64,000 nucleotides of DNA from an uncultured Ruminococcus sp. (GCA_902778145.1 CACYWW010000022.1:42273-106272); one strand, 5' to 3'. Positions 1-64,000 are shown, counted from the stretch's first letter. A program made the numbers and translations. The notes: a model not told the origin generated them from the letters alone.

Positions 1-1752
1 GACGGCGTCCCTCAGATCATGAGAAAACCTCACGCCCTCTTCTTTTATTTCGCTTACCTGCGCTATATATCCGGCGCAGTCCCTGTCGCGCATCATCAGC
101 GCGTTATATGCTCTGTAAGCGTTCATCATTTCCGCGGAATACGGGTTGATGATCGCCGCGTCGAGTCCCTCATTCATGGCGAGTATGAAAAACGCCGAGT
201 TTATCACCTGTCTCTGCGGCAGCCCGAACGAAACGTTTGATACGCCGAGCATGGTTCTGCAGCCAAGCTCAGATCTTATCCGTCTCATCGCCTCAAGCGT
301 CACCGACGGAGCCGCGGGATCCGCGCTCACCGCCATTGTGAGCGTGTCGAATATGATCCGCTTCTTCGGTATACCGTATTCCTCCGCCCGGGAGAGAATA
401 TTTTTCGCGATCCTCACGCGTCCGTCCGCCGTCTCCGGTATGCCGTCCTCGTCAAGCGTGAGCGCGGCGAGGATGCCTCCGTACTTTTTCACGAGCGGGA
501 AGATCGCGTCCATGCTGTCGCGTCTGCCGTTCACGGAGTTTATGAGCGGCGCACCGTTGTAAATACGCAGAGCAGCTTCCATCGCGGAAGGCGATGAGGT
601 ATCTATCTGAAGCGGCAGATCCGTAACACGCTGAAGCTCGGGAACCACATGAGAAAGCAGCTCCGCCTCGTCGATCTGAGGGATGCCGACGTTCACGTCG
701 AGCACCTCCGCGCCTGCCTTTTCCTGGTTTATCCCCTCGCTCACAACGTATCCGATGTCATTTTCCGCAAGAGCCTGACGGAACCGTTTTTTGCCCGTCG
801 GATTTATGCGCTCGCCGATGATCACCGTCCGTTCTTCGAAGCGCACGGAAACGGATCCGGACGTAACGGCGGCGTAACCCTTATCCGTCAGAGGTACCGG
901 CCGATCTATGACGGCGGAAACGGCTTTTATATGCTCCGGCGTCGTCCCGCAGCATCCGCCCGTCACGCGCACGCCGCGCCTGATGAGCTCGGCAGAGGAA
1001 CGCGCGAACTCCTCCGGCCCGATCCGGTAAACGCCGTTCTCCGGAAGTCCGGCGTTCGGCTTGAAGATAACAGGGACGGAGGCGTATTCAAGATATCTGA
1101 GCACAGTCGGCGTAAGCTGTTCAGGTCCGGACGAGCAGTTGACTCCGACGCCGTCAGCTCCCATCCCCTCAAGCATCGGGATGACGCTCTCCGGCGTGCC
1201 TCCGGTCAGCAGTCTGCCGTTCTCACCGTAAGCGCAGCACACAAGAGTCGGCAGATCGCAGTTCTCCTTTGCCGCGAGGAGCGCCGCCTTCGCTTCATAT
1301 CCGTCCGTGAATGTCTCGATAAAGATAAGGTCTGCTCCGTACTCAGCGCCGAGACGCACCGTTTTCGCAAACGCTTCCACCGCTTCCTCAAACGTCATGT
1401 CCCCGTAAGGCTGAAGCATCCTGCCGGTCGGTCCCAGGTCGAGCGCTATGAATTTCGGCTGCGCTCCCGCGCTCAGCTCCCTCGCGCGCAAAGCGCAGTC
1501 AAGCGATGCGCGGACAATCCCGTCAAGCTCAGCCTCGCCGTACACCGAGCCGTTCGCGCCGAACGTGTTCGTACAAACGACGTTCGAGCCCGCGTCGAAA
1601 TAGCTCTTGTGCACGTCCGTCAGGATATCGGGATCCGACAGACTGTAAAGCTCCGTCCGCTTGTCGAGCAAAAGACCTCGCCGCTGAAGCTCAGTCGCCG
1701 TCGCCCCGTCGAGCAGGACGGTATTTTTTGAAAGAAAATCTCTGAATTTCAT
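1..1752 (-). CDS. metH: Methionine synthase (5-methyltetrahydrofolate--homocysteine S-methyltransferase), first 584 codons; C-terminus lies beyond the window start
   Basis: Absent from the ORF track because it runs off the edge. Own translation of the minus strand from ATG at 1750-1752: MKFRDFLSKNTVLLDGATATELQRRG...GVNCSSGPEQL...VTGGCCGTTPEHI (homocysteine-binding domain with Zn Cys motifs), then ERINPTGKKRF...LDVNVG...LGVSNVSFGLPQR (pterin-binding domain). The frame stays open to position 1. ATGA start/stop overlap with metF. Confidence 0.9.
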   Translation of the reverse strand, partial: MKFRDFLSKNTVLLDGATATELQRRGLLLDKRTELYSLSDPDILTDVHKSYFDAGSNVVCTNTFGANGSVYGEAELDGIVRASLDCALRARELSAGAQPKFIALDLGPTGRMLQPYGDMTFEEAVEAFAKTVRLGAEYGADLIFIETFTDGYEAKAALLAAKENCDLPTLVCCAYGENGRLLTGGTPESVIPMLEGMGADGVGVNCSSGPEQLTPTVLRYLEYASVPVIFKPNAGLPENGVYRIGPEEFARSSAELIRRGVRVTGGCCGTTPEHIKAVSAVIDRPVPLTDKGYAAVTSGSVSVRFEERTVIIGERINPTGKKRFRQALAENDIGYVVSEGINQEKAGAEVLDVNVGIPQIDEAELLSHVVPELQRVTDLPLQIDTSSPSAMEAALRIYNGAPLINSVNGRRDSMDAIFPLVKKYGGILAALTLDEDGIPETADGRVRIAKNILSRAEEYGIPKKRIIFDTLTMAVSADPAAPSVTLEAMRRIRSELGCRTMLGVSNVSFGLPQRQVINSAFFILAMNEGLDAAIINPYSAEMMNAYRAYNALMMRDRDCAGYIAQVSEIKEEGVRFSHDLRDAV

Positions 1753-2636
1753 TTTACCTTTTTTCCGATTATGGACGACAGAGCGCCGGTGATGCCGGCA
1801 GCCACAGCCGGCTTGTTCATTGAATAAACGTGTACGTGTCTGATCCCGTTCGCAAAGAGATCGATGATCTGATCCGTCGCGTACGCGATGCCCGCCTGAG
1901 TCATGGCTTCGGGATCGGAGCCGAACGCGTCGACCAGGCTTTTGAACCTCTGAGGCATGAACGATCCGGAAAGCTTTACGGCTCGTTCGACCTGATTGCC
2001 GTTCGTGATCGGCATTATTCCGGGAACCACGGGGACGGTTATCCCCGCTTCCCTGATCTTATACATAAAATTGTAGAAAAGGCTGTTGTCAAAAAACATC
2101 TGCGTCGTAAAAAAATCGCAGCCGGCGTCGGCCTTCTCCTTCAGATGCTTTATGTCCTCCTTCTGATCCGGGCTTTCCGGATGCGTCTCCGGGTAGCAGG
2201 CGCCGCCTATGCAAAGCCCCGGATCCGCCGACCTCAGCTCGGCTATGAGCTCCGTCGCGTGACTGTACGCCCAGAGGCTGCGGTCGGTACGCTCAAGCTC
2301 CGGCGTGAGATCTCCGCGGAGCGCCAGGATGTTTCCGATGCCGCGCCGCCGCAGCTCCGCGATCGCCTCTCCGAGGCTCTCCTTAGTTGACGAGACGCAC
2401 GTCAGATGGGCGAGGACCGGGAAGCCGTATTTTTTCTCCGTCTGATCGGCTATCCGCATCGTATATTCTCCGGTGCCGCCGCCGGCGCCGTATGTAACGC
2501 TCATATAAGCCGGCTTCAGTTCGGCTATCTGCTCCGTTGCGCGGACAACGCCGTCAAAATTCCCGTCCTTTTTCGGCGGGAACACTTCAAACGAGACGGA
2601 ATATTCCCTTCTCTCCAGTATTTCCGTGATTTTCAT
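1749..2636 (-). CDS. metF: 5,10-methylenetetrahydrofolate reductase
   Basis: 295-aa ORF. N-terminal SFEVFPPK motif, and MetF-like throughout (YMSVTYGAGGGT, LAHLTC, ALRGD). Directly upstream of metH. Confidence 0.93.
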   Translation of the reverse strand: MKITEILERREYSVSFEVFPPKKDGNFDGVVRATEQIAELKPAYMSVTYGAGGGTGEYTMRIADQTEKKYGFPVLAHLTCVSSTKESLGEAIAELRRRGIGNILALRGDLTPELERTDRSLWAYSHATELIAELRSADPGLCIGGACYPETHPESPDQKEDIKHLKEKADAGCDFFTTQMFFDNSLFYNFMYKIREAGITVPVVPGIMPITNGNQVERAVKLSGSFMPQRFKSLVDAFGSDPEAMTQAGIAYATDQIIDLFANGIRHVHVYSMNKPAVAAGITGALSSIIGKKVK

Positions 2637-2665
2637 AAGCGCCTCCGTTTCTTTTGCTATGTTTT

Positions 2666-2694
2666 TATAATATCACTTCTCCGTTTAAAATTCA
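2666..2694 (-). promoter_or_regulatory. Candidate sigma-A promoter for metF-metH (TTGAAT-17 nt-TATTAT on the minus strand)
   Basis: Hexamers read on the minus strand at 2689-2694 and 2666-2671 with exactly 17-nt spacing, about 30 nt upstream of the metF ATG. Confidence 0.4.
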
Positions 2695-2787
2695 AGTTAC
2701 ATTACGTTAATTTTAAAAATTCAAAATTGCCTGCAGTATTCCAAAACATTTGAGCGTTATAATATACGCGGAAAGGGGGGCGGTACG

Positions 2788-3693
2788 GTGAAAAAGCTGC
2801 TTTTCATATACAATCCGGGCTCAGGCCGCGGCAGGATTTCGAAGAATACTGAGAAGATCATCGGAATATTCAAAGAAGCCGGGTATGACGTGACGGTGCG
2901 GCGGACCGTCGCTCCGCTCGACTGCAGGGACTTCATCGCAGAACACGCGGGCGAATATTCGCATACCGTTGCCGCGGGCGGAGACGGCACGTTTCACGAG
3001 CTGATAAACGGTCTTGAAAGATCCGGCGCGGCTGTTCCCGTCGGATACATACCGTCGGGCACCTTCAACGATCTCGCCGCCTCGCTCGGCATACCGAAGG
3101 ATCCGGTAAAGGCGGCGCGCGTCGCCGTTTCAGGAAGCTATATGAACATAGACGCAGGATCCTTCAACGGCAGTCTCTTCTCATACGCCGCCGCGTTCGG
3201 TCTTTTTACCGAGACGGGATACGAGACGGGCGAGACTTTGAAAAAAGCTCTCGGACATATCGCCTACTATCTCAAGGTCGCCTCCGATATGCGCCCGTCG
3301 GTTTTCGAGGACTGCTCGCACAGGATCAGTATCGAAGCGGACGGCGATATATACGAGGGCGAGTTCATATACGGTCTTATCAGCAGCTCCTTACGCGTGG
3401 CGGGAGCCGTGAGCGTGCTTCCCCGGGACGCCTCTATGAAGGACGGACTTTTTGACTGTCTTTTCATAAAGACGCCGCGCACTCAGCGCGATATAACGCG
3501 GCTGCGCGATTCACTTATCAGCCGCCGGTTCGATCCGGAGATCTCCGTATCGCTGAAGGCACGGGAGCTGACGCTCGCCTTCGACCGTCCCGCAAAATGG
3601 ACGCTCGACGGCGAATACGGCGGCGTCACCGATCACGCACGGCTGGTCTGTTTGCCTTCCTCCGTCAGGATCGCGGTGCCCGCAAAAGAATAA
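2788..3693 (+). CDS. Diacylglycerol kinase-family lipid kinase (YegS/BmrU type)
   Basis: 301-aa ORF. N-terminal LFIYNPGSGRG and catalytic-domain AAGGDGTFHELINGL motif. GTG start preceded by GGGGGG. Confidence 0.8.
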   Translation: MKKLLFIYNPGSGRGRISKNTEKIIGIFKEAGYDVTVRRTVAPLDCRDFIAEHAGEYSHTVAAGGDGTFHELINGLERSGAAVPVGYIPSGTFNDLAASLGIPKDPVKAARVAVSGSYMNIDAGSFNGSLFSYAAAFGLFTETGYETGETLKKALGHIAYYLKVASDMRPSVFEDCSHRISIEADGDIYEGEFIYGLISSSLRVAGAVSVLPRDASMKDGLFDCLFIKTPRTQRDITRLRDSLISRRFDPEISVSLKARELTLAFDRPAKWTLDGEYGGVTDHARLVCLPSSVRIAVPAKE

Positions 3694-3727
3694 AACGGTC
3701 AGATCTGTTTCTGACCGTTTATTATTT
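3693..3727. terminator. Bidirectional hairpin between convergent genes
   Basis: aaacggtcag (3693-3702) pairs with ctgaccgttt (3711-3720), flanked by A/T runs. It spans the stop codons of the lipid kinase and the GRE activase. Confidence 0.45.
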
Positions 3728-4595
3728 CGCTCATTTTCGCGACTTCATCCGCGTCAGGCACCCATTCCGGTCTGCCGTTGTCCTCTCCGCCCAGAAATAC
3801 CGCCTTTGCGCCGGAGTACGCGTGGTACGGCAGAACGTCCGCCCCGTCAAAGCCGCGGAGACTCGCGGCTATGCGCGCGACCTCCCTGTAATGCTCCTCA
3901 CTGTCGTTTACTCCTTTCACCAGGATACAGCGAAGCCTGATCCGCGCGCCGAGCGAGTCCGCAAGCCTCAGATTTGACAGTATCCCCGCAAAGTCCGCGC
4001 CCGTGTACTCTTTCAGCCGTACGGAATCGGTGTCCTTGATATCCCATAAAAACAGATCCGTGAGCGGGACGATCTTTTCAAGATACCGCGGGTCGAAGGC
4101 TCCGCAGGTGTCCACAGCGGTATTGAAGCCCTCCGCGCGGCACGCCGCGAGCAGCGCCTTCAGCCCCTCCGGCTGTGCGAACGGCTCGCCGCCCGAGACC
4201 GTGACGCCTCCGCGTTCACCGTAGAACGCGGCGTCTTTTTTTATTTCGGAAACGATCCGGGAAACACTCATGGTCACGCCGCTTATCTGAAGCGCGGACG
4301 CGGGGCAGGCGTCGGCGCATTTGCCGCACGCCGTGCATCTGCTCCTGTCGAGCGTGTGTTTTTCGCCGAGCGAATGGACGCCCTCGGGACACACGAGGCA
4401 CCCGCCGCAGAACAGGCATTTTTTCTCATAGAACAGAAGCTGTCTTTTCGCGCTCTGCGTCTCCGGGTTGTGACACCACCGGCAGCGGAGCGGACAGCCC
4501 TTCAGAAAGACCGTCGTACGGACTCCCGGTCCGTCATGCATACAGAATCTCTGTATTTCAGTTACATTGAGCTCAGAATCCGCAGCCGCACTCAT
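3699..4595 (-). CDS. Glycyl-radical enzyme activating protein (radical SAM, with two extra ferredoxin-like Cys clusters)
   Basis: 298 aa. HDGPGVRTTVFLKGCPLRCRWCHNPE (radical SAM CX3CX2C), plus CLFCGGCLVCPEG and CTACGKCADACP clusters. Overlaps the end of the GRE gene by 23 nt. Confidence 0.92.
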   Translation of the reverse strand: MSAAADSELNVTEIQRFCMHDGPGVRTTVFLKGCPLRCRWCHNPETQSAKRQLLFYEKKCLFCGGCLVCPEGVHSLGEKHTLDRSRCTACGKCADACPASALQISGVTMSVSRIVSEIKKDAAFYGERGGVTVSGGEPFAQPEGLKALLAACRAEGFNTAVDTCGAFDPRYLEKIVPLTDLFLWDIKDTDSVRLKEYTGADFAGILSNLRLADSLGARIRLRCILVKGVNDSEEHYREVARIAASLRGFDGADVLPYHAYSGAKAVFLGGEDNGRPEWVPDADEVAKMSEIINGQKQI

Positions 4596-6696
4596 TTTGT
4601 CTTATCACCATATCCTGCCACTCACGGTTGAGTGTGACGAATCTCGCATTCCAGCCGGAGACCCGGACCGAAAGGTTCTGATAATCCTCCGGTTTCTCCT
4701 GTGCGGATCTGAGGATCGCGGCGTCAGCGACGTCCGGCTGCATGAAAAACCCGCCGAGCAGGACGAAGCCGCGCAGAAGCGACGCGAGCGCTTCAAGCCC
4801 CTCCTCTCCCGCCGTGCACGACGGCAGAAGCCTTATATCGAGCGCCGCTCCCACCGGGAGCTTTGAAAGCTCGTTTTTACAATACGAGCGTATCACCGCC
4901 GTTGCTCCGAGCGTGTCGGTGCCGGGCGTCGGCGACGCGTTCGCCGCGAGGACCTCCCCGCTCTTTCTGCCGTACGGACAGGCGAGCCTGTGCGGCGACC
5001 ATTCGAGCTGGCGTCCGAAGGTGCTGACGCCGCCCGGGAATTTATACCCCGATCTGCCGTCAAGACCGGCGCAGAGATCCGCGAAATCGGATAGGAATCT
5101 GCGGCAGATACCGTCCGCTTCATCGTTGTCGTTGCCGTAGTACGTGTATTTTCCGCTGACGTAACGGCGCAGAGCCTCCGCGCCCTCCCAGTTGTTCCGG
5201 AGTATTTCCATAAAATCGGCAAACCCGATCTTTTTTTCCTCAAACACAAGCTTTTTCAAAGCGTAAAGGCTGTTCACCGTATCGGCAAGACCGCCGACAT
5301 GCGGCGAGATTACGTTATACACGGGCCCGCCCTCAAGATAGGAAAGCCCCTTCTCAACGCATCCCTGCTCAAACAGCGATACGGCGGTACACGGCATACG
5401 TTCAGTCCACACCCACGGATCCTCCGACGAAAATCCCGCTCTTACCGAGGAAAGCAGCCCCTCGAGAAGCGCCTTCACGTCGTCGAGATACGCGCGGTAA
5501 AGCGATTCGAAATCGTCGAATACGGCGGTATAGTCCTTCAGCGTGTTATGCTGAAGGAGCTGCAGAAAATCATACGGGCAATATGTGAAATACGTTTTGC
5601 CGGGGATCTGCACCTCCCAGCATCCGTCGTTCGCGAACCTTCTCGCCTCCTCGGGCGCGTATCCGTAGTTTTCGAGCGACTTTATTATCAGATCCTCGTT
5701 GTAAACGGCGAGAACGCCGCCGCCGAGCCGCATCACCTCCGCGACGCGTCTTATCAGCTTTTCATCCGTGCTGCGGTTAAGCCTGACCGTCGTCGGGAAA
5801 TCGCTTATCCCGAATTCCTCTATAACGTCGAGGATGAGATACGTTACCGGGTTCGTGACATCTCTGCCCTGCTCGTCAACGCCCGAAATGACAAGGTTCT
5901 GATAATGCTGCGCGTCGCCCGAGCCGTAGTTTCCGCCGCGCACCCATTCGCATCCCTTGATGAAGAAATGGGCGATGATCTCACGTGCGCGATCGTTTGT
6001 GAGCGTGCCGTTCTCAATATCCCTCTCGTAATAAGGCTTCAGCATCTTATCGAGCCTGCCGATACCGGGCCAGTTTCCGCAGAGCCGTAAAAACGCAAAG
6101 CAGATCCAGACGCACTGCACCGCCTCGTGAAACGTGGCGGCGGGCTTGTGCGGCACTCGGAGGAGGTTTTTGCGGTTTTCCTCATATCCCTCCATACCGT
6201 CAAGCGCGTCAAGATATCTCTTATGCCATATATCGAAGCTGTCGAGCGTGTGAAGACAGCTTTCAAGAAACTCCTCACGGTCCGTGCCGCGGTGCTTTTC
6301 AAGCGATGAAAGAACGTCGTCTCTCACCCCGTCAAGTCCGCGAGTGAGCACCGTTTCAAAGTCGACCGTCAGATGACTTATACTCGGAAAAACGGCGCCT
6401 TCACCGTATTTCGCGGGAACGAGATGCGAGATCGCCGTGCCGAGAGTGGCGGCGCCGCTCAGAAGCTCGTTTTCGCATATGCGCAGCGGCGCATCCTCCG
6501 CTATTTTGCGGATCGCCGCGTCGTACCGCCCGGTCGGACTCATCTCACCGATCCCGAAAACGTCGGAAATATCGACGTACTGCGTCTCCCACGTCTGTTT
6601 CCCGTATTTGTGTCCGAGAGATTCCCACGCGAATAGTCTCGTCTCCTCACAGCACCTTACGGGTCTTTTTATTCCGTTCACTGACGCGAATTCCAT
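4573..6696 (-). CDS. Glycyl radical enzyme, PFL2-like, substrate unknown
   Basis: 707 aa. C-terminal glycyl radical motif LSVRVSGWNARFVTL. Thiyl loop FANDGCWEVQIPG (Cys with Glu at +2). An adjacent activase is present. An in-frame stop directly upstream fixes the maximal length. Confidence 0.9.
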   Translation of the reverse strand: MEFASVNGIKRPVRCCEETRLFAWESLGHKYGKQTWETQYVDISDVFGIGEMSPTGRYDAAIRKIAEDAPLRICENELLSGAATLGTAISHLVPAKYGEGAVFPSISHLTVDFETVLTRGLDGVRDDVLSSLEKHRGTDREEFLESCLHTLDSFDIWHKRYLDALDGMEGYEENRKNLLRVPHKPAATFHEAVQCVWICFAFLRLCGNWPGIGRLDKMLKPYYERDIENGTLTNDRAREIIAHFFIKGCEWVRGGNYGSGDAQHYQNLVISGVDEQGRDVTNPVTYLILDVIEEFGISDFPTTVRLNRSTDEKLIRRVAEVMRLGGGVLAVYNEDLIIKSLENYGYAPEEARRFANDGCWEVQIPGKTYFTYCPYDFLQLLQHNTLKDYTAVFDDFESLYRAYLDDVKALLEGLLSSVRAGFSSEDPWVWTERMPCTAVSLFEQGCVEKGLSYLEGGPVYNVISPHVGGLADTVNSLYALKKLVFEEKKIGFADFMEILRNNWEGAEALRRYVSGKYTYYGNDNDEADGICRRFLSDFADLCAGLDGRSGYKFPGGVSTFGRQLEWSPHRLACPYGRKSGEVLAANASPTPGTDTLGATAVIRSYCKNELSKLPVGAALDIRLLPSCTAGEEGLEALASLLRGFVLLGGFFMQPDVADAAILRSAQEKPEDYQNLSVRVSGWNARFVTLNREWQDMVIRQNECGCGF

Positions 6697-6700
6697 TGTG

Positions 6701-7156
6701 TCATTCTCCTTTGATCTTGTGATATATACGCGCGGCGAACCGCCTGAGATATCTGTACGGCGCGGTGACGGCGCACCGCAGGCCGTATCTTCCGCCCCAC
6801 GTCATAACGTACGCGCGGTAAGGGAACCCGCCGAGATCCACCTTTTTTCCGCGGCGCACGAGCCCGGTCATCACTCCGAGTATCTGTTTTTCGGCTACGT
6901 TTTCTTTGAAGTAATTGTTGTCGCCCGCGGCTGTATACCCGTTCTCCTTCACCTTCAGTATCCTGTGCAGGATATAGGTGCCGCCGGTCTTGTAAAACGC
7001 GACGTCGTATTTTTTCAGTCTTCCCGCGGGCGCCGATATGATCACGAGATCGCGCCCGGTCTTTATGAGCGGCCGCATGCTTCTGCCGCTCGTGCGCCAC
7101 ATCAGCTCTCCGTCTCTTTCAAGAAGAGCCTCAAAAGTTGTCGTTTCCGCGTTCAT
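6701..7156 (-). CDS. S24/S26-like (LexA/signal-peptidase fold) small protein with no obvious TM or HTH region
   Basis: 151 aa. SGRSMRPLI (Ser nucleophile motif GxSMxP) and ILHRILKV (candidate general base region). Gaps of 4 nt to the GRE gene and 1 nt to the upstream lipoprotein gene. Confidence 0.6.
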   Translation of the reverse strand: MNAETTTFEALLERDGELMWRTSGRSMRPLIKTGRDLVIISAPAGRLKKYDVAFYKTGGTYILHRILKVKENGYTAAGDNNYFKENVAEKQILGVMTGLVRRGKKVDLGGFPYRAYVMTWGGRYGLRCAVTAPYRYLRRFAARIYHKIKGE

Positions 7157-7157
7157 A

Positions 7158-10136
7158 TCAGTAAAGCGTTCTGTACAGCGTATCGAGGAGCTCCGTATCG
7201 GTCACCGCCTTGTCGGCTATGACCAGAAGCCCTTCCGCCGTCATAGTGGCGACCTTTCCGGAGGCCTTCACGGCTTCGTCGGCCTGAACGTATTCCACGC
7301 CGTAATGGTCGATCCTCGTAAGGCCGTCCGTCTTTACGCCGATGCTTTCGAGCACGTCCGCCGGCAGCCAGAATTTTTTGCCGGACGCGAGCAGAGTCGC
7401 CTTTGTACAGCCGGGAACAAGCATTTTCTCCGCTCCGCCGATATAAGCGTTATATCCGTTCGCCTTGAAAACCGCCATATCGGAGGTCAGTCCCTCGGGC
7501 GCCGGGTTCCCGGCGCTTTCCGTCGTATAGCGGTAGCTGAAGCGTCCGTCAGGCGCCGCGTCCCCCTTGTCCCAGAAGCCCATCACGTCGCCGTCGTCAA
7601 CGGAATTGTCAGCCCATTTGAAATCGACGGTTTTTTTATCGTATCCGATCAGTCCCGCGTCGACCCTGACCGTCATCGTATTTCCGGAGATAACGTAATC
7701 CGCCTCTCCCGCCTTTTCCGTGCTCCAGCCGTCCGTGAATTTTTCCACGGAAGCAGCCTTTCCGTCGCGGGCGCGGTTTATGACGAAGTCGAAGCCGTAC
7801 CAGCCGTTCTGACCGTCACCGTCTGAGTTGATGAACAGATTCATGAAGTTTGACCCGTCGCCGGTCTTTATATCTTCGGCGCATTCCGCAAAGAAATACA
7901 GATACTGTCCGTCATACGATACCTTCGCCGCGGTGATGTCGTTTTTGCCGGTGTCGTTTTCATATCTGAAGCCGCCGACGTGCGAGTTCGCGCTGCGTTT
8001 CGCCGTGTCACAGGCGACGTCGCGGAATTCCGGTCCCACGCCGTACCACTGAACGGGATCGCCGTCCATCGCGATGCTTCTTCCGCCGAATGATGCCTCG
8101 ACATTCCTTGAGCCCTTATAAGCTCTTGTGTTTATGACGGTCTGATAATAATAGTTGTCGCCGAAGCCGCCCTTCATCGGCTCAAGGTCACGGCTGTACT
8201 CCGGATTGAGGTTGTCAACGTAGTAATTATACTGTTTCTTTGTCTTGTCGTCTGATACGACATACGCTCCGGCTATCGTCTGACCTATCGCGGGCGCGCC
8301 TTCCCAGCGTCCCGCCCACCATTCGTTCCAGCCGGTGATCATGATAAGCTTCGGGTTGCTTTCTATCGCATGGTCGAACTGCTCCTGATACGCAAGACCG
8401 AGTCCGCTCGTCTGCGGATACAGCCCGAAGCCCATATTCCAGCTGCCCTCGGCAAGCTTTTTCGGTTCGCCTGTCTTTCTCGTATAGCTTCTGCCGGCGT
8501 TCGTGCCGTAGCTTCCGTTCACCCAGAAGCCGCACATTACGATCATCTGCTCAAGAGTTTTCACGCCGTCGACCGTCGTGAAGCCGCCCTTCTGCGGAGC
8601 CATCGTGCCCCACGCCCAGCAGTCGATGCCTTTTCTCTTTTTATACCAGTCATCGTTTTCGTTTGCCCAGGAAACGCGGACGGTGAAGAATTCCTTCTGT
8701 TCCTTTGAGAGCTTGTAGCTGTCTCCCGTGAACATTATCACGGGCCGTCCGTCCCATCTGAACCACATCTCGCTGTAAAGCCCCGAGCCGTACAGATTGT
8801 TCCAGAGCTCGGAAAGCTCGCGGCTGTTGCCGTTCTGCATGAGGAAGCAGACGTCGGGCGTTCTGAGCCCCTCTTTTCTCATCTGCGACCACACACGGAG
8901 CACCGCCTCATAGCATGGTCTGTAGAGCAGACCGTTCGTCGCGTCGAAGTATACGAAATCTATACCGGCCTCGGCAAGCATGGCGCCGTGCTTTCTTATG
9001 ACCCATTCGTCATCGGAGCGGTAGTATCCGAAATACGGCTCCGCCCAGTAGTGCGCGAATCCGAGATTGCCGGACGTCATCGTTTTCCAGAGCCCGTCCA
9101 TGCCGCCGCTTTCATAAGCCGCGGTATGATCGAAAAGCGGACCGTTGGAATCGTGCCAGAGAAAATAGAACATTCCGACCTTCGCGCCGTTCGGCTTCGC
9201 GGCGCCGGATACGACCGCGCGTCCCGCGTCGTCGAATGTCGTGTACGTATCGTAAAACACGTCGCGTGAGGCGGGCTGTATGCCGTCCTTTTCGGCGGGC
9301 TCCACCGTAGTTATCGAGACGGTCGCCGAAATATCGTCGGCATAGCCCGGGACGTGCGTATTGTGGTTCCAGAGGTAAACGTATCCGCCCGCGGGAAGAT
9401 CTGAGTCGACCTTATCCGAGACCGAAGGCTTTTCGGCGCCGGGACTGTACATCTCTATCTTCGCGCCGTCGATCGTTATCTTTGCGATCTCGCGTTTTTC
9501 CTCACCCGCGTATACCGTGACGACATTGTTCACCGGGTCGTCCGTCACGGTGATCTTCTCGCCGTTCACAAGATCCCAGTCCGCCTTCATATATCCGGTG
9601 TTCGGCCAGTCGTATCTGATCCCCACCTGATCCGAGCGCATGGCGATCCACAGGCCGTTGTGTCCGGTCGCGTCTTTTCCCGCGGCTGCAAGCCTCAGAC
9701 CGAAATAGCACGTGAACCAGGTGTGATCGTTCGAGGGAGACGGACTGCACAGGAAGAAGGAGTATTCGGATACGGAATCCTCCGGCGCCGGCTGAAGCGG
9801 ATAAATGCCGGAAACAGTGTCCTTCGGGAAAATGACCTTGCTCCCCTCTGCGCCCGCGCCCGAAAACAGTGCGAATTTATCAAGGGATCCGTTGCCTTCA
9901 AAGGTCACGGTCTGCGCGGTCTTTATTATCTTATCCTCCGTATCGTATTCCGGAAGGATCAGATCCGTTCCCGCTCTGAATACAAGCGCGGGCTCCGGGA
10001 CGTTTTCGTCTTCCGTAACGGAGCCTTCGTTCCCTGTCACAGAATCTGCCGCCGTCTCCGCGGTATCTCCCTTGCACGCGGCAAGTGATGACAGCAGAAA
10101 CAATGATGCGAGAACTGCCGATATGATCCTTTTCAT
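7158..10136 (-). CDS. Large secreted lipoprotein, putative glycoside-hydrolase-like (TIM-barrel, GH99/GHL-type motifs); family not determined
   Basis: 992 aa. Signal peptide with lipobox SLAAC. Central MFYFLWHDSNG and AHYWAEPYFGYYRSDDEWVIRKHGAMLAEAGIDFVYFDATNG motifs resemble GH-like TIM-barrel families. GGAGG RBS. Confidence 0.55.
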   Translation of the reverse strand: MKRIISAVLASLFLLSSLAACKGDTAETAADSVTGNEGSVTEDENVPEPALVFRAGTDLILPEYDTEDKIIKTAQTVTFEGNGSLDKFALFSGAGAEGSKVIFPKDTVSGIYPLQPAPEDSVSEYSFFLCSPSPSNDHTWFTCYFGLRLAAAGKDATGHNGLWIAMRSDQVGIRYDWPNTGYMKADWDLVNGEKITVTDDPVNNVVTVYAGEEKREIAKITIDGAKIEMYSPGAEKPSVSDKVDSDLPAGGYVYLWNHNTHVPGYADDISATVSITTVEPAEKDGIQPASRDVFYDTYTTFDDAGRAVVSGAAKPNGAKVGMFYFLWHDSNGPLFDHTAAYESGGMDGLWKTMTSGNLGFAHYWAEPYFGYYRSDDEWVIRKHGAMLAEAGIDFVYFDATNGLLYRPCYEAVLRVWSQMRKEGLRTPDVCFLMQNGNSRELSELWNNLYGSGLYSEMWFRWDGRPVIMFTGDSYKLSKEQKEFFTVRVSWANENDDWYKKRKGIDCWAWGTMAPQKGGFTTVDGVKTLEQMIVMCGFWVNGSYGTNAGRSYTRKTGEPKKLAEGSWNMGFGLYPQTSGLGLAYQEQFDHAIESNPKLIMITGWNEWWAGRWEGAPAIGQTIAGAYVVSDDKTKKQYNYYVDNLNPEYSRDLEPMKGGFGDNYYYQTVINTRAYKGSRNVEASFGGRSIAMDGDPVQWYGVGPEFRDVACDTAKRSANSHVGGFRYENDTGKNDITAAKVSYDGQYLYFFAECAEDIKTGDGSNFMNLFINSDGDGQNGWYGFDFVINRARDGKAASVEKFTDGWSTEKAGEADYVISGNTMTVRVDAGLIGYDKKTVDFKWADNSVDDGDVMGFWDKGDAAPDGRFSYRYTTESAGNPAPEGLTSDMAVFKANGYNAYIGGAEKMLVPGCTKATLLASGKKFWLPADVLESIGVKTDGLTRIDHYGVEYVQADEAVKASGKVATMTAEGLLVIADKAVTDTELLDTLYRTLY

Positions 10137-10162
10137 TTCGATCCTCCGTAAAGCGTTATATC

Positions 10163-11374
10163 TCAGTATTTGCCGTACATGGTGGACGGCGGAAGCGTCG
10201 CGCCCTCTCCGTTATCGTCCGGAAACGGCGTCAGATCGTCATTTTCGTACATTTTTCTGTCGTTTTCGTCTCTGAAATCCGGGATCCTGAAGTTTTCTCC
10301 GTGATTGAGACAGCTGCGCCAGCCGAGTATCGCGGTCGCAGACATCGCGACGCCCTTGTATACGTCGAAGAACGGCGTGATACCGTCTCTGAAATAGTCG
10401 ATCATATTCTGAACTATCCAGTAATCACCGCCGCCGTGACCGGCTGACAGCGCCTTTTCCGCTTTTTCGCCCCAGGCGGCGACGTCCGGTTCGACGTACG
10501 AGACGTTTTCGGAAACGCCCTCCGGCCTCGTGTAATCCTCATAGTAAAGTCTGACCTTGCCGTTCGTGTATCCGGCCTGCTCGACCGAGCCCTTATCTCC
10601 CACAACGCGGTAACGGCTGTAATCCGACGCCTGCGCGGTACATCCGGTGAACGACGCGGCCATGCCGTTGTCCATCTCGCAGAACATCCTCGCCATGCCG
10701 TCATCGTTCGGACGGAAATCGCGTATTTCCTCAAGAAGCCCGGAATGCGCCGCTCGTGCGGAAACGTATTTCGGCATACTGTTCGTCATGTACATGAGCG
10801 GCCCCATCGCGTGTGTCACGTAATAGGTCCGCGGCATCCACGCTCTCCAATGGTATTTATACGGTGTGAGCGTGCGAAGCGTATCAAGCGTGCCGGAATG
10901 GTTGTACTCACCCTCGGCGTAAAGGAATGTGCCGAGAGTTCCGCCGTCGATTATGCGCTTCATCTCCATGTTCAGCGTCATGAAAGGATAATTCTCGGCG
11001 ATCATGTATTTTCTGCCCGTCCTCTCAACGCATCTGACGAGATCGACGCAGCCCTTCAGCGTAGCCGCGGACGTGCATTCGCTGACGACGTCCATCCCCG
11101 CCTCCATCGCCTTGATCGCGAATTCCGCGTGCTGATGGAAGTAGTTCGCCAGAAACACCGCGTTCATGCCGACGCTTTTTCCGTATTCGAGAAATTCATC
11201 GAAATCCGTGAATCCCTTCGCTTCCTCAAGTCCTTTCACGCAATCAAGCATATTTGCGTGCTTGTCACATACGGCAACGATCTTTATGACGGTCGGATCC
11301 TCCGCCGCAATGAGATCGATATAACTGTTTCCGCGCCACGCGCCGAACATCCCTATTCTGATAGTTTTGCTCAT
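10163..11374 (-). CDS. Gfo/Idh/MocA family NAD(P)-dependent oxidoreductase
   Basis: 403 aa. N-terminal Rossmann-type IRIGMFGAWRGNSY and family-typical layout. 26 nt upstream of the lipoprotein gene. Confidence 0.8.
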   Translation of the reverse strand: MSKTIRIGMFGAWRGNSYIDLIAAEDPTVIKIVAVCDKHANMLDCVKGLEEAKGFTDFDEFLEYGKSVGMNAVFLANYFHQHAEFAIKAMEAGMDVVSECTSAATLKGCVDLVRCVERTGRKYMIAENYPFMTLNMEMKRIIDGGTLGTFLYAEGEYNHSGTLDTLRTLTPYKYHWRAWMPRTYYVTHAMGPLMYMTNSMPKYVSARAAHSGLLEEIRDFRPNDDGMARMFCEMDNGMAASFTGCTAQASDYSRYRVVGDKGSVEQAGYTNGKVRLYYEDYTRPEGVSENVSYVEPDVAAWGEKAEKALSAGHGGGDYWIVQNMIDYFRDGITPFFDVYKGVAMSATAILGWRSCLNHGENFRIPDFRDENDRKMYENDDLTPFPDDNGEGATLPPSTMYGKY

Positions 11375-11401
11375 AATAACATCCCTGCCTTTCCTAACTG
11401 G

Positions 11402-11430
11402 ATTTTACCACGGCGCCGTTTGTTTGTCAA
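11402..11430 (-). promoter_or_regulatory. Sigma-A promoter (TTGACA-17 nt-TAAAAT with TGG extended -10) for the oxidoreductase-to-GRE-activase operon
   Basis: The minus strand reads ttgaca aacaaacggcgccgtgg taaaat. The spacing is 17 nt, and it lies about 28 nt upstream of the ATG at 11374. Confidence 0.6.
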
Positions 11431-11478
11431 TACGGAAGCGCCTTTTTGAAAACAAAAAAAGCGCAGCAGACCACTGCT

Positions 11479-11545
11479 CCGGCGCTTCATTCACTCCCGA
11501 CCCTTTGAGCCCCGATCGGTTACTCCATAGCAAAAGGACGCCGTT
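11479..11545. repeat. 67-nt direct repeat, copy 1 (65/67 identical to 12544-12610)
   Basis: ccggcgcttcattcactcccgaccct(t/c)tgagccccgatcggttactccata(g/a)caaaaggacgccgtt. Copy 1 ends exactly at the loop of the hairpin that copy 2 completes. Confidence 0.9.
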
Positions 11546-11793
11546 GCGGTGTACTTCGTAAGGAAGTACACCGCAGCTAAATTCGCCTTGCGGCGAGCTA
11601 AATTGGGCTTCGCCCAGCTAAATTTGCTTCGCAAGCTAAATTTTCGCAAGCTAAATTCGGCTTTGCCGAGCTGAAAAAGGCGAATTTAATTTAGCTGAAG
11701 CCGTGAGGCTTCAATTTAGCTATACGCCGACAGGCGTATAATTTAGCTGACGCAAAGCGGCAATTTAGCTGCCTCAAAGCGGCAATTCAGCTG
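11546..11793. repeat. Modular hairpin array A. A 12-bp stem hairpin is followed by 5 perfect AGCTAAATT words plus 1 degenerate, then 4 perfect AATTTAGCT words plus 1 degenerate. The words are separated by different short GC hairpins.
   Basis: AGCTAAATT words at 11575, 11596, 11616, 11634 and 11649. Inverted words at 11688, 11713, 11740 and 11762. Most spacers are self-complementary (cgccttgcggcg, gggcttcgccc, tgcttcgca, cggctttgccg, gaagccgtgaggcttc, atacgccgacaggcgtat). The leading hairpin is gcggtgtacttc/gaagtacaccgc at 11546-11574. Confidence 0.9.
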
Positions 11794-12019
11794 ATTTATA
11801 AATCATTCCTGCGTCGGTACAGTTAAGACGTGCTGAAAGAGAATAACCCACTATAACACTTTCAATAATAGAAAGATGTCAGAGTGGGTTTGTTTCTTCC
11901 TTACGCAGCCTCTCCCTTTGCGTCCTTTTGCTATGTGATTAACGCTCGAAATCACAAAACATAATTCTCAGCTAAAGCATTTATAATACAAGTGTGAAAA
12001 ACAACAAGATTATGTTAAA

Positions 12020-12366
12020 TTATTTTAATATCTTCCAAAATCCGGAATTATCTGTTCCTTGCCGTACAATATATCCTTTTTCTTTTAATCCTTTAATTGC
12101 TCTTGATACGGTTTTTTCTGATTTGGACAGGGTTGAAGCTATATCTTTGATGATCAGGTAATTATTCTCTTTTAACATATCATAGACCGCTTTTTCTGTC
12201 TTGGACATGTCAAGGACATTTTTATGTCCCTGACGCCGCAGAAAAACAAATCTGAATCCCGTCATCGTATTTTCGTATTCATATTCAACGCCCGCCTCGG
12301 AACAGGCTTTAAACGTTCTTTCAAAGCCGGATCCGAAAGATTCGATAACAGACGACTTGAGATGTC
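12020..12366 (-). pseudogene. 3' fragment of an AlbA_2/HATPase_c_4-type putative DNA-binding protein gene (only the C-terminal wHTH portion remains)
   Basis: The frame is open from about 12366. It reads KSSVIESFGSGFERTFKACSEAGVEYEYENTMTGFRFVFLRR..., then an HTH (IIKDIASTLSKSEKTVSRAIKGLKEKGYIVRQGTDNSGFWKILK). This resembles the C-terminal third of such proteins. An in-frame TGA lies immediately upstream and the N-terminal domains are missing. The context is AT-rich. Confidence 0.55.
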
Positions 12367-12475
12367 AGTGACATTTTTGCGTTAGTAAATGCTTTTTATT
12401 CTTAGATATGCAAAAAAACAAAAATCCTGATTTTAACAGGACTTTTTGCTTTTTGCCTTATCAGGCGATAATGGT

Positions 12476-12496
12476 TGGAGCGGAATACGGGGCTCG
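12476..12496 (-). repeat. 21-nt duplicate of the 3' end of tRNA-Gly (att-like direct repeat)
   Basis: tggagcggaatacggggctcg is identical to 12626-12646. No matching 5' acceptor half is nearby, so this is not a second tRNA. Confidence 0.85.
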
Positions 12497-12543
12497 GTCT
12501 CGCGCCTCGACGGCGCTCGGTCCGGGTCGGCTCTGAAGCGCCC

Positions 12544-12610
12544 CCGGCGCTTCATTCACTCCCGACCCTTCGAGCCCCGATCGGTTACTCCATAACAAAA
12601 GGACGCCGTT
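12544..12610. repeat. 67-nt direct repeat, copy 2 (immediately downstream of tRNA-Gly)
   Basis: See 11479-11545. Confidence 0.9.
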
Positions 12611-12628
12611 GGCGTCCTTTTGTTATGG
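12590..12628 (-). terminator. 18-bp perfect hairpin abutting the tRNA-Gly 3' end
   Basis: ccataacaaaaggacgcc gtt ggcgtccttttgttatgg. It shares the TGG/CCA triplet with the tRNA. Confidence 0.5.
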
Positions 12629-12701
12629 AGCGGAATACGGGGCTCGAACCCGCCACATTCGCCTTGGGAAGGCGACGCTCTACCATATGAGCTAATTCCG
12701 C
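12626..12701 (-). tRNA. tRNA-Gly (anticodon CCC), CCA encoded
   Basis: Cloverleaf folded by hand on the minus strand: acceptor GCGGAAT/ATTCCGC, D arm GCTC-ATATGGTA-GAGC, anticodon arm TCGCC-TTCCCAA-GGCGA, variable loop ATGTG, T arm GCGGG-TTCGAGC-CCCGT, discriminator T, then CCA. Total 76 nt. Confidence 0.9.
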
Positions 12702-12737
12702 AGAATCACCCCGGTCTGCCCGGGGTGGGATCCTTAA

Positions 12738-12914
12738 TTATTTGTATTTGCGCTTTCTCGCAGCCTCGGACTTCTTCTTGCGTCTTACGCTGGGCTTTTC
12801 ATAGCACTCTCTTTTGCGAAGCTCTGTCATGATGCCGGATCTTGCGCAGGCTCTCTTGAATTTCTTGAGCGCGCTGTCAAGAGACTCGTTTTCTTTTACT
12901 CTGACTTCTGCCAT
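12738..12914 (-). CDS. rpsU: 30S ribosomal protein S21
   Basis: 58 aa, so below the ORF-track cutoff. Own translation: [69 protein letters not shown]. Confidence 0.93.
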
Positions 12915-12957
12915 TTTCTTTCACCCCCTTCGCATCGGAGAATAAATTTACTTGAAT

Positions 12958-12986
12958 ATTATACAACCGAACACCGCCGTTGTCAA
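12958..12986 (-). promoter_or_regulatory. Consensus sigma-A promoter for rpsU (TTGACA-17 nt-TATAAT)
   Basis: The minus strand reads ttgaca acggcggtgttcggttg tataat. Confidence 0.65.
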
Positions 12987-14128
12987 GTGTTTTTTCTGAA
13001 TTTTTTCAAATTTATTTGCGCCGCGGCAAGCAAGACCGCGAATGCGGCGGCGCAAACCGCCGCCGCGACGGGATCCGCCTCCCCCGTTTCCGGGTTTTCG
13101 TTCATATCGACCGCGGGGACGTAGTAGAAGAAATACAATTTTTCGTTATCCGATACCTGTTTCTGCGTCAGCTGATCCTCGTCTTTTACCTCAACGTAGA
13201 ATTTATAGCACGGCATCATATAATGAAGATCGATCGCGTCGGTATACACGAGCTCGCACAAAACGTCGTTCTCCGATATGCCGCTCAGATCGCTATCCCA
13301 ATTGCTCGACCGGTACTCGTTGTTTTTCAGTCGCCTGAAAGCTTCTTTATATGATATCGCTTTATATTCGCCGTATACATATCCGTCATAACCGTCTTTT
13401 TGAAATTCGATCCTGTATGTGCACGTTTCACTTCCGGGATCAGCGCTGATTTCGAATTTGACTCCGTAAGGCTGAGGTGTTTTCGCGTCGGCCGGATATA
13501 TATAATATTTGCCTCCGTCATAATCCGGACCATGATATGTTTTTCTGTTCTCATCTGTCTTCGTATACGTGAAATCACCGTATCCCGCCATTTCGACAGC
13601 GGCTTTGATATATCTGTCGCTCTTCAGGTCGCCGGATTCATATATACCCAAAAGGGTTTCGTAATCGCCAATAACGTTCAGGAACATACGGTCTCCGTAT
13701 GCTCCGAGATTTATCGTTCCGTCCGAATAACTGCATTTTGGTCCCGGCCCGTAAATGATTTTGTCTTCATCAAATCCTATCCCGGCTTTTTCGCAGTACG
13801 CCTTGATGTTATTACGGCACAGTGTACGGTAATCCTCCCCCGTATCAAACAGCGGCACTTCTCCGTCACGTGTCTCTTTTTCGGCTATCGCGTAAGGTCT
13901 GTTGTATACAATCAGCGTTTTATTACTGAGATTTGCAGATACCGGCGAAAACGAGATCCCCTCGCCGCCGCGCGTTATGCATCCTTCGAACAGACCTCCC
14001 ATATCTCTGTAAGGATAGTCAAGATCCTTTTTGTCCCTGTCCTCGTATTCATAACACATAAACCGTGAAACGCAAGATATCAAAAGAGACAAAACTATCG
14101 TAATGCTCACAAACCTGAATATTTTCAT
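12983..14128 (-). CDS. Hypothetical surface protein with an N-terminal signal peptide and a C-terminal sortase-type sorting signal (NPETG)
   Basis: The ORF is 12983-14143; the likely start is MKIFRFVSITIVLSLLISC. The C-terminus is NENPETGEADPVAAAVCAAAFAVLLAAAQINLKKFRKNT, i.e. an LPXTG-like motif, a hydrophobic stretch and a basic tail. GC is lower than in the flanks. No recognisable catalytic motif. Confidence 0.6.
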   Translation of the reverse strand: MKIFRFVSITIVLSLLISCVSRFMCYEYEDRDKKDLDYPYRDMGGLFEGCITRGGEGISFSPVSANLSNKTLIVYNRPYAIAEKETRDGEVPLFDTGEDYRTLCRNNIKAYCEKAGIGFDEDKIIYGPGPKCSYSDGTINLGAYGDRMFLNVIGDYETLLGIYESGDLKSDRYIKAAVEMAGYGDFTYTKTDENRKTYHGPDYDGGKYYIYPADAKTPQPYGVKFEISADPGSETCTYRIEFQKDGYDGYVYGEYKAISYKEAFRRLKNNEYRSSNWDSDLSGISENDVLCELVYTDAIDLHYMMPCYKFYVEVKDEDQLTQKQVSDNEKLYFFYYVPAVDMNENPETGEADPVAAAVCAAAFAVLLAAAQINLKKFRKNT

Positions 14129-14525
14129 GCTGACCTCCTTCACTGAATCGGAAAAACTCCGTAACCATACTTATTATTATTATATGTGTGTAAATTGCTT
14201 AAATAAATGACTCTTTCGCGACAATTATTTTGATAGCTGTCATTAATTAAGCATGCATATATTGGATTGTAATTAATGTCATAAAGACCTGATTCGAACA
14301 TTCCTTCGCCGGGATTTGTTTCGAGCAGCGTTTAGAGGTCTTCATTTACGGCAAAAGCCTCCCGATCATTATCGGACGCCGCCTGTGTTGAAAACAAAAG
14401 CGTCGGGATAAGTATACAGAAGGCTGTTGCCGCGGATATGATCTTTTTCATTCCGGTCGACTCCATTCTCTTTGTGACATAATTATATCACGCTTGAAGA
14501 AATTCGTCAACCGTTTTTCGTTTTT

Positions 14526-16928
14526 TTATTTTACGATCAGGTTTATGATTTTTCCTTTTACATAAATCACCTTGACGATCTGTTTGTCCTGAAGCTGACT
14601 GTCGAACTTTCCGCTTTCCTTAACGGCGGCGACGGCTGCGTCGCTTTCGGCGTCGGCGGGGATCACGACGGTGCCGCGGGACTTGCCGTTGAACTGCACG
14701 CCGATCTCTACGGTGCTGTCAACGGTCTTCGCCTCGTCGTACTGCGGCCACGGCGTGACGGCAAGCATCGTTTTGTGTCCCATGCTCTCCCACATCTCCT
14801 CACAGAGGTGCGGAGCAAACGGCGACAGGATCTTGACGAACGTCTCAACGTCGAACTTCGTGACCGAGCCTGCTTTGTAAAACTCGTTTATCAGCGTCAT
14901 CATCGCGGCGATCGCGGTGTTGTACTTCATCGCCTCTATATCGTCGCCGACCTTTTTGACCGTCTTATGGACGAGCGATTCAAGCGCTTCGTCCTCGTTT
15001 TTCGCCGTCATTATATCCGTCAGTCCGGCGACGCGTTCAAGGAAGCGTTTGCAGCCCTTGACCGAATCCTCGTTCCACGGCGCGGCGGCGGTATAGTCGC
15101 CCATGAACAGCACGTACGTACGCAGAGTGTCCGCGCCGTAGCGCTCGACTATATCGAGCGGGTCTATGACGTTTCCGGCGGATTTGCTCATCTTGTTGCC
15201 GTCGGGTCCCAGGATCAGCCCCTGATACGTGCGCTTTGCGTAAGGTTCGGGCGTGTTGACGACGCCTATATCGTATAAGAACCTGTGCCAGAAGCGCGAA
15301 TAGAGCAGATGGCGTGTGACGTGCTCCATACCGCCGTTATACCAGTCGACCGGCATCCAGTATTTCATCTTCTCGGGGTCGCAGAGCGCCGCGTCGTTAT
15401 GCGGATCTATGAAACGGAGGAAATACCAGGAGGAGCCCGCCCACTGCGGCATCGTATCCGTTTCACGCTTCGCGTCGCCGCCGCATTTCGGACACTTGCA
15501 GTTGACGAACGAATCTATACGCGCAAGCGGCGACTGACCGTCCGTGCCGGGCTCGAAGTTCTCGACGTCCGGCAGTCTGAGCGGCAGCTCCTCGTAAGGC
15601 ACGCCGACCGTGCCGCATTTCGGGCAGTGGATCAGCGGTATCGGCTCGCCCCAGTACCTCTGGCGGTTGAACGCCCAGTCCTTCATCTTGTACTGAACGC
15701 CCTTTCTGCCGATACCCTTTTCACCGAGGTATTCGAGCATCGCGGCGATGGAATCCTTCTTGTTGTCGTACTTGTTGAGGAAGTCCGAGTTTATCATCCT
15801 GCCGTCGCCGGTGTACGCTTCTTTTTCTATATCTCCGCCCTCGATGACCTGAATGATATCGACGCCGAACTTATGAGCGAATTCCCAGTCGCGCTGGTCG
15901 TGCGCTGGAACTGCCATTATGGCGCCGGTACCGTAGCCCATCATGACGTAATCGGCTATGAATATCGGTATCTTTTTACCGTTGACGGGGTTGACCGCGC
16001 AGAGACCTTCAAGTCTGACGCCGGTCTTCTCCTTTACGAGCTGGGTGCGCTCGAATTCCGTTTTCTTCGCGCATTCCGCACGGTACGCCTCGACCTCCGC
16101 CCAGTTTGCGATCCTGTCCTTATACTTGTCGAGCGTCGGATGCTCCGGCGCCATGACCATGAAAGTAACGCCGTAAAGCGTGTCGCAGCGCGTGGTGTAT
16201 ATCTCGAGCTTTTCATCGGTGCCGTCGAGCGTGAAGTCGACGAACGCGCCGGTCGATTTGCCGATCCAGGTGATCTGCTGCTGCTTGATGCTGTCCGGGT
16301 AGTCTACGTGATCGAGCCCTTCGAGCAGCTTGTCCGCGTACTGCGTTATCCTCAGATACCATACGTCCTTCGGAAGCTGTACGACGTCGCTGTGGCAGAC
16401 GTCGCATTTTCCGCCCTGCGAATCCTCGTTCGACAGAACGACCTTGCAGTGCGGGCAGTAGTTGACGAGAGTCTTTGCGCGGAACACGAGCCCGTGCTCG
16501 AACATCTTGAGGAATATCCACTGCGTCCATTTATAGTAATCGGGCAGGGACGTTGATATCTCGCGGCTCCAGTCGAAGCAGAAGCCGATCTTCTTCATCT
16601 GATCCTTGAAGTGATCGACGTTTTTCGTCGTGATCACGTGAGGATGGGTGTTCGTCTTTATCGCGTAGTTTTCCGCGGGCAGACCGAACGAGTCGAAGCC
16701 CATCGGGAACAGGACGTTGTAGCCCTGCATCCTGCGCTTGTGAGAAACGACGTCAAGTCCGGAATACGCTTTTATATGTCCGACGTGCATGCCGGCACCG
16801 GACGGATACGGGAACTCCACGAGCGCGTAGAATTTCGGTTTGTCGTATCTGTCCTCGGCGCAGAAAACGCCCTTCTCTTCCCATTTTTTCTGCCATTTTT
16901 CTTCAATGGATCTGTAATCGTATTTCAT
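14526..16928 (-). CDS. leuS: Leucine--tRNA ligase
   Basis: 800 aa. HVGH (PYPSGAGMHVGH) and KMSKS motifs. LeuS-type architecture. Confidence 0.97.
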   Translation of the reverse strand: MKYDYRSIEEKWQKKWEEKGVFCAEDRYDKPKFYALVEFPYPSGAGMHVGHIKAYSGLDVVSHKRRMQGYNVLFPMGFDSFGLPAENYAIKTNTHPHVITTKNVDHFKDQMKKIGFCFDWSREISTSLPDYYKWTQWIFLKMFEHGLVFRAKTLVNYCPHCKVVLSNEDSQGGKCDVCHSDVVQLPKDVWYLRITQYADKLLEGLDHVDYPDSIKQQQITWIGKSTGAFVDFTLDGTDEKLEIYTTRCDTLYGVTFMVMAPEHPTLDKYKDRIANWAEVEAYRAECAKKTEFERTQLVKEKTGVRLEGLCAVNPVNGKKIPIFIADYVMMGYGTGAIMAVPAHDQRDWEFAHKFGVDIIQVIEGGDIEKEAYTGDGRMINSDFLNKYDNKKDSIAAMLEYLGEKGIGRKGVQYKMKDWAFNRQRYWGEPIPLIHCPKCGTVGVPYEELPLRLPDVENFEPGTDGQSPLARIDSFVNCKCPKCGGDAKRETDTMPQWAGSSWYFLRFIDPHNDAALCDPEKMKYWMPVDWYNGGMEHVTRHLLYSRFWHRFLYDIGVVNTPEPYAKRTYQGLILGPDGNKMSKSAGNVIDPLDIVERYGADTLRTYVLFMGDYTAAAPWNEDSVKGCKRFLERVAGLTDIMTAKNEDEALESLVHKTVKKVGDDIEAMKYNTAIAAMMTLINEFYKAGSVTKFDVETFVKILSPFAPHLCEEMWESMGHKTMLAVTPWPQYDEAKTVDSTVEIGVQFNGKSRGTVVIPADAESDAAVAAVKESGKFDSQLQDKQIVKVIYVKGKIINLIVK

Positions 16929-18484
16929 TTCTCTTCTTCTCCGTTATCCGATACTGTCGTTTTATCCTTCCAAAGCCTGTCAAGCTTATAGAACTCGCGC
17001 GCGCTCTTGACAAAGATGTGGACTATGACAACGCCGTAATCCAGCACGTACCATTCGCCGCCCGCTATACCGTCTTTATGGTACGGGTCAACGCCGCAAA
17101 GGGAAAGCGCGGTCTCCACCTCGTCCGCCAGAGCCTTGACGTGAGTGGTCGACGTGGCGTTGCAGATGACGAAGCAGTCGGTGACGACGGTCTTGTCCGC
17201 AACGGGTATGATCTCGATATTCTTTGCAAGCTTTTCGTCAAGCACTTGCTTTATTTTTTCCGCGATCTGCATTGAGCTCGCGTCTGTCAGGTCTGTGATT
17301 TTTTCGTTTTCAGCCATTTTTGCGCTCTCCTTTTCATATGTTAGGCGGGTCAGGCGGTGGATCGCCGACCCTTTTTCTTTCATGTGTTCAAGCTGCCTTT
17401 CACAGCAGTCGAGGAATACGCGGTCAACGTGCTCCGGCGTAAGCTTTTGTGAGAAAAGCTCGTTTCTGAGCCTTTTGCAAGCCTCGTATTCCCTGCCCGG
17501 CTCGGTGAAATCCGCGAGGAACACGATCTTCTCACAAAGATCCATTCCCGGCGCTCCCGTGCAGTGGCATTCGATCATCCGGCAGACGCGTGCGTCGCAG
17601 CCGAATTCCTTCTCCGCAAATACCGCGCCTGACAGCTGGTGCAGCGTCTGAGGACAGAGCAGATAATCCGGATCCGTCTCTCTGCCTTCAAGGACCGACA
17701 GCTGACGCTCCGTGCTCATCTCCTTCGTACAGTCATGAAGGATGCCCGCACGCACCAGCCGCCAGAGCGACGATTCCGGGAGCGAAAGCTCAAGTCCGAT
17801 CCGCTCCGCCGTCCGCGCCACGCCCATGCTGTGTTCGTACCGTTTCAAAGACAGGTTTTCTTTTATATATTCCTTCAATTCCGCGTTTTTCGCGCCGTAA
17901 AGATCGTTTTCCTCAATATACACGAGCACCGCCCCGGGGACAAGGCAGGAAACGTCATCTCCGCGTCGGAGCGCGGCTCTTACCTCGCTTGAGGACACGA
18001 CGACGGCGTCTCCGCGGCATAAGAAGCATCTTGCGCCGAATTCCCGCTCAAAGGACTCCCTTTTGCGGAGAAGCTCCGCCTCGTCGTCGCCCGTGCGCGA
18101 CATGCACCAGATCTCGGCGAGCTCAAAGATACGCCCCGGATTTTTCCATTCGTCAAGCGTCAGGAACATATCCGATCCGGTGAGGAAGCACAGCGTATCG
18201 CCTTCACTGTGAAAGTGCTCGAGCGTGAGATACGTATAGCTCACACCGCCCTGCTTTATCTCATAGTCGCAGACTGTAATACGCGGATCGCCCTCAAAGG
18301 CGAGCTTCAGCATATCGACCCGTCTTTGCGGCACGTCGTCCTCCGCCGTCGGCTTATGCGGCGATATAAGGCTCGGCATGATCAGCAGACGGTCGAGCTC
18401 CGCCTGTTCAAGGAACGCTTTCGCCGCCGAGACGTGGCCGTTGTGAGGCGGCGAGAACGTCCCTCCGTATATCCCCGTCCTCAT
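16925..18484 (-). CDS. nadD: Triple fusion in one reading frame: nicotinate-nucleotide adenylyltransferase (NadD) + HD-domain phosphohydrolase (YqeK) + ribosomal silencing factor (RsfS)
   Basis: 519 aa. The N-terminus GIYGGTFSPPHNGH is NadD. The middle LSLKRYEHSMGVARTAE...ILHDCTKE is the YqeK HD domain. The C-terminus NIEIIPVADKTVVTDCFVICNATSTTHVKAL...GEWYVLDYGVVIVHIF is RsfS. No stop separates the modules. Confidence 0.85.
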   Translation of the reverse strand: MRTGIYGGTFSPPHNGHVSAAKAFLEQAELDRLLIMPSLISPHKPTAEDDVPQRRVDMLKLAFEGDPRITVCDYEIKQGGVSYTYLTLEHFHSEGDTLCFLTGSDMFLTLDEWKNPGRIFELAEIWCMSRTGDDEAELLRKRESFEREFGARCFLCRGDAVVVSSSEVRAALRRGDDVSCLVPGAVLVYIEENDLYGAKNAELKEYIKENLSLKRYEHSMGVARTAERIGLELSLPESSLWRLVRAGILHDCTKEMSTERQLSVLEGRETDPDYLLCPQTLHQLSGAVFAEKEFGCDARVCRMIECHCTGAPGMDLCEKIVFLADFTEPGREYEACKRLRNELFSQKLTPEHVDRVFLDCCERQLEHMKEKGSAIHRLTRLTYEKESAKMAENEKITDLTDASSMQIAEKIKQVLDEKLAKNIEIIPVADKTVVTDCFVICNATSTTHVKALADEVETALSLCGVDPYHKDGIAGGEWYVLDYGVVIVHIFVKSAREFYKLDRLWKDKTTVSDNGEEEK

Positions 18485-18786
18485 CGCGGCAGGATTATCC
18501 TTGTCTCTCTGCGCTTTTCATCATCAGTCTCACGGTAAAGGATGAACCTGCGCCCGACGACGAGCACGACGTCCGACGACGTGCGCTCCGATATTATATC
18601 CGCCGCCTCGCGCGGGGTGTACGGCGAGTTTTCAAGGACGGACACCTTTATCAGCTCGTGAGCGGTAAGCGCGTCGCTTATCTGGTTTACCATATTGTCC
18701 GATATCTCATTCTTTCCGACCTGGAATATCGGCTGTATTTTTGCGGCGAGGTTTTTGAGAAACGCTCTCTGTTTTGACGTCAGCAT
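18481..18786 (-). CDS. yhbY: YhbY/YqeI-type CRM-domain RNA-binding protein
   Basis: The track ORF is 18481-18897. The internal start MLTSKQRAFLKNLAAKIQPIFQVGKNEI matches the family N-terminus and avoids overlapping rdgB beyond 7 nt. Confidence 0.8.
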   Translation of the reverse strand: MLTSKQRAFLKNLAAKIQPIFQVGKNEISDNMVNQISDALTAHELIKVSVLENSPYTPREAADIISERTSSDVVLVVGRRFILYRETDDEKRRETRIILPR

Positions 18787-19370
18787 ATTATTCCCCTCAG
18801 TTTTTCGCAGAACGCGGCGAGCGCCCTGCCTCTGTGTGATACGGCGTTTTTTTCTTCGGCCGACGCCTCGGCGAAGGTCTTTCCTATCTCCGGACAATAG
18901 AACAGCGGGTCGTAGCCGAAGCCGTCGTCTCCGCGCGGCGCCGTCAGTATCGTGCCGCGGACCTCTCCGCGCGCCGTGACGATCCTGCCGTCGGGGAATA
19001 CGGCGCTCATTACGCAGACGAATCCCGCGCCGCGGTCTTCCTTCCCCTCAAGCTCCGATAAAAGCTTTATGTTATTTTCCCGGTCGCCCTTTCCGGAGTA
19101 CCTTGCCGAATAGATGCCCGGCGCGCCGCCGAGCGCGTCAACGCAGAGTCCGGAGTCATCCGCGACTCCGATATATCCGAGCCTCGCCGGAACGGACGCC
19201 TTGATTATCGAATTCTCCTCGAAGCTCGTCCCGTTTTCCTCGATATCGCCTTCAAACCCGATATCCGATAATGAGTACACGGTACACTCGGGTAAAAGCC
19301 TTCCGAGGATCGTCCGGAGCTCCCGGATTTTCTTTTTATTGTTTGACGCGAGTACGAATTTTTCCATCAT
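18780..19370 (-). CDS. rdgB: RdgB/HAM1 non-canonical purine NTP pyrophosphatase
   Basis: 196 aa. LASNNKKKIRE, FEENSIIKA and FGYDPLF motifs. Confidence 0.92.
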   Translation of the reverse strand: MMEKFVLASNNKKKIRELRTILGRLLPECTVYSLSDIGFEGDIEENGTSFEENSIIKASVPARLGYIGVADDSGLCVDALGGAPGIYSARYSGKGDRENNIKLLSELEGKEDRGAGFVCVMSAVFPDGRIVTARGEVRGTILTAPRGDDGFGYDPLFYCPEIGKTFAEASAEEKNAVSHRGRALAAFCEKLRGIIC

Positions 19371-20272
19371 TCGAAAAGCGCGTTTATGAAGTCAGCCGCA
19401 ACGAACGGCTGCATATCGTCGGCTTTCTCACCGACGCCGATGAACTTGACCGGGATCCCCAGCTCGTCCTTTACGGAAATGACGATGCCGCCCTTCGCCG
19501 TACCGTCGAGCTTTGTCAGAATGAGCCCCGTGATCTTTGCGGTGTTGGAGAATTCCTTCGCCTGTATCACGGCGTTCTGACCCGTCGTCGCGTCGAGGAC
19601 GAGAAGCGTCTCACGCGCGGCTCCGGGAAGCTCGCGGTCGACCACGCGGTTTATCTTGGACAGCTCGTCCATGAGGTTCTTCTTGTTGTGGAGCCTTCCC
19701 GCCGTGTCTATGATCAGCACGTCGGCTCCCCTCGCCTTCGCGGCGGCCGCCGCGTCGAATACAACGGACGCGGGATCGGAGCCCTCGTCGTGCTTTATCA
19801 TATCGACGCCTATGCGGTCAGCCCAGATGCCGAGCTGATCTATCGCGGCGGCGCGGAACGTATCCGCGGCGGCGAGCATGACCTTTTTGCCCTCTCCCTT
19901 GAGGTAATTCGCTATTTTCGCGATCGACGTCGTCTTGCCGACGCCGTTGACGCCTATCACGAGTATGACGGAAGGCTTGGTCGAAAGGTCGAGCGGCTCG
20001 CCGTCCTGTATCATCTCGCCGATGACGTCCTTCAGCGCGTTGTACGCGTCCTCGCTCTCCGTTATCCTGTTCTCCTGTATACGGCGGCGGAGCTTCGCTA
20101 TGATCTTCTCTGTCGTCTCCACTCCGACGTCGCTCGTTATGAGGATCTCCTCAAGCTCGTCGAGCAGATCCTCGTCGACCTTCCGCATGGATACGAAAAG
20201 ATCGTGTACCCTGCCGAAGAGCGCGTTTTTTGTTTTTCTGAGTCCTTCCCTGAGTTTTTCGAAAAATCCCAT
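19367..20272 (-). CDS. ftsY: Signal recognition particle receptor FtsY
   Basis: 301 aa. GVNGVGKTTSIAKIA P-loop, DTAGRLHNK and TKLDGTAKGG motifs. Confidence 0.96.
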   Translation of the reverse strand: MGFFEKLREGLRKTKNALFGRVHDLFVSMRKVDEDLLDELEEILITSDVGVETTEKIIAKLRRRIQENRITESEDAYNALKDVIGEMIQDGEPLDLSTKPSVILVIGVNGVGKTTSIAKIANYLKGEGKKVMLAAADTFRAAAIDQLGIWADRIGVDMIKHDEGSDPASVVFDAAAAAKARGADVLIIDTAGRLHNKKNLMDELSKINRVVDRELPGAARETLLVLDATTGQNAVIQAKEFSNTAKITGLILTKLDGTAKGGIVISVKDELGIPVKFIGVGEKADDMQPFVAADFINALFE

Positions 20273-20276
20273 TGTC

Positions 20277-23200
20277 TTATTCCAGCTTTCCCAACTTTTC
20301 TTCTATTTCGTTTATATCTACCGAAAGCACCTTGGAAATGCCCTTTGTCGGCATCGTCACGCCGTACAGCTTTTCAGCCGCCTCCATCGTGCCGCGTCTG
20401 TGCGAAATCAGTATGAACTGCGTTTTGTCCTGTGTCTCGCGGATGTACTGCGCAAAGCGGTCGACGTTGACCTCGTCGAGCGCCGCCTCGATCTCGTCGA
20501 GCATGATGAACGGCGTCGGGTTGACCTCGAGCAGCGCGAGATATATCGCTATCGCGACGAACGACTGCTCGCCGCCCGAAAGCAGCGACAGGTTCTTGAT
20601 TATCTTTCCGGGAGGCGCGACGTTTATGTCGATGCCCGATTCGAGCACGTTGTCCGGTTCCCTCAGCACAAGCTCCGCGGTACCGCCGCCGAACAGCCTG
20701 CGGAACACCTGACCGAAATGAAGGTTGATGTTCTCGAAGGCACGGACGAAGCCGGTCTTCATCTCGTCGTCGAGACGCGATATGATCTCGAGCAGATCCT
20801 TCTCGGAGTTCGTAAGGTCGCCGATCTGCGTCGTCAGCTCGTCGTGCTGTTTCTTTACCTCCTGATATTCCTCTATCGCCGACACGTTGACGTGTCCGAG
20901 CGCGCGTATCTTTCCGCGGAGCTCGTTCTGACGCTTGAACAGCGCCGGGCGCGTCTGCTCGTTCACCTCGGGGCAGTTGTATTCGACGGCTTTTTCCTTT
21001 GCCTCCGAATACGAGAGCTCGTAATTCTCCTCAAGCACGCCCTTGAGCTTTTCACGCTCGCTCTCCGCGTTCTCAAGCTTTGCCTCAGCCTGTATCTTCT
21101 TTTCGATGAGCTGCTGCTTCTGCTCCGTCTTTTCTCTTTCATCATTGCGGGACACGGTGTATCTGCCCTCCGTCTCCGCAGTCTTTGCGGAGAGGGACGA
21201 GATCCGTTCCGTAAGCTCCGCGATCCTCCGCTCGAAGCCGGAAAGATCCTCGCCGGTCCTGCCCGCCTTTTCGGCGTTTTCCGCGAGTCTGTTCCTGTGC
21301 GACTGAAGCTGGGCTTCGGCGGACTCTATGCTCGTTCTGAGAACGGAGCACGTTCCCTCGCTCTCGTCGAGCGACGTCTGATAAGCCGCGGTGCCGCGCG
21401 CGTTGCCCGCCGCGTTCACTCTCGCCTCTTCAAGCGCTCCGCGCAGCTTCTGCTGGCTTTCGTTCAGGGAATCCATACGGCCGTCAAGCTCCGCCGCGCG
21501 GTCCCTGACGCCGGTGATCCTTTCGTTGAGCTCGTCGAGATACGCGCGGTCCTCCTCGCGTTTTCTGCGCCTCTGCTCCGCCTTTTCAAATATGCCGTTT
21601 TTCTCGTTTTCTATCTCGTCCGCACGGGAATACGCCTCGTCAAGTCTCGCCTCCGCGACCTTCACCGCCGCCGACGCCTCGTTCCTGAGCGCCTCGATTA
21701 TCCCGTCCTCCGCGGTCAGACCGTCGTTTTCGCGGGAAAGCTCCTCCGCTTCCTTTACGAGTGCGGAAAGTCCGCGCTCCGCCTCATCCGACGCCTCTCT
21801 GCATTTTTTCATAAGCTCGGAAAGAGCCTCTATCTCACGTCCGCGGGAGAGGATGCCGCTGTCCTTTACGCCGGAGCCGCCCGTGAAAGAGCCGCCCGCG
21901 TTGATCTGCTGACCGTCGAGCGTTATGATCCTGATCTTATATCCGAACGCCCGGGCGCAGGCGACGGCGTTGTCGATATTATCGAACACCGCTGTCCTGC
22001 CGAGCAGGTTTTTGCAGATATCCGAGAACTTCGCCTCGCACGATACAAGATCGGACGCCACGCCCTCGAAACCGCGCTGCGCTCTGAGCCTGTCGATGTC
22101 CTGCGACAGGTACGACGGCTTCACCGTCGCCACCGGCAAAAACGTGGTCCTGCCGGCGCCGGCCGCCTTCAGCGCGTACATGGCAGCCTTCGCCGCCGCC
22201 TCGTCCTCCACGACTATATTCTGGAGCGCGGAGCCGAGGCTGCACTCTATCGCCGTCGAATACTTCTCCGGCACGGATATGAGCTGCGATACCGGCGCGT
22301 ATATCTTACCTTTAATATTTCCTTTTTTATATTCGTCCATGACGAAGCGCGTGGCGCGGGAATAGCCCTCGAAAAGCTCTTCCATACGCTTCAGTGCGTC
22401 GGATTTTCTCTCCGCCACCTGATAAGCCACGTCCGAATCGTCCTTCTTGCGGCGAAGCGTCTGCTGCTCCTCCGAGTTCTTTGCGATCCGCGCCTTCAGC
22501 TTTGTGAGCCTTTCCTGCGTTTCCGCGCGTTTGTCGGCATACTGCTTTTCGAGCTTCGTCGCCGAATCGAGCTCCGACTCAAGTCTTTTGATCGTCTCGT
22601 TCTGCGCGTCGATCGAAGCGTCGAGCTCGGCGGTCTTCTCGCTGTCCGCGTTGTCCGACGTGTCGGTGACGGTGAGGCTTATCCTCAGATCTATCGCCTG
22701 ATCGGACAGCTCCCTCAGCGTCTCTGAAAGCTCCTCCGACTCCGCGGCGCATCTGTCTATCTCAGCGCAGACCTCGTTATACGCGTTTTCCGCCTCCGTC
22801 TCTCTCGCTGAAAGCTCCGCGTCCTTTTCTTTCGAGGCTCTGAGCGCCTCCTCGCGCTCGTTCCTCTGCTTTTCCGCGTCGGCGAAGCTCTGCTTCAGGT
22901 TAGATAATCTTTCGGTGATCTCGCCGATCTTCTCCTTCAGATGCTGCGCCTCCGCGGACGCGAACGCCGCCCTGTTAGTCGCCTCCGCCCTGTCGTTCTG
23001 AGTGCGCGAAAGCTCGGTGTTGCAGCGCTCCGTCTGCTGTTTCAGATCCTGCAGCTCGTCGAAAAGAGCCGTCGTCTGTTCGGAAAGTCTGTCCGCCTCG
23101 CTCTCCGTGAGTTCGAGATCGGAAGAGTATATCTCATACGTGCCGCGCAGCGAGGCTATGCGCTTCGAAAGCTCCGCCATGTCGTAAAGCCACAGGGCTA

Positions 23201-23885
23201 TATCGAGCATGCGCTTCTCCTCGTACACCTCCATGTATTTCCGCGCCTTCTCCGACTCCTTTTCGAGCGGACCGACGCGCGAGGCGAGGACGCTGTTTAT
23301 GTCGTTCAGGCGTGTCAGGTTCTCCTGCGTCGCCGTGAGCTTTTTCAACGCCTCGTTCTTGCTGAATTTATACTTCGAAATGCCGGCGGCTTCCTCGAAC
23401 ACCATGCGGCGTTCCTCACTCTTAAGTGAGACGATCTCCGCGATCTTGCCCTGCCCGATTACGGAATATCCGCCCCTGCCGATACCGGTGTTCATGAACA
23501 GCGCGTGTATGTCCTTCAGCCTGCACGCCTTGCCGTTTATCAGATAATCGCTGTCGCCGCCGCGGAAATAGCGCCGCGTTACGGTGACCTCGTCGTATTC
23601 TATCGGGAGCTTGTCCTCCTCGCCCGAGTTGTCGAGAGTGAGGGACACCTGCGCAAAGCTCGACGGCTTCCTCGTCTCCGCGCCGCCGAAGATTATATCC
23701 TCCATCTTCGTGCCGCGGATGTTCCTTGACGATACCTCGCCGAGCACCCAGCGCATGGCGTCGGCGATGTTCGATTTTCCGGATCCGTTCGGTCCTATTA
23801 TGACGGTTATCCCTTCCTTGAACGTAAGCGTGGTCTTTTCCGGAAAGGACTTGAAGCCCTGCAATTCGATCGATTTTAAGTACAT
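20277..23885 (-). CDS. smc: Chromosome partition protein Smc
   Basis: 1202 aa. N-terminal GPNGSGKSNI, long coiled coils, a hinge, and C-terminal LSGGEQ plus FIMLDEIEAALD. Confidence 0.97.
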   Translation of the reverse strand: MYLKSIELQGFKSFPEKTTLTFKEGITVIIGPNGSGKSNIADAMRWVLGEVSSRNIRGTKMEDIIFGGAETRKPSSFAQVSLTLDNSGEEDKLPIEYDEVTVTRRYFRGGDSDYLINGKACRLKDIHALFMNTGIGRGGYSVIGQGKIAEIVSLKSEERRMVFEEAAGISKYKFSKNEALKKLTATQENLTRLNDINSVLASRVGPLEKESEKARKYMEVYEEKRMLDIALWLYDMAELSKRIASLRGTYEIYSSDLELTESEADRLSEQTTALFDELQDLKQQTERCNTELSRTQNDRAEATNRAAFASAEAQHLKEKIGEITERLSNLKQSFADAEKQRNEREEALRASKEKDAELSARETEAENAYNEVCAEIDRCAAESEELSETLRELSDQAIDLRISLTVTDTSDNADSEKTAELDASIDAQNETIKRLESELDSATKLEKQYADKRAETQERLTKLKARIAKNSEEQQTLRRKKDDSDVAYQVAERKSDALKRMEELFEGYSRATRFVMDEYKKGNIKGKIYAPVSQLISVPEKYSTAIECSLGSALQNIVVEDEAAAKAAMYALKAAGAGRTTFLPVATVKPSYLSQDIDRLRAQRGFEGVASDLVSCEAKFSDICKNLLGRTAVFDNIDNAVACARAFGYKIRIITLDGQQINAGGSFTGGSGVKDSGILSRGREIEALSELMKKCREASDEAERGLSALVKEAEELSRENDGLTAEDGIIEALRNEASAAVKVAEARLDEAYSRADEIENEKNGIFEKAEQRRRKREEDRAYLDELNERITGVRDRAAELDGRMDSLNESQQKLRGALEEARVNAAGNARGTAAYQTSLDESEGTCSVLRTSIESAEAQLQSHRNRLAENAEKAGRTGEDLSGFERRIAELTERISSLSAKTAETEGRYTVSRNDEREKTEQKQQLIEKKIQAEAKLENAESEREKLKGVLEENYELSYSEAKEKAVEYNCPEVNEQTRPALFKRQNELRGKIRALGHVNVSAIEEYQEVKKQHDELTTQIGDLTNSEKDLLEIISRLDDEMKTGFVRAFENINLHFGQVFRRLFGGGTAELVLREPDNVLESGIDINVAPPGKIIKNLSLLSGGEQSFVAIAIYLALLEVNPTPFIMLDEIEAALDEVNVDRFAQYIRETQDKTQFILISHRRGTMEAAEKLYGVTMPTKGISKVLSVDINEIEEKLGKLE

Positions 23886-24877
23886 TGTTCGCTCAATAAT
23901 TCCGCCGTATACGGCGGTATGTCCTTTTCAATGAATTTTATGTTCACGCCGTATTCCTCATACAGCTTCTTTCTGTTCGACCTGTTGTGGCCCGCGGCGC
24001 GGGACGTATGTCCTCTCGGCACGCACACGGTGACGCCGCCTTTTTTATCGCGGACGAGCGCGGAGATGATGTCGTAATAGATGAGAGAATCGCATTTTTC
24101 ACCGACAGCCTCATCGTAGCCGCCGCAGGCGATCTCGCCGCCGCCTGTCAGCCCCTCGTTCGCCTGGAGTCCAACGCGGATCGTCGGCACGCCGTGCTCT
24201 ATGAACACCCGCTTCACGTCAGCGGTGCGGCGGATCAGCTCCTCCGCGGTATACGGCACGTAGGCGCCGTTCTCCGCCATGAAGGCAAGCTCCGTTTCGC
24301 GGAATACGACGATCGGGTATATCCTCGCACCGTCGGCGTATCCGCATATGTCCTCCGCGGTTTTTATCTCGCTTTCGGGCGAGGCGCCGGGGAGTCCCGT
24401 CATCATCTGACCGACAAGCGAGAAGCCCGCTTCTTTTATCATTTTCATAGCCGCAAGCGACTGAGCCGCCGTGTGGCCGCGTCTGCATTCGCGGAGCACG
24501 CGGTCGTCCGTCGACTGTATGCCGAGCTCGACCGTTTTCACGCCGTATTTTTTCAGGCAGGCTATGATCTCCCCGTCTATGTAATCCGGTCTCGTCGAGC
24601 AGCGGAGCGCGGACACCGCGCCTTTTTCGATATACGAGTATCCGAGTCTGAGAAGTCTTATCATCAGAGAACGGTCTATACCCGTGAACGATCCGCCGAA
24701 AAACGCTATCTCCGCGTCGTCGCCGTCGTTCAGCGTCCGGATCGCCCCGTCTATCGTTGTTTTAACGTCTTCTTCTCTGAACTCGGTATGCTCCGTGATT
24801 TTTCTCTGATTGCAGAACACGCAGTCATTCGGACAGCCGAGGTGCGGGATGAAGACCGGGATGTTCTTATGTCTCAT
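23876..24877 (-). CDS. Radical SAM protein (ELP3/coproporphyrinogen-oxidase-like family), function unknown
   Basis: 333 aa. N-terminal IPHLGCPNDCVFCNQ (CX3CX2C). Sits between rnc and smc. Confidence 0.8.
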   Translation of the reverse strand: MRHKNIPVFIPHLGCPNDCVFCNQRKITEHTEFREEDVKTTIDGAIRTLNDGDDAEIAFFGGSFTGIDRSLMIRLLRLGYSYIEKGAVSALRCSTRPDYIDGEIIACLKKYGVKTVELGIQSTDDRVLRECRRGHTAAQSLAAMKMIKEAGFSLVGQMMTGLPGASPESEIKTAEDICGYADGARIYPIVVFRETELAFMAENGAYVPYTAEELIRRTADVKRVFIEHGVPTIRVGLQANEGLTGGGEIACGGYDEAVGEKCDSLIYYDIISALVRDKKGGVTVCVPRGHTSRAAGHNRSNRKKLYEEYGVNIKFIEKDIPPYTAELLSEQCT

Positions 24878-25580
24878 CCCTGATCTCGCCGAAAAGCAGC
24901 AGCGCGTCGTGCGCCGCCGCCTGCTCGGCAGCGCGTTTGCTCTTGCCCGTGCCGCGGCCTATCACGTTGTTCTGATATCTGACGCACATATGGAAGGTCT
25001 TGTTGTGTCCCGGCCCCTCCTCGCTCTCAAGCTCATAGACGACCGTCTCGCCCGGTTCCTTCTGTATGAACTGCTGTAAAAGCGACTTGTAATCCTTTGT
25101 ATGGACGGAAGCCGCCTTTATCTGCGGTATAAGCAGCGGATAAAGGAACTTTTCCGCCGCCGCGCGCCCGCCGTCAAGATATATCGCGGCAAGAAGCGCC
25201 TCGAAAGCGTCCGCGATGATCGACGGATTTTCGCGCCCGCCGTTCTGCTCTTCCCCTTTGCCGAGGTAAAGCGCCTCGCCGAGTCCTATCTTCCTGCCGA
25301 GCTCGGAAAGAGACTCCTCGCAGACGGACGCCGCGCGAATCTTTGTCAGGACGCCCTCCGGCAGGTCTTTATATTCGGTGAAAAGATATTCACTGCAAAG
25401 AAATTCAAGTATAGCGTCGCCGAAGAATTCGAGCCGTTCGTTGAATTTCACCCGGCTCCCGCTCTTGCTGTGTTCATTTGCGTACGATGAGTGCGTGAGC
25501 GCCTCGTCGAGCAGGTCCTTATCCCTGAATTCATATCCTATCGTTTCACAAAACAGTTCGTTCGTCATTTTCAGTTCCAA
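24867..25580 (-). CDS. rnc: Ribonuclease III
   Basis: 237 aa. THSSYANE and [12 protein letters not shown] signature, with a C-terminal dsRBD ([12 protein letters not shown]). Confidence 0.96.
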
Positions 25581-26913
25581 TCATACGCGCCGCGTCCGTC
25601 TCAGGCTGTGATCCGAAGATCTTTTTCATCGCCGCGACGGCCCTTTCGGCGTTGTATTCGTATCTTTTGCGTTTGCCGCCGCGCACCTTTTCGGTGATCG
25701 GGGCGATTATTCCGAAATTCGCGTTCATCGGCTGGAAATCCTTGCCGTCGAAGCGGCTTACGTATTTCGCCATGGCGCCGAGCTCCGTCGTATCCGGGAA
25801 TATGAGCGGATCCTCGCCTCTCGCGCGTCTCGCCGCGTTGATCCCGGCGACGAATCCGGATCCGGTCGACTCTATATATCCCTCTACCCCGGTCATCTGA
25901 CCGGCGAAATAAAGCCCCGGACGGCTGATCATGCCGTAATCCGGTCCGAGAAGTCCGGGCGAATTCATATAAGTGTTCCTGTGCATCACGCCGTAGCGGA
26001 AAAATTCCGCGTTTTGAAGCCCCGGTATCAGTCCGAACACGCGGCGCTGTTCCGGAAAGGTCAGATTAGTCTGGAAGCCGACTATGTTGTACATCGTCTT
26101 TTCTTCGTTTTCCGCGCGCAGCTGTACCGCCGCGTAAGGCTCCTCGCCCGTCCTCGGGTCGGTAAGACCGACAGGCTTGAGCGGCCCGTATCTGAGAGTG
26201 TCCTCTCCGCGTCCCGCCATCACCTCCACCGGCATGCAGCCCTCGAACACGTGCGGATCCTTTTCAAAACCGTGGAGCGGCGCCCTCTCCGCCGTGATCA
26301 GGGCGTTGTAAAACTCAAGATAGCGTTCACGGTCCATCGGGCAGTTTATATACGCCGCCTCGCCCTTGTCGTATCTCGACTGGAAAAAGCAGACGCTCAT
26401 GTCTATACTGTCAGCCGATACTATCGGAGCCGCTGCGTCGTAAAAGTGAAGTCCCTCCCTGCCGGTGATCAGCGCTATGCGCTCCGACAGAGCGTCCGAC
26501 GTCAGAGGCCCCGTGGCGATCACGGTGATGCCGTCCGGTATATCCGTCACCTCGCCCGCGATCACCTGTATGTTCGGGTCGTTTCTTATCTTATCCGTGA
26601 TATACGCGGAAAACCTGTTTCTGTCCACCGCAAGGGCGCCGCCCGCCTCTACTCTCGAGGCGTCCGCCGCCTCCATTATAAGCGAGCCGCCGATACGCAG
26701 TTCTTCCTTCAGAAGCCCGACGGCGTTCGTTATCTGCGCCGCGCGCAGGGAATTCGAGCAGACGAGCTCCGCGAAAAGCGGCGACTTGTGCGCGGGCGTG
26801 TATTTTTCCGGCTTCATCTCAAAAAGTCTGACCTTCACGCCTCTTTTGCTTATCTGATACGCCGCCTCACAGCCGGCAAGCCCGGCGCCGACAACGTTTA
26901 CGTATTCAGTCAT
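25546..26913 (-). CDS. trmFO: Methylenetetrahydrofolate--tRNA-(uracil-5-)-methyltransferase TrmFO
   Basis: 455 aa. [17 protein letters not shown] motif, and TrmFO-like throughout. Confidence 0.93.
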
Positions 26914-28091
26914 CCGAAGTATTTCCCTATCCTGTCAGCCGCCTCGGCTGTCTTTTCATGCGTGTTGAACGACGTCAGCCGGAAATAACCCTTGCCGCAC
27001 GCTCCGAAGCCCTCGCCCGGGGTGCCGACGACGCGGCATTTGTCGAGCAGAAGATCGAAGAACTCCCAGGAACCGAGTCCGTCCGGGCATTTCATCCAGA
27101 TATACGGCGAGTTGACGCCGCCCGTGTAGTATATCCCGAGCCGGTCGAGGCAGGCGCCTATGACGTCCGCGTTTTTCTTGTAGTATCCGAGGTTGACGGC
27201 GATCTGCGTCTGACCCTCGGCTGACAGAGCCGCCTCCGCGCCGCGCTGTATCACGTACGGGGCGCCGTTGTATCTCGTCGACTGACGGCGCAGCCACATG
27301 TCGGCGAGCTTTTTGCCGCCGATCACAAGCTCGTCCGGCAGAACGCACCATCCGCAGCGCTCACCCGTGAAGCCGGCGTTCTTTGAAAAGCTGCAGAATT
27401 CTATGCAGCAGGCTCTTGAGCCGTCTATTTCATATATCGACCGCGCGAGCGACCCGTCGGTGATAAAAGCCTCGTACGCCGCGTCGTATAGGATCACGGC
27501 GCCCTTTTCGGCAGCGTATCTCACCCATTCGCCGAGCGCCTCACGCGTGTAGGCGGCGCCGGTCGGATTGTTGGGGGAGCAGATGTATATAAGATCCGCG
27601 TCCGCCGCGCGGTCGGGCATCGGGAGGAATCCGTTCTTCTCGTTCGCACCGGCGTATATCACGCGCCTGCCGCACATCACGTTCGTGTCGACATACACGG
27701 GATACACCGGATCCGGCACGAGAACCGTGTTGTCGCGGTCGAAAAGATCAAGGATGTTGCCGATATCGCTCTTCGCGCCGTCCGATACGTATATCTCGTG
27801 CGCGGCGACCTTCGTGCCGCGGGAGGCGTAATAGCCGGATATCGCCGTACGCAGGAAATCAAAGCCCTCGTACGGGCCGTAGCCTCTGAAGCCTTCAACG
27901 GTAAGCTGTTCGTCGCACGCCACCTTCATCGCTTTGACGCACGCCTCGGGCAGCGGCCGCGTTACGTCGCCGATACCGAGCTTTATGATATCGGCGTCCG
28001 GGTGTTTTTCTTTATATCCCGCGGTCTTCACCGCGACGGTGTGGAACAGATAGCTGTCCTTCAGATCGTCATAAAATCCGTTCAGTTTCAT
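26910..28091 (-). CDS. dapL: LL-diaminopimelate aminotransferase
   Basis: 393 aa. N-terminal [13 protein letters not shown]...[13 protein letters not shown] and [10 protein letters not shown] (PLP Lys). Lies in the dap operon. Confidence 0.9.
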
Positions 28092-28092
28092 A

Positions 28093-28935
28093 TCATTCTC
28101 CGTAGAATACGCCGTCGCTCACGCGCACGGCCTCACCCGTCATGACAACGGTGTCCTTCGTGTATACGATAGTCAGCACCCCGCCTCTGAGTATCACGCG
28201 CACGGGCTGCCCCTCACGGAACAAGCCGAGCCTGACCGAGGCAGCTACCGCGGCGCAGGCGCCGGTGCCGCAGGCGAACGTCTCGCCCGAGCCGCGCTCC
28301 CACACACGCATCAGAAGCGTGTTTTCGTCAAGCTTCTTCACAAATTCGGTATTGACGCCCTCCGGGAAAAGCGGATCGTGCTCGAAGCGCGGACCGATCG
28401 CAGGCAGATCGAGCGAATACGGATCGTCGCAGAATACGACGCAATGCGGATTTCCCATTGAAACGAGGCTGACGCGCCTCTCCTCTCCCGCGACCGTGAC
28501 CGTTTTTCCGATACATTCGCCTGTAAGCCGCGCGGGGATCCTTTCGCAGTCGAACACCGCGGCTCCCATATCGACGGAGGCGTCCGTCGCGCGCCCGTCC
28601 TCAACTTCCATTTCAAGATTTTTTATGCCGGACAGCGTTTCAACGCTTATACTCTTGCTTTTTACCGCGCCCGTGTCGTACAGGTATTTGCCGACGCAGC
28701 GTATCGCGTTGCCGCACATCTTCCCTTCGCTTCCGTCCGCGTTGTACATGCGCATGAACGCGTCGGCGTTATCGGAGCGGCAGATCAGCACCAGCCCGTC
28801 GCCCCCGACGCCCTTGTGTCTGTCCGAGATCTTCACGGCAAGCGCTCCGGGATCGGACGGGACCGAGCCGTCAAGGCAGTCCACGTAAACGTAATCGTTG
28901 CCGCAGCCGTGCATCTTCGTGTATTTTATCATCAT
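28093..28935 (-). CDS. dapF: Diaminopimelate epimerase
   Basis: 280 aa. KMHGCGNDYVYVD, with catalytic Cys motifs CGNAIRC and ACGTGA. Confidence 0.95.
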   Translation of the reverse strand: MMIKYTKMHGCGNDYVYVDCLDGSVPSDPGALAVKISDRHKGVGGDGLVLICRSDNADAFMRMYNADGSEGKMCGNAIRCVGKYLYDTGAVKSKSISVETLSGIKNLEMEVEDGRATDASVDMGAAVFDCERIPARLTGECIGKTVTVAGEERRVSLVSMGNPHCVVFCDDPYSLDLPAIGPRFEHDPLFPEGVNTEFVKKLDENTLLMRVWERGSGETFACGTGACAAVAASVRLGLFREGQPVRVILRGGVLTIVYTKDTVVMTGEAVRVSDGVFYGE

Positions 28936-29684
28936 TTTTCTTCTTTTTTTCCGAATGACGCGAGCAGATCTCTCATATCGTACAGCCCCGCGGGCTTGTC
29001 CGCGATGAACGACGCCGCCCGCAGCGCGCCTTCCGCGAACAGCTCCCTTCCCTCGGAAACGTGCTTTATGCTCAGCCTCTCGCCGTGACCGAAGAATATG
29101 ACCTCGTGCTCGCCTATGTCCGTTCCGCCTCTGACGCTGTGGATGCCGATCTCGTTGTCGGGACGTCTTTCGGATCTTTGCGTCCTGTCCGTCACGTGAT
29201 CCATCGGGCCCTTCGCCTCCTCTACAGCGGACGCTATCATCAGCGCGGTACCGGACGGCGCGTCAAGCTTGTTCCTGTGATGTGTCTCGATTATCTCAAC
29301 GTCGAAATCGCCGAGCAGCGACGCCGCGGTCCCGGCAAGGCGGCACATGACGTTTACACCGAGACTCATGTTGCCTGATTTGAAGACGGCTATGCTTTTC
29401 GCCGCCTCGCTTATAGCTTCAAGCTCGGATCCCGTGTGTCCCGTCGTCGCTATGACGGCGGGGATGCCGTTCCTCACCGCATACTCGAGCACGGCGGCGG
29501 TGTAGTCATGCGACGAAAAATCGACAATAACGTCGCACTTTTCAAGCACGTATGATATATCGTTGTAAACGCCGTCGGATATGACGGTGTCGACTCTCGC
29601 CGTTATCTTATGTCCGCTGCCGCATGCCGCGGATACGGCGCGCCCCATCCTGCCGTTCGCGCCGACGAGAAGCAGTCTGATCAT
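28932..29684 (-). CDS. dapB: 4-hydroxy-tetrahydrodipicolinate reductase
   Basis: 250 aa. VGANGRMGR NAD motif and ETHHRNKLDAPSGTA signature. Confidence 0.95.
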   Translation of the reverse strand: MIRLLLVGANGRMGRAVSAACGSGHKITARVDTVISDGVYNDISYVLEKCDVIVDFSSHDYTAAVLEYAVRNGIPAVIATTGHTGSELEAISEAAKSIAVFKSGNMSLGVNVMCRLAGTAASLLGDFDVEIIETHHRNKLDAPSGTALMIASAVEEAKGPMDHVTDRTQRSERRPDNEIGIHSVRGGTDIGEHEVIFFGHGERLSIKHVSEGRELFAEGALRAASFIADKPAGLYDMRDLLASFGKKEEK

Positions 29685-30577
29685 ATAAGTCTCCCTTCAT
29701 AACGGTCGAGGACCGCCCTGAGCTTTTCGTTTTCAGTCTCCGACATCGTGCAGAGCGGGAGTCTGAGCTCGTCCGTGCATTTGCCCAGCATCGACATGGC
29801 GGTCTTGACAGGTATCGGGTTGACCGTCATGAAAAGCGCGTTTATCAGATCGAGGTACCCGAGCTGCAGCTCCGCCCCGCGGCTGAAGTCTCCGTCAAGA
29901 CACGCCTTCGCCATTTCGTGCGTCATCTTCGGCGCTACGTTGCCCATAACGGATATGACGCCCTTGGCGCCGAGACTCATCATCGGAACGATCTGGTCGT
30001 CGTTGCCGGAATAAATATCGATCGTATCACCCACGGCGCGGCAGAGCTTGACGATGAACGAGAGATCCCCGCTCGCCTCCTTCGCGGCGACGATGTTCGG
30101 ATGCTGCGCAAGCTCCTTATACGCGTCGATCCCTATCCCGCAGCCCGTGCGTGACGGGATGTTGTAGAGGATCACCGGGCGCGTCACGTTGTCAGCTATC
30201 TTTGAAAAGTATTTGACGAGCCCGGTCTGCGACGCTTTGTTATAATAAGGCGTCACGTGGAGGAGCGCGTCGGCGCCGACCTCGCAGGCGTGAAGCGACA
30301 GGTCGACCGCGTACGCGTAATCATTGGAACCCGTGCCGGCTATGACCGGCACGCGTTTGGCCGTTCTTTTCACGGTATAGGCGATCACTTCCCTGTGCTC
30401 CTCGTCGGTGAGGGTGGAAGCCTCGCCGGTCGTACCGCAAACGACAAGCGCGTCGATGCCCGACGCTATCTGTTCGTCAATGATGTCCCCGAGCGCGTCA
30501 TAATCGACGTGACCGTCACGGAACGGTGTGATCACGGCTGTCGCCGCGCCGGTAAATACGGGCTCTTTTCCTTTCAT
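29681..30577 (-). CDS. dapA: 4-hydroxy-tetrahydrodipicolinate synthase
   Basis: The track ORF extends to 30763, but the N-terminal 62 residues run through an AT-rich promoter region. The start MKGKEPVFTGAATAVITPF at 30577 has a GAGG RBS. GTTGE motif present. Confidence 0.93.
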   Translation of the reverse strand: MKGKEPVFTGAATAVITPFRDGHVDYDALGDIIDEQIASGIDALVVCGTTGEASTLTDEEHREVIAYTVKRTAKRVPVIAGTGSNDYAYAVDLSLHACEVGADALLHVTPYYNKASQTGLVKYFSKIADNVTRPVILYNIPSRTGCGIGIDAYKELAQHPNIVAAKEASGDLSFIVKLCRAVGDTIDIYSGNDDQIVPMMSLGAKGVISVMGNVAPKMTHEMAKACLDGDFSRGAELQLGYLDLINALFMTVNPIPVKTAMSMLGKCTDELRLPLCTMSETENEKLRAVLDRYEGRLI

Positions 30578-30616
30578 ATCATTACCTCGGAAATAAAAAA
30601 TTTGACTATAATGTGT

Positions 30617-30645
30617 ATTATATACTATCTTTTTAAAAAAAGCAA
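30617..30645 (-). promoter_or_regulatory. Sigma-A promoter for the dapA-to-leuS gene block (TTGCTT-17 nt-TATAAT)
   Basis: The minus strand reads ttgctt tttttaaaaagatagta tataat, about 40 nt upstream of the dapA ATG. Confidence 0.55.
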
Positions 30646-30728
30646 GCACGGAGCGGCTCAAATAATGAAAATTTTGTTGCACCGGTATTGATTTTTTTGT
30701 GCGTTTCGTCCAAAACGGCAAAAAAGCC

Positions 30729-30757
30729 TTGACAAGCGGAAAAATGTGTGTTATACT
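30729..30757 (+). promoter_or_regulatory. Sigma-A promoter for the valS leader (TTGACA-17 nt-TATACT)
   Basis: ttgaca agcggaaaaatgtgtgt tatact. Confidence 0.65.
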
Positions 30758-30764
30758 GATCAAA

Positions 30765-30992
30765 ATGCAACGATGGAAACAAAGACCCGTAAAGCCTCAT
30801 TCAGAGAGACGCGCCGCGGCTGGAAGCGCGTTATGAGGCAGGCGTCCCGTCATTCCGGAGCAGCGCATGCGAACACGTGAGTCTGTAGTGTGCGACGGTA
30901 CTCCCCGTCAGGAGAAACGAGGCGCGGGCGACCGCGCGAATTCAGGTGGTACCACGGTTTCCCCGTCCTGATGCGGACGGGGGATTTTTATT
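30765..30992 (+). promoter_or_regulatory. T-box leader (tRNA-sensing riboswitch) controlling valS
   Basis: Stem I elements cAGAGAg and GGCUGGAAGC. T-box sequence aattcaGGTGGTACCACGG at 30938-30957. Terminator ccccgtcc-tgatgc-ggacgggg followed by a T run at 30961-30990. A GUC (Val) triplet in ggcGTCc is a candidate specifier (inference). Confidence 0.85.
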
Positions 30993-31008
30993 TGAAAAGG
31001 AGATGCAA

Positions 31009-33636
31009 ATGAGAGAGCTTGCCAAGAATTTCGATCCGCAATCGGTAGAAAAGCGGATATACTCAAACTGGCGTGAAAAAGGATATTTCAAGCCGTCGGA
31101 CGACAGGGAAAAGGAGACGTTCACCATAGTCATCCCACCTCCCAACGTCACGGGTCAGCTCCATATGGGTCACGCCCTCGACGAAACGCTTCAGGACATC
31201 CTCATCAGGTACAAGAGGATGAAGGGATACGCCGCGCTGTGGGTCCCGGGGACCGACCACGCCGGCATCGCGACGCAGATAAAGGTCGAGGAGAACCTCC
31301 GGGTAAACGAGGGATTGACGAGATACGACCTCGGACGCGACAAATTCCTTGAACGCGTCTGGGCGTGGAAGAACAAATTCGGCTCACGTATAATAGAACA
31401 GCTCGAAACGCTCGGCTCCTCCTGCGACTGGGACAGGCTCCGTTTCACGATGGACGACGGGCTTTCCCGCGCCGTCCGCGAGGTGTTCAACAATCTTTAT
31501 GAAAAAGGTCTGATCTACAGGGGCTACCGTATAATCAACTGGTGCCCGCACTGCAGAACGGCTCTGTCCGACGCCGAGGTGGAATACGCGGAGGAAGCGG
31601 GCCACTTCTGGCACATCAGATATCCGGTCAAGGGCAGTGACGAATACGTCACCGTCGCCACCACGCGCCCGGAGACCATGCTCGGCGACACGGCCGTCGC
31701 CGTCAACCCGGCGGACGAAAGGTATACGCACCTCGTCGGCAAGACTCTGATCCTGCCGCTCGTCGGGCGTGAGATACCCGTCGTCGCCGACGATTACGTC
31801 GACCTTGATTTCGGTACCGGCTGCGTGAAGATCACGCCGGCACACGACCCGAACGACTTCATGGTCGGTCAGCGCCATGACCTGCCCGTCATCCGCGTGA
31901 TGAACGACGACGCGACGATCAACGCCGAAGGCGGCAAATACGAGGGCATGGACCGCTACGAATGCAGGAAAGCGATCCTCTCCGATCTTGAGGCGGGCGG
32001 ATATCTCGTCAAGACAGAGGAACACGTCCACAACGTAGGCAAATGCTACCGCTGCGGCACGACCGTCGAGCCGCTGACGTCCGATCAGTGGTTCGTGAAG
32101 ATGGGCCCGATGATACAGCCCGCGATCGACGCCGTGAAGGAGGGCAGGATAAAATTCGTGCCCGAGCGCTTCACGAAGACGTATATAAACTGGATGGAAA
32201 ACCTGCACGACTGGTGCATCAGCCGTCAGCTATGGTGGGGTCACAGGATCCCGGCGTTCTACTGCGACAGCTGCGGCGAAATGACCGTTTCCCGCACGGA
32301 TATAACGGTCTGCCCGCACTGCGGCGCGCCCGTCCGTCAGGATGAGGACGTGCTTGACACGTGGTTCTCCTCCGCTCTCTGGCCGTTCTCGACGCTCGGC
32401 TGGCCCGAAAACACCGAGGATCTGAAACGCTTCTTCCCGACCGACGTTCTCGTCACCGGCTACGATATAATCTCGTTCTGGGTATCGAGGATGATATTCT
32501 CGTCGATCGAACAGACCGGCGAGGCGCCGTTCTCTACCGTGTTCATCCACGGACTCGTCCGTGACGCGCAGGGGCGCAAGATGTCGAAATCCCTCGGCAA
32601 CGGCATCGATCCGATAGAGATCATAGACAAATACGGCGCGGACGCTCTCCGCTTCGCTCTGGCGACCGGCAACTCGCCCGGAAACGACATGAGATTCTCC
32701 GACGAAAAGATAGAAGCCGCGAGAAACTTCACGAACAAGATCTGGAACGCCGCGAGATTCGTCCTCATGAATCTGACGACGGAGGATCTTACGCTTCCCG
32801 GAACGGATAAGCTGCATGTTGAGGATAAATGGATACTCTCCGTTTACAACCGCACCGTATCGGAGGTCAGCGCGAATATCGACAAATTCGAGGTCGGCGT
32901 GGCGCTGTCCAAGCTTTACGACTTCGTATGGGATATATTCTGCGACTGGTACATCGAGCTCATCAAGCCGAGGCTTCTTTCAGACAACAAAGAAGACAGC
33001 GAAAACGCCCAGCGCGTGATACTGTACGTGCTCACCGGCACTCTGAAGATGCTCCATCCCTATATGCCGTTCGTCACCGAGGAGCTTTATCAGGCGCTCC
33101 CGCACGACGCCGAAAGCATCATGATCTCAAAATACCCCGAGCCCTGCGGCGCTCTCTGCTTCCCGGATGACGAGGCTCATATGGCGGCTGTCATCGAGGC
33201 TGTCCGCGCGATCAGGAACAGACGCGCCGAAATGAACGTCGCGCCGTCAAAAAAGGCGTCCGTATATATCGTAACGGAAAACAAGGATGCTTTCAACGAC
33301 CTGACTTCGGTATTCTTCAGAAAGCTCGCGTCCGCGTCGGACGTGACCGTCTGCGACGCATACTCCGAGGAGAACGCCGTCAGCATCATCACTCCCGCCG
33401 CGAGGATATATATCCCGCTCGGAGAGCTTGTCGATATGGAAGCCGAACGCAAGCGCCTTGAAAAGGAAGCCGAAAAGGTCGGCGCTGAGATAGAGCGCGT
33501 GTCAAAGAAGCTCTCGAACGAGGGCTTCGTCTCCAAGGCTCCCGCCGCCGTCATCGAAGGCGAACGCAAAAAACTTGACGCGTATAAGGAAAAGCTCGCG
33601 GGTATCGAAGAAACACTGAAGAAAATGCAGAATTAA
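31009..33636 (+). CDS. valS: Valine--tRNA ligase
   Basis: The track start at 30946 lies inside the T-box terminator. The ATG at 31009 ([10 protein letters not shown]) follows [20 protein letters not shown] and KMSKS motifs, with a C-terminal coiled coil. Confidence 0.96.
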
Positions 33637-33659
33637 GAATGGAAAACGGAACAACGCGG

Positions 33660-34077
33660 GTCATCCCGAGCGAAAGCGTAGGATCTCTTCTGAATTCAGG
33701 CGCACAGTGATCAACGAAAAGCGATCAACGGGGCGGCAGACGGAAGTCTGTCGCCTCGATTTTTCGTGCTCTGCAGCCTCAACGCCGGGGGAGCCCTACC
33801 CCTCAAACTTCCGGCTTGCGGTGCCCAAAAAATCCGCGCCGGGCAGAGCCCGACTTGATTTTTTGACCGCTGCACGAAACGGGATTTGCTTTATCCGCCC
33901 CCGGCGGCGCAAATCCCGTTTCCCCCCTATCCCCTCCCTCAACTCCGGAGAGAGTTGAGGGGCGCGTTAAACCTTCCCCCGTTGGGGAAGGGGGACCACG
34001 AAGTGGTGGATGAGGCGAACACCATACAACGGCGTGCAATGATGCCGAATGAGATCCTTCGCTCCGCTCAGACTGAC
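33660..34077. repeat. Hairpin-rich non-coding segment bounded by imperfect ~27-nt inverted repeats (MITE-like or clustered palindromes)
   Basis: The left end gtcatcccgagcgaaagcgtaggatctc compares with the reverse complement of the right end gagatccttcgctccgctcagactgac, roughly 3/4 identical by eye. Internal stems: cgaaacgggatttgc/gcaaatcccgtttc, ccctcaactc/gagttgaggg, ccttcccc/ggggaagg, ccac-gaag-tggtgg, caaaaaatc/gattttttg. Confidence 0.6.
33732..33764 (+). terminator. Candidate rho-independent terminator of valS
   Basis: ggcggcagac ggaa gtctgtcgcc, followed by tcgattttt. Confidence 0.5.
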
Positions 34078-34192
34078 AGAGTACTTATCATTCTGCATTC
34101 GTAATTCATAATTTATCATTCCGACTGAACTCCCTCCGTCACGGCAAAGCCGCGCCGAGGAATGTTTTCAGCGTCATGTTTTCAAAAAAATT

Positions 34193-34221
34193 AACAAAGG
34201 TCTTTACAAACAGGAAAATAT
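34193..34221 (+). promoter_or_regulatory. Sigma-A promoter (TTTACA-17 nt-TAAAAT, TGG extended -10)
   Basis: tttaca aacaggaaaatatatgg taaaat, 26 nt upstream of the PHP gene ATG. Confidence 0.6.
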
Positions 34222-34246
34222 ATGGTAAAATAATGCAAAGGCGGAT

Positions 34247-35050
34247 TTGGATATGGACATAAGATCTGATTTTCACACTCACACTAACCTGTCGTCGTGC
34301 GCTCCAGCCGATACGACTGTGCAGGCTCTTCTTGACGGTCTCTGCGCGGGGCCGGACGGTCTTCGCGTGCTCGGGATATCGAACCATCTCTGGGACCGGG
34401 ACGTGCCCGGGGCGAGCGCGTGGTATAAGCCGCAGGACGTGGCTCACGTTCTTTCGGTCAGAGAGCAGCTTAAGGACGCCGACACTCACGGCGCGCGTGT
34501 TATCGTCGGCGCCGAGGTCGAGTTTTCCTCGGATCTTCGCGTTGCGATCACGGAGGAGCACGCCGCGCTGTTCGACTATCTTCTCATAACAGCGAACCAT
34601 GTCCATATGAAGGACTTCATAATCCCCGCGTCGGTTACCGACCCGTACGAGGTCGCCGACATCATCGTGACGCGCTTCAAGGCGGCGGCAAAGGTCAGAC
34701 TGCCCGTCAGATGCGGGATCGCCCATCCGTTCTATCCAATGTCGTTCGGACGTGACGAAATGACGATACTCGGCAGCATATCCGATCAAACGTACGGCGA
34801 ATGCTTTGAGCTCGCGGTTGAAAACGGGAAATCGATAGAGATACATTCTTCCGCTTTCGGCGCTCATCTGCCGCTGAACGAAGCCGGTTTCTGTGACGAA
34901 TACGTGCGCATGCTCCGGATAGCCCGCGAATGCGGCTGCACGTTCCATATAGGCTCCGACGTACACCGTCCCGCTCCGGAGAGGGGGATCAGGCTCCGCG
35001 GCCTTGTAAAATATCTCGGACTTGCGGAATACGATCTTACGGATTTTTGA
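34247..35050 (+). CDS. PHP-domain metal-dependent phosphoesterase
   Basis: 267 aa. N-terminal DFHTHTNLSSC. Further His/Asp motifs (ISNHLWD, ANHVHM, IAHPF, GSDVH). Preferred over the antisense 307-aa ORF. Confidence 0.8.
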   Translation: MDMDIRSDFHTHTNLSSCAPADTTVQALLDGLCAGPDGLRVLGISNHLWDRDVPGASAWYKPQDVAHVLSVREQLKDADTHGARVIVGAEVEFSSDLRVAITEEHAALFDYLLITANHVHMKDFIIPASVTDPYEVADIIVTRFKAAAKVRLPVRCGIAHPFYPMSFGRDEMTILGSISDQTYGECFELAVENGKSIEIHSSAFGAHLPLNEAGFCDEYVRMLRIARECGCTFHIGSDVHRPAPERGIRLRGLVKYLGLAEYDLTDF

Positions 35051-35051
35051 T

Positions 35052-36593
35052 ATGAAATACAACGATTATTCTTCTGTTATCGCGAGAGGCGAGCTCGGCG
35101 CCCGCTGTGCTCTGCTCTCGTCAAGGCTCGAGGCGCCGATCTACCGGCCCGACGTCATATACGGAATAGAATCAGCCGGCTGGCCCGGCGACTGGGAGGG
35201 CAGGACAATACTTGCGCTCACGTGTCTTTCCGACGTTACGAAGCGCGAGCCCTCATATCTCGACGAGATAGTCTCTCTTTTGCCGTCGCATTTGAACGGG
35301 CGCGGATATCTCGGGCCGATCTACGACGGGTATCTAAACGAGCAGCAGCTCTCCGGTCATTCATGGCTTTTGCGCGGGCTCTGCGAATACTTCAAATACA
35401 GAAAACACGAATACGTACTGCCGCTCATAGACGGCATCGTGCGCGGGCTTTATCTTCCCGCCGCGGGCAAATACGCCTCTTATCCGACACTGCCGGAACA
35501 GAGGGCGGAAGGCGGCGGGATGAGCGGAAGCAACGCCGGCACGGTCGGCATCTGGATGATATCGACCGACACGGGCTGCGCCTATATGCCTCTCGACGGG
35601 CTGACGCAGGCTTACGAGATCCTGCGGGAGCATATGCCGGACAGCCGTCGCGACGAGGCGCTCGCCTCGCTCATCGACGAGATGCTTTCGGAATTCTTCC
35701 GGATCCCGTTCCTTGAGATCCGGATGCAGACGCACGCGACGCTTTCCGGCTGCCGCGGCGCCCTCCGCAGATACGCTCAGACCGGGAACGAGGATCTGCT
35801 CGCGTCTGTCAGACGCGTTTTCAAACTTTACGAAGAGCACGGCATGACGCCGACTTACGCAAACGACAACTGGTTCAAAAGACCCGAATGGACCGAGCCC
35901 TGCGCGATAATCGACTCTTACATGGTCGCCTCTCAACTCTTCGCGCTGACGGAGGATCCGCATTACGGCGAGCTTTCGCTTCTGATACTGAAAAACGGCG
36001 TCCTCCACGCGCAGCGCCCGAACGGCGGCTTCGGCTGCGACAGCTGCGCTGTCGACGGCACGCTTTCCATGCACTGCTACGAGGCTTACTGGTGCTGTAC
36101 GATGCGCGGCGGAGAGGGACTTGCCGCCGCCGCGTCATACGCCGTGACGGAAGACGGCGTGATCGTCGATCCCGTCAGCTGCGAATGCACAGTCAGGGGC
36201 AAGCGCCTGAAAATAACGTCGCACGGCTGTGAGTCCGACGTCGAATACGAGGGCGGCGGCAGATTATACCTGTTCGTCCCGCACTGGTACGCGTCGGTGA
36301 AATGCGAACACGTCGCCGGCTGCGACGAGCATTACGTATATATCGACGTCCCGCAAAGCGGACGGACGCATATCTCCGTTACGTACCGCTTGTGGGACAA
36401 CGGGCGGTCGGTGCTTGACGGTCCGTTCATCCTCGCCTCCGAAAAAGGCGCCGTGAAGTCTTCGGCGGACGATGTTTCAAAAACGAAGGAAGGGTACGAC
36501 GCCCGGGGCAACAAGCTGATAACGCTCGACAAAACGTATCTTCTGAGTGAAGCCGCGTTTGCCTCTCAGTCGCTTTTCGTGGATCTGATATGA
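35052..36593 (+). CDS. Hypothetical protein, possibly a GH127/GH146-like (DUF1680) glycoside hydrolase
   Basis: Start at MKYNDYSS, 1 nt after the PHP gene stop. The Cys motifs GFGCDSCAV and AYWCCTMRGGEG recall the Glu/Cys3 Zn site and Cys nucleophile (CCxxN region) of beta-L-arabinofuranosidases. The resemblance is weak and by eye only. Confidence 0.35.
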   Translation: MKYNDYSSVIARGELGARCALLSSRLEAPIYRPDVIYGIESAGWPGDWEGRTILALTCLSDVTKREPSYLDEIVSLLPSHLNGRGYLGPIYDGYLNEQQLSGHSWLLRGLCEYFKYRKHEYVLPLIDGIVRGLYLPAAGKYASYPTLPEQRAEGGGMSGSNAGTVGIWMISTDTGCAYMPLDGLTQAYEILREHMPDSRRDEALASLIDEMLSEFFRIPFLEIRMQTHATLSGCRGALRRYAQTGNEDLLASVRRVFKLYEEHGMTPTYANDNWFKRPEWTEPCAIIDSYMVASQLFALTEDPHYGELSLLILKNGVLHAQRPNGGFGCDSCAVDGTLSMHCYEAYWCCTMRGGEGLAAAASYAVTEDGVIVDPVSCECTVRGKRLKITSHGCESDVEYEGGGRLYLFVPHWYASVKCEHVAGCDEHYVYIDVPQSGRTHISVTYRLWDNGRSVLDGPFILASEKGAVKSSADDVSKTKEGYDARGNKLITLDKTYLLSEAAFASQSLFVDLI

Positions 36594-37318
36594 GGAGCGT
36601 ACTTATAACCGGCGCCTCGCGCGGGATAGGCGCGGCGGCGGCTGAGCTGTTCGCCGCAAACGGATACAACGTCATAATAAACTACAACAGGTCTGAGGAG
36701 AAGGCGCTTTCGCTCTGCGATAAGATCCGCGCGGCGGGCGGCGTTTGCTCCGCAGTGAAAGCCGACATCACCGACCGCGGCGAGGTGCGGCGCATGGTGT
36801 CTCTCGCCGTATACCGCGCGGGCGGCATCGACGTGCTCGTCAACAACGCCGGCGTCGATTTCTACGGCACGTTCGAGCAGACGGAGCCTGCGATATGGGA
36901 CGACGTGATACGCACGGATCTTACGGGCGCTTACAACGTCACGTACGCGGCGCTCCCGGAGATCAAGAATTCGCAAAGCGGACGAATCATAAACATATCG
37001 TCCGTCTGGGGGATACACGGCGCATCCTGCGAGGTGGCGTATTCCGCCGCCAAAGCGGGCATAATAGGCTTTACGAAAGCTCTCGCAAAAGAGCTCGGAC
37101 CGTCAGGGATAACGGTCAACTGCGTCGCGCCGGGTTACATCGATACCGAAATGAACGCGCGCTTCGACCCGGAGACGGTCCGCGATATAATAGACAGGAC
37201 TCCGCTTTCACGCACCGGAAGACCGGAAGAACCGGCGGCGGCGGCGCTGTGGCTCGCTTCTGAGCAGGCGTCGTTCATAACCGGTCAGGTCATCGGCGCG
37301 GACGGCGGATTCATGTGA
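36590..37318 (+). CDS. SDR-family oxidoreductase (FabG-like)
   Basis: 242 aa. ITGASRGIG, NNAG and YSAAK (YxxxK) motifs. 4-nt overlap with the upstream gene. Confidence 0.88.
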   Translation: MRSVLITGASRGIGAAAAELFAANGYNVIINYNRSEEKALSLCDKIRAAGGVCSAVKADITDRGEVRRMVSLAVYRAGGIDVLVNNAGVDFYGTFEQTEPAIWDDVIRTDLTGAYNVTYAALPEIKNSQSGRIINISSVWGIHGASCEVAYSAAKAGIIGFTKALAKELGPSGITVNCVAPGYIDTEMNARFDPETVRDIIDRTPLSRTGRPEEPAAAALWLASEQASFITGQVIGADGGFM

Positions 37319-37353
37319 TAAACAAAAAAAATATTTTCAAGGAGGAAGATCCA

Positions 37354-38100
37354 ATGAAAAAAACTACAGCGATCCTGCTTGCCGTTTTTCTGTGCCTCGG
37401 CTCCGTCATGATGCTCGCATCCTGCGGCGGCAAAGACGCCGACACAACGGCTGAAGGAACAAAAACGACCACGGCGGCGGACAGCGGAAGTGAGCCGGGC
37501 GACACTCAGTCTGACACGGCGGTCGACAGCGGCACGGAGCCGGACGACACTCAGGCCGATACCCAGGCCGATACCCAGGCCGACACTCAGCCCGACACTC
37601 AGACCGAGCCGGACGGCACGAAGGAGTCCACCTCTCTCGTAGAGGACGAGATCCAGCTTTATGAGCCGAGAGACACCGACCACACACCGGTATCCGCGGC
37701 AAACGGCACCGAGCTTGCCTGCAAGTTCACGGTCCCCGCGGACGGAAGACTCACCGGTCTGTTCTTCGAGTCCTGCCCGACCTGGACTTCGGAAGGCTCA
37801 GGCTTCACCGTAGAGCTCTACAAATGGGACAACGACTATGAGAACACCGTAGTCTCCTCTCCTCTGTTCACTCAGGAATTCACCGACTGGCAAGACAACA
37901 AGGAATGTGAGATCGACTTCACGGATGCTGTCGAAAACGGCTTCCAGGGCGGCACCTATATGTGGATATTCCGCGGCACCACCGCCAACATCGGCATCTG
38001 GGCGTATGATCCCTCCGAGGACTGTGAATACTTTGAAAACGGAGTCCCCGGAAACAACGGCTTCAGAGTCGTCGCGTACGTTCTCGTTCCCGAGGAATAA
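37354..38100 (+). CDS. Hypothetical lipoprotein with an acidic Thr/Asp-rich linker
   Basis: Start at MKKTTAILLAVFLCLGSVMMLASCGG (lipobox) after a GGAGGA RBS. The linker contains (DTQA)n. Confidence 0.7.
   Translation: MKKTTAILLAVFLCLGSVMMLASCGGKDADTTAEGTKTTTAADSGSEPGDTQSDTAVDSGTEPDDTQADTQADTQADTQPDTQTEPDGTKESTSLVEDEIQLYEPRDTDHTPVSAANGTELACKFTVPADGRLTGLFFESCPTWTSEGSGFTVELYKWDNDYENTVVSSPLFTQEFTDWQDNKECEIDFTDAVENGFQGGTYMWIFRGTTANIGIWAYDPSEDCEYFENGVPGNNGFRVVAYVLVPEE
37546..37605 (+). repeat. 5 x 12-nt tandem coding repeat (gacactcaggcc/gatacccaggcc variants) encoding DTQA units
   Basis: Units at 37546, 37558, 37570, 37582 and 37594. Confidence 0.9.
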
Positions 38101-38148
38101 GATAAAAGGAGCGGCAGAACGCCGGGTGTTCTTCACGGGACACCCGGC

Positions 38149-38290
38149 AAATGATAAATTCCGCTTACGCGGAATATGATGAGCGCTTACGCGCATGATG
38201 ATCGGCTGTGCCGAATGATGAGTGCCTTCGGCACACCGGCGGTGAAACCGCAAATCATCATTCGTCCGGAAAGCGATCATCATTCCCGGG
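38149..38290. repeat. Modular hairpin array B. The word ATGATGA (3 perfect + 1 degenerate) is separated by distinct GC hairpins, followed by TCATCAT x2.
   Basis: Words at 38176, 38195 and 38215 (38151 is degenerate). Inverted words at 38255 and 38277. Hairpins: ttccgc-ttac-gcggaa, gcgc-ttac-gcgc, tcgg-ctgtg-ccga, gtgcc-ttcg-ggcac, gcgg-tgaaa-ccgc. Confidence 0.85.
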
Positions 38291-38330
38291 GATTTGCGGT
38301 ACAGATTCCCCGCCTGCGCCGATATGCGGC

Positions 38331-38367
38331 AAAAAAACGGCTGAAGTTTACCTCAGCCGTTTTTTTA
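38331..38367. terminator. Bidirectional rho-independent terminator
   Basis: aaaaaaa cggctgaag ttta cctcagccg ttttttt. Confidence 0.7.
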
Positions 38368-38414
38368 TAAACCGTCTTTAAGAGCGCTTCCGGAACACCG
38401 CTCTTTTTTTGCGC

Positions 38415-38446
38415 AAAACCCCCGGGCACGTCAGCCCGGGGGGGTT
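38415..38446 (-). terminator. GC hairpin just downstream of the glutamine synthetase stop
   Basis: aaacccccggg cacgtcag cccggggggtt. On the minus strand it is followed by ttttgcgc. Confidence 0.5.
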
Positions 38447-38458
38447 GTATCTTATCTT

Positions 38459-40552
38459 TCAATTGACGCTGAAAAGGAGCTTTTCGTACGTCGGGAACGG
38501 CCAGAATTCCTCCGCAGTGAGCGTTTCCGCCTCATCCGCGGCGGCTCTGAGTTCCGCCATGACGGGCAGGAGCCTGTCTCTTATCGCGAAGCTGTGCTCC
38601 GGCACGTCCTCTATATTGCGGATCTCGCCCGAGACGCGCTCGAGCTCGTCAGTCTTTTCGCTCATTATATCGAGCAGCTCCGTAAGCCTTGCCGCGGTCG
38701 CCGTCTCGTATTTCGCCTTCCCCGCGCCGAACACTTTTCCCTTTTCCGTCGCTCTCGACGAGAGCTCGGCGCTGTACGCGGAGACCGCCGGCATTATCTG
38801 TCTGCGGCTCATATCCGACATTGTCGCCGCCTCGATCGCCACCGTCTTGCAGTAGTTCTCAAGCATTATCTCACAGCGCGAGCGGAGCTCGGCCATCGAG
38901 TATACGCCCGTTCTTATCAGCATATCCGCGTTCTTTTTGTCGAGCAGGCGCATCATGCAGTCCGGCGTCGTTTTCAGGTTTGAAAGTCCGCGGCGCTTCG
39001 CCTCCTCGACCCACGCGTCGTCATATCCGTTGCCGTTGAACAGGATGCGTTTGTGCTGTTTCAGAGTGTTCTTTATAAGCGAATGGAGCTCCGTGTCGAA
39101 GTCCGCGCACCTCTCCAGCCTGTCCGCGAAATCCGACAGCACGTCCGAGACGGCGGAGTTGAGCATGATATTCGCGCAGGCTATGCTGTTGCTGCTCCCT
39201 ATCATACGGAATTCGAATTTATTGCCGGTGAAGGCGAACGGCGAAGTCCTGTTCCTGTCCGTCGTATCACGGAAGAATTTCGGCAGCGACGCCACGCCGA
39301 AGAGCATCTCCTTGCGCTCCGTGCCGTTGTACGGCGCGTCGTTCTCTATCGCCTCGAGCACGGCTGTCAGCTCGTCGCCCAGAAACATTGAAACGATGGC
39401 GGGCGGCGCCTCGTTTCCGCCGAGGCGGTGATCGTTGCCGGCGGTCGCCGCGGAAAGCCTCAGAAGATCCTGATACTCGTCGACGGCGCGTATGACCGCT
39501 GCAAGGAACAGAAGGAACTGCGCGTTCTCATACGGCGTGTCGCCCGGGGTGAGCAGTCTGACGCCGTTGTCCGTCATGAGCGACCAGTTGTTGTGCTTGC
39601 CGGAGCCGTTGACGCCGGCGAACGGCTTTTCGTGAAGCAGGCAGACGAGGCCGTGGCGCGCCGCGACCTTCTGCATCATCTCCATGGTGAGCTGGTTATG
39701 ATCCGTCGCCGTATTGGTCGTTGAATATATCGGCGCGAGCTCGTGCTGAGCCGGCGCGACCTCGTTGTGTTCGGTCTTCGCGAATATGCCGAGCTTCCAC
39801 AGCTCACGGTCAAGATCCTCCATGAATTCCGCGACACGCGGCTTTATCGCGCCGAAATAATGGTCGTCAAGCTCCTGCCCCTTCGGCGGTCTGGCTCCGA
39901 AGAGGGTCCTGCCGGTGAAGACGAGGTCCTTTCTCTTCTCGCACATCGCCTTGTCTATCAGGAAATACTCCTGCTCGGGACCGACGCATGTATGTACGTA
40001 CTTCGCGTCCGTGTTTCCGAAAAGTCTGACTATCCTCAGCGCCTCGCGGCTGAGAGCCTCCATCGAGCGCAGAAGCGGCGTTTTTTTATCGAGCGCCTCT
40101 CCGCCGTACGAGCAGAACGCGGTGGGGATGCAGAGCGTTTTGCCCTTGATGAACGCGTATGACGTGGGATCCCACGCGGTATAGCCGCGCGCCTCGAACG
40201 TCGCGCGCAGACCGCCCGACGGGAATGACGACGCGTCAGGCTCGCCCTTTATGAGTTCCTTTCCGGAAAAGTCGAGTATCGGCTCGCCGTCCGGTCCCGA
40301 TGAGATGAAGCTGTCGTGTTTCTCGGCGGTGATTCCGGTGAGCGGCTGGAACCAGTGCGTGAAATGCGTGGCTCCGTGCTCCGTCGCCCACATCTTCATC
40401 GCCTCGGCGACGGCGGAAGCTACGTTCCCGTCAAGCTGGGCGCCCTCGTCTATCGTTTTCTTCAGAGACGCGTACACCTCCGGAGAAAGCATTTTTTTCA
40501 TCACGCGGTCATCAAACACAAGGCTGCCGAAAAGATCCGTCATGCTTTCCAT
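38459..40552 (-). CDS. glnN: Glutamine synthetase, type III
   Basis: 697 aa. The length and N-terminal [30 protein letters not shown] are typical of GSIII. Catalytic-domain motifs are present ([17 protein letters not shown]). Confidence 0.92.
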
Positions 40553-40599
40553 AATAACACCTCATAATATCCGTTCGGAACGTGGATCAAATATATATT

Positions 40600-40628
40600 A
40601 TTATAACGCCGCGTTTCTTTTTTGTCAA
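40600..40628 (-). promoter_or_regulatory. Consensus sigma-A promoter for glutamine synthetase (TTGACA-17 nt-TATAAT)
   Basis: The minus strand reads ttgaca aaaaagaaacgcggcgt tataat, about 45 nt upstream of the ATG. Confidence 0.65.
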
Positions 40629-40786
40629 GCGTATTGTTTATGTAAATGCTCACAAAACTTCGTCCGCCGCGGTGCCGATTTTTTACGCCTTTTGAAAAAA
40701 TACACAGTTATACTCTTGAAATGGCAAAAAAAATGGTATATGGTAAAATAACGGTATTATTTTATCGGAAACGGAGATGAATTGTT

Positions 40787-42061
40787 TTGTCAAACTGTGC
40801 AATAGTGGGTATCAACTGGGGAGATGAGGGAAAAGGCAGGATGGTCGACCTCATCACCGACAAATACGACGCGGTCGTCCGTTATCAGGGCGGCGGCAAT
40901 GCGGGACACACCGTGATAAACGAATACGGCAAGTTCGCGCTCCATCTGCTCCCCTCCGGCATTTTCCGCCAGGGCGTCGTGAACGTGCTCGGCTGCGGCG
41001 TCGCGCTCGATCCGGAAAATCTTCTCAGGGAGATCGAAACGGTCCGCGAGAAAGGCGTCGGGATAGACGAGAGCAATCTGAAGATCAGCGACCGCGCCTC
41101 GCTTCTGATGCCGTGGCACAGAGATCTCGACGGACTGGAGGAGGCAAGGCTCGCGGACAAAAAATACGGTTCCACGCGCCAGGGCATAGCCCCGTTCTAC
41201 TCCGACAAATATCAGAAAAAAACGGTGCTCGCGGGAGAGCTTTTCTACCCCGAAAGACTGCGTGAGCATCTCGCCGAGCTGCTTGAGTGGAAAAATCTCA
41301 CACTTACCCGCGTTTACGGCGCGGAGCCGTATACGAAGGAAATGCTCGAAGGCTGGCTTCGCGACTATGCCGAAAAGATAAAACCGTTCATCACCGACAC
41401 GGGCAAGCTCCTGCGTGAGGCCGCGAAAAACGGCAAAAACATACTCTTCGAGGCGCAGCTCGGTTCCCTGCGGGACATCGATCTCGGCATAGCCCCATAC
41501 ACCACGTCGTCGAACACCACGGCGTCATACGCGCCGAACGGCGCCGGATGTCCCGGGCTCCGTATAGACGAGGTCATCGGAGTCGTCAAGGCTTATTCCA
41601 CCTGCGTCGGCGAGGGCCCGTTCGTCTGCGAATGGTTCGGCGAGGAGGCATCGCGCCTGCGTGAGGCGGGCGGCGAGTACGGTGCGAAGACCGGCAGGCC
41701 TCGCCGCGTCGGTCCGCTCGATATCGTCGCCACACGGTACGGCGTACAGGTACAGGCGGCGACGTGCATAGCGCTGACGAAGCTCGACGTGCTGTCTTAC
41801 ATGGACAAGATCCCCGTCTGCACTCATTATCTGCTCAACGGAGAGCTGACGGACGAATTCCCGTTCCCGGCGGCACTTCCCGACGCGGAGCCGGTCACGG
41901 AATACATGCCCGGCTGGGACTGCGATATATCCGGCTGCAGAAGCTGGGACGAGCTGCCCGAGGCGGCGAGGAATTACGTCACATTCATCGAAGAAAACAT
42001 CGGCTGTCACATAGGCTACGTTTCCGTAGGGCCCGAGCGCGACAGCATAATCATAAGATAA
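40787..42061 (+). CDS. purA: Adenylosuccinate synthetase
   Basis: 424 aa. TTG start. VGINWGDEGKGR P-loop and GGGNAGHT. Confidence 0.96.
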   Translation: MSNCAIVGINWGDEGKGRMVDLITDKYDAVVRYQGGGNAGHTVINEYGKFALHLLPSGIFRQGVVNVLGCGVALDPENLLREIETVREKGVGIDESNLKISDRASLLMPWHRDLDGLEEARLADKKYGSTRQGIAPFYSDKYQKKTVLAGELFYPERLREHLAELLEWKNLTLTRVYGAEPYTKEMLEGWLRDYAEKIKPFITDTGKLLREAAKNGKNILFEAQLGSLRDIDLGIAPYTTSSNTTASYAPNGAGCPGLRIDEVIGVVKAYSTCVGEGPFVCEWFGEEASRLREAGGEYGAKTGRPRRVGPLDIVATRYGVQVQAATCIALTKLDVLSYMDKIPVCTHYLLNGELTDEFPFPAALPDAEPVTEYMPGWDCDISGCRSWDELPEAARNYVTFIEENIGCHIGYVSVGPERDSIIIR

Positions 42062-42072
42062 CGGAGGGCAAC

Positions 42073-43491
42073 ATGAGCAAGGAAGTCTACGAATCACCGC
42101 TTTCGTCGCGTTACGCCTCGCCTTACATGCTCCGCCTTTTCTCGTCGGATACGCGTTATCAGACGTGGAGACGGCTCTGGGTCGAGCTTGCCCGCGCCGA
42201 GCACGAGCTCGGTCTGCCGGTGAGCGCGGAACAGGTCGCCGAGCTTGAGGCGCATATCACCGACATAGACTACGATTTCGTCGCCGAGGACGAGAAAAAG
42301 GTCCGCCACGACGTCATGGCGCACGTCCACGCGTTCGGCAAAGCCGCGCCGTCCGCCGCGGGCATCATACATCTCGGAGCGACGAGCTGCTACGTCACCG
42401 ACAACGCGGACATGATAATATACCGCGACGCGCTTTCATACATCCGCCGGGAGCTGCTCTGCGTGATAAAGAACCTCGCGGATTTCGCGATGAAGTACAA
42501 GGATCTGCCGACGCTCGGCTACACTCATTATCAGCCCGCGCAGCTCGTGACCGTAGGAAAACGCGCGTCGCTGTGGCTTCAGGATCTTGTGATGGATCTT
42601 GAGGAGCTCGATTTCACCGCCGGAAGGCTGAAGCTCCTCGGCTGCCGCGGAACGACCGGCACGGAGGCGAGCTTCATGGATCTGTTCGCTGGAGACGGAG
42701 AAAAGATCGACCGAATGAACCGCATGATCTGCGAACGCTTCGGCTTCGATTCCTGCTTTGACGTCTCGGGTCAGACTTATACGAGAAAGACCGACTCCGC
42801 GATACTCAACGCCCTCTCTGCGATAGCGCAGAGCGCGTACAAATTCGGCAGCGACATGAGGCTGCTCCAGCACGACAGACAGGTCGAGGAGCCGTTCGAA
42901 AGCACTCAGATCGGATCGTCCGCGATGGCTTACAAGCGCAACCCGATGAGATGCGAGCGCATCTGCTCCCTCTCCCGCTATCTGATGGCGGATACCGGCA
43001 ACGCGTACATGACCGCGTCGACCCAGTGGCTCGAGCGCACGCTCGACGACTCGGCGAACCGCCGGATCTCTCTGCCCGAGGGCTTCCTCTGCGCCGACGC
43101 GATACTGCGTCTGATGATGAACGTCACCTCCGGAATGGTCGTCAACGAAAAGATAATAGAACGCACCGTACGCGAATACCTGCCGTTCATAGCGACGGAA
43201 AACCTCATGATGGAGGCGGTGAAGCGCGGCGGCGACAGACAGAAGCTGCACGAGATAATACGTCAGGCGTCCATGGAGGCGACGGCGAAGATGAAGAACG
43301 GCGAGGGCTGCGACCTCATATCCGCGCTTTCAAAGCGTCCCGAATTCGGCATGACGGAGGAGGAGATGAACGCCGTGCTCGACCCGTCGCTCTACACCGG
43401 CCGCTCGGGCGAACAGGTAAGGCGTTACGTTGAAAAGCTCGCTCCCGTGCTTGATCAGGCGATGCCGATGGATTCGGAGATATCAATATAA
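42073..43491 (+). CDS. purB: Adenylosuccinate lyase
   Basis: The track ORF starts at 41764, inside purA. The start [16 protein letters not shown] at 42073 follows [16 protein letters not shown] signature. Confidence 0.95.
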
Positions 43492-45017
43492 TGGAAAAGA
43501 TCCTCGTTCTCGATTTCGGAGGTCAGTACGATCTTCTCATAGCGCGCCGCGTGCGCGAGCTCGGCGTATACGCCGAGATACAGCCCTACAACAAAATCAC
43601 GCTTGAACAGATCAAAGAGAACGGATACAAAGGCGTCATATTCACGGGCGGTCCCAACAGCGTATACGATGAAAGCTCGCCGCATTACGACCCCGCGATA
43701 CTCGACGCCGGCATACCCGTGCTCGGCATCTGCTACGGTCATCAGCTGATCGCTTATATGGCGGGCGGCGTGATAGAATCGGCAGGGAGCATAAGCGAAT
43801 ACGGAAAAACGGACGTTTACGCGGAAGGCTCCGCGCTTTTTGAAGGGATCCCCGGAAAAAGCGTCTGCTGGATGAGCCACACGGACTACGTGAGCCGCGC
43901 ACCGGCGGGATTTGAGATAACCGCCCGCACGGACAGCTGCCCCTGCGCTGCGATGGCGGATGAGAGCCGCAGGATATACGGCGTGCAGTTCCATCCCGAG
44001 GTGACCCACACCGAATACGGAAAAACCGTGCTCTCCAACTTCGTTTTCCGCGTCTGCTCCTGCAGGGGCGACTGGCGGATGGACGATTTCATAGAAAGAT
44101 CGGTCGAAAAATACAGAAAAAAGCTCTCCGGCAAGCGCGTGCTGTGCGCTCTTTCGGGCGGGGTGGATTCATCCGTCGCCGCGGTACTGATGCACCGTGC
44201 GATAGGCGATGATCTGACGTGCGTTTTCGTCGACCACGGTCTTCTCCGCAAAAACGAGGGGGACGACGTGGAGCGCGTTTTCCGCGGCGGGTTCAACATG
44301 AAGCTCGTGCGCGTTGACGCGGAGGAGCGGTTCTTATCACACCTCAGGGGCGTGACAGAGCCCGAGAAAAAGAGAAAGATAATAGGTGAGCAGTTCATAC
44401 GCGTTTTTGAGGAACAGAGCCGTGTGCTCGGCAAGATGGACGTGCTCGTACAGGGCACGATATACCCGGACGTCGTAGAAAGCGGCAAGGGCGACGCGTC
44501 GACGATAAAGAGCCACCACAACGTCGGAGGCCTTCCGTCCGTCATGGATTTCGAAGAGATAGTCGAGCCTTTGCGCGAGCTTTTCAAGGACGAGGTGAGA
44601 GCCGTCGGTCTGAAGCTCGGCATACCCGAGGCGCTCGTAATGCGCCAGCCGTTCCCCGGTCCCGGGCTCGCCGTGCGTATAATCGGAGAGATAACAAAAG
44701 AAAAAGCCGACACCCTGCGCGAGGCGGATGCGATATTCAGAGAAGAGCTTGAGAAAGCCTCTGTCCGACCGAGCCAGTATTTCGCCGTGCTCACGGACAC
44801 GCAGAGCGTGGGCGTCATGGGAGACGCGCGTACGTACGGTCACACCGTTGCGCTGCGCGCCGTCACGACCGACGATTTCATGACCGCCGACTGGACGCGC
44901 ATACCGTATGAGGTAATTGACTCCGCGTCCCGCAGGATAACGAACGAGGTCAGAACGATAAACCGCGTCGTATACGACGTAACGTCCAAGCCTCCCGCCA
45001 CGGTGGAGTGGGAGTGA
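43491..45017 (+). CDS. guaA: GMP synthase (glutamine-hydrolysing)
   Basis: 508 aa. GATase domain (GICYGHQ), ATP-PPase SGGVDSS, and the canonical C-terminus [14 protein letters not shown] overlap with purB. Confidence 0.97.
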
Positions 45018-45199
45018 GCCGCGAAGCGGCAATTATGATCGCCTGACGGCGAATTATGAATTATGATGCGCTTCGCGCAATTATGAGTTGCCTTCGGCAA
45101 CATAAGGTGTTCGGTTCGGGCGATCATATCATAATGTTCGGCGTTAGCCGAACTCATAATTTTCGCCGTAGGCGAAATCATCATTGATCATTTATCATT
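45018..45199. repeat. Modular hairpin array C, copy 1. The word AATTATGA x4 alternates with hairpins, followed by TCATAAT(T) words and their hairpins.
   Basis: Words at 45031, 45052, 45059 and 45079. Inverted words at 45129 and 45154, plus degenerate tcatcatt/tcattt. Hairpins: gccgc-gaa-gcggc, cgcc-tgac-ggcg, tgcgc-ttc-gcgca, gttgcc-ttc-ggcaac, gttcggc-gtta-gccgaac, ttcgcc-gta-ggcgaa. Confidence 0.9.
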
Positions 45200-45326
45200 A
45201 TATTTAATGCTAAAAATCGTATCAACCTGTATAAGTCAAAGAAAAACACGCTGTTTCACCCCGAAAAGAGGGGCTAAAACAGCGGCAAACAACACATATA
45301 AATTTGAATTAAGCGAATGGGAATGA

Positions 45327-45495
45327 GCCGCGAAGCGGCAATTATGATCGCCTGACGGCGAATTATGAATTATGATGCGCTTCGCGCAATTATGAGTTGC
45401 CTTCGGCAACATAAGGTGTTCGTATCATAATGTTCGGCGTTAGCCGAACTTATAATTTTTGCCGTAGGCAAAATCATAATTGATCATTTATCATT
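45327..45495. repeat. Array C, copy 2 (near-identical to 45018-45199 apart from a 13-nt deletion and a few substitutions)
   Basis: The first 96 nt are identical by eye to 45018-45113. It is preceded by gaatgggaatga, which mimics the guaA end gagtgggagtga. Confidence 0.9.
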
Positions 45496-45521
45496 TTAAT
45501 TTACATAAAGGATGATAATTT

Positions 45522-45896
45522 ATGCCAGAAAACAAACTATTGACCGATTCAAAAGAATTCGCAAAAAAAGTTGTACTGTTATGCAGAGAACTCAAAACGA
45601 GAAATATTGAATCTTCCATCAGAGATCAGCTTTTGAGGTCGGGTACGTCAGTCGGAGCTAACATTCATGAAGCGCAATACGCACAGGGGACAAAGGATTT
45701 TATTTCAAAATTCGAAATTGCACTTAAAGAAAGTAATGAAAGCGAGTACTGGCTCGAATTGCTTTATGAAACAAACGGAATAACTTCTGAAGAATTCAAG
45801 ACCTTAAAAAAACAATGTGCTGATTTGCGAAGAATGCTTGTAGCATCTGTTACTACTTTGAAAAGCAAGCAGAAACCCGACACAGGATCGAATTGA
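45522..45896 (+). CDS. Four-helix-bundle protein (23S rRNA intervening-sequence protein / Avd-like family)
   Basis: 124 aa. QLLRSGTSVGANIHEAQYAQGTKDFISKFEIALKESNESEYWLELL is the family signature. AT-rich gene in a GC-rich genome. Confidence 0.8.
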   Translation: MPENKLLTDSKEFAKKVVLLCRELKTRNIESSIRDQLLRSGTSVGANIHEAQYAQGTKDFISKFEIALKESNESEYWLELLYETNGITSEEFKTLKKQCADLRRMLVASVTTLKSKQKPDTGSN

Positions 45897-46004
45897 GGAA
45901 TAGTTATGATCAACACCTACGATCTGTATGATTTGTACGAGGCAAAAATAGAGGCAAACAGCCCATATAAACTTGAATTAAGCGAGTGGGAATGATTTTA
46001 TCAG

Positions 46005-46059
46005 TTATGATCGCCTGACGGCGAATTATGAATTATGATGCGCTTCGCGCAATTATGAG
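46005..46059. repeat. Array C, partial copy 3 (left half only)
   Basis: ttatgatcgcctgacggcgaattatgaattatgatgcgcttcgcgcaattatgag, preceded at 45984-45995 by gagtgggaatga. Confidence 0.85.
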
Positions 46060-46107
46060 CCGCTTTGCGGCATTTACCGCATATTATAAAACATACAGAG
46101 GAACAAT

Positions 46108-47592
46108 ATGAAACATTCAAGGATCGCCGCGGCGCTTTGCCTTCTGCTCGCGGTAGTAACCGCGGCGGGCTGCGCTTCGGGTGGTGCCGACACGACCGCG
46201 GCGCAGATCACGGAGACGACGGAGACGGCTGAGGCTGCAACGACCGCGGAAGAGGTCACGGAGCCCGAAAGCGTCACAACCGAGGAAACGCCGGAGGATC
46301 CCGGTGAGCTTGTGATCTGGCAGCCCGGCGAAAAGCGCTGCGCTTTTTCCGTGGTATACGATAAGAAATCGGACGAGGACGTCACGGCGGCGGCTGATAT
46401 GCTGGCGGCGATGATCAGAAACTACACCGGAGCCGAAGTGAAGACCGCAAACTCCACGACGTCCGCGAAAAGGGAGATCGTCTTCTCGTCAAAGAGACGC
46501 TCCGAGACAGCCTCTATGCTCGGGGCGCTCAACGACGGCGAATACGCCGTGCGCGTGCTTCCGGGCGAGGCGGAGGGCGAGGGAAAACTCCTTATAGCGA
46601 CGACGACCTACTGCTCCGCGTACACCTGCGCCGAATACCTTCTTGAAAGCTTTTACACCGAAGAAAACGGTTTCCGCGTGCCGCTCGATCTTGACGTGAC
46701 CGGAACGGAAAAACCGCTCCGTCTGACCGACAGCACGATAAACAAAAAGCTCCGCGACCCGTGCATCCTCGTTGAGGACGGCGTGTATTACGCATACGGC
46801 ACGGGCTGGAAATGCTTCAAAAACACGAGCGGAAAGCTCGACGGGCCTTTCAAAAAAGTCGAGATCGAGGTCACCCTCGCTCATCCCGACACGGACGGCG
46901 GCAGCCACTGGGCGCCAGAGGTACACAAATACAACGGCAGCTATTACATGTTCACGACGTATCTCAACAGCAAGACGAACCGCCGCGGCTGCATCATACT
47001 GAAAGCCGACTCGCCCGAGGGGCCCTTCGTCGAGATAACGGACGGTCACGTCACCCCGGCGGGCTGGGACGCGATAGACGGAACGTTTTACGTCGACCCG
47101 GACGGTCAGCCGTGGATGGTCTTCGTCCACGAATGGACGTCGATGCCCGGCAACATAGGCGCGTTCGCCGCGGCGAAGCTTTCAGACGATCTGACTCACT
47201 TCATATCCGAGCCGATAGAGCTGTTCAAGGCGAACGAACCCGTATGGGCGAAAGCCAACATAACGGACGGTTGCTTCATGTACACGACGGAGCAGGGCGA
47301 GCTTCTCATGCTCTGGTCGAACTTCGATGAATTCGGATATTCCGTAGCCGTCGCAAGAAGCTCCAACGGCAGACTCGACGGCGAATGGACGCACGAAAAA
47401 GGTCTCCTTTATTCCAAATACATGACGAACGTGTATGACGGCGGCCACGCGATGGTCTTCCGTGACACGGACGGCGTGATGTATATCACGTTCCACTCAC
47501 CGAACACGGCGACGGACGACAGAAAAGAGACCGCGGTGTTCATGGCGATAGAGGAAAAGGACGGCAGACTGCGCCCGATGAAGGCTGAATAA
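46108..47592 (+). CDS. Glycoside hydrolase family 43-like lipoprotein
   Basis: 494 aa. Lipobox VTAAGC. Beta-propeller motifs DPCILVEDGVYYAYGTG, HWAPEVHKYNGSYYMF and IDGTFYVDPDGQPWMVF. Confidence 0.75.
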   Translation: MKHSRIAAALCLLLAVVTAAGCASGGADTTAAQITETTETAEAATTAEEVTEPESVTTEETPEDPGELVIWQPGEKRCAFSVVYDKKSDEDVTAAADMLAAMIRNYTGAEVKTANSTTSAKREIVFSSKRRSETASMLGALNDGEYAVRVLPGEAEGEGKLLIATTTYCSAYTCAEYLLESFYTEENGFRVPLDLDVTGTEKPLRLTDSTINKKLRDPCILVEDGVYYAYGTGWKCFKNTSGKLDGPFKKVEIEVTLAHPDTDGGSHWAPEVHKYNGSYYMFTTYLNSKTNRRGCIILKADSPEGPFVEITDGHVTPAGWDAIDGTFYVDPDGQPWMVFVHEWTSMPGNIGAFAAAKLSDDLTHFISEPIELFKANEPVWAKANITDGCFMYTTEQGELLMLWSNFDEFGYSVAVARSSNGRLDGEWTHEKGLLYSKYMTNVYDGGHAMVFRDTDGVMYITFHSPNTATDDRKETAVFMAIEEKDGRLRPMKAE

Positions 47593-47596
47593 ACGA

Positions 47597-47827
47597 AACG
47601 GCACTCCGGTGCCGTTCAAAGTGAAGACAAACTCCCTCAGTCATCCGGGAAGCTTCCCGGATGACAGCTCCCCCAAGGGAGGAGCCTTGTTTTGCCTCCC
47701 TCTTAGAGGGAGGTGTCAGTTTTGCCTCCCTCTTAGAGGGAGGTGTCACGACGTTCAGTCGTGACGGAAGGAGTAGAATAAAGAATAAAAACTTTGTCTG
47801 CAAGTTGAACGGCACTCCGGTGCCGTT
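47597..47827. repeat. Hairpin-forest element bounded by identical 20-nt palindromes plus ~15-nt inverted flanks. It contains a perfect 2 x 30-nt tandem repeat.
   Basis: aacggcactccggtgccgtt occurs at 47597-47616 and 47808-47827. The inner flanks caaagtgaagacaaa and tttgtctgcaagttg are inverted. Internal hairpins: tcatccggg-aagc-ttcccggatga, cctccctc-ttag-agggagg (twice, in the tandem repeat 47689-47748), gtcacgac-gttca-gtcgtgac. Confidence 0.85.
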
Positions 47828-47867
47828 TTCATTATCACAAAATAAACCGCGTATATCCGATACGCTC

Positions 47868-47896
47868 TTGACGATACGGAAAAAATATGGTAAAAT
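47868..47896 (+). promoter_or_regulatory. Sigma-A promoter (TTGACG-17 nt-TAAAAT, TGG extended -10)
   Basis: ttgacg atacggaaaaaatatgg taaaat. Confidence 0.6.
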
Positions 47897-47931
47897 GAAA
47901 CATGAAGAATAAGAAAGCCGGGAGGCTCCGT

Positions 47932-50307
47932 ATGAAGACCGATCATCCGAAAACGAAAATTTCAAATATCATGAAAAGGCTTCTCTCCCCCGCGCTCGCC
48001 GCTGTGCTTGCCGCGTCGGCGCTTCTGACGCTGCCGTCATGCGAAAGCACTGTCGATACCGGGTCCTTTACCGATACGGAAGCCGTGACGGAGGAGGAGA
48101 AAAAATACGAGGTATCCGGCGGATACGAGGAGAGGGACGGTATGTATTATTCCGAAGGGACCGTAAAGTTCACGTTCACGAAAAGCGTCACGAACTCTTC
48201 GTTCAACCGGATCCGGATCGGATACGGCAGTACGGCGCCGTGCGGGATAGACGTGACAGTCAAGGCCGGGGAGCTGATTAAGACCGAACGGTTCTTTCTC
48301 GAGGCCTCGGAAAACGGTGATTTTCGCGGTCTTCTGAGCGGATTTCTATCCGGCGAGTCGGCGGACTCGGTCGTGTCCGTCGAGGTCTCTCCTCTGCTTC
48401 CCGGGTCGTACGGATTCGGGCTGAAAAGCGTTTCGACGGATAGCGTGCAGATCCCCGATACGGACGCGGACGGCAATTTCTTTATAGAAAACAGTTCCCT
48501 GCGCCTCGGCATCAGGCTCGCGTGGGGCGGCGGCATATCTTACATATCGGACAAAACCCGCAGCATAGACGGTCTCACCAATCTCATCAACCAGCACGAC
48601 ACCGGCAGGCTCGTGCAGCAGTCGTACTACGGCACGCCTAAAATAGACGGCGTATACGACCCGGGCGTTTTCAACGGCGCTGAATGGAACTACAACCCGG
48701 TACAGGGCGGCGACGTCGCCGGTACCCCGTCGCGTCTGATAGATTTCGGGACGGAAAAGGATTCAGTATACGTTAAAACTCAGGCAAAGGACTGGGCGCT
48801 GAACGGCTCGCTCACTCCGTCTTATATGGAAAACAAGTACACGCTCGACGGCGATCTGATCCGCGTTTACAACAGATTCGTCGATTTCTCCGGATTCGAG
48901 CATCCGTATCTTCTGCAGGAGCTGCCGGCGTTCTACACCGTCAGTTATCTTGACACGTTCGTCTATTATTACGGTAAAAAGCCGTGGACGGGCGATAAGC
49001 TGACCTTCAAGCCCGATCTGCCGAGCTGGGTCGACGCCTCGGGCGGCGAGAACATATTCAGGATCCCGTACGGGAACACCGAGACCTGGGCGGCGTGGGT
49101 AGACCGGGACAACTACGGCATCGGCGTCTACACGCCGAACGTCGACGTGTTCCATGCCGGAAGATACAAATACGACAGATCGACGGACGCTCTGTCCGAC
49201 TCGACGAACTATCTGGCTCCGCTTTCCGATATCATGCTCATAAGCTTCGAGCCCGTCGAATACAGCTATCTCATTACTGCGGGCGATATAAACGAGATCA
49301 GGGACAGATTCAGCGAAAACAAAGCTTTTTCAGACAACGCTTCTCTTTCAAAGCACAAAAAAGCCCGTGAGGGCACGGAGGAGCTGTACGATATGACGTC
49401 GATCGACTTTTCCGCCGAGGGCGCCGAAAAGCTCTTCACCGATCCGCATAACACCGCGATAACATATGACGAGGGCGAACGTGCGGCAAAGCTCACGGTA
49501 GAGTCGCCCGACGACGTTTACGTGACACTCAGCTTCGCCGACAACTCGGATAAGGACGTTCAGGCGGAGGATCACTTATCCGTTGAGATCGAATACATGC
49601 TTCCGGAGACGAACGCCGGAAAGCAGTACACCGCGGAACTGTTCCTCGCGTGCGGAGAATACGGCGGCGCCGTCGCCGGAAATTCTGTCACGGCGGTGCT
49701 GACGGCCGACGGAAAATATCATAAGGCGGTCTTCCCCGCCTCGTCTAACGGCTGCTGGCACGGGACGGTCAATCTTCTCCGCCTCGATTATTTCTTCGAC
49801 TGCGCGAAGGACGACTGTATTTACATAAGATCGTTCAGGCTGAAAAAGACCGGCGGCTTTTCAAACGGCAGGATCACGTTCGACTGTGAAGACGCGGTAT
49901 CTTCGATCCCCGGCATGAACGCGACGGACGCTTCATACGACGAAGCTCAAACGGCGCTGAAGCTGACTGTCAAGGGCGGCGACGTCAATATAACGCTCGT
50001 TCCGGACGGGCAGACCGACGCGGCCGATATTTCGCACATCGAGGTCGAATACATGATCCCCGAAGCGAACGCGAAAAGCTCATACACGCTCGAGATGTAT
50101 CTCTGCGCCGGCAGCGTCAGGACCCCGACCGAGGAAAACGTCGTCAGATCCGAATATAAAGCGGACGGCGTATATCACACTGTTAAGATACCCCTGAGCT
50201 CGTTCAGGACTCACGAAGGCGAGATCGGCGCGCTCCGTTACGACTATTTCGCCGCGGCGGCCGAGGGCGATGTGCTCTATGTCAGATCCGTCGCGTTCGT
50301 AAAATAA
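47932..50307 (+). CDS. Secreted lipoprotein of unknown family (paralog of 59513-61465) with a duplicated C-terminal module
   Basis: The track start at 47902 would coincide with the predicted TSS. The ATG at 47932 follows GGAGG. Lipobox LTLPSC. The core motifs WGGGISY, NLINQHDTGRLVQQSYYGT, NYNPVQGGD, PSYMENKYT and QELPAFYTVSYL are shared with the paralog. Confidence 0.75.
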   Translation: MKTDHPKTKISNIMKRLLSPALAAVLAASALLTLPSCESTVDTGSFTDTEAVTEEEKKYEVSGGYEERDGMYYSEGTVKFTFTKSVTNSSFNRIRIGYGSTAPCGIDVTVKAGELIKTERFFLEASENGDFRGLLSGFLSGESADSVVSVEVSPLLPGSYGFGLKSVSTDSVQIPDTDADGNFFIENSSLRLGIRLAWGGGISYISDKTRSIDGLTNLINQHDTGRLVQQSYYGTPKIDGVYDPGVFNGAEWNYNPVQGGDVAGTPSRLIDFGTEKDSVYVKTQAKDWALNGSLTPSYMENKYTLDGDLIRVYNRFVDFSGFEHPYLLQELPAFYTVSYLDTFVYYYGKKPWTGDKLTFKPDLPSWVDASGGENIFRIPYGNTETWAAWVDRDNYGIGVYTPNVDVFHAGRYKYDRSTDALSDSTNYLAPLSDIMLISFEPVEYSYLITAGDINEIRDRFSENKAFSDNASLSKHKKAREGTEELYDMTSIDFSAEGAEKLFTDPHNTAITYDEGERAAKLTVESPDDVYVTLSFADNSDKDVQAEDHLSVEIEYMLPETNAGKQYTAELFLACGEYGGAVAGNSVTAVLTADGKYHKAVFPASSNGCWHGTVNLLRLDYFFDCAKDDCIYIRSFRLKKTGGFSNGRITFDCEDAVSSIPGMNATDASYDEAQTALKLTVKGGDVNITLVPDGQTDAADISHIEVEYMIPEANAKSSYTLEMYLCAGSVRTPTEENVVRSEYKADGVYHTVKIPLSSFRTHEGEIGALRYDYFAAAAEGDVLYVRSVAFVK

Positions 50308-50324
50308 ACGAAAGGAAAAAGCGT

Positions 50325-51833
50325 ATGACCGACGACGGCGAAAGAACATATATAGCGATAGACCTGAAGTCGTTCTACGCTTCAGTCGAATGCGCGGCGC
50401 GAGGACGCGATCCTCTGACGACAAATCTCGTCGTCGCAGACGAGAGCAGGACCGACAAGACGATCTGCCTTGCCGTCTCACCGTCGCTCAAAGCCTACGG
50501 CATCTCCGGAAGAGCGCGTCTTTTCGAGGCGAAGAGGCGCGTTGAAGAGGTCAACCGCAAACGTCTGCGCGAGCTTCACGGCAAACCGTTTTCCGGCAGC
50601 TCAGACGACGATCTTAAAATAAAAGCCGACCCGACCCTCATGCTCGACTTCATCAAGGCTCCGCCGAGGATGGCGGAATACATGAAGGTCAGCGGACAGA
50701 TCTATTCGGTATATCTGCGCGACGTGGCGCCGGAGGATATTTTCGCTTACTCCGTAGACGAGGTATTCATAGACGCGACGTATTATCTCACCGCTTACGG
50801 GCTCTCGGCTCACGATTTCGCGATGAGGCTGATCAAAAACGTGCTGAGGGAAACGGGCATCACCGCGACCGCCGGTATCGGGTCTAACATGTTTCTCGCC
50901 AAGGTCGCGATGGATGTCACGGCGAAGCATATCCCCGCCGACAGCGACGGAGTGCGCATAGCGGAATTAGACGTGATGACGTTCCGCCGCAGGCTGTGGG
51001 ATCACAGGCCGCTCACGGATTTCTGGCGCATCGGTCCCGGCATCGCCCGGCGGCTGGAGGAGCTGCGGATCTTCACGCTCGGAGATCTCGCCCGCTGTTC
51101 CGTGAACGATGAGGAAAAGCTCTATCGGGAATTCGGCGTGAACGCCGAGCTTCTGATCAACCACGCCTGGGGTTGGGAGCCGACGACGATCGCGGACGTC
51201 AAGTCCTACAAGCCGGAGAACAACAGTCTGAGCTCCGGTCAGGTGCTTTCCGAGCCTTATCCCTTTGAAAAAGGGCGGCTGATAGTGCAGGAGATGACGG
51301 ATATGCTCGTGCTCGATCTCGTGGAGCGCCGTCTCGTAACGGATCAGATGGTGCTCACCGTCGGCTACGACACGGGGAACCTTAACAACACAGACTTCAG
51401 CGGGGAGACCGAGATCGACAGGTACGGAAGAAAAGCACCGAAAATGGCGCACGGCTCGATCAACCTCGGCAAATTCACCTCGTCAACGAAGCTGATAATG
51501 GAAAAGATAACGGAACTGTATAACAGGATCGTCAACCGTGATCTGACCGTCAGGCGGATGTACGTCGTCGCGAACCACGTAACGGACGAATCCGGCGCAG
51601 GCGACACGCGACAGATGCGGCAGATGACGTTTTTCGACGACCCGGACGAGATAGAACGCATGGAGGCGAAGGAGAAGGCGGAGCGCGAAAAGGAACGGCG
51701 TCTTCAGGAGGCGGAAATAAAGCTGAAGAAGAAATTCGGAAAAAACGCAGTCCTCAAGGGGATGAACTTTGAGGAGGGCTCGACCGCGATAGCAAGAAAC
51801 AAACAGGTGGGAGGACACCGGTCCGGAGACTGA
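50325..51833 (+). CDS. Y-family DNA polymerase (DinB/UmuC/ImpB type)
   Basis: 502 aa. N-terminal YIAIDLKSFYASVEC, then DEVFIDAT, and little-finger and C-terminal extension regions. Confidence 0.88.
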   Translation: MTDDGERTYIAIDLKSFYASVECAARGRDPLTTNLVVADESRTDKTICLAVSPSLKAYGISGRARLFEAKRRVEEVNRKRLRELHGKPFSGSSDDDLKIKADPTLMLDFIKAPPRMAEYMKVSGQIYSVYLRDVAPEDIFAYSVDEVFIDATYYLTAYGLSAHDFAMRLIKNVLRETGITATAGIGSNMFLAKVAMDVTAKHIPADSDGVRIAELDVMTFRRRLWDHRPLTDFWRIGPGIARRLEELRIFTLGDLARCSVNDEEKLYREFGVNAELLINHAWGWEPTTIADVKSYKPENNSLSSGQVLSEPYPFEKGRLIVQEMTDMLVLDLVERRLVTDQMVLTVGYDTGNLNNTDFSGETEIDRYGRKAPKMAHGSINLGKFTSSTKLIMEKITELYNRIVNRDLTVRRMYVVANHVTDESGAGDTRQMRQMTFFDDPDEIERMEAKEKAEREKERRLQEAEIKLKKKFGKNAVLKGMNFEEGSTAIARNKQVGGHRSGD

Positions 51834-51836
51834 CCG

Positions 51837-52691
51837 GTGAAACGGGAATTATTTCACATGAGGATAAAGCTCACAAGGCCCGCCGGCGTCAGTGTGCGCC
51901 GGATAAATACGAAATACGCGGGGCGAAGGATCAGGGCGCTCGTGCTCTCGCCCGAGGACGGAGCTGAAAACGCCCCGGGCGTCCTGTGGATACACGGCGG
52001 CGGATATATCACCGGCACAAAAGAGACGGTATATATGACTCGCGCGGTCGATCTTGTGACGGATCACGACGCGGTGATCGTCGCGCCGGATTACGGCATC
52101 GCGCCCATCAGACCTTATCCCGCCGCGCTCGACGACTGCTACGCGGCGCTTTTGTGGATGCGTGACCATGCGGAGGAGCTTTGCATTGACAAAGAAAGGC
52201 TCGCGGTCGGCGGCGTCAGCGCCGGCGGCGGACTTTGCGCGGCGGTCTGCATGAGAGCGCGCGACGAGGGCTCGGTGAAGATATCGTTCCAGCTGCCTCT
52301 TTACCCGATGCTTGACGACCGCGACACCGAATCGTCAAAGGACAATCACGGAAGGATCTGGAACACAAAAAGAAATCACTTCGGCTGGCGCATGTATCTG
52401 CGGAAAACTGACAAAAACAACGTGCCGCCATACGCCGCGCCGGCAAGACAGACCGACTGTCACGGGCTGCCTCCGTGCTATACCTTCGTCGGCCGCGGCG
52501 AGCCGTTCTTTTCGGAAACGCTGAAATACGTGAGCGACCTCAGAGCGGCGGGGGTCGCGGCGGAGTGCGACGTGTACGACACGGACATCCACGCCTTCGA
52601 TATGCTTTACCCGGAGCTTCCCGTGAGCCGGGAGGCGTCCGCCGTATTCAACGAAAGGATCTGTCGCATAAAGGTGTTTTCAGATGGATAA
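51837..52691 (+). CDS. Alpha/beta hydrolase (HSL-type esterase/lipase)
   Basis: 284 aa (GTG start; an alternative ATG is at 51858). HGGGY oxyanion motif and GGVSAGG (GxSxG). Confidence 0.82.
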   Translation: MKRELFHMRIKLTRPAGVSVRRINTKYAGRRIRALVLSPEDGAENAPGVLWIHGGGYITGTKETVYMTRAVDLVTDHDAVIVAPDYGIAPIRPYPAALDDCYAALLWMRDHAEELCIDKERLAVGGVSAGGGLCAAVCMRARDEGSVKISFQLPLYPMLDDRDTESSKDNHGRIWNTKRNHFGWRMYLRKTDKNNVPPYAAPARQTDCHGLPPCYTFVGRGEPFFSETLKYVSDLRAAGVAAECDVYDTDIHAFDMLYPELPVSREASAVFNERICRIKVFSDG

Positions 52692-53130
52692 CGAACACAA
52701 ATACGACGATATAATAGATCTGCCGCATCACGTTTCAAAGAAGCATCCGCCTCTCAGCCGCGCGAGCTATGCGGCGCAGTTCTCACCGTTCGCGGCACTT
52801 ACGGGATATGACAGGATCGTAGCCGAGGCGGCGCGTACCACGGACGAGCGCATAGAGCTCGGAGAGGCGGAGGCGTCCGTCCTGAGTCTCAAGCTGAGGA
52901 TCACGGCGGAGCACGAAAAGGAGCTTCCAGTCGTAACGCTCACTTATTTCAAAGAAGACGGACGGAAAAAGGGCGGCGCCTATATTGAAAAGACCGGCGC
53001 CGTGAAGCGCGTGGACGAAATCGGCCGGGTCGTGATCTTTACGGACGGCACAAGGATCCCGACGGACGACGTGACCGATATAAAAAGCGGGCTCTTCTCC
53101 GCGCTTGAGGCCGCCGGATACGATATATGA
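52684..53130 (+). CDS. YolD-like protein (accessory protein usually paired with Y-family polymerases in Firmicutes)
   Basis: 148 aa. HPPLSRASYAAQFSPFAALTGYD resembles the YolD family core. 8-nt overlap with the esterase gene. Confidence 0.5.
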   Translation: MDNEHKYDDIIDLPHHVSKKHPPLSRASYAAQFSPFAALTGYDRIVAEAARTTDERIELGEAEASVLSLKLRITAEHEKELPVVTLTYFKEDGRKKGGAYIEKTGAVKRVDEIGRVVIFTDGTRIPTDDVTDIKSGLFSALEAAGYDI

Positions 53131-53147
53131 TATGAAAGGAGCGGAAA

Positions 53148-53792
53148 ATGACGGAGAGCATACGCGTTTACAAGCAAGATCACATTCGCATAAAGACGGG
53201 AGGAAAGACGGTCCGCATTGATCCGTTCATGGTCGACGATCCGTGTAATGACGCCGACATCATCCTCATCACGCACTCGCATCACGACCATTTCTCGCCC
53301 GACGACATCAGAAAAACATCAAAGAAAAACACGGTCCTCATAGTCCCGGAAAGCATGAAGGAGGACGCGGAGCGTGTGAGGAACGACGTCGGAAAGACGG
53401 TCACCGTCGTTCCCGGCGGATCATACGACGTTGACGGGCTCGTCTTCCGGACCGTTCCCGCCTACAACATAAAAAAGCCGTTCCACCCGAAAAGCGCGCG
53501 CTGGGTCGGATATATCATCGAAACGGATGAAGGGAGCGTATACGTCGCGGGCGACACAGACGCGACGGATGAGGCGAAAAGCGTCAGCTGCGACATCGCG
53601 CTCGTGCCCGTCGGCGGCACGTACACGATGGATCCCGCCGAGGCGGCAGAGCTCGTGAACACGATCGGCCCGTGCGCGGCCATACCCGTGCATTACGGCT
53701 CCATCGTCGGCGGAAAGGAAGACGGGGAAAGGTTCGGAAGCCTCGTCCGGGACGGTATAAACGTCATCATAAAAGCGGGTAAGGCGGAATGA
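53148..53792 (+). CDS. MBL-fold metallo-hydrolase
   Basis: 214 aa. ILITHSHHDHF motif, and VAGDT further downstream. Confidence 0.85.
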   Translation: MTESIRVYKQDHIRIKTGGKTVRIDPFMVDDPCNDADIILITHSHHDHFSPDDIRKTSKKNTVLIVPESMKEDAERVRNDVGKTVTVVPGGSYDVDGLVFRTVPAYNIKKPFHPKSARWVGYIIETDEGSVYVAGDTDATDEAKSVSCDIALVPVGGTYTMDPAEAAELVNTIGPCAAIPVHYGSIVGGKEDGERFGSLVRDGINVIIKAGKAE

Positions 53793-55420
53793 GGATAACC
53801 GGAATCATCTGCGGAAGGGACAGCGTCCGCGTCATGACAGACGCAGAGGACGGGGAAAGGCTTACCGTATGCGCGTTCGTGCCGCTCATAAACGGCAAAG
53901 AGAAAAAAAGAGAGCTGAGATATCCGGGGCGCCGCGTCTTCTCGTGTGAGGCGGACGTTCACGGCGGCTGTCTCACCTTCCCGCGCTTTCCGGGATACGA
54001 TCTTCTCATAGCGCGGTTTGAGATCACGCGTGACGGATCTCCGCTTGAAGGCCCCTGCTACGTCACGGACACGGAGCCCGGCTTCAGCGCCTCGGACAAA
54101 CCGTATCCGGAGCCCGCGCGTCCCATAGGCACGTGGTGCATAGCGCCCGACGAGGATATCGGATACATGCGTATGGGCGTCATGATGGACGAGATAGACG
54201 AGGCGTGGCTTTTCGCGTCGAAGCCCGGCGAAGACGATATAATACACGTCTGGAACGGTGACGAATACCGCTTCGACCGTGCGCATACCGAGATGCACGA
54301 CAAATACCTCTCAAAGCTCGCGTCAAAGGGCATCCCGACGCTGATAAGATTCATAAACCGCAAGAATTTCCAGCGCTTCAAGGGAGACGATACGGTTTTC
54401 GAACGGATCCGCCACCCGGATTATGAAACGGATTTTGACGGCGCTGAGATGAGCGCTGTCAACGTCCGCACGGAGGAGGGCTTCCGCCGCTACTGCGCCG
54501 CGCTCGATTTCCTTTTTGGCAGATACTCGTCCGAGGGCAGTCCTTACGGCATATCCGCCGTAACGGATATCGGCAACGAGATAAACTCCGCCCGCATCTG
54601 GAACAACGCGGGCAAAGCTGAGTGCGCCGACTACATGGAGGAATACACCGTCGCGCTGCGCACGGCGTCGCTTCTGTCAAAGCAGTACAGAAGCCGCCAC
54701 ACGGTGAACGTCTCGCTTGAAATGAACTTCAGCCGTCCGTATATCGACGATCCGCTCCACTACTACCCGGCGCGTCAGTGCCTTGAGGAGCTTTTGAAAA
54801 ACTGTCGGAGGGACGGCGATTTCGAATGGGGAGTCTCGGCGCATCCTTACCCCGAAAGGCTCGATCACCCCGATTTCTACAACGATCCGACGCCGGATTT
54901 CACTACGGACACAAAGATCATAACGATGAAAAACCTTGAGGTGTGGCCTCTGCTGCTCTCGCAGCCGGAATATCTTTACAGGGGATCACCGCGCTGTCTC
55001 GTTTTCGACGAGCAGGGCTTCAACACGCGCACGGGTGAGCCTCACACGGAGGAGGAGGGCGCGTGGGCGTTCATCCTCGCGTATCTGAAAATAAAAAAGC
55101 TCGGGGAAAAAGGTCTGCCCCGGCTCAGATATTTCCTCATACACAGGCACATAGATCTTGACGACGGAGACGAATACGGTCTTCACCTCGGGCTCCGTTA
55201 TTTCGGCGGTTATTCCGACGGCGACCACCTCTTCCCCTCTCCGGGCCCGCGCAAGCTGATCTGCGAGGCGATAGCCGCGACGGGAACGGAGCACGAAAAC
55301 GAATGGATCGAACGGGCGAGAAACGGGATCGGGCAAAAGCTCTTCGACTCTCTCCTCGACCCGCCCCTGAAAGCACAACCTAAGAAGAAACAAAATACGA
55401 CCGATCAGAAGGAGGTATGA
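53789..55420 (+). CDS. Hypothetical protein, possibly a clan GH-A-like TIM barrel (DUF5722-like)
   Basis: 543 aa with no signal peptide. TDIGNEINS resembles the Asn-Glu acid/base motif of clan GH-A. By eye only. Confidence 0.3.
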   Translation: MRITGIICGRDSVRVMTDAEDGERLTVCAFVPLINGKEKKRELRYPGRRVFSCEADVHGGCLTFPRFPGYDLLIARFEITRDGSPLEGPCYVTDTEPGFSASDKPYPEPARPIGTWCIAPDEDIGYMRMGVMMDEIDEAWLFASKPGEDDIIHVWNGDEYRFDRAHTEMHDKYLSKLASKGIPTLIRFINRKNFQRFKGDDTVFERIRHPDYETDFDGAEMSAVNVRTEEGFRRYCAALDFLFGRYSSEGSPYGISAVTDIGNEINSARIWNNAGKAECADYMEEYTVALRTASLLSKQYRSRHTVNVSLEMNFSRPYIDDPLHYYPARQCLEELLKNCRRDGDFEWGVSAHPYPERLDHPDFYNDPTPDFTTDTKIITMKNLEVWPLLLSQPEYLYRGSPRCLVFDEQGFNTRTGEPHTEEEGAWAFILAYLKIKKLGEKGLPRLRYFLIHRHIDLDDGDEYGLHLGLRYFGGYSDGDHLFPSPGPRKLICEAIAATGTEHENEWIERARNGIGQKLFDSLLDPPLKAQPKKKQNTTDQKEV

Positions 55421-56742
55421 AAATGAAAAAGCTCATAACGGCGCTGCTCTGCGCCGCGATGCTGTTCGCGGCGGTATCATGCGCAGATCCGGTCAAGCCC
55501 GCGGGCACCGCGGATTCGCAAACGACCACCGAAGGGATCACGTCGACCGAAGAGGTCACAACAGCTGACCCGGACACCGCGGACAGCGGCACGACCGACA
55601 CTCCGGCTCCCGTGCTGACGGACGACTTCGACATGTATCTTACAAGCTTCGTTGAAAAAACACAGACAAAAAGCTACGTCATCTCACCGCTTTCGTTCAG
55701 ATACGCGCTCGGTATGCTCGCGGCGGGTGCGAGGGGCGAGACGCTTGAGCAGATGGTAAAAGGGCTCGGCGACCTGAACGAATTTGAAGAACTCATAAAA
55801 CAGTTCAACTCCTTTGAGGAAGGCTTCAACGCAAAGCTCAAAGCTGACAAAGAGCAATACGACAACGCGCGTGACAAGACGTACCTCACCGAGCCGAAGG
55901 GTGCGCTCCGCACCGCTGATTCCGTATGGAAGAGATCCGATCTTGACGAATTTCTGAAGGAATATAAGCTCCGGCTCGAGATGTATGGCGCGGAATACTT
56001 CGATTTCACGCCGGAAGACGTTATCGGACGTGTAAACGTCTGGGCCAACGAGAAGACCAAGGGCATGATCCCGACGATCCTGCCGGACGACTATGACGTT
56101 ACCGATCTCGCCGTCGTTCTGATGAACGCGCTGTACTACAAGAACAGCTGGGGCATCGGTTTTTCAAAGGAAGGCGCGCGTCCTTTCACGACGTACGACG
56201 GAAAAACCGTCGACCGCGACTTCATCATCTCCGATGTAAGTACTCTCAGATACTATAAGGACGATCAGACGGAGCTCATATCCGTGCCGATGCAGAACGG
56301 CGTTGACTTCATTATCGTACTCGGCGACGTGACGGATCTGAGATCGAAGATCGGAAAAGCGGAATACAAAAAAGCGACGGTCGAGCTTCCCGAATTCACG
56401 ACGGAGACCGCGCTTGACAATATGGAGCTCATAGAGTTTCTGAAATCGCTCGGCATAACCGACGTATTCGATAAGAGCAAAGCCGACCTTACCGGTATGA
56501 TAGCGGATAAAGACGACCTGTACGTCAGAGACATAATACAGAAGGCGAAAATCAAGCTCGACGAGACCGGCGTGGAAGCCGCCGCCGTCACCGCGATAAT
56601 GATCAATGACGAAAGCTGTGACCCGACCGAGCCCGTCAGATTCAGGGCGGACAGAGAGTTCCGGTTCTATATTTGCACCGGAAAGACCGATTGGGCAAAA
56701 ACAGACGGCATAATGATGTTCGCAGGCAGGGTATCCGAATGA
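55417..56742 (+). CDS. Serpin-family protease inhibitor, lipoprotein
   Basis: 441 aa. Lipobox AAVSC. ISPLSFRYALGMLAAGARGETLEQM (serpin N-terminal core). Hinge/RCL ETGVEAAAVTAIMINDES. C-terminal FRADREFRFYI. Confidence 0.85.
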   Translation: MKMKKLITALLCAAMLFAAVSCADPVKPAGTADSQTTTEGITSTEEVTTADPDTADSGTTDTPAPVLTDDFDMYLTSFVEKTQTKSYVISPLSFRYALGMLAAGARGETLEQMVKGLGDLNEFEELIKQFNSFEEGFNAKLKADKEQYDNARDKTYLTEPKGALRTADSVWKRSDLDEFLKEYKLRLEMYGAEYFDFTPEDVIGRVNVWANEKTKGMIPTILPDDYDVTDLAVVLMNALYYKNSWGIGFSKEGARPFTTYDGKTVDRDFIISDVSTLRYYKDDQTELISVPMQNGVDFIIVLGDVTDLRSKIGKAEYKKATVELPEFTTETALDNMELIEFLKSLGITDVFDKSKADLTGMIADKDDLYVRDIIQKAKIKLDETGVEAAAVTAIMINDESCDPTEPVRFRADREFRFYICTGKTDWAKTDGIMMFAGRVSE

Positions 56743-57656
56743 CGCGGCGTATCAAAGAAGAGCTTGAAGGTCTGCTGTCCCGCGGCTGGGACCGCGGCGC
56801 GGCTGAGAGCGTGAGAGAGCTCGTATCGGCGCTCGACAGGGAAAGCGTATTCGCGGAAAAGCTCGATAAGATCGCGCGCGGCTTTGCGCTTGACGGCAGG
56901 CTCGGTCTTGCCGAAGCGCTTTCGGAGACGGCGCGTGAAAGAAGCGGCACGAGGATAAGCGGAGACGGCGCCGACCTTCTCCTCATCCTCGCCTCGATCC
57001 CGTATCTGCACGACAGATACCGTAAAGAAAACATCCCGGACGATATCTTTTACGACTCGATGGACGACATAAGATGCAAGGTCAGAGAATGCATCGAATG
57101 TAAAGGAGAAGCCGGAACTTTCGTCGCCGGGTGGTATGACGGCTTCTTCAACATGACGCGCTTCGCCTACGGCAGGTTCCAGTACGAGCCGGTCGTATAC
57201 GGCGGGGACGTCATACGCCTGTCATGCGGCAGCGTACTTGAGCGCGGCGGCACTTTCATAAACTTCCACATCCCGTCAAGCGGAGTACCGCTTACGGATG
57301 ACGTCAGACTCGATTCGTACAGACGCGCGTACCCCCGCTACGCCCATCTGTTCGGTGACGGCGTCGTCATCTTCGGATGCGATTCATGGCTTTTATACCC
57401 CGCACACAGGGGATTTCTTCCGGAGGGTTCGAACATACTCCGGTTCATGGACGACTTTGAGGTGATAAAAGGACGTGACGAGCCGGTATTCGGCGACAAA
57501 TGGCGGGTATTCGGACGATTCTCGGATCTTGACGCGGACAAGCTCCCGCGCGATACGTCGCTGCGCGCCGCTTACGCCGACCGTCTCGCGTCCGGCAAAC
57601 CGACGGGCGAAGGCTTCGGTGTGTTCGCGTTCGACGGACAAAACATAATAAAATAA
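56739..57656 (+). CDS. Hypothetical protein, possibly an acyltransferase-like (NAT_N/GNAT_C type) protein
   Basis: Start at MTRRIKEE, with an ATGA overlap with the serpin stop. The C-terminal half (INFHIPSSG...FGCDSWLLYP...SNILRFMDDF) resembles the GNAT-like C-terminal domain proteins of Clostridia. From memory only. Confidence 0.3.
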   Translation: MTRRIKEELEGLLSRGWDRGAAESVRELVSALDRESVFAEKLDKIARGFALDGRLGLAEALSETARERSGTRISGDGADLLLILASIPYLHDRYRKENIPDDIFYDSMDDIRCKVRECIECKGEAGTFVAGWYDGFFNMTRFAYGRFQYEPVVYGGDVIRLSCGSVLERGGTFINFHIPSSGVPLTDDVRLDSYRRAYPRYAHLFGDGVVIFGCDSWLLYPAHRGFLPEGSNILRFMDDFEVIKGRDEPVFGDKWRVFGRFSDLDADKLPRDTSLRAAYADRLASGKPTGEGFGVFAFDGQNIIK

Positions 57657-57658
57657 AA

Positions 57659-57693
57659 GATCCGCGGAGCCTCGGCTCCGCGGATCATTTTTT
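57659..57693. terminator. Bidirectional rho-independent terminator
   Basis: gatccgcggagcc tcg gctccgcggatc, flanked by aaaataaaa and attttttatttt. Confidence 0.75.
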
Positions 57694-59341
57694 ATTTGAG
57701 TATGAAAGCCGCGCACGGCACGCCGTCGCTGTTGCAGAGCGTCAGCGTCTCCGGGAACGTGTCCGTGAGTCCCGAGTTATATCCGACCTCTTTTATGGCT
57801 TTGCTGCCCTTTATGACTATCGTGTCCTTACCGGTGATCTCAACGCTCTCCGGCGCCTTATACTGTGACGAGCCGGAGTATTTTACCTTTACGCCCTTGA
57901 CCTCGCCGCCTTCGGCTTTGAGTCCGTCTCCGACGTTCCTGAATTTCACCGTGACAGTCAGACCTTCATCGGATGATTCCATGGAGATCGCGGACGGTCC
58001 TTCGGCGTATTCCGGATCACCTATCCCGTACTGATTTGCGAGGATCATCGACGTAAGTCTCTGCGCCTGCTCCCATTTGACGTACGGATGCAGACTGTTC
58101 GCGTACTTGCTGTCCTTCCACAGATCGGACGACTGACAGATATGCGCGTTTGACAGGCTGTTCGGTATCGTACCCATATACTGGCGCACGCTCGCGAACG
58201 GGAAGCTCTGCCAGATCGCCGGGAATTCGATGATATAGACGGGATAATCGTGTACCAAAAGATCGTGTCTGTTCCTGTACTCGGTTATCAGCGCGGAAAA
58301 TCTCTCCGGATATTTCTTGTCGTTCGGGGACTGGCAGTCCGATTCGCCCTGATACCAGATGATACCGCAGATCGGCAGCTTCTGGAACGCGTACATATAG
58401 TGGTTGTACATGAATCTCGTCGGGTGGTTGTTCACGCTCGGCGCGGTGTATATCCCCTTCGTCTTGTTCAGTTTATCTATCTTGAGGCTGTCGCAGACCT
58501 CGTTCGGGCAGAACGCGTTGAGAGCCGCTCCGCTCCAGCCGAATTCTATCATACCCAGAGGTATCTTTCCCTCAAGCTTTTCGTAAAGCTGTTTCGCGGT
58601 GAAGAAGCCGAGCGCCGAGAACAGTCTGTATCCGTTGGCGGGAAGCTGCCAGCCGCGCTTTATCGGCGTATCCTTGTTGACGTCCGTCGTGCCCTGAGTC
58701 AGCCCGGACGGGTCGGAGGAGCCGCTTCTGTGCAGTCTTATGAGCTCGTTGTTGTCCGCTATCCTCGATTTGTTCTCGGGACCCGCGAGAGGCTCCGCTA
58801 TGATGGCCTCGACCGGGTATTCGATATTGGACTGACCGACGACCCAGAAAACGTCGCCTACGAGAACGTCGTCGAACAGGTATTCAACGCCCTCGCCGTA
58901 GACTCTGAACTGTCCCGGGACAGTCGATTCGGGGAGCGACCCGTTCAGCGTTATCATGAACTCGCCGTTCTCGATGAGAGCCGCGCCGGTGAGTCCGGAA
59001 AACTCCGCGTTGACTCTTTTACCGTTCTGATCTTCGTCGGCGAAGCCCCAGACTCTTATATATTCGTTCCTCTGTATCACCATGTGATCTCCGAACACGC
59101 CGGATACGGTGAAGGCTGTCGCCGCGGGCGCGGCAAGCACCTCCTCGGAGGGCTCCGGGAACGGCGACGCGGTGGTCGTCTCCTCCTCGGTCGTCACCTC
59201 CTCGGTCGTCACCTCGGCGGTCGTCTGCTCAGGGACGGTCGTATCGGGCGAGACCGTCGTATCGTCTCCGGATCCTTTGGTGCAGCCGACGGCCGAAAGA
59301 AGCATCAGGGCGCACAATATCACAGATATGATTCTTTTCAT
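57692..59341 (-). CDS. SGNH-type carbohydrate esterase, sialate O-acetylesterase-like lipoprotein
   Basis: Start at MKRIISVILCALMLLSAVGC (lipobox) after GGAGG. DVFWVVGQSNIEYP (GQSN block) and GIIWYQGESD motifs. Confidence 0.75.
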   Translation of the reverse strand: MKRIISVILCALMLLSAVGCTKGSGDDTTVSPDTTVPEQTTAEVTTEEVTTEEETTTASPFPEPSEEVLAAPAATAFTVSGVFGDHMVIQRNEYIRVWGFADEDQNGKRVNAEFSGLTGAALIENGEFMITLNGSLPESTVPGQFRVYGEGVEYLFDDVLVGDVFWVVGQSNIEYPVEAIIAEPLAGPENKSRIADNNELIRLHRSGSSDPSGLTQGTTDVNKDTPIKRGWQLPANGYRLFSALGFFTAKQLYEKLEGKIPLGMIEFGWSGAALNAFCPNEVCDSLKIDKLNKTKGIYTAPSVNNHPTRFMYNHYMYAFQKLPICGIIWYQGESDCQSPNDKKYPERFSALITEYRNRHDLLVHDYPVYIIEFPAIWQSFPFASVRQYMGTIPNSLSNAHICQSSDLWKDSKYANSLHPYVKWEQAQRLTSMILANQYGIGDPEYAEGPSAISMESSDEGLTVTVKFRNVGDGLKAEGGEVKGVKVKYSGSSQYKAPESVEITGKDTIVIKGSKAIKEVGYNSGLTDTFPETLTLCNSDGVPCAAFILK

Positions 59342-59434
59342 TTCTTTTCCTCCGTTATATCGTTCTGCCCCATTATATAACAACCGTCGGCTTTTGTCAA
59401 TCCCTTGCGGGATTATAAACAGCTTTATTGAAGG

Positions 59435-59463
59435 TTGACTTTTTCTCAGGAATATGGTATAAT
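59435..59463 (+). promoter_or_regulatory. Sigma-A promoter (TTGACT-17 nt-TATAAT, TGG extended -10)
   Basis: ttgact ttttctcaggaatatgg tataat. Confidence 0.65.
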
Positions 59464-59512
59464 GAAAAATACGGTCAAAACGACCGGCGTTTGATCATGA
59501 AAGAGGTAAGGA

Positions 59513-61465
59513 ATGAAAAAGTTAATAAGCTGCATATCGTCAACAATGGCGGCTCTGCTCTGTCTCGGGCTGATCTCGTGCTCCGCACCCGCAGATAAGA
59601 CAGATACCGACACCGAGAACGTGACCTCAGCGGGATCGGAAACCGAAACACAGACGGAGCCGGAAAGCACCGACGCTCCCGCGCCCGCGGTCCCGGTCAT
59701 CACCGAGGAAGACGGAGCCGCGGCTGTCACCGTCGGAGATCTCGCTTATAAAGCCTCGGGCTACGCAAAGCTGGAGGACGGCAAATTCCGTTTCAGATCC
59801 GGTTTTTCCGCGGCATTCTCCGGGATCACCGGAAAATTCAACAGGATGACGTTCAGGTACACGTCGACCGATCCGCTGAAGCTCACCGTCAACTACAAAA
59901 CGGACACGTCGGAAAGATCGGATCTTTATTATCTCGACGCGTCGGACGACGGTGTTTTCAGCTGCTTCATATACCAGTATAACGACGCCGTGCTCGCAAC
60001 GGAGCTGCTTTCGGTCAACGCCGAGTCGTGCAATGGCGCCGCCGCGTCCTTCCTTCTCACCGGAGTTGAGACCGAGGAGAGGGAGCTGCTCGCAAAATCG
60101 ACGTACTATATAGAGAATTCCCGTTTCAAGGTCGGCGTCAGCGTCAGATGGGGCGGCGGCATAAACTACGTTGAGGACAAGACCTGCAAGGTCAGGGGGC
60201 TGTCGAACCTCGTCAACCGCCACGACACTGGGCGTCTGATACAGCAGTCGTACTACGGCACCGCCGGAAACGACGAATATCAGCCCGAGGTATCGATGGG
60301 TTCGATGTGGGTGTACAACCCCGTACAGGGCGGCGACCAGCACAACAACCCGAGCCGTCTGATCGATCTTGAGATGACGGAGACGTCGATATATATCAAG
60401 GCTCAGCCGCTCGACTGGTCGAAAAACAACTACCACACGCCGACGTATATGGAAAACACCTACTCGATCACGGACGACGTCATCCGGGTCGACAACCGTT
60501 TCACCGATTATTCCGGCTGGGAGCACAGATACGCGTCTCAGGAGCTGCCGGCTCTGTATACCGTCAGCTACCTCTCCCGCTTCACCTGGTACGACGGCGC
60601 AAAACCGTGGCAGAACGGGGAGCTTTCATATAAAGACGACCTCAATTTCTGGGGAGATCAGAATTACGTCGCCGACTGCACCATGAAAATGAAGTACGGC
60701 AACACTGAAACGTGGTGTGCGTGGACGAATCCGGACGACGATTTCGGTCTCGGCCTGTTCGTCCCGAACATTGACGTCTTCAAGGCGGGCAGATATGAAT
60801 TCGACGGAACGAAAAAGGACAAGGATAACCCGACGAACTACGTCGCCCCGCTCAACATAATCAAGATCAATTCCTATAAGCCGATCGAATACAGCTATCT
60901 CATGACGACCGGCTCCGTCGCGGACATAAGGGCGACGTTTATGCGGTACAAGGATTTCACGGATAACGCCTCGCTCCACAACGACTATCAGCCGAACAGG
61001 ATCTACGGCGGCGATAAGGAAATGACGGACGCCTCGTTTGAGACCGCCGCCGACATCGTGATGATCTCAACGCCTCACAACACGGAGATTTCGTTCTCCG
61101 CCGAACAGACCGCAGCTGTCCTCAAGGTCGACGGAGCCGATCCGAGTGTCACCTTTGACTATACAAAGCAGGGCTGTGACACCACCGAGAAAACAAAGCT
61201 CACGTTCGAGTACATGATCCCGGCGGAAAACTCGATGAAATCGTACGAAACGGATCTCTTTCTCTGCACGGGAGCTCAGAAGGTCCCGTCGGGAGACTGC
61301 CGTGTAAGACAAAGGCTGATCTGCGACGGTCAGTATCACACGCTTGAGCTGGATCTGTCGAAATATTCCTTCTGGAACGGCACGATAAATCAGATCCGCT
61401 TCGACTACTTCGACAACTGTGCCGCAGGTGACGTAATGTACCTCCGCTCGTTCAAGCTTTCATAA
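59513..61465 (+). CDS. Secreted lipoprotein of unknown family (paralog of 47932-50307) with one C-terminal module
   Basis: 650 aa. Lipobox GLISC. The core motifs WGGGINY, NLVNRHDTGRLIQQSYYGT, VYNPVQGGD, PTYMENTYS and QELPALYTVSYL are shared with the paralog. Confidence 0.75.
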   Translation: MKKLISCISSTMAALLCLGLISCSAPADKTDTDTENVTSAGSETETQTEPESTDAPAPAVPVITEEDGAAAVTVGDLAYKASGYAKLEDGKFRFRSGFSAAFSGITGKFNRMTFRYTSTDPLKLTVNYKTDTSERSDLYYLDASDDGVFSCFIYQYNDAVLATELLSVNAESCNGAAASFLLTGVETEERELLAKSTYYIENSRFKVGVSVRWGGGINYVEDKTCKVRGLSNLVNRHDTGRLIQQSYYGTAGNDEYQPEVSMGSMWVYNPVQGGDQHNNPSRLIDLEMTETSIYIKAQPLDWSKNNYHTPTYMENTYSITDDVIRVDNRFTDYSGWEHRYASQELPALYTVSYLSRFTWYDGAKPWQNGELSYKDDLNFWGDQNYVADCTMKMKYGNTETWCAWTNPDDDFGLGLFVPNIDVFKAGRYEFDGTKKDKDNPTNYVAPLNIIKINSYKPIEYSYLMTTGSVADIRATFMRYKDFTDNASLHNDYQPNRIYGGDKEMTDASFETAADIVMISTPHNTEISFSAEQTAAVLKVDGADPSVTFDYTKQGCDTTEKTKLTFEYMIPAENSMKSYETDLFLCTGAQKVPSGDCRVRQRLICDGQYHTLELDLSKYSFWNGTINQIRFDYFDNCAAGDVMYLRSFKLS

Positions 61466-61468
61466 TAC

Positions 61469-61529
61469 AAAAAAACTCCCCCTCGCCGTACCCGCGATAC
61501 GCGGGCGCTCGCCGACCGGGAGTTTTTTT
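61469..61529 (+). terminator. Long rho-independent terminator
   Basis: aaaaaaactccc ... gggagttttttt, with an inner hairpin cccgcg-ata-cgcggg. Confidence 0.7.
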
Positions 61530-61592
61530 ATTTCCGACTCGCGGTATCCGCCGTGAATTTTGTGCAAAAAAATATAAAATTCATAACAACTA

Positions 61593-61621
61593 TTGCATTT
61601 TATCACAACACGTGATATAAT
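61593..61621 (+). promoter_or_regulatory. Sigma-A promoter (TTGCAT-17 nt-TATAAT)
   Basis: ttgcat tttatcacaacacgtga tataat. It would give a ~100-nt leader before the ATG at 61732. Confidence 0.55.
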
Positions 61622-61731
61622 TATAACATCGGAAAACGTGATCTTCTGCTTCTCAATTACAAAACGGGCGACTGCAAGATCAGCCGGTTCGAATATGAGG
61701 TGCCGGAAGCATTTAAAAATCAGGATTGAAA

Positions 61732-63798
61732 ATGAAAAATCTGAAATTTGAACTTTTGAAGACAGCAAGAGCGCGGACGGTCATCCTCGCCGTCACGGTG
61801 CTGCTTATCGTAAATATGTTTGCGGCGTTTTATCTCGGCAGCCCCGATGATGACGCGGCGACCGACGGGTACGCGGGTAAGATAGCGGCGCTCATTGCGG
61901 ACACGGAAAGAATGTACAATTCCGTTGCGGGAAACGGCGGTTTTCCCGAAAAATACTATGCGAAAATCATAGACACATACAGCGCGCTCGACGACGCGTC
62001 GCCCTCCCGCGCGATAAGCGGATGGGGCAGATTCATGTGCTTTGAATATCAGAGCATCCTCGCCGTCGCGGCTTGCGTTTTCGTATCCGCGTTCGGCTTC
62101 AGACGCGAAAGAGAGAGCCGCGAGCTTCCGATCGTTTTCACCACCAGGAACGGCAGGGGGAGGTATGTATTCTCGAAGCTTTCGGGCGTATTCATCACGT
62201 GCGCCCTGCTGTGCGTCATGTTTTATCTGACCGCGTTCATCGGCGTATACGCGGGCGGCGGGTTTGCGCCGTTTTCAGGCGGCGGTGAGCAGATACGCGC
62301 AATATCCGGATTTGTTTACACACCTTTCCGGATGACCGCGGCGGGAGCTGCTCTCGTCTCCTTTCCCTACACCTTCGCGGCGTGTCTTTCACTTTCGCTG
62401 CTCACCGGGTGCATATCGTATTATCTGAACAACGGAGCCGCGGCGCTTGCCGCGTCCGCTCTTGCGATAATACTGTCGTTTTTCGCCGACGGCAGACATT
62501 ATGAAAACAAAAACGCCTTCATGCGGAACTGCAACCTCGCCGCCGCCGTGCGGAACAGATACATTTTCGGCGAGCTGCGCTGCATCGACGTTTTCGGCAT
62601 GCCGGTACCGTCTTATTTGCTGAACATCATTCTTCTCATATTCTCGTCGGTCGTTTTCTCGGCGCTTTTCACGGTCATGCATCTGACGCATGCCGGCACG
62701 GAGCTGAAGCTCCCGAAGCTTAAACGGAACGCTAAAAAAGAAGCCCGCCCCGCAAAACAGCACGGCCTTTTCGCCTACGAATTCATAAAGATCCTTCACA
62801 GCCGCGTGATAACGGCGGCGATCCTCGTGCTTTTCGCCGCGGGACTGTTCATAAACGTCTTCAGTGTGAGGTATTTCGACTATGACGAACGCGTTTACCG
62901 CCATTACTGTCAGAGATGGGAGGGAATGACGGCGGAGGAAGCGTATCCGGAGTTTTTCGAGGAAGGCGGATACATCGGCAAATGCTACAGCGCGTACGCC
63001 GCGCTTTCATCAGGATCTCAGTACGTACCGGAGAACGGAGAGAACGTATTTGAAATGTCGCGGTATTACGAAAAGTGCTTCGGCGGCTTCGACCTGTTCA
63101 ACAAAAAGATATCGGTGATGCTCGAAAAAGCGCAGACCGGAAACAGTGACCCGATCGTATACGAGGGCGGATACAGCAGGTTCTTCAACTCGGGAGCCGA
63201 CGTTTTCCTGATACTCACCGTAACCCTGATCACAACGTATCTCTGCACGTACGACCGTGAAAACGGCACGGGCGCCGTCGTCGGAACGACCCTTCTCGGC
63301 GGTAAGACTCTTTCACGCAGAAGAGCCGCCGCGTCGATCACCATGGCGGCAGCGGTATGGGCTGTCTTTACTCTGTCCTCCTTCCTGTCGTATCTCACGA
63401 TATATGGGATGACGGGATTTCAGTACCCCGCGCGGGTCGTTCCCGGGTGTGAGGAGTTCGGAGATCTCAGTCTCGGCGCCGTTATCGCTCTCATATTCGC
63501 TCTGAGACTGATCGGCACGGTTTTCACGTGCATCCTCTGCATCGGAGTGTCGGATCTGATCGGCAACCATCTTACGTCGTTTTTCATCTGCGCCTCGGTC
63601 CCGGCGGTCACCGGAGTCCTGCTTTCCGGCTCCGGCAGCGTCAAAGCCCGCGCCGCGGATCCCGCGCTTCTTTTGGACGGCTTCGGATTTCTGCGGCTCT
63701 ACCCGTCGGGCCTCCTGATGGCGGTCTCCGCCTTGCTCTGCATCGCCGTCCCGCTGATCCTTTATATCCCTCACGCCGTCAGGATAAAACGAAAATAG
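61732..63798 (+). CDS. Polytopic integral membrane protein, function unknown (ABC-2-permease-like topology, with no ATPase gene visible upstream)
   Basis: The track start is a TTG at 61726. The ATG at 61732 has better AGGA spacing. Many hydrophobic segments lie on either side of a soluble central region (residues ~330-470). Confidence 0.6.
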   Translation: MKNLKFELLKTARARTVILAVTVLLIVNMFAAFYLGSPDDDAATDGYAGKIAALIADTERMYNSVAGNGGFPEKYYAKIIDTYSALDDASPSRAISGWGRFMCFEYQSILAVAACVFVSAFGFRRERESRELPIVFTTRNGRGRYVFSKLSGVFITCALLCVMFYLTAFIGVYAGGGFAPFSGGGEQIRAISGFVYTPFRMTAAGAALVSFPYTFAACLSLSLLTGCISYYLNNGAAALAASALAIILSFFADGRHYENKNAFMRNCNLAAAVRNRYIFGELRCIDVFGMPVPSYLLNIILLIFSSVVFSALFTVMHLTHAGTELKLPKLKRNAKKEARPAKQHGLFAYEFIKILHSRVITAAILVLFAAGLFINVFSVRYFDYDERVYRHYCQRWEGMTAEEAYPEFFEEGGYIGKCYSAYAALSSGSQYVPENGENVFEMSRYYEKCFGGFDLFNKKISVMLEKAQTGNSDPIVYEGGYSRFFNSGADVFLILTVTLITTYLCTYDRENGTGAVVGTTLLGGKTLSRRRAAASITMAAAVWAVFTLSSFLSYLTIYGMTGFQYPARVVPGCEEFGDLSLGAVIALIFALRLIGTVFTCILCIGVSDLIGNHLTSFFICASVPAVTGVLLSGSGSVKARAADPALLLDGFGFLRLYPSGLLMAVSALLCIAVPLILYIPHAVRIKRK

Positions 63799-63924
63799 GT
63801 CCCGTCCCGCCGAACGCCGCTCTTTTTGAAAGGAGGAGAGCCAAAAAAAAAACGGTATACGGACCTTCTGTATAAGAAACGAACCACAAACAAAGCACAT
63901 CGAACAGTGTTCGAAGAAAGGAAA

Positions 63925-64000
63925 ATGTCCATGAAAAAAAGACTCATTTCCGTCATCCTCGTTTCTGCGCTTTTAGCTTCGCTTCTCTCCGTCAGCAGCT
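63925..64000 (+). CDS. 5' end of a secreted protein gene (signal peptide only; continues beyond the window)
   Basis: MSMKKRLISVILVSALLASLLSVSS, after an AAGGAAAA RBS-like sequence. Confidence 0.35.
   Translation, partial: MSMKKRLISVILVSALLASLLSVSS

Follow-up and report, generated by a model that had tools for sequence, protein, structure and literature searches.

A tandem hairpin array of an uncultured Ruminococcus belongs to the Gut-1 family and may be a dispersed DNA repeat

Array A lies in a 64,000-nucleotide stretch of DNA from an uncultured Ruminococcus sp. (the window, meaning this whole stretch). It belongs, as a diverged member, to the family of the Gut-1 RNA motif (RF01706) and is a quasi-palindromic, noncoding repeat that gut and rumen Clostridia carry in multiple copies. 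The basic module of this family is a single arm, in which a long lead hairpin is followed by three to six units, each made of a 7- to 9-nt A+T-rich word and a perfect G+C-rich mini-hairpin; most copies consist of two facing arms, the second with the complementary word. Between a dedicated RNA gene and a nonautonomous dispersed DNA repeat resembling REP/REPIN/BIME elements, we lean toward the DNA repeat.

Array A holds nine exact copies of the word AGCTAAATT or its reverse complement AATTTAGCT within 220 nt. On the plus strand, AGCTAAATT begins at 11575, 11596, 11616, 11634, and 11649, followed by a degenerate copy, AGCTGAAAA, at 11669; AATTTAGCT begins at 11688, 11713, 11740, and 11762, followed by a copy with one mismatch at 11784. 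The positions of the nine exact copies agree with a preliminary description of the region, which had listed five exact words and a degenerate copy, then four complementary words and another degenerate copy. Matches to the word with at most one mismatch number 10 in the 64-kb window, and all 10 lie inside array A. The lead hairpin (11545 to 11575, plus strand) has a 13-bp perfect stem and the loop GTAAG. It is followed on the same strand by the left arm (11575 to 11668), with five copies of AGCTAAATT and a mini-hairpin after each, the centre (11669 to 11687), composed of AGCTGAAAA and AGGCGAATTT, and the right arm (11688 to 11804), with four copies of AATTTAGCT plus AATTCAGCT. The left spacers, 12, 11, 9, 6, and 11 nt long, are in order CGCCTTGCGGCG, GGGCTTCGCCC, TGCTTCGCA, TTCGCA, and CGGCTTTGCCG; the right spacers, of 16, 18, 13, and 13 nt, carry the hairpins GAAGCCGTGAGGCTTC, ATACGCCGACAGGCGTAT, GACGCAAAGCGGC, and GCCTCAAAGCGGC, after which comes the palindrome GATTTATAAATC. 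The spacers are small G+C-rich hairpins, as previously described, except for the 6-nt TTCGCA, a remnant of a 15-nt duplication (TTCGCAAGCTAAATT) that is absent in L001, an independent assembly of the same organism. An A+T-rich tail (11805 to 11919, plus strand) with a long imperfect hairpin (11837 to 11898) follows the right arm. We note that the end of this tail, GCAGCCTCTCCC plus CTTCCTTACG, looks by eye like the ends of the Gut-1 seed BAAZ01000095 and, when inverted, like the lead-hairpin loop region.

This structure is real and far beyond chance. Folding of array A, a check that the preliminary description had proposed, gave z = −8.9 on the plus strand and z = −9.5 on the minus strand against dinucleotide shuffles, and the array was found both in the window and in the ENA contig ERZ27280284:k141_769301, so that the pattern is not the assembly artefact that had been considered as its source. 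One-off slippage or an assembly artefact, with no family behind it, fits the observations that contigs break at arrays (one Logan contig ends exactly at the first word of array A) and that assemblies disagree on the number of units. The presence of array A in two independent assemblies, its homologues in human gut metagenome sequences deposited from 2007 to 2010, and the recurrence of the same word in arrays of unrelated contigs already refute it, and we give it next to no weight.

The preliminary description had recognized no known class of noncoding RNA in array A and had named a match to a described family as counterevidence to its own proposal. It was mistaken on the first point and such a match exists, as array A is a sub-threshold but clear homologue of Gut-1. 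In gathering mode, an Rfam search of the whole window returned tRNA-Gly only and no Gut-1. The relation emerged only in E-value mode, in which positions 11574 to 11646 (plus strand) matched the full model (1 to 77) with 36.7 bits, below the gathering threshold of 50 bits (E = 9e-6 for 351 nt and 0.0017 for the whole window). Array A falls below the threshold mainly because its linker differs: it reads GCUAAAU against the Gut-1 consensus GUGAAAU, with 5/7 positions in common (at full length, AGCUAAAUU against (A/G)GUGA(A/U)AUU). Outside the linker, comparison with the seed BAAZ01000322 gave a 95-nt local alignment running from the lead hairpin to hairpin 3, with a score of 61 compared to 17.3 ± 1.9 for shuffles (z = 23); the seed sequences and their flanks were taken from the supplement of Weinberg et al. 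The lead hairpin of array A is homologous to that of the seed, GAGGCGCACUCCGUAAGGAAGUGCGCCUC, with the same loop and compensatory stem changes, h1 and h3 are the same in both, and the changes in the h2 stem are again compensatory. As read from the alignment, both partners are changed in six stem pairs, of which four belong to the lead hairpin and two to hairpin 2, and no broken pair was observed. Judged by these alignments, array A is clearly homologous to Gut-1, as a diverged member that fails the formal threshold.

The likeness extends to the whole layout. Gut-1 is defined by three tandem G+C-rich hairpins with a repeated linker, and array A has five such units; both consist of a 7- to 9-nt linker and a G+C-rich mini-hairpin repeated at least three times, share the lead-hairpin loop CGUAAGGAAG, and have h1 and h3 at the same positions. 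The lead hairpin is also present in the Gut-1 seeds with their flanks included, where it precedes four word-hairpin units, a centre beginning GGCGAAU as in array A, and a mirrored arm. In BAAZ01000322, the lead hairpin GAGGCGCACUCCGUAAGGAAGUGCGCCUC is followed by the units AAUUAUAUU-CGCCUGACGGCG, AGUGAUAUU-GUCCUUUGGAC, AGUGAUAUU-AUGCUUCGCAU, and CGUGAUAUU-GCCUGCGGC, by a centre with CAGGCGAAUAUA, and by three copies of (A)UAUCAC, each with a hairpin after it, plus AUAUCAU. Origin in gut Clostridia or gut metagenomes and a frequent position after a tRNA gene or a stop codon plus terminator are likewise common to both. Rfam's model, treated as an sRNA, spans only three hairpins from a single arm. 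The contigs L050 and L028 gave weak Rfam Gut-1 matches, and none was obtained for the sister arrays B and C of the window described below.

Comparison with the seed further revealed that all words of array A had changed alike, from AGTGATATT to AGCTAAATT, and that the words of the opposite arm had changed complementarily. The hairpins h1 and h3, the centre, and h1′ correspond among array A, array C1, and the seeds, and terminal word copies are degenerate in both array A and BAAZ01000322. In the unrelated contigs L127, L130, and L132, the word AGCTAAATT is present again, combined with other hairpins. These data bear on the idea that arrays grew by stepwise insertion of hairpin modules into one target word, which would be duplicated each time by analogy with target-site duplication or CRISPR repeat duplication. 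An alternation of identical words with differing hairpins is the pattern expected from such a process, and in array C1 one word directly adjoins the next without an intervening hairpin; hairpin-less heptamer runs are present in C1 and at arm ends elsewhere. However, the order of the hairpins is the same under different words (array A, C1, and the seeds), so the array must be older than the word change, and the sole gain of a unit between strains is the 15-nt duplication, which contains half a hairpin and no new one. We consider stepwise insertion very improbable.

Arrays were detected more cleanly by runs of k-mers than by a hairpin-chain detector, which yielded mostly false positives in G+C-rich coding DNA. 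Among ∼15 two-arm arrays, which use at least six types of word, the words of the two arms are always complementary to each other, L028 deviating by a single mismatch. Single-arm arrays are present in L050, L119, L073, L237, and the seed BAAZ01023714; that of L119 occupies the 5′UTR of an orthologous oxidoreductase gene, between promoter and ribosome-binding site, and that of L073 the leuS 5′UTR. In one case, L083, the two arms face outward. The two arms of an element are one type of single-arm array, placed in opposite orientations. It had been proposed that array A, as RNA or single-stranded DNA, could zip word to word into a long rod. The complementary words of the two-arm arrays agree with this, but since single-arm arrays exist, pairing between arms is not required. 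The accompanying statement that left and right spacers are not complementary held only in part: 11615 to 11632 is 83% complementary to 11680 to 11697, and 11578 to 11589, comprising the end of the first word and the 5′ arm of hairpin 1, is 100% complementary to 11677 to 11688 in and next to the centre. Cross-arm spacer pairs are used in the minimum-energy fold of the minus strand of array A. Complementarity of the centre to the first word end and h1 5′ arm was also found in the seeds, L132, L191, and L144, with sequences that differ by element. The first-word-plus-h1-arm sequence and the centre are TAAATTCGCCTT and AAGGCGAATTTA in array A, UGAAAUUUGCCC and GGGCAAAUUUCA in BAAV01002358, GAAATAAATCC and GGATTTATTTC in L191, and GAAATCCACCC and GGGTGGATTTC in L144.

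The claim that the same grammar recurs in the window with other words was borne out for arrays at 38121 to 38290 and 45018 to 45199, and two further arrays were found. Array B (38121 to 38290, plus strand), built on the words ATGATGA/TCATCAT, comprises a lead hairpin, three copies of AATGATAA/ATGATGA with hairpins, a centre, and two copies of ATCATCATT. It is located between the stop codon (38100) of a 261-aa ORF, whose protein gave no record on look-up, and a bidirectional terminator (38330 to 38366). Array C1 (45018 to 45199, plus strand) starts 1 nt past the guaA stop codon and has four copies of AATTATGA, a centre, two copies of TCATAAT(T), and the hairpin-less heptamers; its hairpin 1, TCGCCTGACGGCGA, equals that of the Gut-1 seed BAAZ01000322 (z = 10). 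Its paralogue C2 (45327 to 45500, plus strand) stands behind a duplicate of the 3′-terminal guaA codons, and the single-arm paralogue C3 (46004 to 46071, plus strand) is just upstream of a GH43 gene (46108). A coding interpretation of C1 to C3, as a small ORF (MNYDALRAIMS...), was rejected because the ORF diverges past the shared repeat.

We further analyzed the hairpins themselves. Among 98 hairpin spacers from 21 arrays, 93 are distinct, and perfect stems of at least 4 bp are present in 75 of the 98, compared to 8.2 ± 2.7 in shuffles. In a set of 92 hairpins, 66 spacers form a single end-to-end perfect hairpin, and the stems contain 441 Watson-Crick pairs; a search for mismatches recovered only two G·T and two A·G, too few for a wobble-pair test to decide which strand is transcribed. 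The loops are asymmetric. On the W′-sense strand (the one with words such as AATTTAGCT and ATTTCAC), GNA triloops or GNNA tetraloops account for 50/83 loops, 49 of these 50 with a C-G closing pair, and the complementary TNC loops occur only twice. GNA and GNRA loops closed by C-G are among the most stable small loops of DNA hairpins, and GNRA loops are likewise stable in RNA. With RNA as well as DNA parameters, folding is more stable on this W′-sense strand, which carries the favored loops and is opposite to that of the Rfam Gut-1 model.

The locus of array A retains what appears to be a filled and an empty version of one site. On the minus strand, the order is rpsU, tRNA-Gly(ccc) (12701 to 12626), its terminator hairpin (12627 to 12591), a 21-nt copy of the tRNA 3′ end (12498 to 12478), a decayed islet, the array region, an intrinsic terminator (11477 to 11463), a near-consensus promoter (11430 to 11402; TTGACA-17-TAAAAT), and an operon. 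By Pfam, this operon encodes a Gfo/Idh/MocA oxidoreductase, two products without a match, a PFL-like glycyl-radical enzyme (GRE), and its activase. The preliminary description thus placed array A correctly beside a GRE operon and a decayed tRNA islet, here of tRNA-Gly; its distance of about 150 nt to the promoter comes to 116 nt from array A to the −35 box, with the terminator in between. The ∼60 nt downstream of the tRNA-Gly terminator are duplicated at 11480 to 11525. A 16-mer, CATA(G/A)CAAAAGGACGC, has four copies, confined to the array A locus and the tRNA-Gly terminator: two build the intact terminator hairpin, and two are located at 11526 to 11541 and 11920 to 11935. The intact hairpin, CATAACAAAAGGACGCC-loop-GGCGTCCTTTTGTTATG (12591 to 12627, minus strand), directly 3′ of tRNA-Gly(ccc), represents the empty site. 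Around array A, a copy of its arm CATAGCAAAAGGACGC plus flank (11513 to 11541, no strand assigned) pairs with the other arm, GCGTCCTTTTGCTATG (11920 to 11948, likewise), as an inverted repeat of 29 nt with 79% identity. The displaced 16-mer pair carries the same ∼60-nt flank, so the duplicate of the terminator hairpin holds a ∼373-nt segment. By this comparison of filled and empty sites, which are paralogous hairpins of one genome and not alleles, the segment from 11546 to 11919, consisting of the array and its A+T-rich tail, is interposed exactly between the loop and one arm of the duplicate hairpin.

No target-site duplication was seen at the insert junctions (GGACGC/AAAGGG and CACCG/CAACGG, with the slash at the junction), and no clear terminal inverted repeats were found at the insert, only a weak inverted similarity, CGTAAGGAAG, near its ends. 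Pfam searches of ∼39 ORFs of the window for a transposase, integrase, or RAYT (Y1) were negative, and no IS was found; blastn of 11520 to 11930 gave no match in phage and plasmid collections. A LeuS-based scan of GTDB species genomes identified no close relative (best 76 to 78% aa), and an oxidoreductase-based metagenome scan found relatives at 76 to 86% aa, whose upstream regions had nothing in common with 11375 to 12960 but a 28-nt match in L108. The word AAUUUAGCU resembles the tRNA-Gly start, GCGGAATTAGCTCA; tRNA mimicry was dropped, as the other words have no similar resemblance.

An array of double-stranded protein-binding sites might also be considered, with iteron-, operator-, or transposase/recombinase-like words and the hairpins as spacers, by analogy with Tn7 or Mu ends, attP arm-type sites, or heptad operators. 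The repeats are direct in one arm and inverted in the other with a period of 18 to 25 bp, and arrays lie beside tRNA genes and at the guaA 3′ end, which is triplicated together with its array; tRNA genes and the guaA 3′ end are classical integration sites. Words such as ATATCAC may resemble the WATCACW heptads bound by the pSM19035 omega repressor. Against this, three different words are found within 64 kb of one genome, the spacers are constrained to be hairpins with strand-specific loops, which a double-stranded spacer does not need, no recombinase or transposase is encoded nearby (∼39 window ORFs), and arrays also reside inside 5′UTRs of housekeeping genes. We judge this explanation improbable.

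Arrays elsewhere occupy comparable positions. They come directly after a (bidirectional) terminator behind tRNA genes in L132, L163/L191/L252, and BAAZ01025322, and directly after a stop codon in C1, L050, and BAAZ01000095; BAAZ01000095 is, like array A, inside a larger hairpin. Arrays with other words are present in 5′UTRs, between cistrons, and between convergent or divergent genes. Transcribed contexts include those of C1 (1 nt past the guaA stop codon), B (between stop codon and terminator), and L119 (between promoter and ribosome-binding site). The same element with the same hairpins was found with different flanks and terminators in L127 compared to L132 and in four BAAZ contigs. From such flanks, of metagenomic copies that may belong to different organisms, we infer that the arrays are probably mobile. 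They also change rapidly: two assemblies of this organism differ over 17.4 kb by 0 substitutions and 4 indels, all 4 in hairpin arrays (15 nt in A, 5 nt in the C1 centre, 8 nt in the C2 centre, and a 30-nt unit at 47689 to 47748), of which some could be assembler errors in repeats. Logan short-read contigs end at arrays.

REP/REPIN/BIME elements are short dispersed extragenic palindromes that come singly or as inverted doublets and mosaics, are located at 3′ ends and between convergent genes, are transcribed within mRNAs, and evolve via single-stranded hairpins. The arrays resemble them in being dispersed palindromes in singlet and doublet forms, at 3′-end sites, with presumed single-stranded hairpin evolution. 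They differ in that REP elements have a conserved hairpin sequence (5′ GTAG) and varying linkers, whereas here the linker is conserved within each element and the hairpins vary; moreover, REP/REPIN/BIME elements are proteobacterial, whereas these arrays are in a Firmicute. Membership in that group, which entails a conserved palindromic unit and a RAYT, does not apply, given that 93/98 spacers are distinct and no RAYT is encoded among the ∼39 ORFs of the window. We thus agree with the preliminary description that array A is not itself REP/BIME, CRISPR, or attC. CRISPR arrays have 23- to 55-nt repeats, unique nonpalindromic spacers of 26 to 72 nt, and cas genes or a leader, and array A has 9-nt repeats, hairpin spacers of 6 to 18 nt, and no cas domains in the window. 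An integron attC site is a single imperfect palindrome of 57 to 141 nt with R and L boxes (GTTRRRY), cassettes, and intI; R-box cores, cassette ORFs, and an integrase are all missing. Type III toxin-antitoxin RNAs of the ToxI kind consist of tandem 34- to 40-nt repeats directly upstream of a ToxN-like gene, and array A has 15- to 27-nt units with differing hairpins, the next gene being that for Gfo/Idh/MocA behind a terminator and promoter. MITEs have terminal inverted repeats, a target-site duplication, and a related autonomous IS; at array A, no duplication was seen at the junctions, the inverted similarity (CGTAAGGAAG) is weak, and no IS was found among the ∼39 window ORFs.

Cyanobacteria reportedly have small dispersed repeats within heptamer tandem repeats, a finding ascribed to Elhai et al., 2008. 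The cyanobacterial heptamers (TAACTGA; PMC4679880) are similarly A+T-rich intergenic direct repeats, sometimes with palindromic inserts, but they are mostly contiguous, one heptamer is used genome-wide, and there is no two-arm mirror layout (PMC4679880). Hairpin-less heptamer runs end array C1 and one Gut-1 seed. Hairpin-cluster terminators, in which hairpins less than 15 nt apart start at most 80 nt from the stop codon and a U-tract is unneeded (Gupta and Pal, 2021; PMC8355165), match arrays B, C1, and L050 in placement. They are not described there as identical-linker repeats or dispersed homologues (PMC8355165), and array A, unlike them, is behind no coding gene.

The main alternative to a DNA repeat is a dedicated, structured RNA (a small RNA or part of a UTR). 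Each arm would be transcribed and work at the RNA level, for instance in the manner of a hairpin-cluster terminator, a stabilizer of 3′ or 5′ ends, or a sponge for protein or RNA via its single-stranded words. Near absence of G·U pairs is unusual for functional RNAs, and the stems here are almost without them (2 in 441). In favor of an RNA, hairpin structure is kept while sequence changes, the strand-specific loop types point to a single-stranded form, several arrays are in transcription units, right after stop codons or in 5′UTRs, and the window encodes an RNase III (24867 to 25580) that could process a long rod. A role as termination units has been proposed for clusters of hairpins at most 80 nt from stop codons (PMC8355165). 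Gut-1 was reported only from human-gut metagenomes and rated as certainly RNA on covariation, with no function given (Weinberg et al., 2010, Genome Biol 11:R31; PMC2864571), and is classed as an sRNA by Rfam as well, which counts against a DNA repeat. The reported covariation may, however, partly reflect aligned paralogous units. Orientation relative to genes is inconsistent, with the arrays of L050 and L119 W-sense but that of L073 antisense; many copies begin at the T-run of a terminator, leaving no room for a promoter; and the favored GNA/GNNA loops are on the strand opposite to the Rfam model. Words also differ among arrays of one genome, and this speaks against one common binding partner. 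On balance, a dedicated RNA is possible but doubtful.

For the dispersed DNA repeat that we favor, the Watson-Crick stems, loop bias, hairpin placement, and indel hot spots point to events in single-stranded DNA. The element may spread to, or grow at, terminator hairpins and would then change by slippage and short gene conversion when the DNA is single-stranded and hairpins are extruded. Extrusion would juxtapose neighboring words, and words of opposite arms could pair in several registers; slippage or repair of such pairings would homogenize the words only, and the hairpins would evolve separately. Identical and complementary words within an element would follow from extrusion bringing the words together. 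Homogenization by gene conversion is a plausible route, and selection for a word-specific binding partner is a conceivable alternative to it. When transcribed, the array would form a cluster of very stable hairpins in RNA that might define or stabilize the 3′ end and might also block read-through, comparable, by analogy, to the termination units of Gupta and Pal and to REP-type 3′ stabilizers.

A bolder version of this scheme, which we hold to be unlikely, is that Gut-1-type arrays are an unrecognized class of single-stranded-DNA hairpin arrays, in which the C-G-closed GNA/GNNA hairpins of the W′ strand are the active form, a structure-specific enzyme places the elements, and the words are rewritten jointly. 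The W′ arrays could then, for instance, serve as recognition or priming sites, the enzyme would target terminator hairpins, and the words of both arms would be rewritten via register-shifting intrastrand pairing and repair. If so, the sRNA model of Rfam would have both the strand and the molecule wrong.

Since its description in 2010, Gut-1 has stayed an orphan motif, known from gut metagenomes only, and literature searches for tandem hairpin repeats and for follow-up of Gut-1, including full text, found nothing later than the 2010 paper. The main text, supplementary note, and alignment of that paper (PMC2864571) make no mention of the two-arm form, of recoded words, of loops biased toward one strand, or of an element inserted into the loop of a terminator. 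New for the family are the two opposed arms, the pairing of the centre with the first unit, the joint recoding of words, and the strand-specific GNA/GNNA loops, together with placement at terminator hairpins and very fast indel turnover. The value of these findings is more in the redescription of the Gut-1 family than in the array A locus itself. The concerted change of 9 to 10 short words, with the hairpins between them untouched, is an unusually clean case of homogenization over very short tracts. If the arrays are indeed DNA repeats, gut and rumen Clostridia would possess their own counterpart of REP/BIME; the arrays would break short-read assemblies, could serve as strain markers, and may shape the 3′ ends of mRNAs from guaA and other housekeeping genes.

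Short-read contigs end at the hairpin arrays, in which runs of repeated 7-9-nt linker words alternate with mini-hairpins. One Logan short-read contig (L002) begins at 11573, right at the opening word of array A (11546-11793), and another (L318) stops at 45044, inside array C1 (45018-45199) near guaA. Such elements therefore break up short-read assemblies. A tandem repeat with a 30-nt unit, consisting of a hairpin (GCCTCCCTC-TTA-GAGGGAGG) and a linker, was found at 47676-47748, with a copy of the hairpin AACGGCACTCCGGTGCCGTT on either side (47600-47617 and 47808-47827). Comparison of two assemblies, the window and the independent ENA assembly of the same organism, showed one more 30-nt unit in the window.

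Shorter tandem repeats also lie in frame within two ORFs of the window, with ∼5 copies of 12 nt at 37545-37607 (ORF 37315-38100) and ∼3.5 copies of 15 nt at 59174-59225 (ORF 57692-59383). The gene valS (30946-33636) is immediately preceded by a T-box leader (30761-30973), which scored 81.5 bits against an Rfam threshold of 93 and thus falls slightly short of it. Gene orientation flips at this locus, and the GC skew changes sign in the same 30-32 kb bin.

In relatives, further short tandem repeats adjoin the arrays or sit between their arms, the runs of word-hairpin units, as seen on contigs L100 (∼4 copies of a ∼24-nt unit, 2040-2340) and L144 (four copies of the iteron-like GTAACTTGCCG, at about 5190-5240). 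A third contig, L028, carries a group II intron (83-1846; Rfam matches to D1-D4 and domain V-VI) ∼9 kb from a GTGATAT-type array, with no evident link between the two.

Behind tRNA-Gly lies a decayed islet (11949-12498) whose G+C content is below that of its surroundings. The islet contains an 81-aa ORF (12020-12265) and a bidirectional terminator (12420-12446), and at 12478-12498 the 3′ end of the tRNA is repeated over 21 nt. At guaA, the terminal codons (…EWE*) together with an array are present in three copies, in the region 45290-46000 and just before it, with the guaA ends at 45006-45017, 45315-45326, and 45984-45995. Between the second and third copies is a lone, low-G+C gene (45522-45896) for a 23S-rRNA-intervening-sequence protein (four-helix bundle, PF05635). 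The triplicated guaA end and array, with the PF05635 gene in between, looks like the outcome of recurrent integration at the 3′ end of guaA.
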